Assembly (NCBI RefSeq): GCF_963921235.1
Contig: NC_086106.1
Location: 19,282,001 to 19,346,000, forward strand
DNA length: 64,000 bases
Direction: 5' to 3'
Origin: Mobula hypostoma
Lineage: Eukaryota
Shown: one piece after another, positions 1 to 64,000 of the stretch
Position numbering within the stretch: the first letter of the stretch is position 1
Layout: every line of letters starts with the position of its first letter
Made by a program: the position numbers and the translations under genes
Notes under the pieces: model-generated
What the model saw: only the letters and a program-made list of their open reading frames with translations
What the model was told of the DNA's origin: nothing
Database searches by the model: none

Positions 1-2285
1 TCTCGAAGCACTTCATAGCAATTGATGTCAGAGCCACAGGTTGATAGTCATTCAGGCATGCCACCTTGCTCTTCTTCGGCACTGGGATTATCGTTGCCTT
101 CTTAAAACACAAGGGGATGTTTGACTGAAGCAAGGAGCGGTTGAAGATGTCAGCAAACACTCCAGCTAGCTCGGTTGCACAGACCCGGAGAACCCGTCCT
201 GGGATGCCATCTGGGCCCGTCGCCTTCCTTGGATTTATCTTCAGGAAGGTCCTTCTAACGTCCTCCTCGGTGACGATGAATCTCGATGCCACCAGGTCCG
301 GTTCATCCGGAGGGAGCGGGACGCTCCTCTTCTGTTTGAATCTTGCGTAGAATACGTTAAGTTCGTCAGGAAGAGAAGCGCCACAGTTATTAATATTCCC
401 AGCCTTTTCTTTGCGCCCAGTGATCTCATTTAGACCCTGCCATAGTCTACTGGCATCCCTGTGGTTAGCCTGGGCTTCCAACTTGGTTCGATATTGCCTC
501 TTAGCACCTTTAATGGCTTTCTGGAGTTCACACCTGGATTCCGTGTAGCGACTGGTATCCCCGGACCTAAAAGCCACAGCTCTAGCCTTTAAAAGGGACT
601 TGAGCTCCTCATTCATCCAAGGTTTCCGGTTAGGGAATACCTGGATCGTCTTGCGAGACACACAGTCCTCCGTGCATTTCCAAATGAAGTCCGTGACAGC
701 TGAGGCATACTCATCGAGGTTAGCTGCAGAGTCCTTGAATACTAACCAGTCCACCGATTCAAAGCAGTCACAGAGGACCTCATCCGTTTCCTCCATCCAA
801 TGCGACACTACTTTTGACACCGTGACCTCCCGCTTCAATTTCTGTTTGTAAGCCGGGAGGAGGAGTATGGCCTGATGGTCCGATTTTCTGAAGTGAGGTC
901 GTGGGACGGAACGGTAGGCATCCTTGACCGCTGTACAGCAGTGTTCAAGTATATTCGGGCCTCTAGTGGTACAGGAGACATGCTGGGATAACTTTGGCAG
1001 CGCCTTTCTGAGATTGGCCTGGTTAAAGTCCCCGGCTGTAATGAGCAAAGCCTCCAGATACCTGGTCTCATGTTCACTGATGTTGGCATACAGTATGTTC
1101 AGAGCACACACCACGTCTGCCTGGGGGGTGGAATGTGGACCGCTGTCAGTATGACCGAGGTGAATTCCTGTGGCAGATAGTAGGGACGACAGTTCACCGA
1201 CAGGTGTTCCAGGTCCGGGCTGCAGGAGCTTGTCAGTGCCACTGTGTCCGATCACCACCCAGTGTTGATCAGTAGGCAGACACCACCTCCCCTCGTCTTG
1301 CCCGAAGACGCCGTGCGGTCCATCCGATGGACCGAAAATCCCTCCAGTCAGGTGGCACAGTCGGGGGTGGCGGGGAGAGCCAGGTCTCGGTGAAACAGAA
1401 TACACAGCAGTTCTGCATCTCCCTGCAGTAGGTGAATCTCCCTTTAAGATCATCCACCTTGTTCTCTCTGGCTTGCACATTAGCTAGCAGGATGGTGGGC
1501 ATAGGGACCCCGAAGCCCCTCAGCTTCAATCTGACCAGCAGCCCAGCTCTTTTCCCACGCTTCCTCGGTAAATAGTGCATCTTTCCAGGTTTCCATCAAT
1601 GCAGTGTGTTGTTGTCAGCTCTTTGAGATAGCTGGACGCATCCCACGGGGATTGATCAGCTGGTCGCGTCATTGGACAGTCCGGGTCGAGTCGAGTTGGG
1701 GAGACTCCGCTGCCACTTCCAGCTGCCGGGGGCCCGGGCTGTCGATTGGGTCGGACCCCGAAGCCAACACTTAATCCCGGATGGCCGGGCTCCTGGCTAA
1801 ACCAAGTCTGCAAACCGAGTCACAGTTGCGGAGGCCTCCACTCCAGCCGAGCCTCGGGCTCGATTTCCGAGGTTGGCGGTGGAGGTCTCATCTTCCAGCA
1901 GCTGTGGATGGCCACCAAGGGGGCTTTACGGTGGTCGCTCCGGGGAAGCGTCTGGGGCACCTTGAGGTCTCCGCTGTCACTTCTGTGTGGTCGTCTGCTC
2001 CGGAGAGGTGCTGGTCAGAATGGGCCCTGTCTCCAAGCACTCCGGCACGGTGGCAGACCGCGGGTCTCCGGGAACGTGGTCGGGTCCAGGTGCGATCCGG
2101 AGTTTAAGAAGCAGGTCTGGCGTTGTGGTCTCCAGCTGGGTCAGTAGCTTCGCCAGAGTGTTGTTGATCTTGATCGTGCTAAATTAGAATTTTAGAAGGG
2201 TTTCTCAGGTACAGGACAGTGGAGAGGGCAGTTTGCTCGGGAGAGCTCGCGCAAAGTTGCTAGTTACTGGCGCCATCTTCGACAA
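1..2285 (-). mobile_element. Rex1/Babar-type non-LTR retrotransposon (5' region, APE endonuclease and start of RT); cut by the window edge, disrupted
   Basis: Endonuclease-like ORF 1269-1580 (ILLANVQARENKVDDL...FCFTETWL). Near-identical over most of its length to the RT-bearing element at 19432-23140. Confidence 0.85.
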
Positions 2286-2319
2286 ACTGCACAGGACCGA
2301 AAGAAGGGTCGTAAATTTA

Positions 2320-2970
2320 GTTGGCTCCAACTTGGGTATGAGCCTACAAAGTACCCAGGACATCTTCAAGGAGTGGTTTCTCAGAAAGACAGCGTCTATT
2401 ATTAAGGACACCCAGCACACAGACCATTCCCTTTTGTCACTTTTACCATCAGGTGGGAGGTACAGAAGCCTGAAGGCTCACACTCAGCGATTCAGGAACA
2501 GCTCCTTCTCCTCTGCCATCTGATTCCTAAATGGACATTGAACCCTCGAACACTCCCTCACTTGTTTAATATATACTATTTCTGTTTTTGCATGATTTTT
2601 AATCTATTCAATATACATACACTGAAATTTATTTATTTATTATGACCCGGATCTGGGCCGTACCCTCCAAATATCTGGTCCTGCCTCTCGGTTTTTTTGC
2701 ACTACCTTACTTTCCATTTTCTATTTTCTATTTATGATTTATAATTTAAATTTTTAATATTTACTATCAATTTGTACTCCAGGGAGTGGGAAGTGCAGAA
2801 TCAAATATCGCTGTGATGATTGTGTGTTCTAGTATCAATTGTTTGGTGACAATAAAGTGTAAAGTATTTATTTTTTCTTTTATATTATGCATGGCATTGA
2901 ACTGCTGCTGCTAAGTCAATAAATTTCACGACACCTGCCGGTGATAATAAATCTGATTCTAATTCTGATT
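2320..2970 (+). mobile_element. 3' fragment of a Rex1/L2-like LINE ending in (TGATTC)n, with a nested 3' tail (about 2645-2865) of the 19432-23140 family
   Basis: ORF remnant LRKTASIIKDTQHTDHSLLSLLPSGGRYRSLK is typical of the C-terminus of this RT family. 2645-2865 is the reverse complement of about 19445-19700. Confidence 0.7.
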
Positions 2971-2974
2971 CTGG

Positions 2975-3560
2975 ATGTTGAACTGACCAATGAATCAATG
3001 GGATTGGGAGTAGTGACTGATACCGTTACAGTCCTCCCGATACTGGACGGTCTTAGTAGTCCTGATAGTTGCAGCCTGGGACATTCAATCGTGCCCACAG
3101 AACCTCGTCTCTGTCCTGCTGTCTGAGGAATCTCCTATCATCACTGCATTCCTCTTCACCTCTCTGCTTTTCTGCGCCCCATCACCAGAGCAGTGCCAGA
3201 GACCCAGTCACTCTGGCTCCCCACTGGCAGGTCAGCCCCCCAATAGTATCTGACGTTAAATACTTTTTATTGAGGGGAACAGCCAAGGGTGTTCTCTGCA
3301 GAAGCTGTCCATTTCCCCTTCTTCGCCTGACATTCACCCAGTTATTTGTCTTCCCCAACCTAAGGGTAACTACCTCCTTGTACCTCCTGTCAATCACCTC
3401 CTCATTCTCCCGTATGAGTTGAAGGTCATTGAGCTGCAGCTCCAATTCCTTAATACATTCCCTCAGTTGCTGCAACTCGGTGCACCTGGAGCAGATGTGT
3501 TCACCTGGGAGACTGGAGTCTCCCAGACTTCCCACATCCCACACAGAGTGCAAAACACTG
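2975..3560 (-). mobile_element. Composite fragment: CR1 ORF1 (zinc-finger region) joined to Gypsy internal sequence
   Basis: ORF 3182-3553 (HICSRCTELQQLRECIKELELQL) resembles CR1 ORF1 at 31066-31446. 2975-3085 matches about 34565-34680 and 3086-3240 matches about 35625-35760. Confidence 0.7.
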
Positions 3561-3954
3561 CCCCTGGAGCCATTCCTACTAAACTACTATGCCCTAATAG
3601 ATGAGGAATGAACTAATGGGAACAGAAAGAGAGAAACCTTATGGTCTTATGGAAGGTGGAGCAGGACTGAACAGAGAAAATTCATGAGACATAATCTCCC
3701 ACACACAGAGCCTTGCTCACTAATCCTAATCTACCCCAAGGCCATTTGGCCCATCGAGTCTTTCGCCATTTTATCATGGCTGATCCATTTTCCCTCTCAG
3801 CCCCAATTGTCTGTCTACTACCCATATCTCTTCATACCCTGATTAATCAAGAATTTATTAACCTCTACCTTGAATATAGATATAGAATATTACAGCACAG
3901 TACAGGCCTTTCAGCCCACAATGTTGTGCCGACCCTCAAACCCTGCCTCCCATA

Positions 3955-4651
3955 TGTAAGGGGGTTACGACTTTTATGTTACTGCAGAGGCTAATTAAAA
4001 TGGCGTCTTTGTTATGTTAATCTGGGGAATGCGGCTTTGTTGTGTTGAACGCTGAGAAAGTTTGCGCTAGCAGCTTGTTTTTTCTTTAGAGTGTGATAAG
4101 TAAGTGCTATTAACCAATTGGGATAGTTGTTATGGTTTTGGTGTATTTGAAGATACTATATGCGCGGGGTTTTGGAGCAGAAGGCGGGAGAGCGAGACAG
4201 AGGATGGACCAGGTGCTGTGAGTCCGCTAACGGGGTCGGACCTCGAGCGGGACGTTCGGCGAGGAGACGGAGACGGACTCGTGTGGAACGTCTGGTTGAC
4301 CACCGTTGTTGGTCCCAGGCGGCCGGTCGAGGTGGTCCGAGGGGGTCGCAGGGTGAAGAAGAAGGTCCTTGAGCTCCAACGGTTTTTGTGCACGAAGAGA
4401 TTGAACTTTGATAAGTGTGGCGCCTTTTATTTTCCTTTTATATTTTATTCTCTCTTAATTATATAGTTCCAGTAATATCTATAAACTGTAAATCATTTAA
4501 TTGCATCTGGTGTATTGTCTGTTATTTGGGCGGAGTGGGGTACCTCACACAGCATCCATATAAACGAATTATCCAGTTTGCCGGGGCCGAGGCTGTTTCC
4601 CAAGACGACAGCGAGCCGAGCGACCCTGAGGGTGGCCGAGGGGTGGCTACA
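3955..4651 (+). repeat. 5' LTR (697 bp)
   Basis: Direct repeat of 7349-8057 with TG...CA termini; roughly 25-30 differences by eye (about 4%). Confidence 0.95.
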
Positions 4652-4653
4652 TT

Positions 4654-5346
4654 GTGGGGGCTCGTCCGGGATGGAGTCTGCTGGTATGCTGTGTGGGTGC
4701 CCTGTTTAAATCTGTAATGTGTGTCTCTGTGGGTTATTTGCTGGTGATTGCTGTATGCGTTGTGGGTGCGGTCTTTGTTCGAGTTCAGGCTGGCATTGAC
4801 GAGTTGGACGTGGCATTCGGGGCTGTCCATGCGGTTGGGAGAGAGAGGAAAGAGTGGTCTGATTTGGAGGTAGGGTCTACGAATAAATGTTCTAGCTCTG
4901 GCAGGCTCCGCCTGGCACTTGGGATAGTGTCCACCCCAAGAGGGGCGGAGACTTGCGAGACGTGGGCGGAGCGGATCTCTCAGTTGTTAGATGAGTGGCA
5001 GTGCTTGGTTGAGGGAGAGCGACAGGGATTGGTTGAAAGTTTGAGTAGGCGGGCTGGTGACGGTGTTAGAGCTGTCAGGTTCACTTACACTGTAGTGACA
5101 GCTGTCAGTTATTTGAAAGAGGGGGGAAAGTTTTCAGTGTGTCTTCTCTGGCGAGGAGGGCGGTTAAATTGCTTGCAGTGCCAGGGGGATCATTTCAGTG
5201 GATCAGTTGTACAGCTGATCAGAGAGGTGTTGGGAAACTTAGTGGAGGCCCAGTGGGGGAATGGCTTGAGGTCTCTGGGGAAGCACGTTCCCAGCAATGT
5301 ACCAATGAACTTCCGAAAGGAAAAGACCCTATTCCTGAAGGCTTAG
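4654..5346 (+). pseudogene. Degenerate PNMA-like gag of the Gypsy element
   Basis: [16 protein letters not shown]...RQGLVESL...VRAVR resembles the PNMA/Gypsy capsid motif (W.EQA...CS..EK..RL.ESL.G.A...VRA). Confidence 0.65.
4655..4672 (+). other. Primer-binding site, tRNA-Pro
   Basis: TGGGGGCTCGTCCGGGAT, 3 nt after the 5' LTR; an exact 18-nt complement of the tRNA-Pro 3' end (same as the canonical MLV PBS). Confidence 0.95.
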
Positions 5347-5714
5347 AGGGGCCACGCCCCAGGGTGTCGCTATGGATAGAGGGAAGTGATGCTAAAGCTA
5401 TCCTCGACCCCGGGGCACAGATCAAGTTGTTGTACAGTTCGTTTTACAACCGGTGTCTGAAGCATTTATCCTTGACAACCGCAAGGGCACCGGAGACTTT
5501 GGGTACCAGTGGCAGTCGTTATCCAGAAGACGATGATTGGTTAATGACCCTGGAGTTCGTTGGGGCATTGTCTGGGCACCCAGCGTGTCGAGTTGCTTCT
5601 AAGGACGTGTGTAGCAGCCTTGAGCCAGTACCGAATTTGAACGAGACCCGGCGGTGGTACAGCTTGGGGAAAGTAGCTGAGGGTGAGACCCTCTTAGTAG
5701 ATGCTCCGAACTAG
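5139..5714 (+). pseudogene. Degenerate aspartic protease region of pol
   Basis: AKAILDPGAQIKLLY resembles the LLDTGAQV protease motif. Same frame as ORF 5730-6902, separated only by a TAG at 5712-5714. Confidence 0.7.
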
Positions 5715-5729
5715 CACGAGGGAGGGGAG

Positions 5730-6902
5730 TTGACCGCTGAAGACACCTCAGTGAGAGAGAGGTCGCGGCAACTGGACCCTAGTGGCGTGGAAGATGAAGG
5801 CAGCGTGTGTGTGGATTATGCGATGTGGTTTAATGTGCTGCATCTGAGGGGTGGATGTTGCCAGATCCTGAGGAGTGCGGCTGTTGAGCAGAAGATGGCC
5901 TTTACTAGTTCCCTAGGATTCTTCCGATCCGAAAAGATGCCCAAGGGCATATCCGGAGCCCCTGCATCTTTCCCGCGGGGCATGAGGAAGACCATGGGGG
6001 AAGTGAAGGTGTGTGGAGTTTTGACGTATGCGGATGACCGCCTAGAGCTTGGATTCGCCTGGGGGGACTATGAGGCGAGGCGAGTGGCTGAGCCCGGGCG
6101 ACTGAAGCGAAGTGTCAAATGTGGAGGAGTTTTTGACCGGAGGAGTTTGGTGCAATGTGAGGAAAATGACCCGACATACCAGTTGAACTTCCTGGTGTTG
6201 GGACAGACGGTGGTGGACCGGGGGATGGAAACCCAGGTCGCCAATCTGAATGAGACGCAGGGAAGAGAGGGGATTTGCACCGCACTGCGGTCATATACTG
6301 ATGAATTAATCCAGCAAGAAGAAACAATGACCCACCTTCGAAAGGATCAGCAGAAACTCAAGACGTCGATTCAGAACAGATTGGAAGACTTGCAAGTTGG
6401 GGAAGATCAAGGAAGTGTTCTGACTAAGATCAACAGAAAACCGAGAGCCCAGGGAGGGGAGTTTGACTACACTCCCGAGGAGGTGAAGAAATGGAGGACA
6501 GATCTCGGAAAAGGGAGGCGGACGCTTGAAAGGAACCTGAAGATGACTATCGCGAGTTTAAATGAAGTGGAAAAACTGAAAGTTGACCTGGAGGACGTCC
6601 TCAGGAAGAAACAACCGGAGGCTGAACATTCTTTATCTGCTGCTTTTCAGGTCAGGGAGGAAGAAGCTGGTGGGGTAACTGTGACCCAGATTGAGATGGC
6701 CAGGAACCCTGAGTCAGAACTGCGGAGGCTGTGGCGAGAGTTGAAGGAGTCCCCGAAGAAGCTGACGTCTCGACTGCAGGAGGCTGAAGGGGTAGCCCCG
6801 GCTAAATGTTTCAGTTTGGAGAAACTTAAACAGCAGCTACCGATCGAGGGAATGAGGAAGGGTACGATTCGAAGGATGATGTGCTGCACATGTGGAACAT
6901 GA
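5730..6902 (+). pseudogene. Chimeric 390-codon ORF: Gypsy RT fragment + RNase H fragment + myosin heavy-chain rod fragments
   Basis: RT motifs KMAF...MPKGISGAPASF...TYADD (YADD at 6027-6038); RNase H-like SLVQCEENDPTYQLNFLVLGQTVVDR; then from about 6222 a myosin II rod-like sequence. Confidence 0.85.
6222..6848 (+). other. Captured, intronless myosin class II heavy-chain rod segments (MYH16-like)
   Basis: Gapless correspondence over about 108 aa to the recalled myosin S2 rod (LEDLQVGEDQ vs LDDLQAEEDK; NLKMTIASLNEVEKLKVDLEDVLRKK vs MYH16-type DLKMTIDNLNEMERSKLDLEEVVKKR). Then EEAGGVTVTQIEM vs EEAGGATSAQIEM, and KKLTSRLQEAE...[13 protein letters not shown] vs KKLAQRLQDAE...AKCASLEKTKQRL. Confidence 0.85.
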
Positions 6903-7335
6903 TGCCTTTCGCTAACTTCCCCGTGATTGAGGAAGAGACCTTTGGCCCTTCTCCCACTGAGTCAGGTGTAGTGGGGAGGGCTAGCTGTGGGCAGTCTGAG
7001 TTACGGCAGGATCAGGAAGGAGGAGAGGCGGGGCCCCGGACATGGGACGGGGGGCTCCGAGCTGAGGTGGTGGCCTGAGTGAGAGAGGAGTTGGCAAGCA
7101 GGCCTGAGGTATCCCTAGTAGTGTCTGAGCCATTTGGGTTTAGGTGAGGGGGTACGGAGGTCTCGGAGGGTTAAGAAGCTCCCAGATAGGTTGGCCTATG
7201 TAGCGCCCCTGGGATGGGAGTAAGGTCCACTGTTTGGGGAGCACTGTCACTGTGTGTATTTGTGTATGTGTGTGTTGTGTGTCTGCAGGACTGGTTGGCG
7301 AGTTATTTAGAAGTCATGAGGACATGACTTTATTT

Positions 7336-7348
7336 GGTGGGGGGAGAG
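7336..7348 (+). other. Polypurine tract
   Basis: GGTGGGGGGAGAG immediately 5' of the 3' LTR. Confidence 0.85.
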
Positions 7349-8057
7349 TGTAAGGGGGTTTCGACTTTTATGTTACTGCGGAGGCTAATTAAAATGGCGT
7401 CTTTGTTATGTTAATCTGGGGAATGCGGCTTTGTTGTGTTAAACGCTGAGAAAGTTTGCGCTAGCAGCTTGTTTTTCCTTTAGAATGTGATAAGTAAGTG
7501 CTATTAACCAATTGGGATAGTTGTTATGGTTTTGGTGTATTTGAAGATACTGTATGCGCGGAGTTTTGGGGCAGACGGCGGGAGAGTGAGACAGAGGATG
7601 GACCAGGTGCTGTGATGTCCGTTAACGGGGTCGGACCCCGAGCGGGACGTTCGGCGAGGAGACGGAGACGGACTCGTGTGGAGCGTCCGGTCGACCACCG
7701 TTGTTGGTCCCAGGCGGCCGGTCGAGGTGGTCCGAGGGGGTCACAGGGTGAAGAAGAAGGTCCTTGAGCTCCAACGGTTTTTGTGCATGAAGAGATTGAA
7801 CTTTGATAATTGTGGCGCCTTTTATTTTCCTTTTATATTTTATTCTCTTTTAATTATATAGTTCCAGTAATATCTATAAACTGTAAATCATTTAATTGCA
7901 TCTGGTGTATTGTCTGTTATTCGGGCGGGGTGGGGTACCTCACACAGCATCCACACAAACGAATTACCCAGTTTGCTGAGGCCGAGGCTGTTTCCCAAGA
8001 CGACAGCGAGCCGAGCGACCCTGAGGGTGGCCGGGGGGGGGGGGGCGGGTGGCTACA
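7349..8057 (+). repeat. 3' LTR (709 bp)
   Basis: Direct repeat of 3955-4651 with an expanded G-run near its end. Confidence 0.95.
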
Positions 8058-8765
8058 CATAAAAGCCCCCACCTTAAATTCCTCTATATACTGTCCAGTA
8101 GTCTCTTAAACTTCACTAGTGTATCTGCCTCCACCACTGACTCAGGCAGTGCATTCCACGCACCAACCACTCTCTAAGTAAAAAACCTTCCTCTAATATC
8201 CCCCTTGAACTTCCCACCCCTTTAGCCATGTGCTCTTGTATTGAGCAGTGGTGCCCTGGGGAAGAGGCGCTGGCTATCCACTCTATCTATTCCTCTTATT
8301 ATCTTGTACACCTCTATCATGTCTCCTCTCATCCTCCTTCTCTCCAAAGAGTAAAGCCCTAGCTCCCTTAATCTCTGATCATAATGCATACTTTCTAAAC
8401 CAGGCAGCCTCCTGGTAAATCTCCTCTGTACCCTTTCCAATGCTTCCACATCCTTCCTATAGTGAGGTGACCAGAACTGGACACAGTACTCCAACTGTGG
8501 CCTAACCAGAGTTTTATAGAGCTGCATCATTACATCGCGACTCTTAAACTCTGTCCCTCGACTTATGAAAGCTGACACCCCATAAGCTTTCTTAACTACC
8601 CTATCCACCTGTGAGGCAACTTTCAGGGATCTGTGGACATGTACCCCGAGATCCCTCTGCTCCTCCACACTACCAAGTATCCTGCCATTTACTTTGTACT
8701 CTGCCTTGGAGTTTGTCCTTCCAAAGTGTACCACCTCACACTTCTCCGGGTTGAACTCCATCTGC
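8058..8765 (-). mobile_element. CR1/L2-type LINE 3' portion (its terminus continues at about 3880-3954, across the LTR element)
   Basis: ORF 8222-8806: WQMEFN..KCEVVHFGR...RPQLEYCVQFWSP...LERVQRRFTR, the standard CR1 RT C-terminus. Confidence 0.9.
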
Positions 8766-8769
8766 CGAG

Positions 8770-10400
8770 ACTTGGCCTCCACAGCTGCCTGTGGCAGTGA
8801 ATTCATCTTCTCAAATAAACCCCTATTTTCTGAGGCTGTATCATCTGGTCTTAGACTCTCCAGTCATGGGAAACATCCTCTCCACATCCACTCTTTACAT
8901 GGCTTTTCAACATTTGATCGGTTTCAATAAAGTCACCCTTCATTCTTCTGAATTCCAGTGAGCACGTGAAATGCTCTCCATGTGACAAGCCTTTCAATCC
9001 CAGAATCATTTTTGTGAATCTCCTTTGAACTCTCCACTATATCAGCACATTTTTTCTCAGATAAGGGGCCCAAGATTGCTCACAGTACTCTGTTAGGCCT
9101 CACCAGTGCTTTGTAAAGCCTCAACATTACATCCTTGCTTTTATCTTGTAGTCCTCTTCAGATGAATACTGACACCACTTTTGCATTCCTCACCACCCAC
9201 TCAACCGGCAAATTAACCTTTAGGGAAGCCCACACAATGACTCCCAAGTTCATTTGCTCCTCAGATTTTTGAATTTTCTGTCCATTTAGAAAATTGTCTG
9301 TCCTTTCATTTCTTCTACCAAAGTGCATGACTGTGCAATTCCGAACATTCTATTCCATCTGCCAGTTCATTGCCCATTCCACCAATCTGGCTTCGTCCTT
9401 CAGCAGCCTCTCTACTTCCTCAAAACTACCTGCCCTTCCACCCATCTTGTATCATGTGCAAACATTGCAACAAAGCCATCAATCCTGTCATCCAAGACTT
9501 TGACATTTTATGTTAAAGGGAGCAGTCCCACCACTAGTCATCGGCAGCCAAACAGAAAAGGCTCCCTTTATTCCCCTTCTTTGCCTCATGTCAATCAGCC
9601 ACTTTATCCATGCTAGTGTCTTTGCTGTAATATCTTGATCGCTTAACTTGTTAAGCAGCCTCATGTGCAGCAACTTGTCAGAGGCCTTCTGAAAATCCAA
9701 GTACACAATATCCACCAATTCTTCTTTGTCTATTCTACTTGATATTTCTTCAAAGAATTCCAACAGATTTCTAAGGCAAGGTGTTCCTTGAGAAAACCAT
9801 GCTGACTACAGCCTACTTTATCAAGTGCCTCCAAGTATCTGGAAACCACAACCTTAGCAATCAACTCCAACTTCTTCCCAACCCCTGAGGTCAGAATAAC
9901 TGGCATACAATTTCCTTTCTTCTGCCTCTTTCCTTCTTGAAAAGTGGAGTGACATTTGGAAATTTCCAGTCTTCCAGAATTATTCCAGAATCTATTGATT
10001 CGTGAAAGATCATTACTAATGCCTCCACAGTCTCTTCAGCCAAGTAACGGAAGCATCACCCACTCCTGCTCCCGACACTCTCGAAGTTCCACCATACTGC
10101 TCGTGCCTTCCACAGTGAAGACTGATGGAAAATATTTGTTCAGTTTGTCCATCATTTCCTTGTCTCCGATTACTACCTCTCCAGCATCATTTTCCAGTGG
10201 TCTGATATCCATTCTCGCCTCTCTTTTACACTTTATGTATCTGTAGAATCTTTTGGTATCCTCTTCAATATTATTGGCTAACTTACTTTTGTATTCGATG
10301 TTTTGCCTCTTTGTTTCTGTAAATTGCCTTCTGATATTTTTAAAATCTTCCCATTCTAATTTCTCACCAGTTTTTGCTCCATTATATTAGCTTCCTACCA
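8770..10400 (-). mobile_element. Degenerate CR1-type LINE ORF2 fragments
   Basis: ORF 9488-9763: VDIVYLDFQKASDK.LHMRLL.KL (RT domain). Confidence 0.8.
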
Positions 10401-12624
10401 TAGATATTGGATTTACTCATCTATAGTTCACAACATTTTATTTTTAATTGTATCCCTTGAATTGCTGAACTGAACTGAACTGAATTCCTGCTCCCTGTGC
10501 AAGGTTTCAGCAATGTACTAATCTATGATAAATTCAATTTTTAACCTCACCTGCACATGGTACTGGGAATAATCCAGAGATTACCACTGTTGGGGTCTTA
10601 CATTTTAACACATTTTCTTTCTCCCTATATTCACTGCACAGCAGTACATCCATTTTTGCTTCCAATTGTCATTTGAGCCAATGTGTGCAACCACTTCTGT
10701 TTGCTCACCCTCCTCACTGAGAATGTTCTGCAATCGCTCTGAGACATCCTCATCTGAATAATACTCTATTTGTAATTCCTCATCTCATCCACCCAGCTGA
10801 TCAAGATCCCACTGTAATTGTTGCTAACCTTCTTCACTCCCTACAATACCATCTATCTTAGTGTCACCTGTCATCTAATACTCAGGAATATGGGATCGAT
10901 TCCCATCAATGAGAGGCTTCCTTCATCCAGGTAACAGCAGTCATTTGGATGAGATTGAAAGGAATAATTCTCAGTCCGTCTCTGTGGGAATGCCCCTAAA
11001 TGCAGTATTGTGCAAAAATATACTTGGATCAGATTTTGGAGAGCCACACATTCACAAAGTCGGGGAGATTCCCAGTGTCTGGAACACAGGGTGCAGAGCA
11101 GGAAGAGAGGAACATGGCACAGATTCGGATATTAGTCTGGTATCCCGGCCTTGGAGAGTCTCTCCCTCTTACACTGTGACCTCTCTATCCTTGTCCTTCC
11201 TGCTTCTCTCTCTCTCCTTCCACCTTCCCTCAGCTCATTTCAAACTTTTCAAACTTACAATTTGCTGCCTCATTTCTCTCTCCCACCCCACAGAGCACAG
11301 GGTCAGATGCTGGCTCTGACAAGCTGCCTGCACTTTGTATAAACAGACTGTCAGAGCCATTAGCTGAGAGAGAGAGAGGCAGAGACACAAACAGGAAGCA
11401 GAAGGCAATGCTGTTACTGTGAGCAGTGAAGGGTGTAAGATATGCTGGAGGACTGGCAGCACGAAAACAGGGAGGGAAAGAAGGAGCGGGCAGGTCAGTG
11501 TCGGGAGCCGACATTCCCAGAGGGGAGCAGAGGCCAGTGACAAGGTAAGGTTCTCAGTTGTTGCACATCCTGGCTTTCTAGTTGGCTGGAGCGTGAGACT
11601 GGGAGGGAGACTGGTTGCTGAGCAAAACATATGGAATCAACGAAGCTGAGTTTGTGACGTAGGTAGCTGAGTTCAGATCACACCACGGCCGCAGGGATGT
11701 TTAAAGTCAGTTGATTAAACTTGTAACTGTGACTTAATTCTTAATTAATTTTTAATTAAATTTGGAGCTGGTCCCAAGTCATCTCCTTTTCCCGCAATAA
11801 CGTCCCCAGTATCTGATTCAGTGCCATGCACCCTCATGACCTGCTCTGCACTCCGGGTTATGGGCACAGGGAAACTCCTACAACCTGTGATTTTGGGTGC
11901 AGTTTCTAAAATCTGCTCCACATATATTTTCTCATATGACTGACATGGTGCATCCCTGAGATGTGGGGTTTGGAATCTGATTCCCAGATTCTTCCAAGTA
12001 ACTGATTTTAAAATTGTTTCTCATACATGGGAATCACAAGCTTCCTGAAGGTCAATCGTGTATTCCCAATCTCTGTCATATTCCCTCATGAACAAAGTTG
12101 AGAATTAAGCACAATTTCTGGTTCTGTGGAGGGGTATTTTTCCCTTTGGCTGGTCCTTCATAGTTTTCCCCAATGTCTATTCCTGGAGTATATTCCTTCA
12201 ACATCTGGTCCTGTGTGCCTTCCTGCAATGTCTGTTTCTTGGACTTACTCAGCTCAAATCAGGTGCTGGTGCCCATCATCTAAATAGCTGTTCTGTTCTA
12301 TTCTTGGTTTGCATTGATTAGTAACTGTTTAATGTTTTCTACTCCTAATGTGTTTACCCCAGTATCTGTTGTATTTTCCTGCATTGACATATTTTTTTCA
12401 GAATGCTCTCTCCTGCTAACATCACATTAAAACATGTACATGGTCGATCTCCAGTTCTGTGTCACCTGCACTTGTACCAACAGCTCCACACTCTCTGATG
12501 GGGGATGCTGCAGGATGCACAAAGTTTCCTTCAGCTGAACACCGAGCAGGCCAAAGGCTTTGGTCCCCACAGTGAGTTCTGTTCCAGGGCACTGATGCTG
12601 TTTATTCACGTTTCAGTGATGTGA

Positions 12625-12715
12625 GAACAGAAATTCAGGCTGACTTGACTGTTCACTGTAGTACAGAGGGACAGAGGTGCTACCTTTCAGCTGAGACATT
12701 GAAGGAAGATTGTGT
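12625..12715 (+). repeat. DeuSINE-like (Deu domain) remnant
   Basis: CAGGCTGAC...CACTGTAGTACAGAGGGA...AGAGGTGCTACCTTTCAGCTGAGACATT resembles the recalled Deu-domain core; not database-checked. Confidence 0.45.
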
Positions 12716-13535
12716 GTGCAATGGAGAAACTGCTGTACCTATGGTTTTATAGGATATGGAGTGTGGAGATTAGGATAATGTGTTGAAATATGGATTGAGA
12801 CACTCATTATGAAACATTCCATCAACATCTTGCTCTGGGATGTGTAATGGGGTTCTGAGAAACCCTTCCAATGAGCCTCTGTGCTTTCATGAATATCTTT
12901 CTAGGGGTGCAGCACCCCAGTGTTCCCACTGTGAGAAATCCCTTATGAACATGAGCAGTACGTGTGGGGCTACGCTCATATATTACTGGCTGGGAATCTC
13001 TCCGATATCTCCCCGGGATGTATTACCCACTCATACGTGGAGGCAGATGGAATCTCTGCAGTGATGAGGGAACGAAGATGGGCTGAATGGCTTCCCTCAG
13101 TTTTATCAACTCCAGTCACTTCATGTTCTCCTTTTCTTTGTTTTTAATGAATAAAATTTCAAATCATGACATGACATAAACTCCAGTGGAAAACTGGAAG
13201 AAAAGCTACAGGCAATGATTTCTACAACATCTGATTTACAAAATTTAACAGAACATCCTCCACCACACTAACCGCCCCCCCCCCATGTCAACTTCTTGCT
13301 CCATAACAATGATAACCACTTCCTCAACTCCCTCTTCTCCATCACTAAACACACCCCCATTCCCCTGCTCCCCATTCCCAAGCCTTAACCCTGCCTTCCT
13401 CTCCCCTCCTGTATACCCCCTCCAGTGTCACATATCCTGCCATTTTCCCAATGTATCATCCACTGCTGTCCCTCCGCCCACCGAACCGGCTCTGTGCCCC
13501 CATTTCCCATCTGGCATCCCCGGTACATTTAGAGG

Positions 13536-13541
13536 TTTATT
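13536..13541 (-). terminator. Candidate polyadenylation signal (AATAAA) for membrane-form IgW mRNA
   Basis: TTTATT on the plus strand, about 125 nt downstream of the candidate TM2 stop codon. Confidence 0.5.
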
Positions 13542-13666
13542 TTCTGAAATGAGCAGTTGCAGTGCAGTAGCCTCGGATTGCCGAGTGAGTGAGATGGAGA
13601 CTCCATTTCCAAACATCGCAGCCACACAGGGATCTCATGACTGAATGTGGGGTGTGTATCTGCTGG

Positions 13667-13678
13667 TCACTGCTGAAC
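13667..13678 (-). CDS. IgW: Candidate IgW TM2 exon (cytoplasmic tail VQQ*)
   Basis: Minus strand reads ctctcctgtctatatttcag|GTT CAG CAG TGA: a pyrimidine-rich acceptor, phase 0 matching the TM1 donor (GTC AAG|gt), giving K-V-Q-Q*. Followed by AATAAA and located in the first long non-repeat stretch after TM1. Confidence 0.55.
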   Translation of the reverse strand, partial: VQQ

Positions 13679-13884
13679 CTGAAATATAGACAGGAGAGTA
13701 TGATATTGTGTGACAAGGTGCAGTACAGACATTAACCTGTGAGGACATCTCATTCCAGGAGATGAAACCCCATGAAGAGGTGTCTGTCAGTATTCATCAA
13801 AATCAACCGGAAACAGGAATCTGAATACCAGTTGGGAACTTTAGAGTGATCCACAGTTGGGCGAATGTTTTAGTTCCTGAGTAA

Positions 13885-14815
13885 AACCATAAGAGACAGG
13901 AGCAGAATTCGGCCATTTGGACCTTCGAGTCGGCTCCAGCATTTCATCTTGACTGATCCAATTTCCCTCTCAGCCTCAGTCACCTGCCTTTTCCCAGTAT
14001 CCCTTCATGTCCTGACTAATCAAGAATCTACCATCCTGTTCCTTAAATATACCCAGTGACTTGGGCACCACAGTTGCCTGTGGTAACAAATTACACAGAT
14101 TCACCCCTCTCTGGCAAAAGAATTTCCTCCTCATCTCTGTTCTAAATGGACGACCCTCTAGTCTGAGGCTGTGTCCTCTGGTCCTAGACTCTCCCACCTG
14201 AGGAAACATTCTCTTCACATCCACTCTGCTGAGGAATTTCAACATTCGATAGATTTCAATGAGATATCTCCCTCATTCTTGTGAATTCCAGTGAATACAG
14301 ACCTGAGCCATCAAACATTTCTCATATGATAAGCCTTTCAATCCCAGAACCATTTTGTTAAACTCCTTTGAACCCTCATCAATGTCAGCATATCCTTTCT
14401 TAGATAAGGTGCCCAGAACTGTTCACCGTACTACAATTGAGACCTCACCAGTGCCTTCTAAAAACTGAACATTACATCCTTGCTTTCATATTTCAGTCCT
14501 TTCGAAATGAATTTAACAGACTCATCTTGCAAATTAACCTGAATGGAATCCTGCACAAGGACTCCGAAGGCCCTTTGGACCTCAGATTTCTGAATTTTAT
14601 CCCCATTTAGAAAGTAGTCTATGCTTTTATTTCTTCTCCCAAAGTGTAGGATCATTCACTTCCCAACACTTTATCATATCTGCCACTCTATTGCCTATTC
14701 TCCAAATCTGTCCAAGTATTTCTGTATCCACTCTGCTTTCTGAACTCTATCTGCCCTTCCACCTCTCTCAGTATCATCCACAAACCTGGCCCTAAAAGCC
14801 ATCAATTTTGTAATC
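13885..14815 (-). mobile_element. CR1-type LINE 3' fragment
   Basis: ORFs 13976-14245 and 14458-14655 (HFGRRNK..DYFLNG, RTRGHSLR) are CR1 RT C-terminal motifs. Confidence 0.85.
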
Positions 14816-14819
14816 CAAA

Positions 14820-16055
14820 TCAAAGTTGACGAGGATAAAGCGGTGAATGTTATCTATATGGACTTCAGTAAGGCCTTTGACAGGGTTCCACACGGAAAGT
14901 TAGTTAGGAAGGTTCAATTGTTCGGTATTTGTATTGAAGTGGTAAAATGGATTTGGATGGGAGACGCCAGAGACTACTGGTGGATAACTGTTTGTCAGAT
15001 TGGAGGCTGGTGACTAGTGGTGTACCTCAGGGATCTGTACTGGGTCCAATGTTGTTTCTCATACATATTAATGATCCGGATGATGGGGTGGTAAATTGGA
15101 TTGGTAAGTATGCAGATGATACTCAGATCGGTGGAGTTGTGGATAATGAAGTAGGTTTTCAAAGCTTGCAGAGAGATTTAGACCACTTAAGAGTGGGCTG
15201 AAAGGTGGCAGATGAAGTTTAATGCTGATAAATGTGAGGTGCTGCATTTTGGAAGGACTAATCAAAATAGGGCATACATGGTAAATGGTAGGGCATTGAA
15301 GAATGCAGTAGAACAGAGGGATCTGGGAATAATGGTGCATAGTTCCCTGAAGGTGAAATCTCATGTGGATAAGGTGGTGAAGAAAGCTTTTGGTATGCTG
15401 GCCTTTATAAATCAGAGCAGTGAGTATAGGAGTTGGGATGTAATGTTGAAATTGTACAAGGCATTGGTAAGGCTAAATGTGGAGTATTGTGTACAGTTCT
15501 GGTCACCGAATTATAGGAAAGATGTCAACAAAATTGAGAGAGTACAGAGAAGATTTACTAGAATGTTACTAAATTTTCTATGTTTCTATGTTTCTATGTT
15601 ACCTGGGTTTCTTCTCCTAAATTACAGAGAAAGGTTGAACAAGTTGGGTCTTTATTCTTTGAAGCATAGCAGATTGAGGGGGGACTTGATAGAGGTATTT
15701 AAAATTATGAGGGGGATAGATAGAGTTGACGTGGATAGGCTTTTTCCATTGAGAGTGGGGGAGATTCAAACAAGAGGACATGAGTTGAGAGTTAAAGGGC
15801 AAAAGTTTAGGGGTAACATGAGGGGGAACTTCTTGACTCTTGAGAGTGGTAGCTGTGTAGAACGAGCTTTCAACACAAGTGGTTGAGGCAGGTTTGGTGT
15901 TGTCATTTAAAGTTAAATTGGATAGCTATATGGACTGGAAAGGAATGGAGGGTTATGGGCTGAGTGCAGGTCGGAGGGACTAGGTGAGAGTAAGAGTTCG
16001 GCACGGACCAGAAGGGCCGAGATGGCCTGCTTCCGTGCTGTAATTGTTATATGGT
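14820..16055 (+). mobile_element. CR1-type LINE 3' portion
   Basis: ORFs 14947-15201 (SGVPQGSVLGP...KYADD) and 15212-15886. Confidence 0.9.
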
Positions 16056-16779
16056 TATTAACATTTTACATGAAAAGATGTGCTTTCAACACAGCAGCTA
16101 ACCAGAAAATGCTCCCTTTATTCCTACTCTGTGCCTCCTACCAATCAGAGAATGTTCTATCCATGCTAGTATCTCTCCTGTATAATCTTGGGGTGTTTGG
16201 CAATACACACAAAATGCTGGAGGAGTTCAGGAGGTCTGGTAGCAACTATGAAAAAGAGTAAACCGTCAAAGATTCAGACTGATGAAAGGTCTTGGCCTGA
16301 ATCATCATTTGTTTACTCTTTTCCATAGATGCTGCCTGGTGTTATCCTGCCTTTCGAATATTTCTTCTTTAGGATGCATCTATATTGTGTCTTTCAAATT
16401 GCTCCCAGGATCTCCAGCCATTTCTGCTCTGCTATCATCCCTGCTCGTGTCCCATTCCAATCAATTTCGGCTATCTGCTCTCTCATACCTCCATCATTCC
16501 CTTTACTCCACTTTAATACTGACTTTAGATTCTCCTTTTCAAATTAATAGTAGTGTGAATTACATCATATTATGATCATTGGCTCCCGAGCGTTCCCTTA
16601 CCTTAAACTCTCCACTCTATTCTGGTTCATTGCACCACACCCAATTCAGAATATCTAATTGCCGAGTGGGCTCATTCACCACCTACTCTTCAAAAAAAAA
16701 CTCGTAGGCATTCTACAAATTCTTTCCTTTGGGATGCGGCACCAAAATAATTTAATACAGCACGGGCCATTTGGCCCAC

Positions 16780-18780
16780 ACTGTTGTGCCAAAACAGCGA
16801 TAACGGAAATCAAAAACACCCAACATCAATCCCTCCCACCTACTCCATGTCAATATCCCCTGTTCTTCCCTACATCCACTTGCCTATCCAAACATCTCTA
16901 ATGTATTTGCCTCTACCACCACAGCAGGCAACACATTCCAGCCATCCTCCACTGCCTGATTATAAAACTCTCCCCTCATATCCCCTTCGACCTACCCGCC
17001 TCACCTAAAATTCATTCCCTCTGGTAATACATATTTCAACCCTGGGACAGAGATACTCTCTGTCCAGCGTATCTTTGTCTCTCATAATCTTGCAAACCTC
17101 TATCAGAACCACCCCCCCACCTCAGCCTCCAACGCTCCAGAGAAAACAACCCAAGTTTATGTGGACTCTCCTGATTGCATGTTCCCTCGAAACCAGGCAG
17201 CATCCTGGCAAACCTCTTCTACACCCTCTCCAAAGCCTCAACATCCTTCCAATAGTGGGGCAACCAGAACTTCAGTCTGATCTAACCTGAGTTTTATAAA
17301 AGTTGCAACATAACCTGACTTTTGAACTCAGTGCCTCGAATATTAAAAAAAAAGCATTCTTTAAACCTTGTTAACCATCTTATTGACCTGTGTAGCCACT
17401 TTCAAGGAGTATGAACTTGGACCCCAAGATTTCTCTGCTCAACAACACTGTAAAAGACCTTATTTTTAAAAATGTACTGTCTCTTTTCATTTGCCCCACC
17501 CGGGGTGTGACACCTCGCATTTATCTGGATTAAACTCCATCTGCCATTTCTCAGTCCATATCTGCAGGTGATCAATGTTGTGCTGTATTCTTTGCCAGTC
17601 TTCTACACTGTCAACAACTCCACCATTCTTGGTACCATTCACAAATTTTCTAACTCACCCATCCGCAGTTTCATCCAGATCATCTATATCGATTACGAAC
17701 AGCAGAAGTCCCAGCACAGATACCTACGGAACTCCACTAATTACAGACCTTCAGCTTGAACAAGTCCCCAAAATCATTACCATCTGTCTTCTATGCGCGA
17801 CCATTTTGAATCCAAACAGCTGGTTTGCCACGGATCCCATGCATCTTAATCTTCTGGATTAGCCTCCCACAGGGGACTTTGTCAAATGTCATCCTAAAAT
17901 CCATGTAGTCAACAACTACTGCCCCTCCCTCATCAATCTGTCTTGTCACCTTGTCAAAAAACTCTATCAAGTTGTATGTGCTGACCTGCCACGCATAAAG
18001 CCATGCTGTCTCTCCCTAAATTATGTCAGGGCTTTCCAAATGCTGAGATATCCTATCCTTGTGATTTTTATTGGACAATTTCCCTTCAATTGAAGTGAGA
18101 TTTATTGGTCCATAGTTCCCAGAATTTTCCCATGTTCCCTTCTTAAATTAATGAGAGAGGACACAAAGATTCTGGTCAAGGGCCCAGCAAGCTCACCTTT
18201 TGCATCCTTCAAAAACCTGGAGTAAATCCCATCTGGCCCTGAGGATTTATCCACCTTAATCCTGATTAGGAGGCCCAACACTTCCTTGTCCTTGACCTCT
18301 AAATACCCTATTGTAATTATATACTCAGCACTGATCTCCTGGTCCTCCATATCCTTTTCCTTCGTAAATACTGAACCAAAGTACTCACTTGGCACCTCAC
18401 TCACATTCTCTGCATTCAAGTAAATGCTCCCCCGCCCCACTTATCCTTGAGTGGTCCCGCCCTCTCCTGAGTTATCGTTTTACTCTTGGTGTCTGTATAA
18501 AATGCCCTGAGATTCACCTTAATCCCACTTGCCAAGGACTTTTCACGGCCCTTCCTGGCTTTCCTCATTCCCTTTAGTTCCTTTCTCATTTCTTTACACT
18601 CCTCATGTGCTTCCTTTGATCCGAACATCTGAAACTTTACATACTTCTTCTTTTCCTTCTTGACTAAATTCATCACCTCTCTGGATATCCAAGGTTCTCT
18701 TATATTTCCATCCCCATCCTGCCTTCGAACAGGTACATACCTTCCCTGTACTGTGTGCAATTGCTCTTTAAACACCCTCC
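16780..18780 (-). mobile_element. Degenerate CR1-type LINE fragments
   Basis: ORF 18102-18440 (YFGSVFTKE...KVDKSSGPDGIY.R.LK) and 18416-18835. Confidence 0.8.
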
Positions 18781-18829
18781 ATTCTTTAAGAAGGGAGGAA
18801 GGCAAAATAAAGGAAACTATAGGCGAGTT

Positions 18830-21800
18830 AGCCAAAACTCAGTGGTTGGGAAGTGTTGAAGTCTCTTTCTTTAGGATGAGGTTTTGGTGTATTTGGAGAC
18901 GAATGATAACATATGTCAGAGTCAGCGTAGTTTCTGCAATGGGAAATCTTGCCTGACAACCCTGTTAGATTTCTTTGAGGAAATAACAAGCAGGCTGGAC
19001 AAAGGAGAGGCAGTGAATGTTATTTACTTGGATTTTGAAAAGTTATTTGATAAGGAGCAACACATGAGGCTGCTTTACAAGATAAAATTGAATGGCATTA
19101 CAGCAGAGATATTGGCATGGACAGAAGAATGGCTGGCAGGAGGCAGAAAGTGGAAATAAACAGGGCCTTCTCTGGTTGGTTGCCGTTGACTAGTGGTGTT
19201 CCTCAGGGGTCAGTATTGAGCGCTACTTTTCACATTGTTTGGTTATGATTCAGATAATGGAATTAATGGCTTTGTGGCAAAGTTTGTGGATGATACAAAG
19301 ATAGGTGGAGGGGTAGGTGGTGCTGAGGAAGCAATGCAATTGCAGTACAACTTAGATAAATTGGAAGAATGGGCAAAAAGTGGCAGATGGATTACAATCT
19401 TGGGAAATACATGATAATGCATTTAGGTAAATCCTTTATTCTTTATACTTTATGGTACTTTACACTTTATTGTCGCCAAACAGTTGGTACTAGAACGTAC
19501 AATCATCACAGCGATATTTGATTCTGCACTTCCCACTCCCTGGATTACAAATATTAAATATTACAAATAGTAAAAATTAGTAAATATTAAAAATTTAGAT
19601 TATAAATCATAAATAGAAAATAGAAAATTGGAAAGTAAGGTAGTGCAAAAAAACTGAGAGGCAGGTCCGGATATTTGGAGGGTACGGCCCAGATCCGGGT
19701 CAGGATCCGTTCAGCAGTCTTTTCACAGTTGGAAAGAAGCTGTTCCCAAATCTGGCCGTAGGAGTCTTCAAGCTCTTGAGCCTTCTCCTGGGGGGAAGAG
19801 GGACGAAAAGTATGTTGGCTGGGTGGGTCGTGTCCTTGATTATCCTGGCAGCACTGCTCTGACAACGTGCGGTGTAAAGTGAGTCCACGGACGGAAGATT
19901 GTTTTCTGTGATGTGCTGCGCCGTGTTCACGATCTTCTGCAGCTTCTTCCGGTCTTGGACAGGACAACTTCCATACCAGGTTGTGATGCACCCTAGAAGA
20001 ATGCTTTCTACGGTGCATCTATAAAAATTAGTGAGGGTTTTAGAGGACAGGCCAAATTTCTTTGTTTTCTCAGGAAGTAAAGGCGCTGTTGGGCCTTCTT
20101 GGCAGTGGACTCTGCTTGGCTGGACCAAGTCAGGTCATTTGTGATACTGACCTTGAGGAACTTAAAGCTTTTGACCTGTTCCACTTGTGCACCACCGATG
20201 TAAATTGGGTCGTGCGGTCCGCTACTCCTTCTGAAGTCAACAACCAATTCCTTCGTCTTGCTGATGCTGAGGGATAAGTTATTGTCTTCGCACCATGCCA
20301 CCAGGTCCTTAATTTCCTCCCTGTACTCAAACTCATCATTACCGGAGATACGGCCTACAATTGTTGTGTCATCAGCAAACTTATATATTGAGCTTGATGG
20401 AAACATGGCTACAGAATAATGGGTGTACAGTGAGTACAGCAGGGGGCTGAGTACACAGTCTGGTTGGGCACCGTTGCTCAGAGTGATTGTAGAGGAGAGC
20501 TTGTCCCGTATTTTTACAGCCTGGGTCCTGTCTATGAGGAAGCTGAAGATCCAGCTGCAGATCGGAATGCTAACGCCCAGGTTCCGGAGTTTAGGAACCA
20601 GTTTATTTGGAATGATGGTATTAAAGGCAGAGCTGTAGTCAATGAAAAGGAGCCTTACGTATGCGTCTTTATTCTCCAGGGGATCTGAGGAGGAATGTAG
20701 GGCCAGAGAGATGGCATCTGCCGTTGACCTGTTGCTCCGGTAGGTGAATTGCAAAGCGTCGAGGTTGACCGGTAGGCTGTGGTTGATGTGTGCCATAATC
20801 AATCTCTCGAAGCACTTCATAGTAATTGATGTCGGAGCCACAGGTTGATAGTCATTCAGGCATGCCACCTTGCTCTTCTTCGGCACTGGGATTATCGTTG
20901 TCTTCTTAAAACATGAAGGGATCTTAGACTGAAGCAAGGAGCAGTTGAAGATGTCAGCAAACATTCCAGCTAGCTCGCTTGCACAGGCCTGGAGAACCCG
21001 TCCTGGGACGCCATCTGGGCCCGTCGCCTTCCTTGGATTTATCTTCAGGAAGGCCCTTCTAACGTCCTCCTCAGTGATGATGAATATCGATGCCACCAGG
21101 TCCGGTTCATCCGGAGGGAGCGGGACGCTCCTCTTCTGTTCGAGTCTTGCGTAGAATATGTTAAGTTCATCAGGAAAAGAAGTACCAGAGTTATTGATAT
21201 TCCCAGCCTTTTCTTTGCACCCAGTGATCTCATTTAGACCCTGCCATAGTCTACTGGCATGTCTTTGGTTAGCCTGGGCTCGATATTGCCTCTTGGCGCC
21301 CTTAATGGCTTTCCGGAGTTCATGTCTGGATTCCGTGTAGTGACTGGTATCCCCAGACCTAAAAGCCGCAGCTCTAGCCTTTAAAAGGGACTTGACCTCC
21401 TCATTCATCCAAGATTTCCGGTTAGGGAATACCCGGATCGTCTTGCGAGACACACAGTCCTCCGTGCATTTCCATATAAAGTCCGTGACAGCTGAGGCAT
21501 ACTCATGGAGGTTAGCTGCCGAGTCCATGAATACTAACCAGTCCACCGATTCAAAGCAGTCACGGAGGACCTCACCTGTTTCCTCCGTCCAACGCTACAC
21601 TACTTTTGACAGCGTGAACTCCCGCTTCAGTTTCTGTTTGTAAACCGGGAGGAGGAGTACGGCCTGATGGTCCGATTTTCCGAAGTGAGGTCGTGGTGCT
21701 CGGACACTGTGGCACTGACAAGCTCCTGCAGCCCGGACCTGGAACACCTGTCGGTGAAGTGTCGTCCCTACTATCTGCCACAGGAATTCACTGTGTAACA

Positions 21801-23920
21801 GTGGTCAAGTATATTCGGGCCTGCAGTGGGGCAGGAGACATGTTGGTATAACTTTGGCATCGCATTTCTGAGGCTGGCCTGGTTAAAGTCCCCAGCCGTA
21901 ATGGTAAAGCCTCCGGATACCTGGTCTCAAGTTCACTGATGTTGGCATACAGTGTGTTCAGAGCACACTCCACGTCCACCTGGGGGGGAATGTAGACTGC
22001 TGTCAGTATGACCGAGGTGAATTCCCGTGGCAGATAGTTGGGACGACACTTCACCGACAGGTGTTCCAGGTCCGGGCTGCCGGATCTTGTCAGTGCCACT
22101 GTGTCCGAGCACCACGCAGTGTTGATCAGTAGGCAGACACCACCTCCCCTCATCTTGCCCAAAGACGTCGTGCGGTCCATCCGATAGATCGAAAACCCCT
22201 CCGGTCAGATGGCACAGTTGGGGGTGGCAGGGGAGAGCCAGGTCTCAGTGAAACAGAATACACAGCAGTTCTGCATCTCCCTGCAGTAGGTGAGTCTCCC
22301 TTTAAGATCATCCACCTTGTTCTCTCTGGCTTGCACATTAGCTAGCAGGATGGTGGGCATAGGGACCGTGAAGCCCCTCAGCTTCAATCTGACCAGCAGC
22401 CCAGCTCTTTTCCCATGCTTCCTCGGTAAATAGTGCATCTTTCCAGGTTTCCGTCGATGGCAGTGTGTTGTTGTCAGCTCTTTGAGGTAGGTGGACGCGT
22501 CCCGCGGGAATCGATCAGCAGGCCGCGTCGTCGTGCGCTCCGGGTCGGGCCGAGTAACGGGGGAGGTTCCGCTGCCACTTCCAGCTGCCGGGGACCTGGG
22601 CTGTCGATTGGGTCGGGCCCCGAAGCCGACACTTAATCCCAGAGGGCCGGGCTCCTGGCTGAAACGAGTCCGTAAACTGAGTCACGGTTGCGGAGCCTCC
22701 GCTCCAGCCGAGCCTCGGGCTCGATTTCCGAGGTTGGCGGCGGAGGCCTCACTTCCAGCAGCTGTGGATGGCCACCAATGGGACTTTACGGTGGTCGCTC
22801 CGGGGAAGCGTCTGCGGCACCTTGAGGTCTCCGCCGTCACTTCTGTGTGGTCGCCTGCTCCGGAGAGGTGCTGGTCGGAATGGGCCGTGTCTCCAAGCGC
22901 TCCGGCCCGGTAGCAGACCGCGGGTCTCCGGGAACGTGGTCGGGTCCAGGTGCGGTCCGGAGTTTAAGAAGCAGATCTGGCGCGGTGGTCTCCATCTGGG
23001 TCAGTAGCTTCGCCAGAGTGTTGTTGATCTTGATCTTGCTAAAGTGGAGTTTTAGAAGGGTTTCTCGGTTACAGGACAGTGGCGAGGGCCGTTTGCCCGG
23101 GAGAGCTCGCCCAAAGTCACCGGTTACAGGCGGCATCTTTAACGGATATGGAACAATGGAACAATAGTGCGAACTATTATCTAAATGGGGAAAAGGTTCA
23201 AACAACAGAGGTGCAAAGGGACTTACGAGTCCTCGTGTAAGGCTCCCAGAAGGTTAATTCACAGGTTGAGTCTGTGGTAGAGAAGGCAAATGCAATATTA
23301 GCATTTATTTCAAGTGGAATAGAATATAAAAGCAAGGAGATAATGCTGAGGCTTTATAAGGCACTAATCTGGCCACACTTGGAGTATTGTCAACAGTCCT
23401 GGGCCCCTTTTCTTAGAAAGGGTGTGTTTTCATTGGAGAGAGTCACAAGGATGATTCTAGAAATGAAGGGGTTAACATATGAGGAGCGTTTGGCAGCTTT
23501 GGGCCTGTACTCGCTGGAACTTAGAAGAATGCGGACAGATCCCATTGAAACCTACCGAATGTTGATGGGATGAGATAGGGTGGATGTGGAGAGGATGTTT
23601 CCTATGGAGGGAGTAAGCAGAACAAGAGGGCACAGTTTCAGAATTGATGGGTGATCTTTTAGAACAGAGGTAAGGAGGATTTTTTTTAGCCTGAGAATAG
23701 TGAATCTGTGGAATGCTCTGCCACAGACTGCAGTGGAGGCCAATTCTGTGGGTATTTTTAAAGCAGAAGTTGATATTTTCCTGATCAGTCAGGGCATCTG
23801 AGGATATGGTGAGAAGGCAGCTGTATGGGGTTGAGTGGAATCCAGGATGAGCCATGATGGAATGGCAGGGCAGCCTTGATGGGCTGAATGGCCTAATACT
23901 GCTCCTGTCTCACGGTCTTT
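18830..23920 (+). mobile_element. CR1-type LINE 3' portion, split by the Rex1-type insertion at 19432-23140
   Basis: The left part ends ...ATAATGCATTTAGGTAAA (MHLGK) at about 19430. The right part resumes GGAACAATAGTGCGAACTATTATCTAAATGGG (NNSANYYLNG) at about 23157, the contiguous CR1 RT motif. Confidence 0.85.
19432..23140 (-). mobile_element. Near-full-length Rex1/Babar-type LINE (APE + RT)
   Basis: ORF 20008-21546 (512 aa: KATGPDGVPGRVL, LLFIDYSSAFNTI, KFADDTT), APE ORFs at 21788-22438, and a 3' UTR ending in (TACTTTA)-like repeats. Confidence 0.9.
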
Positions 23921-24099
23921 TGTCTAATGTGGACTTGCCAGAGAAAAGAGGTGTTCCCAATTAATGCCAATTAGCTCTTCTGGCAGTTAGTCCTGACGAA
24001 GGGTCTTGGCCCGAAACGTCGGCTGTACCTCTTCCTGGAGATGCTGCCTGGCCTGCTGCGTTCACCAGCAAATTTGATGTTTGTTCACAATTAACGCTT

Positions 24100-25740
24100 C
24101 TTAGTTCCTGCCTAATGCCCTTGTAAATTTCCCGATGTCAATTTAAATCTCTTCCACAAGGACCACACCTATCCTTGTCGATAGCTATCCTGAAAGTTAA
24201 CGAGTTGTGGTCACAATTCCTGAACTGTTCACCCACTGAAAGGTCAGTCCCCTGGCCAGGCTCCTTCCCGAAAACTAGGTGCAGTGTGGCCCCTCCTTTC
24301 ATTGGACCGTGCACATATTGTTTTAAGAAACCTACTCAACAAATTCAAACCCATCTGAACCCCTTACATTAAGAAGCCTTCCCAGTTTATATTTGGAAAG
24401 TTGAAATCCCCCATGACACCAACCCTATTATTTTAACACTTTTCATTAATCTGATTACGTATCTGTTCCTCAATGTCCCAGTGGCTATTAGGGGGTCCAT
24501 GGTACAATCCCATCAGTGTGATTGCACCCTGTCTAACCCTGAGTTTCACCCAAATCGACTCAGTTTCTGACCCCTCCATTATGTCTCCTCTGAATGCAGC
24601 TGCGATATTGTCCCTGATCAGGACTGCAACTGCCCACCCCATTACCTACTCCTCTATCTTTTCTAAAACTCCAAAAACCTGGCACATTAATCACTCATTC
24701 CTGCCGCTCTCTCAACCAAGTTTCAGTAATGTCTACAACATCGTAGTTCCATGTACTGATCCATGCTCTAATTTCATCATCCTTACCCATAATAATCCCA
24801 GCATTGAAATATACACACTTCAAGCTATCTGACCCATTCTACCTGTTATTTAAATTTTGCCTTTCAATACTAACCCTGACATCTAACTTCTGGTCACATC
24901 CATCCCCTACTGACCTGGGGCTCTGGTTCTCAGCCCCCTGAAAAACCACTTTAAACTCTCCCAAGTAGCATCAACAAACCCTGAAGCCAGGATATTGCCC
25001 CCCCCCCCCCCCCGCCAGTTCAGGTGCAACCCATCCCAATCTTCCTGCATATTGAAATTCCTGAAGACAGTTTTAACATTGCACTTTTGACATGCATTTT
25101 CTATCTCCCATTGTAATTTGTAGACCACATCTTTGCTATTCTGTTCACAGGTCTGTATATAACTCCCAGCAGGGTCATTCACCCTTGCAGATTGTTAGCT
25201 CTACCCAGAATGATTGGACACTTTCTGAGAGCCACACCACGCTCACTGCCTACCTGCCTGTCCTTTCAATACAATGTGTATCCTTGGACATTAAGCTCAC
25301 ATCTATAATCTTCTTTCAGCCATGATTCACTGATGCCCACAATGTCATACGTGTCAATCTGTTGCTGTGTTTCAAGTTCATCTAGCTTATTCTGTATACT
25401 GTGTGCATGCAATTATAACACCTTCAGTCCTGTGTTCATCACCCTTTTTTGATTTTGTCCTCCTTTTAAATTTCAACTCATCCCATTGACTGCAATTTTG
25501 GCCTATCATCAGCCTCTGCTTGCTAGCAGTCTCACTACACACTGCTTCTGTTTGTAAACCAACAACTAGATCCTCAGCCCTATCACTCAATTTCCCATCT
25601 CCTGTCAAATTGGTTCAAATCCTTCTGAACAGCACAAGCAAACCTGCCCAGAAAGATATTTATCCCCCTTGGATTCACACGCAACCCATCCCTTTTGTAT
25701 CAGTTGTAACTTCCCCAGAAGGGATCCCAGTGATGTAGAA
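24100..25740 (-). mobile_element. Degenerate, internally deleted CR1-derived element
   Basis: APE-like ORF 24433-24642 (ESIWVKLR...LYHGPPNS). 24850-25340 is similar to about 37115-37620. Confidence 0.7.
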
Positions 25741-25919
25741 ATCTAAACCCCTGCCCCTGCATCAGTTCCTCAGCTATGCATTCATCTGTCAAATCATCCT
25801 ATCTTTCCAAAAACCTGTTGTTCTCGCAATACAACTCTTGCTTGATTTTCTTGTTTAAGTTCACAATTATTGCCCCAAATTCACATTCATATTCTTCCAC
25901 CTTTTGCTTATGAAGACCC

Positions 25920-26560
25920 AGAAGATCTAACATATTGATGCAACTTCAAAGAAGGCACAACAGCTGCTATATTCCATTAGGAGCTTGAGGAGATTTGGTA
26001 TGTCACCCGAAACAATCACAACTTTCGATAGATGTAGCATGGAGAGCATTCTAACTGGCTGCATCATGGTCTGGTATGGGGGTGCAGGAGGGAGGGGCTA
26101 CTGCATGGGATAGAAATAAACTGCAGAGAGTTGTAAACTCAGTCAGCTCCATCATGGGCACTGGCCTCCGTAGTATCCAGGACACCTTCAAGGAGTGATG
26201 CCTCAAAAAGGCAGCATCCATCATTCGGGACCCCCATCACTCAGGTTATGCCTTGTTCTCATTGCCACCATCAGGAAGGAGGTTCAGAAGCCAGAAAGTT
26301 CACAGTCAACAATTCAGGGGCTTCTTCCCCTCTGCCATCTGATTTCTGATTGGGAATTGAACCCGTGATCACTACCTCACTACTGTTTTATTTCTACTTT
26401 TGCATTGCTCATTTAATTACATACCTACATACATATACACACACGCACAATAATTCACAGGTTTTTACTCTCTTATTATGCATTGCATTGTACTGTAGCC
26501 ACAAAGACAACAAATTTCATGGCATATGTCGGTGAGATTAAACCTGATTCTGATATATCT
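25920..26560 (+). mobile_element. Rex1/L2-like LINE 3' fragment
   Basis: KKAQQLLYSIRSLRRFG...CLKKAASIIRDP..SGYALFSLPPSGRR-type remnant, ending ATTAAACCTGATTCTGAT. Confidence 0.7.
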
Positions 26561-29500
26561 GAAAATATACTGGAATGCCGGCTGTTTGAGAAGGCTGATT
26601 GCGGAATGTCTGAAGAAACAAGTGATGAGGAATAACAAATATAGAAATCAAACAGGATGTGGATCTTTTATGTGGCAAGATTGTAGAAGGGATAATGACA
26701 GCGACAACAATAAGTATCCCAAGGAAATGGAATAGAGCTGAAAAGAAAATGGTGCCACGGTGGAGAAAAGATTGTGGGGAAACAATTAAGCATCGTAATA
26801 GAGCCTTTAGAATGGAAAAGAGGGCACACAATTTTCCAAAAGTAATTGAGAATAAACATATGCAGCAATAGTAAGAAAAACAATTTTAAAGGTGAAAGAG
26901 GAATATTGGAGTACGATTTGTGACTCCGGAGGAATACAAACACCCATTGACAGTGATTGGAAGATGATAAAAAGAATGAATGCTGTCACCAGGGACATTG
27001 GATACCCAGAATTATCTATGGGGAAGGTTTGATTTTAAGTTATATGAATTGGAAATTTGAGTTTGAATGCTGAATTGGATAAAGGATTTTTAAATTGGTA
27101 GACCTGTCATGGTGCGACCAGGGAAATCAGTCAAGTAAACCAATTATGGAAAAGGGAACCCCTCAGAGAAGTGTTGTTAGTCCATTAGTATTTACTATCA
27201 TAATAAATGGTATATTTTCTAATATAAATAGTTGCATTGGAATTTCATTGTGTGGACGATGGAGCTATGTGGAAAAGGGGTGGGAATGTGAAATTTATAA
27301 CACGGAAACTTTAAGAGACAAAGGTTAACATAGAAACATAGAAAATAGGTGCAGGAATAGGCCATTTGGCCCTAAGAATCTGCACCACCATTCAGTATGA
27401 TCATGGTTGATCATCCAACTCAGAACCCTGTACAAGCCTTCCCTCCATACCCCCTGATCCCTTTAGCCACAAGGGCCATATCTAACTCCCTCTTAAATAT
27501 AGCCAATGAACTGGCCTCAACTGTTTCCTGTGGCAGAGAATTCCACAGATTCACCACTCTCTGTGTGAGGAAGTTTTTCCTAATCTCTGTCCTAAAAGGC
27601 TTCCCCTTTATCGTCAAACTGTGACCCCTCGTTCTGGACTTCCCCAACATGGGGAACAATCTTCCTGCATCTAGCCTGTCCAATCCCTTTAGGATTTTAT
27701 ACATTTCAATAAGATTCCCCCTCAATCTTCTAAATTCCAACAAATATAAGCCTAGTCGATCCAGTCTTTCATCATATGAAAGTCCTGCCATCCCAGGAAT
27801 CAATCTGGTGAACCTTCTTTGTACTCTCTCTATGGCAAGGATGTCTTTCCTCAAATTAGGGGACCAGAACTGCACACGATACTCCAGGTGTGGTCTCACC
27901 AAGGCCTTGTACAAATGCAGTAGTACCTCCCTGCTCCTGTACTCGAATCCTCTTGCTATGAATGCCAGCATACCATTTGCCTTTTTCACCGCCTGCTGTA
28001 CCTGCATGCCCACTTTCAATAACTGGTGTATAATGACACCCAGGTCTCGTTGCACCTCCCCTTTTCCGAATCGGCCACCATTCAAATAATAATCTGTTTT
28101 CCTGCTTTTGCCACCAAAGTGGATAACCTCACATTTATCCACATTAAATTGCATCTGCCATGAATTTGCCCACTCACCTAACCTATCCAAGTCACCCTGC
28201 ATCCTCTTAGCATCCTCCTCACAGCTAACACTGCCGCCCCGCTTTGTGTCATCCGCAAACTTGGAGATGCTGCATTTAATTCCCTCATCCAGGTCATTAA
28301 TATATATTGTAAACAACTGGGGTCCCAGCACTGAGCCTTGGAGTACCCCACTAGTAACGGCCTGCCATTCTGAAAAGGTCCCGTTTATTCCCACTCTTTG
28401 CCTCCCGTCTGCCATCCAGTTCTCTATCCACATCAATACCCTACCCCAATATCCTGTGCTTTAAGTTTGCACACTAATCTCCTGTGTGGTACCTTGTCAA
28501 AAGCCTTTTGAAAATCCAAATATACCACATCCACTGGTTCTCCCCTATCCACTCTATAAGTTACATCCTCACAAAATTCCATCAGATTCCTCAGACATGA
28601 TTTTCCTTTCACAAATCCATGCTGACTTTGTCCGATGATTTCACCGCTTTCCAAATGTGCTGTTATCACATCTTTGATAACTGACTCCAGCATTTTCCCC
28701 ACCACTGATGTTAGGCTAACCGGTCTATAATTCCCTGGTTTCTCTCTCCCTCCTTTTTTTAAACAGTAGGGTTACATTAGCCACCCTCCAATCCTCAGGA
28801 ACTAGTCCAGAATCTAAAGAGTTTTGAAAAATTATCACTAATGCATCCAACTATTTCTTGGGCTACTTCCTTAAGCACTCTGGGATGCGGACCATCTGGC
28901 CCTGGGAATTTATCTGCCTTTAATCCCTTCAATTTACCTAACACCACTTTCCTACTAACATGTATTTCCCTCTGTTCCTCCATCTCACTGGACCCTCTGT
29001 CCCCTACTATTTCCGGAAGATTCTTTCTGTCCTCCTTAGTGAAGACAGAACCAAAGTAGTTATTCAGTTGGTCTGCCATGTCCTTGCTCCCCATAATCAA
29101 TTCACCTATTTCTGGCTGTAGGGGAACTACATTTGTCTTAACCAATCTTTTTCTTTTCACATATCTACAAAAGCTTTTACAGTCAGTTCTTATGTTCCCT
29201 GCCAGTTTTCTCTCATAATCTTTTTTCCCTTTCCTAATTTAGCCCTTTGTCCACCTCTGCTGGACTCTGAATTTCTCTCAGTCCTCAGGTGAGCCACTTT
29301 TTCTGGCTAATTTGTGTGCTTCTTCTTTGGAATCGATACTATCCCTAATTTTCCTGGTCAGCCATGGGTGCACTACCTTCCCTGATTTATTCTTTTGCCA
29401 GACTGGGATGAACAATTGTTGTAGTTCATCCATGCGATCTTTAAATGCTTGCCATTGCATATCCACCGTCAACCCTTTAAGTGTCATTTGCCAGTCTATC

Positions 29501-32500
29501 TTAGCTAATTCATGTCTCATACCGTCAAAGTTACCCTTCTTTAAGTTCAGAACCTTTGTTTCTGAATTAACTATGTCACTCTCCATCTAAATGAAGAATT
29601 CCACCATATTATGGTCACTCTTACCCAAGGGGCCTCTCACCACAAGATTGCTAATTAACCCTTCCTTATTGCTCAATACCCAGTCTAGAATAGCCTGCTC
29701 TCTAGTTGGTTCCTCGACATGTTGGTCCAAAAAACCATCCCGCATACATTCCAAGAAATCCTCTTCCTCATCACCCTTACCAATTTGGTTCACCTAATCT
29801 ATATGTAGATTGAAGTCACCCATTATAACTGCTGTTCCTTTATTGTATGTATTTCTAATTTCCTGTTTAATACCATCCCGAACCTCACTACTACTGTTAG
29901 GTGGCCTGTACACAACTTCCACCAGCGTTTTCTGCCCCTTAGTGTTATGCTGCTCTACCCATATCGATTCCACATCCTCCCGGCTAATTTTCCTCCTTTC
30001 TATTGCGTTAATCTCCTCTCTAACCAGCAATGCCACCCCACCTCCTTTTCTTTCATGTCTATCCCTCCTGAATATTGAATATCCCTGAATCTTGAGCTCC
30101 CATCCTTGGTCACTCTGGAGCCATGTCTCTGTGATCCCAACTATATCATATTCATTAATAACAATCTGCACTTTTACTTCATCCACCTTGTTACGAATGC
30201 TCCTTGCATTGACACACAAAGCCTTCAGCCTCGCTTTTACAACACTCTTAGCCCTTATACAATTATGTTGAAAAGTGGCCCTATTTCATTTTTACCCTGG
30301 ATTTGCCGGCCTGCCACTTTTACTTTTCACCTTACTACTTTTTGCTTCTACCCTCATTTTACACCCCTCTGACTCTCTGCACTTGTTCTCATCCCCCTGT
30401 TGTGAACTAACCTCCTCTCTCCTAGTCTCTTTAATTTGATTCCCACCCCCCAACCATTCTAGTTGAAAGTCACCTCAGTAGCCCTCGCAAATCTCCCTGC
30501 CAGGATATTGGTCCCCCTTGGATTCAAGTGTAATCCGTCCTTTTTGTACAGGTCACTCCTGCGCCAGAAGAGGTCCCAGTGATCCAAAAACTTGAATCCC
30601 TGCCCCCTGCTCCAATCCCTCAGCCACGCATTTATCCTCCACCACATTGCATTCCTACTCTGTGTCGCGTGGCATAGGCAGGAATCCCGAGATTACTACC
30701 TTTGCGGTCCTTTTTCTCAACTCCCTTCCTAACTCCCTATTCTCCTTCCAGAACCTCTTCCCTTTTCCTACCTATGTCATTGGTACCTATATGTACCACA
30801 ACCCCTGGCTCCTCACCCTCTCACTTCAGGATATGTTGGACGTGATCAGAAATATCCTGGACCCTGGCACCAGGGAGGCAAACTACCATCGGGGTCTCTG
30901 GACTGCATCCACAGAATCGCCCATCTGACCCCCTTACTGTCGAGTCCCCTATTGCAACTGCCCTCCTCTTCCTTTCCCTACCCTTCTGAGCTACAGGGCC
31001 GGACTCTGTGCCGGAGGCACGGCCACTGTCGCTTCCCCCGGGTAAGCTGTCCCACCCAACAGTACTCAAACAGGAGTACCTATTGTCAGGGGCACAGCCA
31101 CCGGGGTACTCTCTATTACCTGACTCTTCCCCTTCCCCCTCCTAACCGTGACCCACTTGTCTGCCTCCTGTGGCCCCGGTGTGACCACCTGCCTGTAACT
31201 CCTCTCTATCACCTCCTCACTCTCCCTGACCAGACGAAGGTCATCGAGCTGCAGCTCCAGTTCCCTAACGCGGTCCCTTAGGAGCTGCATCTCGGCGCAC
31301 CTGGCGCAGATGTGGACGTCCGGGAGGCTTGGAGATTCCAGGGCCTCCCACATCTGGCACCGAGAACAACAAGCTGCCCTCACACTCATACTGCCCCTCT
31401 CCTCAAATAACAACAAAAAATGAATACCAAACCCTCTTCGCCTCACCCGTTTCCGCCTAAGCCGTTAAGGTGGAAGATTGGGCATGAAGATGGGAATTCA
31501 GATTTTCAGCAGAGAAATCCAACACAATGCTTTTCAAAAGGAGGAGGACAGAACAGCACTTGAAACTAAACCTTTGGTGTAGAATTAGAAGGTGTGGGAA
31601 GTTGGTGAGATAAAAGCCTCACATGGTCAACACATATTAAAAGTAAGAAAGTGCTAAATGTTATGAGGTGTTTAACAGGAAAGGAAAGGGAAGCTGATAG
31701 GAAATCCTTGAAAGCAATATATATAGGATTAATAAGATCAATACTGGACTATGGAAGTATGGTATAGGATCAGCATCACACTGTGTGGTCAATAAACTGG
31801 ATATAATTCAAAGTCAAGCATTAAGGTTAATCAGTGGGGCAATGAGGACAACACCAGTGGTGGCAATGCAGGTGGAGTTGGGAGAGACACCTCTGGAACT
31901 GAGAAGAACTCAGCTTCTGGTAACATATTGGGTGAACCTACAAGGGCCTGGAGAAAATCATCCAAGTAACCAGCTTCCAGATCCATGCTGGGAAATGGAA
32001 AGAAGGAAATCAGAAGTTTGGCATGGACTATTGAGGGAAAATCAGGAAGAATAGGAGTTAGTAAAAAGGCAGTGAGTGATACAGTGCCTTTTCCTGGGCT
32101 GTCTCCATGACTGTGTGAAGCACCAGAAGTGGATCCTGAATTATTCAAAAAGAGATAGAAAAATAGAGAAGTGATCTTAAATGGTGTAGTGGAATCTTTT
32201 ATGTAAATAATAATTATTATGGATATTTACAAATGTCCACACATGCTTCCAAATGGCAATAGTAGATGAGGGATAGGATTGGTAGTGAGACCGATGAGAG
32301 TTGTAATATTGTCTGATTCAAGCACAGGAATCAGGAGTCTAATATATTTACATTCAGCAGAAAGACCAGATATTTTATGTGAGCTAATACAATCCTTATT
32401 TTGACTTGAAATAATATCCAAAAAGCAGTGAGATGGTTGAGAAATGCAGGAAAGAGCAGGGGGAGGAGGTGATAACATCAAGATTGAGGTTTGGGCACAG

Positions 32501-32760
32501 GGTTAAAGTACTGTTTTTAAAGAAGGAACACAATAATGGGAGGTGTGGATATTGTAATCAACAGGATATAATCAAGAGCGGGGATGGTTGATTTCAGAGT
32601 TATCACAAAATAAAATTCAATTTAACATGAATAGCATTTTGCAGAAAGGGTCGCAGGATTATTGCTTTAAATATATAATGCAGTTCCTTAAGAACACAAG
32701 TCTGATAAAATTTGATACAAATAAATTATGGGGTCAAATATAAAAATGTGGGTCACGATT
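26560..32760 (+). mobile_element. Old I/Nimb-like LINE remnant (26560-27328 and 31464-32760), split by a CR1 insertion
   Basis: ORF 31785-32054 (KLDIIQSQALRLISGAMRTTPVVAMQVELGETPLELRR) and 27095-27328 (GTPQRSVVSPLVFTIIIN) resemble I-superfamily RT C-termini; the clade assignment is tentative. Confidence 0.55.
27329..31463 (-). mobile_element. Full-length-like CR1 LINE (4135 bp): ORF1 with zinc finger and SGNH esterase, ORF2 APE-RT disrupted by stops and frameshifts; 5-bp TSD GTTAA
   Basis: ORF1 pieces: CCSRCQMW...HICARC, AVAIGDSTVRG, DGLHLNPRG. ORF2 pieces: CVNARSIRNK...GITETWL, YLDFQKAFDKVPH, KFADDTK. Tail (TTCTATGT)n. GTTAA at 27324-27328 and 31464-31468. Confidence 0.92.
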
Positions 32761-33169
32761 TGCTGACCCACACTACTTCAGAAGGTGTTGGTAATTCACC
32801 TTAAGGCTTTTTGCCAACCGCCATAAAAACCTCAGAAACCTATCGACGATTGAAAGGCCCCGAAGGGGTTGATGTGGAGAGGATGTTTGCGGGAGTGTCG
32901 GGATGTAATCATACACAGGCCATTCCCACCACAGGCTGTTTGCCGAGGGAAGACAGAGAAGGGAAACACCAGGGAAAAAGTCAGGTAGGCACAGTAAACC
33001 AGACCTCCCACCTACCTGTTTCTATCCCTGCCGCCATTGGTTAAGAGATCTGCTGGTCCTTCCAACCATTTTTCATCTGTTTCGGGAAACATGCAGACCG
33101 CCTGTCTCTATTGGTTGGCGGTCTGCATGTTCCTTCCAAGCACGTAGGTCAGGCTAACTGGCCTATAAT

Positions 33170-33830
33170 TTTAATTCTTCTGTTTCTCTCTCTTCTTGAA
33201 GAGTGGAATGACATTTGTAATTTTCCAGAATTCCAGAACCATTCCAGAATCTAGTGATTCTTGAAAAATCATGACTAATGCCTCTACAATCTCTTGAGCT
33301 ACCTCTTTCTGAACCCTTGTGTGTACACCATCAGGTCCAGGTGACTTATCTACCTTCAGACCTTTCAATTTCTCAAAACTCTTCTTGGTAGTAATGTTAG
33401 CCTCACACACTTCATGACCCTGATGCCTGGATCTTCTACCTGACTGCTAGTGTCTTCCTTAGTGAAGACTGAAGCGAAATATTTATTCAGTTCATCCACC
33501 ATTTCCTTGTCCCCATTACTACCTTTCCAGCATTGATTTCCAGTGGTCTGATATCCACTCTCGCCTCTCTTTTACACTTTATGTATCTGAAGCAACTTTT
33601 GGTGTTCTCTTTAATATTATTGAGTAGCTTACTTTACCATTCCATCTTATTCTTCTTACTGACTTTTGTGGTTGCCTTCTGTTGGTTTTAAATGCTTCCC
33701 AATCGTCTAACTCCCCACCAATGCCAGCTCAATGATATGCCCTCTCTTTGGCTGTTATGTTGCCTTTGACTTCCCTTGTTCACCATGGTTGTGTCATCTT
33801 GCCTTTTGAACACTTCTTCCTCTTCAAACC
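33170..33830 (-). mobile_element. CR1-type ORF2 fragment
   Basis: ORF 33171-33410: LKVDKSPGPDGVHTRVQKEVA. Confidence 0.8.
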
Positions 33831-35522
33831 CCCATCTGAATCCTCAGGCAACAGCAGCGAGGCATTATAGAGGGTTATTTCCCTCTTGAAAATAGACTTC
33901 GAGGGTCAGCGTAAAGGATTCTTATCCCTTCCTTTCGACCTAGCAGCTGGATTGCATAAGCTTGGCTGTGAGTTCCCCAGACTGTTCAGGTATTTGCTTG
34001 GTCCTCTCCTGAACTAGAGGACACGACTCGATAAGTGTTTGGACTCGCAGAGTCCTATTGACTGGAAATGGCTTGTTTGTCCTTAAGGGCAGGACTTGGT
34101 CTCCAGACGGTCTCAGGTTACCTCAACACTGAAGGCTGCCCTCTTATTAGTTCTTGGTCACAGGAGAGTCTGGGTCTCGGAACACCATAGTGCAAACAAA
34201 CCCTCTTATCAGGACTGGACCAAGCAATGATTCTGCCCTTCCTCCAGTCCATGGATGGGTTACACTGGGACAGCCCAGGGTACCGGAGGATCAGTGGTAT
34301 GAGTGGAGAGTCAATAATGTAGAAACTAATGTCTGCATGATCCCCTATCCTCATCTTCAAATCCACAGTCTGTTGCTGGATCTTCCCGGAACCTAGTGGG
34401 CAACTGTCCAAGACAGTTGCAGGCATGTGTTGGCTCAACTCTCACAGCGGTATGTCGAACCGATGGGTGGTTCTTAAATCCAGAAAATAACCCGCTGCAC
34501 CAGAGTCCAGGCAGCTCTCACCTGCCTTAAGTTTTTACCCCGGGTGAACTCCGCCTTCAGCATGAACCCAGAGTCAGTTGTATTGGGAGTAGTGACTGCT
34601 ACCGTCACAGTCCTCCTGAATCTGGACGGTCTTAGCAGTCTCGACGGTTGCAGCCTGGGACTTTCGGCCCATCAGTGACATACTTCCCACAGTAAAACCA
34701 CGACAATGACTCTGACGCCGGGACCTTTCATTGGCGGAGAGTCCAGCACAACCGACCTGCATGGGTTGGACTGGATCTTGAGCAGTCAAAGGGTTGGTTA
34801 TGGTCCGAGGTTGTGGGGTGGAACTGTGATGCGTAGGGACTGGGCTCAGACTGGCTCACTTTGATTTCTTGAAGTGGTCCCACTTTTGCTCTGCCGGACG
34901 TTTATCGAGATGGATGGATTGGTCACTCAAAACCTCTCAGATCTCAGTTGGCTCTCCCAAGGCGAGCCATCCTTCAGTTCATCCATGGTTTTAGAACATG
35001 GCCACGGCCTTCCCATTCCAACCACTCTTCTGGGCCAAGGTCCAAAATTCGATTGCGTTGTCGGCCATGGACCATCCCCCCTGTTGAATCTTCATCAGCC
35101 GGTCTGAGTCTCAGCTGGCTCCCGTGAGGTGATTAAACACCTTCCTCATGGCAGCCATGAATTCCTCTGAATCCGAACAGATCTCAGACCGATGTTCCCA
35201 ATGCGCAGTGGCCGAGGCCAGGACTTTTCCAGTCCTGGAGCGATAATGAAGGCCACTTTTCCTCACTCTGAAAGGAACCGAGGTAAATGAAGCAAGGTTC
35301 TAGTCACGGTATCAAATTAGAGCTGAGCACAAAACAAATGTTGGATGATAGCACAAGTCAGCTTACCATTGAACACCGAACCTCTGTTCAGCTGTTCCTT
35401 AAATACTCAGTTCTTGGCACCCAAACATGATTATCAATTAGCAGGACCATCATGATCCCATAAAGGGGCCGTGCCAGCTATCCGTATTCCTGGAAGCTGG
35501 TGCAGTTGGGAGTGTCTCGTAA
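33830..35522 (-). mobile_element. Gypsy (sushi/PEG10-like) gag-protease remnant inserted in CR1 ORF1 sequence
   Basis: Minus strand KVAFIIA...GK.LA.ATAHWE (gag), PMQVG..GLS.NER.RR (gag C-terminus), VLDS..., PLILRYPGLSQCNPSMDW (protease). Begins TGTTACG after CR1 ORF1 sequence. Confidence 0.65.
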
Positions 35523-36030
35523 CAAAGACTTCTGGCTGTTCATGCTCACCATTGAGAATGCCGTGGACACGATCTGTGACATCGTGACCTTGACATCAGG
35601 GATGCAGCATACCATCTGTGTGTCTCTATCGCGCCCATAGAACCTCGTCCTGTTCCTCTGTCTAAGGAATCTCCTATCATCACTGCATTCCTCTTCGCCT
35701 CTCTCCTCTTCTGAGCCACATCACCAGACTCAGTGCCAGAGACCCGTCACTCTGGCTCCCCTTCAATAGTATCAAAAGTTATAGATTTATTATTGAGGGG
35801 AACAGCCACAGGTGTTCTCTGCACTTCTTGTACATTTGCCCTCCGTCTCCTGACAGTCACCCAGACACCGGTCTCCTGCAGCCTTGGGGTAATCTCCTCC
35901 CTGTAGCTTATGTCTGTCACCTCCTCATATCGGCCACTTTGACCATTCTCCTGATATTTCTTAGTATTTCTGCAGCCTCTCTGCTTCCTCAACTCTGCCT
36001 TCCCCTCCACCTCTCTTTGTATCATCTGCA
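35523..36030 (-). mobile_element. CR1 ORF1 fragment
   Basis: ORF 35747-36031 (WVTVRRRR...TPVAVPLNNK) is similar to 3182-3553 and to ORF1 at 31066-31446. Confidence 0.7.
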
Positions 36031-37040
36031 AACTTGGACATAAAAGCCATCAAGGGGTCGGTATTGGGACCGCTGCTTTTTACGATGTATGCCAATGATT
36101 TGGTCGATGGGATTAATGGATTTGTGACTAAATTTGCCAAAGATATAAAGATAGGTGGAGGAGCGTGTAGTGTTGAGGAAACAGAGAGTCTGCAGAGAGA
36201 GTTAGATAGTTCAGGGGATGGTGGTCAAAGAAGTGGCAAATGAAATATACTGTTGGAAAGTGTATGGTCATGCACTTTGGTGGAAGAAATAAATGGGCAA
36301 ACTATTATTTAGAAAGGGCGAGAATTGAAAATGCAGAGATGCAAAGGGACTTGAAAGTCCTTGTGCGGGATACCCAAAAGGCTCACCTCCAGGTTGAGTC
36401 TGTGGTGAAGAAGGCGAATGCAATGTTGGCATTCATTTCTGGAGGTATAGAATATAAGAGCAGGAATGTGAAGCTCTAAAAGGCACTCGTAAACCACACT
36501 TGGGAGTATTGCGTGCAGTTTTGGGCTCCTTAGTTTAGAAATGATAAACCGACATTGGAGAAGGCTCAGAGAAGATACACGAGAATGATTCCAGGAATGA
36601 AAGGGTTACCGTACGAGGAATGCCTGGCAGCTCTTGGGCTGTATTCCCTGGAGTTCAGGAGAATGAGGGGGATCTCATAGAAACATTCCGAACGTTATAA
36701 GGCCTGAACAGATTCGACATGGCAAAGTTATTTCCCATGGTAGGGGGGGACTAGGACTTCAGGATTGAAGGATATCCATTTATAACAGGAATGTGAAGAA
36801 ATTACTTTAGTCAGAGGGTGGTAAATCTGCGGAATTTGTTGCCATGAATGTCTGTGGATGCCAAGTCATTGGGTGCATTGAAGGTAGAGAGAGGTAGGTT
36901 CTTGGTTAGCTGGGACATCAAAGGGTATGGGGAGAAGGCAGGGGAGTGGGGATGACTGGAAGAATTGCATCTGGCCATGATTGAATGATGGAGCAGACTT
37001 GATGGGCCAAATAGCTTGCTTCTGCTCCTATATCTTCTGG
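36030..37040 (+). mobile_element. CR1-type LINE 3' fragment
   Basis: GSVLGPLLFTMYANDL...KFAKD; MHFGGRNK. Confidence 0.85.
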
Positions 37041-38153
37041 TCTTATGGTCTTATCATGATACTCCCTGCATTAAAATATACGCACTCCAAACTGTCTGAT
37101 CTATCATACTTGTTACTTCAAATTTGCCTTTCAATACCTTCCCTGACACCTAACTTCTGGTCCAGTCCTTCCCCTACTGACCTGGGCCCTGGTTCTCAGC
37201 CCCTGCAAAACGAGTTTAAACTCTCCCAAGTAGCATCAGCAAAACCAGGATATTGGTTCCCCTCCAGTTCAGGTGCAATCAGTCTCAATCAACCTGCATA
37301 TTGAAATTCACGATGACTATCTTAACATTGCACTTTTGATATGCATTTTCTGTCCTCCGCTGTAATTTGTAGACCACATCTTTGCTATACTGTTTGCAGG
37401 TCTGTATATAACTCCCATCAGGGTCTTTCACTCTTGCAGATTCTTATCTCTACCCAGAACGATTCTACACCTTCCGATCCCATGTCACCTCTTTCTAATG
37501 ATTTAATTTAATTTTTTACCAATACAGCCACACCACACCTTCTGCCTACCTCCCTGTCCTTTTGATATATTGTGTATCCTTGGACATTAAGCTCATAGCT
37601 ATAATCTTCTTTCAGCCACATTCAGTGATGCCCAGAAAGTCATAATGCCAATGTGTAGGTGTGCTTCAAGTTCATCGAGCTTATTCCATATCCTGCAATA
37701 ACACCTTCAGTCCTGTATTCATCACATTTTAAAATTGTGTCCCCTTTTACATTGCAACTCATCCCGTTAACTGCAATTTTACCTGGTCATCAGCTTCTTC
37801 TTGCTAGCAGTCTTACTACACACTGCCTCTGTTTGTAAACCAATGATTTGATCCTCAACCTTATCACTGCCAAATTTGTTTGGCTCTAGCAAACCTGTCT
37901 ACAAGGATATTTGTCCCCTGTGGATTCAGGTGTAACCTGTCCCTTTTGTACAGGTCATAACTTCTGCTTATCAAGGCCCAGAGGCTCGGAGTAAAGAGGA
38001 AAGGTGTAAAGTCCCAGGGGTTGTGAAGGGCCTCAGACTGCATTGTCTGTTGATAGTGCTGTCGTTGGGATTGCAGTGTCAGAGAATGCAATGTGAGATA
38101 AGGAAGCTGAAAGTTTGTGTTTCGTGTGATGTCTCTGTTAGTCAATTAGTTAC

Positions 38154-38296
38154 CTTGACAACAGTGACGAAGGTGCTGTAGAGGAAACTGATGATGAACA
38201 GAATGGCAAAGGCAGCAACTGTAAGCACATTGTCATCTCCATCCACATGTCCCTGTTCTTCCTTCCCCTCCTCTCCTGTCAAGTCTGTGCAGGTTT
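38154..38296 (-). CDS. IgW: IgW transmembrane exon TM1 (ETCTDLTGEEGKEEQGHVDGDDNVLTVAAFAILFIISFLYSTFVTVVK)
   Basis: Acceptor ttgtttcag|, phase 1; acidic spacer; CART-type TM motif F..LF..S..YST.VT..K; donor AAG|gtaact. 143 nt, consistent with phase 1 to phase 0. Confidence 0.95.
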
Positions 38297-39239
38297 CTGA
38301 AACAATTGATAAAGTGAGACGGTTAGATTCTTGTCAATGTTTCTTGAAGATCAACAGGGCAATAAAGTTGAGTAAACTTGATGACTTGTTTCTTCACAGC
38401 ATGTCATTTGTAACCTGGGAGCCCCTGGACAGAACTAAATGAACCAGTTTCTCTGAATCAACTGTGTTCGCTCCGCTAAAAATATTAACCAGATCTTCAC
38501 TTAGCATTCATTAAACATCATCCCAACATGTAATTTAGTCTGGGGTGTGCATGTATGTTCAGCAGTCCCTCTAAGATAGTTTGTCCAAAGACCTGGAGTT
38601 GGTTCCTGCCTATTCATTTCATCGATTATTGTCTCTGCAGTTAAAGCCTTCCAGATGCTGACAGATCTGCCAGCCTTGTGTGAGTGGCAAAAATTGGACA
38701 TGTGTGTTTCTGCCCAATATCTAAACCATGAATAAATCTAGTGAATAGAGTCAGCACTGAACACATTGCTGCAGGTCACAGGGCATCCTCGAGGGTTCCT
38801 ATTGGGAATGGATTTCTTTTTTCATATGATGTTCACCTGGAATATTCTGCTTTTACACCATCCAGGCCAATGTTTACACCATCAGTGATCTCTCCGCATC
38901 TAAAATATGAAGGCTTTTTACTTTTGGAAATGAAAGAGAAATTGTGGAAAGTGTTCAGTGGGTTAGAAAACACTTGTGAACAGAGAAAGGGATAACATTG
39001 AGATAGCATCACACGTGTACTCTGTACCATTGCTTCAGCACTAGTTCTGTGCCTGGCTGAGTACTGTGCATCTCTCTGGTTGACTGCAACTCAACAACTG
39101 TCTGTGTCCAGTAACATTCCACAATGCCTGCTCCAGTGGAACTGAGTTCCTCCAGTTCTGCTGACAGACAGACTTGCTTCATGTTTCTGAGACGCTGGTG
39201 TGTAAACATTGACCCTGCAGTCATTATTTCATCATTCCC

Positions 39240-39313
39240 TCACTGACAAGGCCGGCATTCCTTGCTCTGCTCCAGCAGGTCCGTCAGAGAGCAGTGAAGA
39301 GTTTGGTGTGGGA
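39240..39313 (-). CDS. IgW: Candidate secretory tail exon after CH4' (VPHQTLHCSLTDLLEQSKECRPCQ*)
   Basis: Acceptor ccttgtttacctgtatccatcag|, phase 1, 255 nt after the CH4' donor; 3 Cys including a penultimate Cys. No canonical polyA signal was found nearby. Confidence 0.7.
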
Positions 39314-39568
39314 CTGATGGATACAGGTAAACAAGGTAGGGAGGCCAGTGTCCTTCACCAAAGAACATCAGTGAAATAGTTTGTAATCTAAAACTAGCTT
39401 GAAGCATTGAATGAACTCTGATTCTTTCCCACTCTCTGCCTCTGCATTATTAATCCACTCACACAACTACAACAATGCCAGACTTGCCGTTACCTATTGA
39501 CCTTGCTTGTCCCTGGGTTGTGACTGTGGCAGAGGATGTCAACAGTGGAGTGAATCTCAGAATCATAC

Positions 39569-39892
39569 CTTGAATGTTTTTCACATCCTGCCTGACACTG
39601 GTGTTGGAGGGGGGATGAGACACTGTGCATCTGAAAACTGAGCCTTCCTTCCACTCCTCTGTGCTCACGGTCAGGACGTAGCTGGCAATGAAAGTCCCTG
39701 CCTGTTCCAGAGCAGTTTGTCTCACACTGGTGTTGGAAGAGATCAGAGAGTCCCCTTTCTCCCAGGTGACGGTTATTTGGTCCGGGTAGAATCCAGAGGC
39801 AACACACTCGAGGGTGACCGTGTTCCCACTCTTGGTCTCTCCCTCTGGTGGTGGCAGCAGTCTGACTTTGGGACCTTTTGTCTCCAGTGGAA
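39569..39892 (-). CDS. IgW: IgW duplicated constant exon CH4'
   Basis: 324 nt, phase 1-1, intact C1-set domain (TLECVASGFYPDQITVTW...FRCTVSH); about 63% aa identity to CH4 by manual alignment. Confidence 0.93.
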
Positions 39893-39975
39893 CTGATGGG
39901 CAAACAATGGAAATGTCAAACATTTTTACTGAGGTGACCAACGTTGTCCATTTTAATCGCTGACCTCTTGCCCAC

Positions 39976-40278
39976 CTTTGGTACTTTTTGTCCGTGCTGA
40001 TACTGGTGAGGTTGCAGAAGGTTGTTGGGCAGAGCAAGTGTACTCCACCCCACTGGTCCACTCCTCCACACTGGTCTGGAGTTGGCTGATCACTGTGTCT
40101 TGGGTTTCTTCCTCTCTCGGTTTTTTGGTCACATTTGCTTTGATTTTCTCCCTCTCGTTCACCTTCCAGTGGATTTGGACCTGGCTCAGATCAGCACCCA
40201 CAATCATACACACCAGAGTAGCGGTCTGGTTGATCCACATCTCTTCAATGGAGGGATTTTGGATAAAGACAAATAAGT
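39976..40278 (-). CDS. IgW: IgW duplicated constant exon CH3'
   Basis: 303 nt, phase 1-1, intact (DLFVFIQNPSIEEMWINQTATLVC...W...EWTSGVEYTC); about 50% aa identity (51/101) to CH3 by manual alignment. Confidence 0.93.
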
Positions 40279-41179
40279 CTGTAGATTAGAAATAGAAAAT
40301 TTACAAACTGGACAATATCTGCTGTCAGCTGGCTTGACAACTTCAGCTCAGACTTATCCTGTGCAGAATTGTACAACGGAATGAAATCAGGTTTGTTTAC
40401 AGAGTGGGTTGCTCATCTCTGCTTACAACCTCTGACTGAGAAAACAAAATCAAACATCAAGGAGCTTATTTCCTCAGGACCCATTTGGCTCACAGCAGGG
40501 ACTGCAGGACAGTTGCCCAGCTACGTGACATTTAGCTGTTGGAATGCCAATAGAATGCACTATCGGAGCTGTGAATTGCAATGAGAGGTGCCGTTTCTGA
40601 TCAAAGACAGAATTTCCTGCAATCTTCTTGTCTCGGTGTACGTGAGAGTCTGTAGATCCATTTGTGACATTGAGCTGAATCAATGACTGCCTCATATCTG
40701 TTCAGACTGATCCTGGGATTCCTCCAGATTGAAAATTCTGATGCTGACTTTCGAATCTCATAATGAAAAATCTCTCTTTTCATCTCTGCAACTTGCCTGC
40801 CCCAGTCAATGATCTCACTTTGTTTCAGTTGTCCTGTTCACTTCATCTATTTCCATCTCCACACTTTAAACCTCCCTGCTGTTCTATTTCCTGTGGAGTC
40901 TGCTTTTCATTTGCTGGACACTCATAGACATGGCTTTATGTCCCATCATCCACATCATTAGTAATATCAGTGAATAGTTGCAGGGCCGACAAAGATCATT
41001 GCAGGACACTGCTCACGATTAAATCCTGCTGGGTTCAGTCCCCTGTCACATGACACAGTGATAATGGAGTTGTTGATGAATGATTGCAAACAATTTCAGT
41101 CCATTAGTCCACAGCAGATCCAGGCATGGTGTGGGGACAGCCACCTCAGGCCAACATCGGACAGTCACTGGAAGGGCTG

Positions 41180-43760
41180 AGCACCGTGATCAGTAAACAC
41201 GAAATAGCACACCCGGATTTGAACCAGGACATCTTGAGGAAGTCTCTGAACAATGACCACTAACATATCTCCTGTGGAACCAGAGGAGCCAACACTTGAC
41301 CACTGTGATACCACCATCAACAACGGTTACCGTGCCAGCACACGGCCACACTTTGGTAAGGCCGATCACCTGGCTGTACTTCAACTCCCGGCATATAGGC
41401 AGAGACTAAAGACCACAGTGCTGGTAGTGAGGACCAAGAAGATATGGTCAAGGAAGTCACAAGTGCGCTTACAGGAATTTGAGCTGGTGAACTGGACAAT
41501 ATTCAGAGACCTTTCTTCAAATCTGAATGAATATGCCACAGTTGTCACCAACTTCATCAAGACCTGTGTGGATGAGTGTGTCCCTTCGAGAACATCCTGG
41601 ATATACCAAATCAAAAGCTGTGGATGGACCTGGAGATTTGTACTCTGCTGAGGGCTCCATTTATGGCAGTCTAGGCTGGTGACCCAACATGAGTCAAGAA
41701 GCCCAGATACGAACTGCGGTAGGCTATTGGTTAAGATGGTGCCAGAGTGCAATGCTCCCTCAGACAACGTCTTCCAGATAGCTCACAAAAATATCCTTTT
41801 TTGGTCCTTTGCGTCTGTTTTTCTCCTTAAATATGTTTCTCAGACTGTTACAGTTCGAGACTGCGATTTAGATTGGATATTGTTTCAGTGATCCAGCGTT
41901 TTGCTATCTCCAAAAAGATTCCGAGTATGTACTCAGACGGCTTTGATGCAATGAAACTTCAAGACAGCGTGTGAGCCGATGATTGACTCCATTTCTCCAT
42001 TTGAAGCATCCATTAAGTGAGAGAGAGTTTCAGTGCCGATGCCTGTCTTTTGATCACTGCTGGAGATGGATTCTGTGAGCGGCCTATTGCTGTGTGTCTC
42101 GCTGTGACAGGCGGGTCCGCCTCTCTGCCTCGTGTGGTGTCCCTCTCCTCTCTTTCGATGAATGTTGGTGATATTGGAGATGGTGTTGTGTTTCTGTGTT
42201 TATGGATTGGACAGTTGTGTTTATGGATTGTGGACATTTTCAGACCTATCGTTTTTATATTCTGTGTTTTTTATTGCCCGTTCCTTTTCCGTTTTGTTGT
42301 GCAAGGGGAGGGTGTTCAGGGTTTGATGTTCTGTTAGTTTTTTGTGCGGGGGAGGGTTTGTTTTTGGGTAGTCGATGTTCCTGTTCCATTTTGTGAAGGG
42401 AGAGGGGGTTATTGGGGGCAATTGATGATCGGGATGCCGTTTTTGTCAGTGGGGGTGGTGGTGAAGGGATGGGTTTGATGTTTCTCTCTGAACGACTTTC
42501 ATATTCTTTCTTGTTTTTGTGGCTATCTGGAGAACACAAATTTCAAGTTGTATGTGGATACAGGCTTTGATAATAAGTGAACCTTTGAACAATTCCAATT
42601 GAACTTAGAGAAGGAATCAGATCCCCTTCAGCTCTGGCAGACTTTTCAGGCCATTACTTCCTACAAGGTGAAACCTAACAACATGAATGGCAGTGATGCT
42701 TCATTCCCAGATGAGCTCAACACCATTTAAGCACACTTTGAAAGGGAGAATAAACTACATGTGGGTAAATCCCTGCAGTGTCTGGTGACCCTGTCATCTC
42801 TGTCTCAGATGCCAACGTCAGAGCAGCTTTCAAGAGGGTGAATCCTCACACTGAATCAGGCCCTGATGCTGTGCCTGGTACGGAATTGAAAACCTGTGCC
42901 AACCAACTGGTGGGAGTGTTCAGGAACATCTTCAATATCTCACTGCTGCAGTCAGAGATTCCCATCTGTTTCAAAAGAGTGAGAATCATACCAGCGCCCA
43001 AGAAGAGCAGGGTGAGCTGCCTCAATGACTATCGCTCAGTTGCACCCACATCTACTGTGAGGAAATGCTTTGAGAGGTTGGTCACGGCCAGAATCAACTC
43101 CTGCTTAAGCAAGGACCTGGACCTACTGCAATTTGCCTATTGCCACAATAGGTCTACAGCAGATGGAATCTGACTGACTCTCCACTCAGCCTTGGATCAC
43201 CTGGACAATAACAATACCTGCTGAACGTCAGGATGTTGTTTACTGATTACAGCTCAGTGTTCAACACAATCATAACCTCAGTTCAAATCAACAAACTCCA
43301 AAACCTGGGCCTCTCGGCCTCCCTCCACAACTGGATCCTTGACATCCTCACTGGGAGACCACAGTCAGTGTGGATCTGAATGAGCATCTCCTCCTCACTG
43401 ACAATCAACACTGGAGCACCTCAAGGATGTGTGCTTAACCCACTGCTCTACTCTCTCTGCACCCACGACTGTGCGGCTAGGTAGAACTCAAGTGGCATTT
43501 ATAAATTTACTGTTGAGCAATTGTAGGCTGAGTTTCAGGGTGATGAGGAGGCATACAAGAGCAGGATAGATCAGTTGGGTTCATGATGTTTCAACAACAA
43601 CCTTACTTTCAACGTCAGTAAGATGAAGCAATTGATTGCAGACTTCAGGAAGGGGAAGTCATGGGAACACACATCAATCTTCATTGAGGGATCAGCAGTG
43701 GAAAGGTTGAGCAGTTTCAAGTTCCTGGGTGTCAAAATCTTTGAAGGTCAATTCTGAGTC
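41180..43760 (+). mobile_element. Degenerate Rex1-type LINE fragments, with an unrelated repeat inserted at about 41800-42560
   Basis: ORF 41253-41651 (PHFGKADHLAVLQLPAYRQRLK) and 42778-43173 (GPDAVPG...LNDYRSVAPTS.V.KCFERL). Confidence 0.75.
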
Positions 43761-44139
43761 CAACACACCTATTTCTTTATTTGCATAGTTCTGATCTCAT
43801 CCTTTGTCTCTTCTTCTAATCCTCTCTGTCTCTGTCTCCACTGAACTCACAAGAAGAAAACAGGAGGAAGTGCAGACCACCAGATTCCATCCTCTGGGCT
43901 GAGATTTCTGGGAATTCATTCCATCTGAGGGAAGAAATTTCTCTGCACCACAGTTTCAAATGTCCTGCTCCTTACTTTGTAACTCAGTCCCCTTGTTCGT
44001 TGCGCTATGACAGGTGAAATTCTCCCAACATCTACCTTCTCGTGCCCCTTTTACATCTGATATGTTTGTCCAGAAATCTGGATTCTTCTCAACTGCAAGC
44101 AATGCAGACACAGACTGTCTGGTCTTGGACATTGTCTGA

Positions 44140-47100
44140 CAGTCACTGAGTCCAGAAAAGCACAGCACAGAAACAGGCCCTTTGGCCCATCCGGTCTGTG
44201 CTGAGCCATTTAAACTGCCAACTTTCATTGACTTGCACCAAGACCATTGCTCTCCATTCCCCTCCCATCCATGTAACAATCCAAACTTGTCTTAAACATT
44301 GAAATCAAGCGTGCAAGCACCACTTGCTCTGGCAGTTCATTCCACACTCTCACAAAACTCTGAGTGAAGAAGTTTCCCCTCAGGTTTCCCTTAAACATTT
44401 CACCTTTCACCCTTAACCCATGATCTCTAGTTGTAGTTCCAGCCAACCTCAGTGGAAAAAGCCTGCTTGCATTTACCCTATCTATACCCCTGATAATTTT
44501 CTATACCTCCATCAAATCTCCCCTCAATCTTCTACGTTGCAAGGAATAAAGTCCTAACCTGGTGTAATCTTTTCTTATAACTCAGTTTCTCAGTCCTGGT
44601 TGCATGCTTTTAAACTTTCTCTGTACTCTTTCAAGCTTATTTCCTGTAGGTAAGTGACCAAAGCTGAACAGGTAAAGATTTTTACTCCTCATGTATATGA
44701 AGGATGTAAGTAATAAAGTCAATTCAGTTCAATTCAAATTAGGCCTGAGGAATGTCTTATACAACTTTAACATAACACCCCATTTCCTGTACTCAGTACT
44801 TTGATTTATGAAGGCCAGTGTACCTAAAGATTTCATTATGATCCTATCTAGCTGTGCCTCCATTTTCAGTTAATTACGGACCTGTGTTCCCACATCTCTT
44901 TTTTCTACTGCACTCCTCAGTGACCTATCGTTCACTGTGTAAGACCTACCTTAGCTGGTCCTACCTAAGTGGAACACCTCACACTTGTCTGCATTAAATT
45001 CCATCAGCCATTTTTCAGACTATTTTACCAACTGGTTCAGATCCCACTACAAGCTCTGATAGTCTTTCATGCTGTCCACAACACCCACACTTTTGGTGTC
45101 AATTGCAAATTTGCTGATCCAGTTAACCATGTTATCATCCAGATCATTGATACAACAATGGACCCAGCACCGATCCCTGCGAAACTCCACTCGTCACAGG
45201 CCTTGAGTCAGACAGGCAACCATTCTACTACCTCCCTCTGGCTTCTCCCACAAAGCCAATGTCCAATCCAATTTGCTGCCTCATCTTAAATGCTATGCAA
45301 CTGCAAATTTCCTGACCATCCTCCCATTTGGGATCTTGTCAAATGCCTTGCTAAGGTCCATGTAGATAACATCCACTGCCTTGCCTTCATCAACTTTCCT
45401 AGTAACTTCCTAAATAACCTCCATAAATTTGGTTAGATGTGCCCTACACACACAAAGCCATGCTGACTATCCTTCATCAGTCCATGTCTATCCAAGTACA
45501 CATATATCCGGTCCCTTAGAATACCTTCCAATTGCCATCCCACTACAGATGTCAGGCTCACTGGCCTATAATTTCCTGGTTTATTTTGACAACCTTTTTT
45601 AAACTATGGAACATCAGCTATCCTGCTGTTCTCCAGTATCTCGCCTGGTGCTAAGGATGTTTCAAATATCTCTGATAGCAACCCCCACCCCCACAATCTT
45701 TAATTTGCTTAAAGACAGTAAACACCTCCTCCTCTGTAATCTCTGAAGGGTCCATGTCGTCGCTTCTGCTTTGCCTCGTTTCTACAGACTATCTGTCCAT
45801 CTCCCAAATAAATACTGATACAAAAAATCCATTGCTGGTCCCCCCATCCCTTTTGGCACCACAAATAGGTTTCCAATCTGATCTTCTAGTGAACCAATTT
45901 TGTCCCTTGCAAACACTGTGCTCTTAACATATCTGTAGAATCCCCTGGGATTCCCCTTCACTTTGTCTGCTTGGGCACCTCGTCCATTCTTTTAGCCCTT
46001 CTTATTTTTTTCTTAGGAGTTTTCTTGTATTCCTTCCACTCCATAAGTACCTCATTTGTCCCTACCTGCCTATACCTGCTGTTCACTTCCTTGTACTTCT
46101 TAACCAGGGCCTCAATATCAAATGTCATCCTTGCCTTTTATTCTGACAGGCACATACAAGCAATGTGCTCTCAAAATTTTACTTTTGAAGGCTTCTCACT
46201 TACCAAGTACACCTTTGCCAGAAAGCAGCCTGTCCCAATTCGCACTTACCAGATCCTTTCTGATACCATCAAAACTGCCCTTTCTCCAATTTAAAATCTG
46301 AACCTGGGAACGAGATCTATTTTTTTCAAAATTTACTTTGAAACTAATGGCATTATGATCAGTAGATGCAAAGTGTTCCCGTACACAATCTTCTGTCACC
46401 TGCCCTGTCTCATTCCTGAATAAGATATCAAGTATTGCACACACTCTGTTGGGATTTCTATGCACTGATTAAGGAAACTTTCTTGACTACATTTGACAAA
46501 CTCCATCCCTCTTGTAGTCTGGGTGTCCAAGTCAATTTGTGGAAAGTTCAAATCACCTACTATCGCAGCCTTGTGTTTCTTGCAATAGTCTGTGATGTCC
46601 CGACAATTTGTGCCTCTAGGTCCTGCAGGGCGATCTATAATATAGCCCCATTAACATGGCCATACGTTTCTTATTCCTCATTTCCACCTGTAAAGTCTCA
46701 GGAGAGGAGTTCTCCAGTCTCTCTTGACTGAACACTGCTGTGACATTTGCACTTTAATCCCTCCTGCTCTGTGCATCTAAAAAATGGAACCACAGAACAT
46801 TGAGCTACCAGTCCTGCCTCTCCTGCAACCAAGTCTCACTAATGGTCACCATATCATAATTCCATGTGTTGATCTCTGCCCTGAGTTCATCTGCCTTTCC
46901 TACAATAATACTTGCTTTGAGATATACGCAGCTCAGAACATTACTCACACCATGCTGAACTTTTTGATTCCTGACTTTGTCTAATGTCGAAACAACATCT
47001 GTCTCCACAACGTCTCCACAATCTGTTCTGACACTCTGGTTCCCATCCCCTGCAACTCTAGTTTAACCGGCATCCCCCGCCACCCCCACCATGCAGCACA

Positions 47101-47160
47101 AGCAAACCTTCTCACTGGGATATTAGTCCCCCTTCAGTCCAGATGCAAACCATCAGCCCT
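44140..47160 (-). mobile_element. CR1-type LINE fragments
   Basis: CR1 3' end at about 44150-44700, and APE-like ORFs 46196-46465 and 46805-47008 (YDMVTISETWL). Confidence 0.8.
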
Positions 47161-47768
47161 GACAGACAGATGTTTAACTGCGCCATTGCAACAGAACAGT
47201 TCCCAACAATGATACGTTTCATTTAGTTAGCGACACACAGGCACCAGATGAGGAGCAGTAATGTTAGTGGGGACAAGGAGCCCTCAAACAGTGATCCGAC
47301 ATCTTTGACATCGATATGACGTTTGGTCACTGGTTTCAACTCTCAACTCTTTGTCAGATTGCCGTACATTCTAATCTCTCTGACCATCAGTTGACAGCTG
47401 ATCAGTGGGAGACCCGATGCAGGAAGGGTTCAGACACCAGAGAAACAAAGATTACTATTTCTCCTTGACTGTGTGTCACGTGCCATGCCTCATGTTGAAA
47501 GTTCCTTTTTTCCCATCACCAAAAATCACAATTAAGACATTTTCATGTCATATTTATTGAACTTGGATCGGTACATTGACACGTACAAGGATTTAATACA
47601 TTGTGCAGTCCCACACAGGGTTGAAATCCATTCAAACGTGGCAGAAGAATGTCTGAGAATGTACACACAAACTCAGAGATTTGTGGTGAATCATGTTTGT
47701 AGTTTAATTTGGTTCTTGATCTTAATTTCATTCTTAATTATTTTAAAAAGTCCAGATATTAATCATGT

Positions 47769-47774
47769 TTTAAT
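47769..47774 (-). terminator. Candidate polyA signal (ATTAAA) for the long secreted form
   Basis: TTTAAT on the plus strand, about 80 nt after the CH6 stop; an AATAAA also lies at about 47553-47558. Confidence 0.45.
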
Positions 47775-47852
47775 CAGCTAAATAATCCTCTGTGATAATT
47801 AATAATCATAAAACTAACAAAACTAGGGTTTCATGGATTGAATCACACAGTA

Positions 47853-48238
47853 TTACACACAAGATTTAAAACTATCAGTCAGAACGAGTGAGACATTGAC
47901 CAGGGTGGGTTTGCTGTGAGATTTATTGATGCTTCGGAACAGGTTGGTTGTGAGCGACTCATGACCCACCACACAGGAGAAAGTGGTGCCGCTATTCCAC
48001 TCCTCAGGAGAAACCTTCAGCTGACTGGTCATTGCGTTCCAGCCATTTCTGGGGTCCTTGGTCACCGGCTGGTTCACAAACCCTGTCTTCAGAAGGGTGT
48101 CATTGGCCATCCAGGCCACATAGATCTCTGCGGGAGAGAACTTGGTGATCAGACACATCAAGGTCACAGTCTGATCGGTGTCTACCTCATCCGATGAAGG
48201 GAGGAGGAGGTAGACATGAGGACGAGTCACAACACCAC
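47853..48238 (-). CDS. IgW: IgW CH6 exon with secretory tailpiece (...KPTLVNVSLVLTDSFKSCV*)
   Basis: Acceptor ctctctgttccag|; C1-set domain homologous to IgNAR C5/IgW CH6 (IYVAWMANDTLL); tailpiece with an N-V-S sequon and penultimate Cys. Confidence 0.96.
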
Positions 48239-48836
48239 CTGGAACAGAGAGAATCTCAGTTAGAATGAATCTTCCAATAATTCCCTACTTACCCGACACA
48301 TTCTGGTCTTGCACCAACATGAACAATTTCTAAATCTGGGGGCTTCACTTGATCTGAAACTGAAGGCTTTTCCTTTTCTGCTCATCGTTGGGATTTGTGG
48401 AGTGGAAATCTTGGACCTGCTGCATTTTACAGCTTCCAGCGAGGTTGGTCTATTCAGTTTAATCAATGGGAGTCGCTGAACACAGCAACTCGACAGAAAG
48501 TGGAACTCAGCCCCTGGACTTGCATCATCCTGTGCTGTTTGTTCCATCTCCCCTGGAGCAGGGGTGGCAGTCTAAGCTGTGTACGTGTGAGAGGGAGTGA
48601 GAACCTGTGGAACTCTCTCCCACAGAAAGCACTTGAAGAATTATCATCTAATATATTCAAGAATGGGTTGAATATACTTCGGGTGAATAGGTCAAAGGAT
48701 ATCTGGAGAAAACAGGAACAGGGATTGAATTTGGATAATCAGCTGAGACCAGATTGAATGGTTGAGCAGTGCTGGATGGTGATTAATCTGTCAAATTGCT
48801 AAGATCAGACTCACACTGAATTCTGTCCACACGTAC

Positions 48837-49157
48837 CTGTGTCCTTCCTGATGGATTTCTTCACTGGTGTTGGCAAACTCTTGTCCTCTATCACACACGA
48901 GTACTCAGCCCCACTGTTCCACTCTGCAGCAGGGACTGTCAGTCTGCTGGTGATCATGTCTTCACCTCCATTGCTGTCTGGACGCAGAGTCCTCACCCCA
49001 TCTTCCCTCTTCCTTCCGTCCACCTGCCAGGTTACACTGAATCCCTGTAAATCACTGTGAACCACCTCACACAGAATGGTTGCTGTCCTCTTTGTCCAGA
49101 TCTCTTCGAAGGAAGGTTTGCTTAAAGTGACTGAGGGGCGGGTGTCTGGACAGTCAT
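48837..49157 (-). CDS. IgW: IgW CH5 exon
   Basis: 321 nt, phase 1-1; DDCPDTRPSVTLSKPSFEEIWTKRTATILC...EWNSGAEYSC; donor G|gtacgt. Confidence 0.95.
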
Positions 49158-49726
49158 CTGGGAGAAACGTCACAATTATTATTTCACCATTCCCAAATGG
49201 ATGAGTTTGTCACTGACAAGACCAACATTTCCTGTTCATCTCTGGTCAATGATTTGCCAGTCCCATCAAGATGAGATGAGACCAATCAATTCTACATTGG
49301 TGAAGAAAGGAATCTCCCCTATTGAGCAGACATGGGGTAAAAACCCTGAGCGAATGTAAATGAACAAGATTGGCCCTCAGATTGTTTTTGCAGTTTCATG
49401 GTCACTTAAACTGGTACCAGCAACTTATTAAAACAATACAGAAAATCCCCAGTATTTCAGAGTGTGTCTGTGGAACAGAAGCAAAGTTTCAAGTGAAAAT
49501 ATTCCAGAAAATACACTTCATATTTCAAAATTTAAGTAGAGAAATGCTTAGTTTTTGTCACAAATGCTTAAAATGCACTCTTTTTGTCTCGAGGTGTAAC
49601 TAACATTTGCTGCTGCTTTGTCAGAATGTAGTGTGTTCAGGCCGCCCTCCAGAGGCTTCTACACATTGTCCAGGCTGACTATTCCCACACAGGAGCAGAG
49701 GGAGAGCTGCTCTGCTGGAAATTCAG

Positions 49727-49740
49727 TCACATCTGAGGCA
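49727..49740 (-). CDS. IgW: Candidate very short secretory exon after CH4 (VPQM*), paralogue of the 39240-39313 tail
   Basis: Acceptor cctaatccctgcctccgatcag|TGCC resembles ccttgtttacctgtatccatcag|TCCC at the CH4' tail; phase 1 gives V-P-Q-M-stop. Confidence 0.35.
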
Positions 49741-49869
49741 CTGATCGGAGGCAGGGATTAGGTTCAAAGGCAGAGGGAGGGAGCATTTTGAAGACGAGTA
49801 TCAGCGAGTTCCAGAGAGTCTGTCGAGTGAAATGGTCTGGATTCTCCTCAAGTTATGAAAGTATTTTCT

Positions 49870-50400
49870 GGGATACTCTTATTTCTATGGTGAAAGTGTG
49901 GATTATGTTGGTTGAGAGTGGAAAACAAACCGTTGATTGGCCGATTTAAGTGCCAAGAGAGATGAAAAAGATGAAGGCATTGAGGCTGAGTCAATGGACA
50001 AACCGGTATTCAGCTCACTTCTCGATGAGGCTTCACTCGCCTCAGCACTGAACTGACTCTGCAGCTGCGGCCTGCAGCCATCGGCACTCACCTCAGCACT
50101 GAGCCTGGCTCCACGGCCGTGGCCTGCAGCCATCGGTCTCCTGCACCGGTTGCAGTGCTGAACTGGCAACGTGGCTGTGGATTTACTTCAGGGGGCTCTG
50201 CGGTTCAGGATTTCTGTGGATTGTTTGTTTGAATTTTTTTATTGTTTGCACAATTTGTTTTTTTCACACATTGGATGTTTGACTCTGAATTCTATTGTGT
50301 TTCTTTGTTTTGTGACTGCCTGGAAGAAGAGAATCTCAAGGTTGTATATGGTGCACATACTTTGATAATAAATGTACTTTGTACTTTGAACTTTATCAGT
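49870..50400. mobile_element. Unclassified repeat inserted in the CH4-CH5 intron
   Basis: Interrupts the homology between the CH4 and CH4' downstream introns; ends in (GTACTTT)-like repeats and has an internal CGGCCTGCAGCCATCGG duplication. Confidence 0.5.
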
Positions 50401-50505
50401 TCACTCACATAACTAAACCAGGGCTGCACCATGATTTAGTGCTGACCTTGAATTCATAGCACAATGTAAACAATTTCAATAATGGGATGAGTCCCAGGAC
50501 CCTAC

Positions 50506-50823
50506 CTTGGACGTTCTTCACTTGCTTCTTGATACTGCTGTTGGAGGGGGGATGAATCACTGTACAGCTGAAGACTGATTCTGTCTTCCACTCCTGTAAA
50601 CTCACGGTCAGGAAGTGTCTGGCACTGAACGTCCACCCCTGCTCCAGAGCGGTCGGTGTAGCGCTGGTGTTGGAGGTGATCACGGTGCTGCCTTTCTTCC
50701 AAATGACATTTATTTGATCCGGGTAGAATCCAGAGACCACACACTCCAGTGTGGCAGTTTTCCAATTCTTGGTCTCTTCCTGAGGTGGAGGCAGCAGTCT
50801 GACCTTGGGACTTCTTATCTCGA
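50506..50823 (-). CDS. IgW: IgW CH4 exon
   Basis: 318 nt, phase 1-1; VEIRSPKVRLLPPP...TLECVVSGFYPDQI.V.W...FSCTVIH. Confidence 0.95.
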
Positions 50824-50911
50824 CTGGAATAGAAAAGAAAACAAAGGAAATGTCAAACATTTTGACTCAGGTAACTAATGCTGGCCATTTAATCGCTGGT
50901 CTCTTGCCCAC

Positions 50912-51214
50912 CTTTGGTACTATTGGTCCGTGCTGACACTCGGGAAGATGAAGGAGATTCCTGAGCAGAGCACTCGTACTCCACCCCACTGAACCACTCC
51001 TCCACACTGATCTGGAGTTCGCTGAGCACTCTGTATCGGGACCCGTCCCTCTCCGCTTGGTGGGTGCGAATTCCTTTAGTTTTCTCCTTCCCGCCCACGT
51101 GCCAAGAGATGTGGATATCTTCGGGATCTGTACAGATAACTGTGCACTTCACGGTAGCAGACTTGTTGATCCACATCTCTTCAGTGTTGGGATTTTGAAT
51201 AAAGACAGACAATT
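50912..51214 (-). CDS. IgW: IgW CH3 exon
   Basis: 303 nt, phase 1-1; ELSVFIQNPNTEEMWINKSATVKC...EWFSGVEYEC; donor G|gtgggc. Confidence 0.95.
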
Positions 51215-53235
51215 CTGTGGGTTAGAAATGGAAATGCTCAGAATCTTACTGGAGATATTTCCATTGGTTGTGTTAGGTCCAGGCAGATCATCAGTACAGG
51301 ACAGCTGCATTTAATGCAAACAGAATAACAGAAACACCCAGGGCTGAATCACGTCTCTCATATTCCTGTAAGTTTGATTGAGAAAAGAAATTCAGAACAA
51401 AGGATGTGCTAACGAGGTTCTCGAATCCCTTCCTAATAACTGTACCAATCGGTTCACTGTGAGATGGAGCTCTGTGAGACAGAGAAGCATGCAGATTTCT
51501 CAGCAGAGACACAGCTCAGTATATTCTTTGCTTGGAGAATCAGCCCATTGATTAGTAACAATGAACACTGTGAATCAATGAGAATCCTTTTCTCCATCTG
51601 GGCTGAGCCTGGGATTCACTCAGTTTAATAACTTCACATCCCGACATTCCAGTCTCACTGTGGCTGTGCCTCTCCTCATCTCTGCAAACTTCACCACCCA
51701 CACGAGCTTCAGACAACATCGTATCCTTTCAACTCTGCTCACTCATACACCTGCACTACTTCTGCTGGTGCCTGTGGTTTTAGCATTCTTGCTGACAAAC
51801 ACTGAAACCTCTGTCTCACTTGAAATGAGCAGCCATGGTCAGAGTGTATCCATAAGTTAGGGACTGATGAACTGGCAAAGTGGGTTCAAATCCCAACCCG
51901 GTGGATGGGAGTTTAGATTCAAGTCAGAAATGTTTTTTGGAATAAAAAGAAGACTACGGAGGTATTTGTAGTGTTATTCTCTGTGGTAATTTCCGGAGAG
52001 AAGTCTGGTCTGGTCTGGCTGGTTTGTGACTCCAGACCTGCAGCAACACGGCTGGAGCTGAATCACCATCAGGAATGAGGCAGCAAGTCCCTCAGTTCCA
52101 GAGAGATCAGTGATTGACGGGAAATGATAAATGAATAAAACAGCTCTTTGATCAAGTGTTGGGTCACCTGTCCTCTGGGTTAGTGTCAGTTTTGTGTGAT
52201 TGCACTCAAGTGAAGTTGTTGAGGTCGTCTCCCAATGCACTATCGTCAGTTCACTTACATTGCAGCTCTCTGCACTTTGTGTTCACCATTTACACACTCG
52301 GTCACCTTCAGGCACGTGGGGTGTTTTTGTTCTTTGACATTTAGTGTGGAGGCTGATTGTGTTTGTGTCATGGTTGAGACCTTCAATGAGACTGTGAGTC
52401 AGTGTCTTTGTCTGAAGAAAGAACAGACACCGTTCCAATCTGATTGGGATTGATCATTTGACAAAGTATGATGTAGATTTCTTAACCTTTCCCATTTCAA
52501 TAAGATTATGAGCAATTTTCTTTTAAAACAGAAAGTCCGTGGGTGTGGTCCAGATGATCATTATTCTCATGTAATATCACAAAGGCAAACCTAAGTGTGC
52601 ACTGAAGGGTCACTGAATTGTGAATCTTAGTTTAGTTGTGATGTTGCTGAACATGTTTTCTGCAGGTTTCTCAGTTATGCCCCATATCAGCATGGCCTTG
52701 ATGTTCAGCAGTCCCTGGGAAATGCGATCCCATCATAAAACCTGACCAAGTCAGGACCGCTCCCCTTGTTTCTGAATGCTGGTGTTATTCTACAAGAAGC
52801 ATATAATTCTGTCAATGCTTGGGTAATTCTATCAAAACATTCTCCTTTCTAACATTCCTTGGGATCACTGAGTTTCCCTCTTGGACTGAACTCAGTGTCC
52901 GGCACGTGGATCAATGTAACTTTAGCAATTTGTCTGATCCAGGATTTACACACAAAGCATGTCAGATTGGACAGGAGACTGGTTAGATCCCTGCGTCTTG
53001 TCTCACCAATTTATCTTGTGCCCAACATTATCAAAGGGTCATCCTTCCTTTGACCTAGTCAATTTGGAATCTCAGCCCCGTTCACCTTCATCACCTCATG
53101 CCTTACAGCCACTGGGTGAAAAACAGGTTCCAGTTCTTGCTGACTGGAGTCAGACAGGAGGGAATCTGGCCAAGGAAACTGGAATTGGGATCTGAGTCAC
53201 ACTGAAGCAACAATGTACACAAATGAATGAGTGTA

Positions 53236-53870
53236 TGGACAACCAGAAACACAGGAGATTCTACAGATGCTGGAAATCTTGAACAACACACACTAAGTGC
53301 TGGAGGAACTCGGCAAGTCAGGCAGCATCTATGGAGGGGAATAAACAGCCAATCTTTCAAGCCAAGTGGCTTCACCGGTACTGGAAAGGAAGTGGGCAGA
53401 AGCCAGAATAAGAAGGTGGGTGGAGTAGAGAGGAATACATTCTGTCAGATGAGTGGTGAGATCAAGTGAGGGGGAAAGTGTGTGGATGGGGGAGAGGGTA
53501 TGAATTAAGAAGCTGATAGGGGATAAGTGGAAGAGATAAATGGCTGAAACAGAAGGAATCTGACAGGACAGTGGACTATGAAGGAAAGTGCAGGAGGAGG
53601 GGAACCAAACGGAGATGATGGGCAGGTGAGGAGGAGTGACGGAATGCGGGTGTATCTAGTATGGGGAATAGAACAAAAGGGAGAATAAAGGAGTGCGGGG
53701 GGGGGATTACTGGAAGTTAAGAAATAAGTATTCATGCCATCAGGTTGGCAGATATCTGGATGGGATATGAAGTGTTGCTTCCCCAACCTGACTTCAGCCT
53801 CACCATGGCAGTAGATGAGGCCATGGACAGACATGTCAGAATGGGAATGGGAAGTCAAACTGAAACAGGT
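53236..53870. mobile_element. Penelope-like-derived non-autonomous repeat remnant
   Basis: GATGCTGGAAATCTTGA...AAGTGCTGGAGGAACTC..CAGGCAGCATCT terminus and degenerate internal sequence; related termini at about 16200-16420, 23990-24090 and 59690-59740. The family assignment is from memory. Confidence 0.5.
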
Positions 53871-54048
53871 GGCCACGAGGATAATAGAAAGTTGAATTGA
53901 AATGTGATTAGAGAGGTCGTCAGACTGAATCACTTGTTTTCTTCTCTCCTGTTAAACTTCCATCCCAATGGTTACCAGAGGCTGGTCTGGAATCCAGTAA
54001 ATGGATTGTAATAAAATTCAATAATGAATTGTAAACACAGCCAATCAC

Positions 54049-54054
54049 TTTATT
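54049..54054 (-). terminator. PolyA signal (AATAAA) for the short secreted form
   Basis: TTTATT on the plus strand, about 350 nt after the stop of the 54401-54468 exon. Confidence 0.6.
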
Positions 54055-54400
54055 TCACACTTTCCTGCTGAACAATGATATTGTTGGGTAGAACCATCGG
54101 AGAATGTTGCAGTGAGAGTACTCTGGTAAAAGAACATTGGCTTCGAAAAACTGCCGGGACCTGGAAACGGAAGATTCATAGATTTAAGTGTTAGATATTT
54201 TCACCTCTTTTCTCATGCTTGGGAAAAAGGGAGCCCCACATATTCCCACTTTCTATCCTCTGTAAATCACATCCTTTTGGGATGAGGTTATGTGATAATA
54301 ATAAATGCATGTTGTCTCTGAACCTGGTCGAGGATCTGAGGACACAAGGTCACAACATTCACTCGAGGATTGGGCATCAATTCAAAAATAATCCAGGCAT

Positions 54401-54468
54401 CTACATTTCAGTGAGCGGACAATTGACAGAAGAGTCTCTCAGGAAACATTGGAAACAGACTCGGGAGA
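54401..54468 (-). CDS. IgW: Cys-rich secretory tail exon after CH2 (VSRVCFQCFLRDSSVNCPLTEM*), short IgW form
   Basis: Acceptor ctctgcaattttgtatttgcttcag|, phase 1, 373 nt after the CH2 donor; 3 Cys; downstream AATAAA. Short IgW/IgX forms are known to end in a Cys-rich tail after CH2. Confidence 0.75.
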
Positions 54469-54841
54469 CTGAAGCAAATACAAAATTGCAGAGATATTTT
54501 TTTGAGGAACTAACACTGAGAAGACAGTGAAAAGGGAACAGGGATATCTTCTCCAGATGGTAAAGCTTGGGATGTGGGCTTTGCTCAATAAATTATTTTC
54601 ATTATAACTACAAACAGAGACAACTAAAATTATTGAGACGGAATGGACAGGTGACCTAATCTCACACCTTTCCTGCCCAGTAGATGGGATTAAAGCTGCT
54701 GGTGATATGAGTTGATTCAATGTGCAAAGATGAACTGTACATCACTCAACAAGATTGACAGTAGGGACAGAAATTTGTGAGAGTATCAGTTAATTAGTTT
54801 AGTACTGTAAGATAATTAATTTTTCTTCACACATCACTCAC

Positions 54842-55141
54842 CCTCTTGATACGTCATGTTGACCTGACCACTGAAACCGGAAGCTGCGTGATTCACTTCA
54901 CAAGTATATTCCTGTTTCTTGGTCCATTCCTGCACAGGCACTGTCAGGTAAGAGATTGTTTCAAATGTACCACCAGATCTCGGAGTGGAAGGGAGAACGA
55001 TGCCTTCTTGGGCAGATCCAGCTTTCTTCCAGGATACTTTAACATTGTCAGGAGAGAATCCAGATATCACACAGCCCAGGACAGCATTTATTTGACTGTG
55101 GATTGCCTCCCGGGATGGAACAAGGGAGCTGAGCTTCGGAG
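54842..55141 (-). CDS. IgW: IgW CH2 exon
   Basis: 300 nt, phase 1-1; PKLSSLVPS...AVLGCVISGFSPDNVKVSW...YTCEVNH; donor G|gtgagt. Confidence 0.95.
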
Positions 55142-56013
55142 CTGTAACACATTTAATGTCTGTCAGTACATGATTGCTTTGCCCATGTTTTAGACTTCAT
55201 TCCCCCTCATCCCGGGCAAGTTCCCCAATTCCAGCCTCTCAAGAATGCTGTTAATTTACAGCTGATCTGATGGCTCACACCAGTGAGTGGGAGGGCTGAG
55301 TGTATAATTTGGGCCTCCCAGCAGTGTGTCCCACTGTGCTATGATAATGCAGAGAGGTGGGTCATGGGGTTGAAGTACAGACCTGCCATGATCTAATTGT
55401 TTACTGGAGAATGACAGATAGCAGCTCCTGTGAGCAGGAGTACATGGTGTGGTACTGTTTCCACTGGCAAATTTGGGAAACACAATTTTAGGTTCAATGG
55501 GAAAGAAGAACAGATGGACAGGAGGAAATTATTTTGTTGTAACTGCAAAGGCTTGTTCAGATCTGTGAGAAGATGGTTAAAGAAGGGCAGTGGAGTGGAT
55601 TCCTCCATCACATTCACAAGGGATTGCTTTTACCAGAAGAGGGGCAGCTGCAGGGTGGGGGCTGGATGTGCAGGAGGAGTGGGGTAAAGTGTAATTTGTT
55701 GTTCTGTGTGCAAGGGTACGATGGGCCAGTGGTCTCTGTATGTGTACAGGAGCTGATCTGTAGGGAGGGTTTAGTGGGAGGGGGTGGTGGAGAGGCTACT
55801 GAAATTAGACAATGGAGCGGATACAATGGAGGCAGATCCTGATACTGAGTTTCACTGCCCATGTCAGCTTTCATACGTTTTTTCACTGCTGTTGAAAGAG
55901 CAGAATAAAGGAGTTAATTGCCATGCTCCTGCATTATCTGACAAAGCTTCCTACTCCAGATTTATGCTCTGACATCGGTGCAGCTTTCAATATAAATTAT
56001 TTCTGATACTAAC

Positions 56014-56310
56014 GTTGAGGTTGAGGTTTCTGCCACTCCGATGTCACACTCCCCGCCTTGCAGGAGTAGACTTTATTCTTCCAGTCTGCCGCAGAGACTT
56101 CGAGCAAGCTGCTCATTGTGTACTTTGAATTTTGCCCCAACACCGCCGGGTATTTCTTGATTCCAGTGGTGATGACCCCACTGTTAGTGGACCATGTCTG
56201 ACTGATGCTCTCAGGCTGATAGTCCTTGACCAGACAGAGGAGGCTGATCTTTTGGTCAGATTCTGTGTTGCAGGAAGGAGTGATGTAGACTGATGGCAAG
56301 GACGTGACCT
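56014..56310 (-). CDS. IgW: IgW CH1 exon
   Basis: 297 nt; acceptor ttttttttccatttcag|; [15 protein letters not shown] (extra Cys at the light-chain-bonding position, so a conventional H chain rather than IgNAR)...[17 protein letters not shown]...YSCKAG; donor C|gttagt. Confidence 0.93.
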
Positions 56311-56439
56311 CTGAAATGGAAAAAAAATCTCAGATGGTTCTCTGAATAAATGCATTACTGGTAGAGAAAGGAGATGTTATATAAAGCAGTAATTTTCAAA
56401 ATTATTCACCCCATTAAACAAAGCCGATGTCACTTTAAC

Positions 56440-56600
56440 ACTGAGCTGTGAGTCTGTGTTGCTGAGGTAGGAGGGTGTGGATCAATCCCACAGTGGCAAC
56501 TTGGACACACAATCCAGGCCAACACTTCAGTGCAGGACTGAGGCAGTGACCCAATGTCTGATTGGTCGGATTTCAGTCAAAATACCAAAGTGACAATCTG
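56440..56600 (+). repeat. DeuSINE-like remnant
   Basis: GGGTGTGGATCAATCCCAC...ACAATCCAGGCCAACACTTCAGTGCAGGACTGAGG resembles the recalled tRNA head/Deu-domain junction. Confidence 0.5.
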
Positions 56601-59600
56601 GCTCTCCTCCAAATACAATTCCTGATTTGGAGAAGCCTGTTAGCACTTGATCAATGAAGTTTACAAAAAAAGTAAGATTCAGAAGTAACTTATTTGAATA
56701 ATTCTGATGTGTTCAGTGTTGCTGGTGATGAGAGGAGTGATCGGTGTGGATATAGTGGTACCGAGTCTCCAGCACCATGTGTGCAATATAGTGGAGGTTG
56801 GGAAATGGACTCTGCTTCTGAAATTCAACTCAACAGACTACATGATGCAGCTGACACTGCCTCACATATTTACCGTGTGTGACTGAGCAAGAATTCCAAC
56901 CCCACTGAGCCTGTGGAAACTACTGGCTAACCGGGAGGGAATGGTAACTTGCATCAGAAAGGACAGAGGAACTGTGGAAATATATTTGCCCAGACTCTGT
57001 GGAGAAGTGTCGGACAGCACAACCGACAGTGACGATGAGATTCCTGGGCAGATGGAGAAATCTCAAAATGTCATTAGATGTAGGTGATATTCTCAGTGAA
57101 AAACCAGCCCGGAGAGTCCAGTGAGGAAATGCAGGTTGTGGCAATTCCCAACCAGTTAACGTGCAAAATACACTTGAAAGCACCGGTTCTCAATTCATTT
57201 CACTGGAAAAGGAGATGTGTTGACTTACCAAGGTAGGTAAAAGTGTCAGGATCAATCAATTAATTGACCAATTGACACTTTGACAGGTGGATACATTGAA
57301 GAGATATGGTTTGACCAGTTGTCAGAATTACCTTGAGCAGTGTTGTGAACGGGGTTTGTTCTGACCCACTGACGAGACATCATTTGCCTCATGATTGACT
57401 CTGTCAGTGACAGATTGTTGCTGGTGGATGAGGTTAAAATCACCCAAAAAGACTGTATGGACACAGCAGAACATGCAGGAACTCTGGGAGTAGGAGACTA
57501 GTGGGAGAGTATGTGTCAGACAGTGTGAATTGCAGTAGATGAGGGCTTTGTTATCCAACAGTAAGATGGTCAACAGACACACACAGGCTTCAGATCGATT
57601 CTGCTATCGGAAGGGCAGCAAACTCAACATTTGGAGTGGAAGTGGAGTGGTCACAATTTCAATCCGAAGCAAAATAATGAAATATTCACTTCACATTCAT
57701 CACTCTGGGATGAATGGCATAAAGTATTGAATTCTGGGTTTCAAATAGAATAAATATAAATCAATAACCATAACAAGTAGATAGGAATCGATATAATGTA
57801 ACTGGTCAGTAATGACAGCTGCATTGTTTCGAACCATTTCCAGGTGACACTGGGGACTGTGAACTCAGAACATTTACCTTCCTGAGTAAACACAGGTGAT
57901 TCAGGTTGACAGGACAGGCAGAGCAGAGAAATGGTCCCTTTCTCATTCCTTTCACACTGAGCCTGAAACAACCAGTGAAATGCTGATGTCAGACTCCCCA
58001 TCGGGGACACAACTTCTGTGAAACAGCAGGACAAGCTGACCTGTGCTGTGGGTGAAGTGTCACAGGAGAGAAAACACAGGGCACGGTGCCAACTGGACCA
58101 TGTCCACACAGACTGGGCTGAGTGGTGCTGGTTCTAACCCGCTGGGACTCTCCCCTCACTGCTACACAGGGGAAGGTGGGACTTTGATGGGCTTCTGGGT
58201 GCTGGAGGGTGGTGGTGAGGTGTATCGGTGCCTCAGCATTAAATAGCCTCAAGCAGCTCCCTGCTGGGACTCTGGACTCTGGGTCCAGAACTCCCTGATG
58301 CTTGGTGCCTGGAAGTAGGTACAGAGGAGATGCAAGGGGTAATTTTTTTACGCAGAGAATGGTGATTGCATGGAATGGGCTGCTGGTGATGGTGGTGGAG
58401 GCAGATACAATAGGGTCTTTTAAGAGACACCTGGATAGGTACATGGAGCTTAGAAAAATAGAGGGCTATGGCTAACCCTAGGTAATTTCTAAAGTAAGTA
58501 CATGTTTGGTACAGTGTTGTTGGCTGAAGGGCTCGTATTGTGCTGTATGTTTTCCATGTTTCTATGCTTGGTAATTGTGGGGACGGGATTGTCTTGTGTG
58601 AATGCTGTCATGTAATTTAACAGGTTTGAAATGTCTGGGAAACATTAGAGTTGATGTAAATTCCTGTGGCAGCAATTAATTTAACATATTTTGCTTAAAA
58701 TCATAAATCTGAAATGCATTAAAATATAATAATCAGCCAGAAATTATTCCTGATTAAATCCCTTCCCAAGGCTCAGAATCCCCAGTCAGATGAATGGGAA
58801 ATGTGATCCTTTGTCAGGTCTGGCCTGTTAGGGAAATGTGGAGGTGGATTTCCCAGTGTTACCCTGTGAATTCCAGTAGGACCCGGTGTCATGTGATAGA
58901 GTGTGGTAACAGCTCTGGTGGCATCTGTCACTCAGTAAATCCCGGGGTACAGTGGTCTGTGGAACTCTGTGACTGACTCCAGTGTACGTGGCTGAACACT
59001 GGTGATTCCCTTTGGAATTGCCAGTCACAGCCAGCACCATTTCACCCACACTATCCTCAGCCTCCCAGGTGCACAGTGGCTCAGGAACGGGCTGGTCAGC
59101 TGAAGTCTGAGGACCCTCACTGCTCTTTATCGACATTAACCCCTGAAAACAACGGAATTGCTGCACCAAGGACCTGGGACCATTTGGACGACCTACAACC
59201 AACTCGTGTCTGTCTATTCATCTACTGCACAATCAGGATTCAGATGAGGAGTTCCCAGTGGTGGGGAGCTCTAGGAATTGTAGGCTAAAAGTAACCATTC
59301 CCTTCCAACATCACCCAGACTAGATTGTCATGTTGTAGTTCAGTTTGTGGGAACAAGATGCAGACAAGTTGGATGTTTATTTCCCTATATGAAACGGGAC
59401 ACTGCAGAAGTACTTGCTGGGTTCAGAAAAGCTCTGGAATGTGCTGGGGTAACAGAAGTCTATGAAAAACACTTGTTTTCATCAAAATAAATTCAGTAAA
59501 ATAAAACTGGAAACAGCGTAGTTGCCAGAAATCAGACTGACAGAGTCTGGTGAAAGGTCACTGATGTGAAACATTAACTCTGTTCCTCACCCACAGATGT

Positions 59601-59814
59601 TCCCTGAGCTGTTCGGTGTTGGCAGTGCAGGAGGCACAATAATGTCAGTCGGTGAGATGTGCATCTGAGGAACTTTTACGTCCTGGAACCGATCTTTTCC
59701 ACAGATACTGCCCGACCTGCTGAGTTCCTCCAGCGTGTTGTGAGGTGGTAAGTACAGTTCTGTCTGGATCAGTGTTCCTCTGAGTCTTCATAAAAACACC
59801 CATCAAACTGACAG

Positions 59815-60138
59815 CAGGGTGCTGGGGTGAAGAGAGGAACTGGATCTGGGTGTGTCACAGGGTGCTGGGGTGAAGAGAGGAACTGGATCTGGGTGTGTCA
59901 CAGGGTGCTGGGGTGAAGAGGGGAACTGGATCTGGGTGGGTCACAGGGTGCTGGGGTGAAGAGGGGAACTGGATCTGGGTGGGTCACAGGGTGCTGGAGT
60001 GAAGAGGGGATCTGGATGTGTCACAGGGTGCTGGGGTGAAGAGGGGAACTGGAGCTGGGGGTGTCGCAGGGTGCTGGGGTGAAGAGGGGATCTGGATGTG
60101 TCACAGGGTGCTGGGGTGAAGAGGGGAACTGGATCTGG
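59815..60138. repeat. G-rich minisatellite: 43/37-bp units, 7 full copies plus 1 partial
   Basis: Unit CAGGGTGCTGGGGTGAAGAG(A/G)GGAACTGGATCTGGGTG(T/G)GTCA; unit starts at 59815, 59858, 59901, 59944, 59987 (37 bp), 60024, 60067 (37 bp), 60104 (partial). Confidence 0.97.
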
Positions 60139-60539
60139 CAGGATCAGCTCAGAAGAAATTTGCAATGAAATGACACTTGGGTATTTGTAAAAAATGATTG
60201 ATATTGAGTCAGTAGATCAGGGGAGATGGTCTGATCTTAGTCTGTATTGTAGTGAGTGGATCCAACATTGGGCAGTATGAACAACAGATGGGCAATTTTA
60301 TTTATTCATCTTTTGGGATCTGGGCTTTGCCGGTAAAGACTGAATGAATTACACATCTGAGCTGCCATTCAGAGGGCATTTGGAGACAATAGCATTGATG
60401 GGTCAGGAGTAATAAATAGCCTCGAAGGGTAAGGATGAGAGATCTCCTTCCCTGAGGGATATCAGTAAAACTGAAGGGTCATCATTACTAATGACTAGAT
60501 TTAAAAACAATGCCAATTATTAAGATGCTAATTATTAAG

Positions 60540-62200
60540 GGAAACAAGTAGTGAGATCATGGAAACTGTACAGATTGAAAAGGAGGAGGTGCTTGCTGTA
60601 TTGAGGAAAATTAAAGTGGATAAATCCCCGGGATCTGACAGGGTGTTCCCTCGGACCTTGAAGGAGACTAGTGTTGAAATTGCGGGGGCCCTGGCAGAAA
60701 TACTTAAAATGTCGCTGTCTACAGGTGAGGTGCCGGAAGATTGGAGATTGTTGTTCATTTGTTTAAAAAAGGATCGAAAAGTAATCCAGGAAATTATAGG
60801 CCGGTAAATTTAACGTTGGTAGTAGGTAAGTTATTGGAGGGAGTTCTAAGAGACAGAGTCTACAAGCATTTGGATAGACAGGGACTTATTAGGGAGAGTC
60901 AACATGGCTTTGTGCATGGTAGGTCATGTTTGACCAATCTATTGGAGTTTTTCGAGGAGGTTACCAGGAAAGTGGATGAAGGGAAGGCAGTGGATATTGT
61001 CTACATGGACTTCAGTAAGGCCTTTGACAAGGTCCCGCATGGGAGGTTAGAAAGGAAAATTCAGTCGCTAGGTATACATGGAGAGGTGGTAAATTGGATT
61101 AGACATTGGCTCAATGGAAGAAGCCAAAGAGTGGTAGTAGAGAATTGCTTCTCCGAGTGGAGGCCTGTGACTAGTGGTGTGCCACAGGGATCAGTGCTGG
61201 GTCCATTTTTATTTGTCATCTATATCAATGATCTGGATGATAATGTGGTAAATTGGATCAGCAAATTTGCTGATGATACAAAGATTGGAGGTGTAGTAGA
61301 CAGTGAGGAAGGTTTTCAGAGCCTGCAGAGGGACTTGGACCAGCTGGGAAAATCAGCTGAAAAATGGCAGATGGAGTTTAATACAGACAATTGTGAGGTA
61401 TTGCAGGTTGGAAGGACAAACCAAGGTAGAATATACAGGGTTAATGGTAAGGCACTGAGGAGTGCAGTAGAACAGAGGGATTTGGGAATACAGATACAAA
61501 ATTCCCTAAAAGTGGCGTCACAGGCAGATAGGGTCATAAAGAGAGCTTTTGGTACATTGGCCTTTATTAATCAAAGTATTGAGTATAAGAGCTGGAATGT
61601 TATGATGAGGTTGTATAAGGCATTGGTGAGGCTGAATCTGGAGTATTGTGTTCAGTTTTGGTCACCAAATTACAAGAAGGATATTAATAAGGTTGAAAGA
61701 GTGCAGAGAAGGTTTACAAGGATGTTGCCGGGACTTGAGAAACTCAGTTACAGAGAAAGGTTGAATAGGTTAGGACTTTATTCCCTGGAGCATAGAAGAA
61801 TGAGGGGAGATTTGATAGAGGTATATAAAATTATGATGGGTATAGATAGAGTGAATGCAAGCAGGCTTTTTCCACTGTGGCAAGGGGAGAAAAAAACCAG
61901 AGGACATGGGTTAAGGGTGAGGGGAGAAAAGTTTAAAGGGAACATTAGTGGGGGCTTCTTCACATAGAGAGTGGTGGGAGTATGGAATGAACTGCCAGAC
62001 GAGGTGGTAAATGCGGGTTCTTTTTTAACATTTCAGAATAAATTGGACAGATACATGGATGGGAGGTGTATGGAGGGATATGGTCCGTGAGCAGGTCAGT
62101 GGGACTAGGCAGAAAATGGTTCTGCACAGCCAAGAAGGGCCAAAAGGCCTGTTTCTGTGCTGTAGTTCTTCTATGGTTTCTATGGTTTCTATGTTGGAAA
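60540..62200 (+). mobile_element. 5'-truncated CR1-type LINE with a largely open RT frame
   Basis: ORF 60741-61967 (408 aa: NYRPVNLT, YMDFSKAFDKVPH, SGVPQGSVLGP, KFADDTK); tail (TTTCTATGG)n. Confidence 0.93.
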
Positions 62201-62429
62201 TCAAACCACAGATCCAAATCTGTTGCAGATTATTATGAACTGAGTTTAAATTTGTCGGTTTTGTTGTGGTGGTATCCGTGGACTGCTCATCCATCCCTCT
62301 GCACTACTCATCTGCTTTGATGTACTGCCCTGTTTCCCATCACTCCGAATCCAACCTTGTGCCTGTCCATTGGATCACTGTGTCCACGGTGTCCTGGACA
62401 ATATTTCTCCTTCAATAACATCACCAGAA

Positions 62430-62590
62430 CAGACTGCCTGATGGTTCTCACCTTGCAGTTTGTGGATTCTGCTGTGTGCAGAGTGGCTCCACATTCCCGA
62501 CTCTACAACAGGGCTGAACTTTGAAACTACTTCATTGCCTGTGAAGAGCTCGGGGGGACCATGAAAGGTGCTCAGTAAATGTCAGCACTT
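62430..62590 (+). repeat. SINE 3' tail remnant (DeuSINE/L2-tail-like)
   Basis: TTGCAGTTTGTGG...GCTGTGTGCAGAGTGGCT...CTTTGAAACTACTTCATTG.CTGTGAAGAGCT...GAAAGGTGCTCAGTAAAT resembles recalled shark SINE tails. Confidence 0.45.
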
Positions 62591-64000
62591 TATCGCACAA
62601 CCACTTTTACTGAATCACCAGCAACACTGGTTAATGTAGGAAAGCACTTGTTAAACAAACCCAGTCGGGGGGTGGAGGAGGGCAAGGAATTAGAGCAGTT
62701 GCTCTGTCTGTGAACTGAGAATAAGCAGTTCATTTGAACAGTAAAGTTCAACTCGTGTCCCGTGAGTGTGTGATGGGACAGGTTGGGGGAAGCTTCACTC
62801 TGTGTCTAACCTCTGCTGCCCCTGTCCTGGGAAGGATGGGACAGTGCAGAACGATCTTTGTATCTAATCCGTGGCTGCCAGAACAGGACATGGGAGTTGT
62901 AATCTACATTTAACTCATGCTCTGTGTACTCTGGGGTGCTTGTTGGAATCCCTTTGAGGAAGAATTTCCCAGATTTACAAGATAAATACTGATTCCATTG
63001 AATGACAGAGCAGAGAGTGAGGCCATTCCTCTGATAGTGTCTGTGCTTCCCTTTAGCTGAGCAAACCCAACAAACCCATTGGTCTCTCTGCTCTTCCCTG
63101 TATCCCCACAAAAGGCGGATCTCCTCTTGTTCCCTCTCTACACTCACTATTGGCCACCACCATCATTCAGGCAGTGTGTTCCAGATCACAAACGTTCATC
63201 AACAAACCTTCCCTTAAATGCTCCCCTATTACACATGAATGACTTAAACGCTTCCCTCCCCACCCCACCTGCACCACTCCCCACTCCCCCACCCACCAAT
63301 GCAAGGCTGCCCGGAATGTGTGAAGGAATTGTGATTTCAATTCCCTGCCTTACCTTTCCTGCACCACTTCCCCACTGCCTTCCCAACTCCAAAATTCTTC
63401 CCCACCGTACCCCACCTCCTCACCTATCAGGGAATAAAACTAAAACCTTAATCCCATCAATTAATCCGATACTTTTGCTGTATCCCGGGACGGACCTCAC
63501 GCCTGACATTACATGATGGGACTGACACCCACCTGTACCCTGGGGATACTGAGCCATCAACCAGATCATACATGTGTACACCATTCCCTCAGATTATGTC
63601 TGAATCCCATTACCTTCAACATGAAAGCAGCCGACAGTAAAACCCGATCCCAATAACTTGACACTGAACAGATCCATTGTTGTCACCGACAGGGAACAAG
63701 TTCAACTGCACTGAAACGCTCAGCCCCTGAACGTGGCTTCAGTCGGTGCTGAGGATCAGAAACCAGACTCGAACCAAACACTGAGCTCACTCAGCACAAT
63801 CGGCCGGTGTCAAGGCACAGTCTGGTGACAAGATCCGACCCCATTCCCCTGAGCCTGTTCCCGGTCTGTGGACAGTTCACTGGTGGGTGGGGTATGTACC
63901 CTTGTACTGTTACTGGGCTCCAGAGAAACCCGCCGGTTCGGGGAGATTCATGTACTTGCGCTAAATATCTCACTGATTTCAGGCGAATCACCGAATTCGC

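Follow-up and report, generated by a model that had tools for sequence, protein, structure and literature searches.

Positions 3955-8057 of the window (the whole 64,000-nucleotide stretch of Mobula hypostoma DNA analysed here) contain a Gypsy LTR element in which the reading frame of pol continues into spliced myosin sequence. That a host myosin mRNA was captured and the product amplified is near certain, and the window element is a dead, decayed copy of the resulting non-autonomous family. The account that best fits the evidence, and which we consider probable, is of a single capture into an element from which integrase was already missing, followed by movement with the help of relatives and by selection of the pol frame to remain open for ribosomes. 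The features of the window copy are as follows.

3951..3954 (+), left target-site duplication CATA, from the flank sequence
3955..4651 (+), 5' LTR, TG...CA, from the pairwise LTR alignment
4655..4672 (+), primer-binding site (PBS-like 18-mer), also present in integrase-bearing relatives
4717..5346 (+), degenerate gag frame, with a PNMA-like capsid remnant at 4903-5085
5223..5558 (+), protease-region remnant in the pol frame, 51% to the relative L129
5232..5238 (+), candidate frameshift heptamer G-GGA-AAC, phased for a -1 shift from gag to pol
5712..5714 (+), stop codon private to the window copy, without counterpart in most copies
5793..6107 (+), RT remnant, truncated, its YxDD motif at 6027-6038, dN/dS near 1
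6132..6211 (+), RNase H fragment, from its match to an integrase-bearing relative
6212..6849 (+), captured spliced mRNA of a MYH16-like rod gene, in six blocks, from alignment to the donor exons
6850..7078 (+), C-terminal tail of pol with the family stop at 7076-7078; private frameshift near 6865 in the window copy
7336..7348 (+), polypurine tract, from the sequence
7349..8057 (+), 3' LTR, from the pairwise LTR alignment
8058..8061 (+), right target-site duplication CATA, from the flank sequence

An earlier note on this DNA had described an LTR element at 3955-8057 with LTRs about 4% apart, a polypurine tract (PPT) and a CATA duplication, and this description holds: the LTRs have TG and CA as their first and last bases, their alignment of 697 bases contains 27 mismatches (3.9%), and CATA is found on both flanks. 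The element has the Ty3/Gypsy structure of two TG...CA LTRs, a PBS, a PPT and a short target-site duplication, and its remnants keep the pol order protease, RT, RNase H, followed by the tail as in L129. The PBS is presumably of the tRNA-Pro type; in a search for the corresponding host tRNA gene its pattern was present at 839 places, the 3 examined not being tRNA genes, and the 64-kb window gave no tRNA or Rfam match. The protease, RT, RNase H and cargo remnants all lie in one frame, and the uninterrupted passage from RT via an RNase H fragment into myosin rod, likewise described in the note, is real, the 5715-6902 frame comprising 395 codons. The RT portion gives a weak RVT_1 match (E 0.019) and is 42% to an integrase-bearing relative, comparison with which also delimits an RNase H piece of 30 residues (6132-6221), while about 170 residues are absent between the two remnants. 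No integrase was matched in the window element, as the note had stated, and the absence of integrase, the gap between RT and RNase H and a dN/dS near 1 set it apart from an autonomous Gypsy element. Most copies lack the 5712-5714 stop and the 6865 frameshift, both of which are damage to the window copy, and the pol frame of the family extends past the 6902 of the window to 7078. The element is inserted in an older repeat (window 3655-3954 and 8058-8360), other copies of which are found in contigs that join both flanks without the element. Elsewhere in the window are two element copies, 92-95% alike, at 1-2200 and 20805-23051, the second having an open stretch of 528 codons (frame 20011-21594, -), together with frames of the same kind at 27423-28460 (-) and 60729-61964 (+), all of which we take to be LINE-like, and a minisatellite with units of 37-43 bases at 59799-60180.

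In a protein search the cargo matched sarcomeric myosins (best PDB E 1.7e-7), myosin chains making up 12 of the 15 matches; a generic coiled coil is ruled out, as the matches are myosin-specific and confirmed at the DNA level. A search of the genome with a fast-myosin exon led to a diverged gene at G000:C68:14.6 Mb, and the donor is this MYH16-like paralogue of the host (G000:C68:14,524,969-14,707,477), with 82% DNA identity between cargo and spliced donor exons over 638 aligned bases. The fast skeletal, cardiac-type and non-muscle myosin genes and the MYH16 gene on C36 were also considered as donors, and gave short, weaker matches or none. The window cargo matches seven donor exons spread over 182 kb, and all 9 of the donor exons delimited have an AG acceptor and a GT donor. 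Exon-exon junctions are crossed cleanly at 6374/5, 6461/2, 6607/8 and 6689/90, with a fifth at 6754/5 where just five bases of the upstream exon remain, and the introns missing from the cargo measure 3-29 kb in the donor. Capture of a spliced mRNA, as the note had proposed, is thereby established by mapping to the host MYH gene, and intron absence at the five junctions rules out capture at the DNA level. The note had placed the myosin at 6222-6848, correctly as to its identity as rod sequence, while its true extent is 6212-6849. It had also read the cargo as a mosaic of at least three segments in native order, and the pieces are indeed non-contiguous, but they number six blocks of consecutive donor exons and derive from one longer capture followed by deletions. 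The least-deleted copy, L103, is 92% identical to the donor over 974 bases in nine exon blocks. About 210 codons of donor mRNA were skipped at a short repeat, and every carrier that reaches that far has either this skip or a deletion that includes it.

The MYH16-type donor suggested in the note was borne out, in that the donor groups with skate myosin-16-like (support 97/93) and its exon splits are those of the MYH16-like gene on C36. The latter gene (C36:112.7 Mb) is mostly 81-96% identical to skate myosin-16-like in per-exon comparison and the donor 50-81%; because the C36 gene is closer, the donor was rejected as the MYH16 orthologue and is considered a paralogue. Open rod exons of the donor reach the C-terminus (G000:C68:14,480,496-14,737,192, +), but a search of the 235 kb that lie upstream of the first of the captured exons gave no exon encoding the motor domain, and there is no match to the myosin N-terminus near the gene. 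A Narcine protein model that groups with the donor (100/98) also starts just before the rod. From these exon and model boundaries, the donor may be a motor-less MYH16 paralogue. About 0.6 Mb from it lies a tandem cluster of at least 8 fast-type myosin heavy-chain genes (G000:C68:15.30-15.91 Mb). Long myosin-tail matches, covering several exons' worth of the profile and mostly containing stops, are present at C18:48,745,314-48,746,731, C50:30,689,110, C184:304,888, C157:172,388, C21:138,691,427, and C12:196,941,089 and 197,103,644; the two that were compared with the element (L048 and L049) do not match it, and loci of this type may be other processed myosin copies.

The mobile non-autonomous family anticipated in the note is real. 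A diagnostic 20-mer across a subfamily-specific deletion occurs 334 times in the genome (0 times for the reversed control), a floor since the 20-mer excludes older subfamilies. The join between RNase H and myosin is spanned by 40/40 scored matches at 96-100% identity (from 867 candidates), and an assembly chimera is ruled out by these matches and by contigs from 3/4 runs that bridge position 6212; the sequence stretch is present in 20 of the 24 listed runs, from four organisms, with no run recorded as RNA among them. All 20 of the other copies compared whole are 3.9-4.1 kb, 11 of them with an exact 4-base target duplication of their own, and their LTR divergence ranges from 0.02 to 0.10 (median about 0.04). 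In addition to the short form of the element, a long form has a cargo larger by 120 bases, and older forms are 88-93% identical to the donor, each with its own deletions. Different subfamilies retain different, partly non-overlapping pieces of cargo. The capture is older than the window insertion, as the note had argued. Near-identical public proteins are labelled Mobula, and RT-myosin or myosin-tail fusions occur in protein models of two stingray genera, Hypanus and Hemitrygon, two of the models having the 42-codon deletion of the window copy; the cross-species evidence (stingrays and Narcine) consists of protein models, not DNA. The scattering of myosin-like pseudo-ORFs predicted in the note is visible in public gene models, where P0043, P0045, P0048, P0052 and P0193, named myosins or MYH16, resemble element copies, 2 of the five being plain fusions of the RT remnant and the cargo.

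The order of integrase loss and capture can be read from related elements. The integrase-bearing relative L129 has a 1453-codon pol in the order RT, RNase H, integrase, and L135 (G000:C1:254.32 Mb) has neither integrase nor myosin, the end of its RNase H being joined in frame to the pol tail. L135 and L170-L176 constitute a myosin-free, integrase-less sister family, in which the integrase deletion keeps the pol frame in L135. This join is matched end to end by 8/10 loci examined, the other 2 continuing into integrase. In four older myosin carriers the 3' join of the cargo repeats the one left by integrase deletion in the myosin-free family, and relative to L135 the cargo replaces only about 60 bases. 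Element and mRNA share microhomology of 10/11 bases at the 5' join, and of 4 exact bases (10/12 overall) at the 3' join. When 31 rows of the 3' region were placed on a midpoint-rooted tree, the 20 that carry myosin all fell into a single clade (100/100), with which 3 of the 5 integrase-less rows group (98/96), the other two being unresolved at the base. One myosin clade beside integrase-less rows, together with the common 3' join, suggests that a single capture into a lineage already without integrase is likely.

Neither the cargo nor the RT remnant shows conservation as protein. The dN/dS of the cargo relative to the donor is 0.68-1.21 for each of 59 copies, and pN/pS on changes common to at least 80% of copies of a subfamily (shared changes) is 1.06 for the short form (30 copies) and 0.95 for the long form (20 copies). 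The cargo has 7 prolines, and the donor 0. The dN/dS of the RT remnant relative to integrase-bearing relatives is 0.54-2.1, compared with 0.06-0.09 for RT among distant integrase-bearing elements. With values near 1 in both parts and prolines gained, the protein is not conserved, which differs from functional captured genes of the v-onc or CrocERV type. The working RT-coiled-coil fusion envisaged in the note is therefore not borne out, and appears unlikely on this pattern of substitution.

By contrast with the protein, the frame seems to have been kept. Shared changes in the short form comprise 29 synonymous and 74 non-synonymous changes and 0 stops vs 4.9 expected (P 0.007), and those in the long form 36 synonymous, 86 non-synonymous and 0 stops vs 6.0 expected (P 0.002), the two tests having largely one history and not being independent; among singleton changes, stops are at 3-4%. 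The shared deletions in the cargo are of 120, 27, 126, 9 and 213 bases, all multiples of three; backbone DNA alignments to the older subfamilies are too noisy for a count of deletions. Among rare indels, 63/68 in the short form and 128/184 in the long form break the frame (56/184 in frame in the latter), and among deletions guided by microhomology (pairs with 3-8 matching bases) 42-71% are expected in frame. Recurrent stops are mostly at CGA codons, as expected from CpG decay after insertion. Of the 28 short-form copies, 10 have a non-CpG stop at 5373 and cluster on the tree, 6 have a stop at 5176 in the gag frame, and 8 have an altered heptamer. These changes have passed through at least some rounds of copying, and their inheritance implies that the last burst had no strict need of an intact upstream frame, so that the requirement for the frame is likely to be quantitative, or limited to the downstream frame. 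Sampling took the copies most similar to the window sequence or to a gene model with an open frame, and may thereby favour intact ones. Taken as a whole, these counts suggest that selection was likely for an open frame and not for a protein.

In the mechanism we propose, MYH16-like mRNA of the host would have been packaged together with element RNA, and a double template switch would have inserted myosin between the two microhomologies. The product would have been mobilised in trans by autonomous relatives, and the myosin would be filler that survived because both switches preserved the frame. Some ribosomes would shift -1 at 5232 and then continue as far as the 7078 stop, which lies shortly before the 3' LTR, and their transit of the whole internal region may protect the RNA from nonsense-mediated decay or aid packaging. 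The gag ATG (4717) is retained in 25/29 short-form and 17/20 long-form copies, and the gag stop (5344-5346) is kept as well; the heptamer at 5232, a candidate -1 frameshift site by its sequence and phase, is intact in 18/29 and 15/20, respectively, and is also found in an integrase-bearing relative; and the terminal stop of the pol frame, 270 bases before the 3' LTR, is retained in 47/49 copies. The search for a helper identified none, the integrase-bearing relatives matching the LTR just in patches at 70-85%. Nonsense-mediated decay is reportedly inhibited by low-level readthrough, in work that concerns readthrough of stops and not frameshifting (PMC5360307), and a review describes the outcome after a frameshift as set by the position of the final stop (PMC9661723).

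Several other explanations share the capture or the spread with this account and differ in what they make of the frame or of the order of events. The most serious of them, which we nevertheless regard as unlikely, sees the cargo as travelling neutrally and attributes the open frame to luck and to the in-frame bias of microhomology-guided deletions. It is consistent with a dN/dS near 1, with an in-frame null of up to 0.71 per event, with the inherited stop at 5373 and with sampling biased to similar copies, but it would have to accommodate the lack of any stop among 103 shared substitutions in the short form (P 0.007) and 122 in the long form (P 0.002), and about nine shared frame-keeping rearrangements, for which the chance is about 0.01-0.04 at 0.6-0.7 each; stingray models add more in-frame joins, though these gene models were chosen as open. 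That a Gag-Pol-myosin fusion benefits the element or its host, for instance by giving the particle a coiled-coil scaffold, would explain why the frame is kept and why the ATG, heptamer and terminal stop are mostly kept, and is made very improbable by the pN/pS of 1.06 and 0.95 on shared changes, the 7 prolines vs 0 in the donor, the retention of different, partly non-overlapping pieces in different subfamilies, and the unconstrained RT remnant.

The note had considered that the myosin stands in place of the integrase, and the window copy and most copies do show myosin at the integrase position; recombination between subfamilies can, moreover, blur the order of events. However, direct replacement of the integrase of an autonomous element by myosin mRNA does not fit the four older carriers, whose 3' join is the integrase deletion join of the myosin-free family, nor the position of that multi-copy, integrase-less family beside the myosin clade, and we give it as little credence as a useful fusion. 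Less probable still is retention of the cargo for an RNA-level effect on the host, for example via small RNAs against the donor gene, for which there is precedent only, in Drosophila telomeric elements with captured piRNA-pathway genes (PMC13534243); the donor is a muscle-type gene, the cargo is at 82% identity, where the same source reports almost no targeting, and the frame would be left unexplained. Capture into an integrase-less element followed by selection for an open frame remains the favoured explanation.

Tan et al. 2016 described LTR-mediated retrocopies, with partial mRNA between the halves of an LTR element, microsimilarity at the joins and re-retroposition (PMC5131818); the ray capture is of this kind, and its mechanism is already known. 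The cargo is an intron-free partial mRNA with one LTR element on both sides, there is microsimilarity at both joins, and further retroposition is evident from the 334 exact motif matches and distinct target sites. The retrocopies of Tan et al. 2016 are alike in that mRNA replaces part of an internal ORF, with microsimilar joins and further retroposition, but the cases described there are young with few copies, whereas the ray family has several subfamilies, at least 334 copies and relatives in other ray genera, and its frame is open under neutral amino-acid drift (PMC5131818). Maize Bs1, as described in the same source, is likewise a non-autonomous LTR element that contains parts of host-gene exons and was amplified again with its switch points unchanged, but has one to five copies and three donor genes, compared with hundreds of copies and one donor in rays (PMC5131818). 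Old mRNA captures that were propagated in a non-mammalian vertebrate are exemplified by CrocERV29 (KIT-ligand) and CrocERV31 (nectin3), reported by Chong et al. 2014 as ERVs with intact cargo ORFs under purifying selection, in contrast to the Gypsy backbone, fragmentary cargo and dN/dS near 1 of the ray family (PMC4299795). The PNMA-gag Gypsy elements of the L129 type share with the family the gag type, the order protease-RT-RNase H, the pol tail motif, the PBS type and partial LTR similarity, and differ in having a 1453-codon pol with integrase and an RT under purifying selection. Unusual here are the scale (copy number), the survival of the cargo through several subfamilies and in more than one genus, and the keeping of a frame but not of its protein. 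A search of openly accessible articles, repeat libraries such as Repbase and Dfam aside, turned up no description of the family or of the donor.

The family represents a large, old capture of host mRNA by a Gypsy element in a vertebrate, and the donor suggests that batoids may have a myosin rod gene without a motor. In public gene models of Mobula and Hypanus, copies of the element go under the names 'myosin-16-like', 'MYH16' or 'myosin heavy chain', and such names would inflate counts of ray myosin genes. A broader reading, which we advance tentatively and rate at somewhat below an even chance, is that translation through a meaningless frame is required for copying, that a muscle mRNA has served as in-frame filler across ray families, and that the donor is a previously undescribed MYH16 paralogue that lacks a motor. 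Survival of the donor allows all cargo changes to be polarised, and with such polarity one can test why long open frames persist in defective LTR elements. If the reading is true, the cargo and its intact donor outgroup would constitute a natural experiment that sets selection for ribosome transit against selection for protein.
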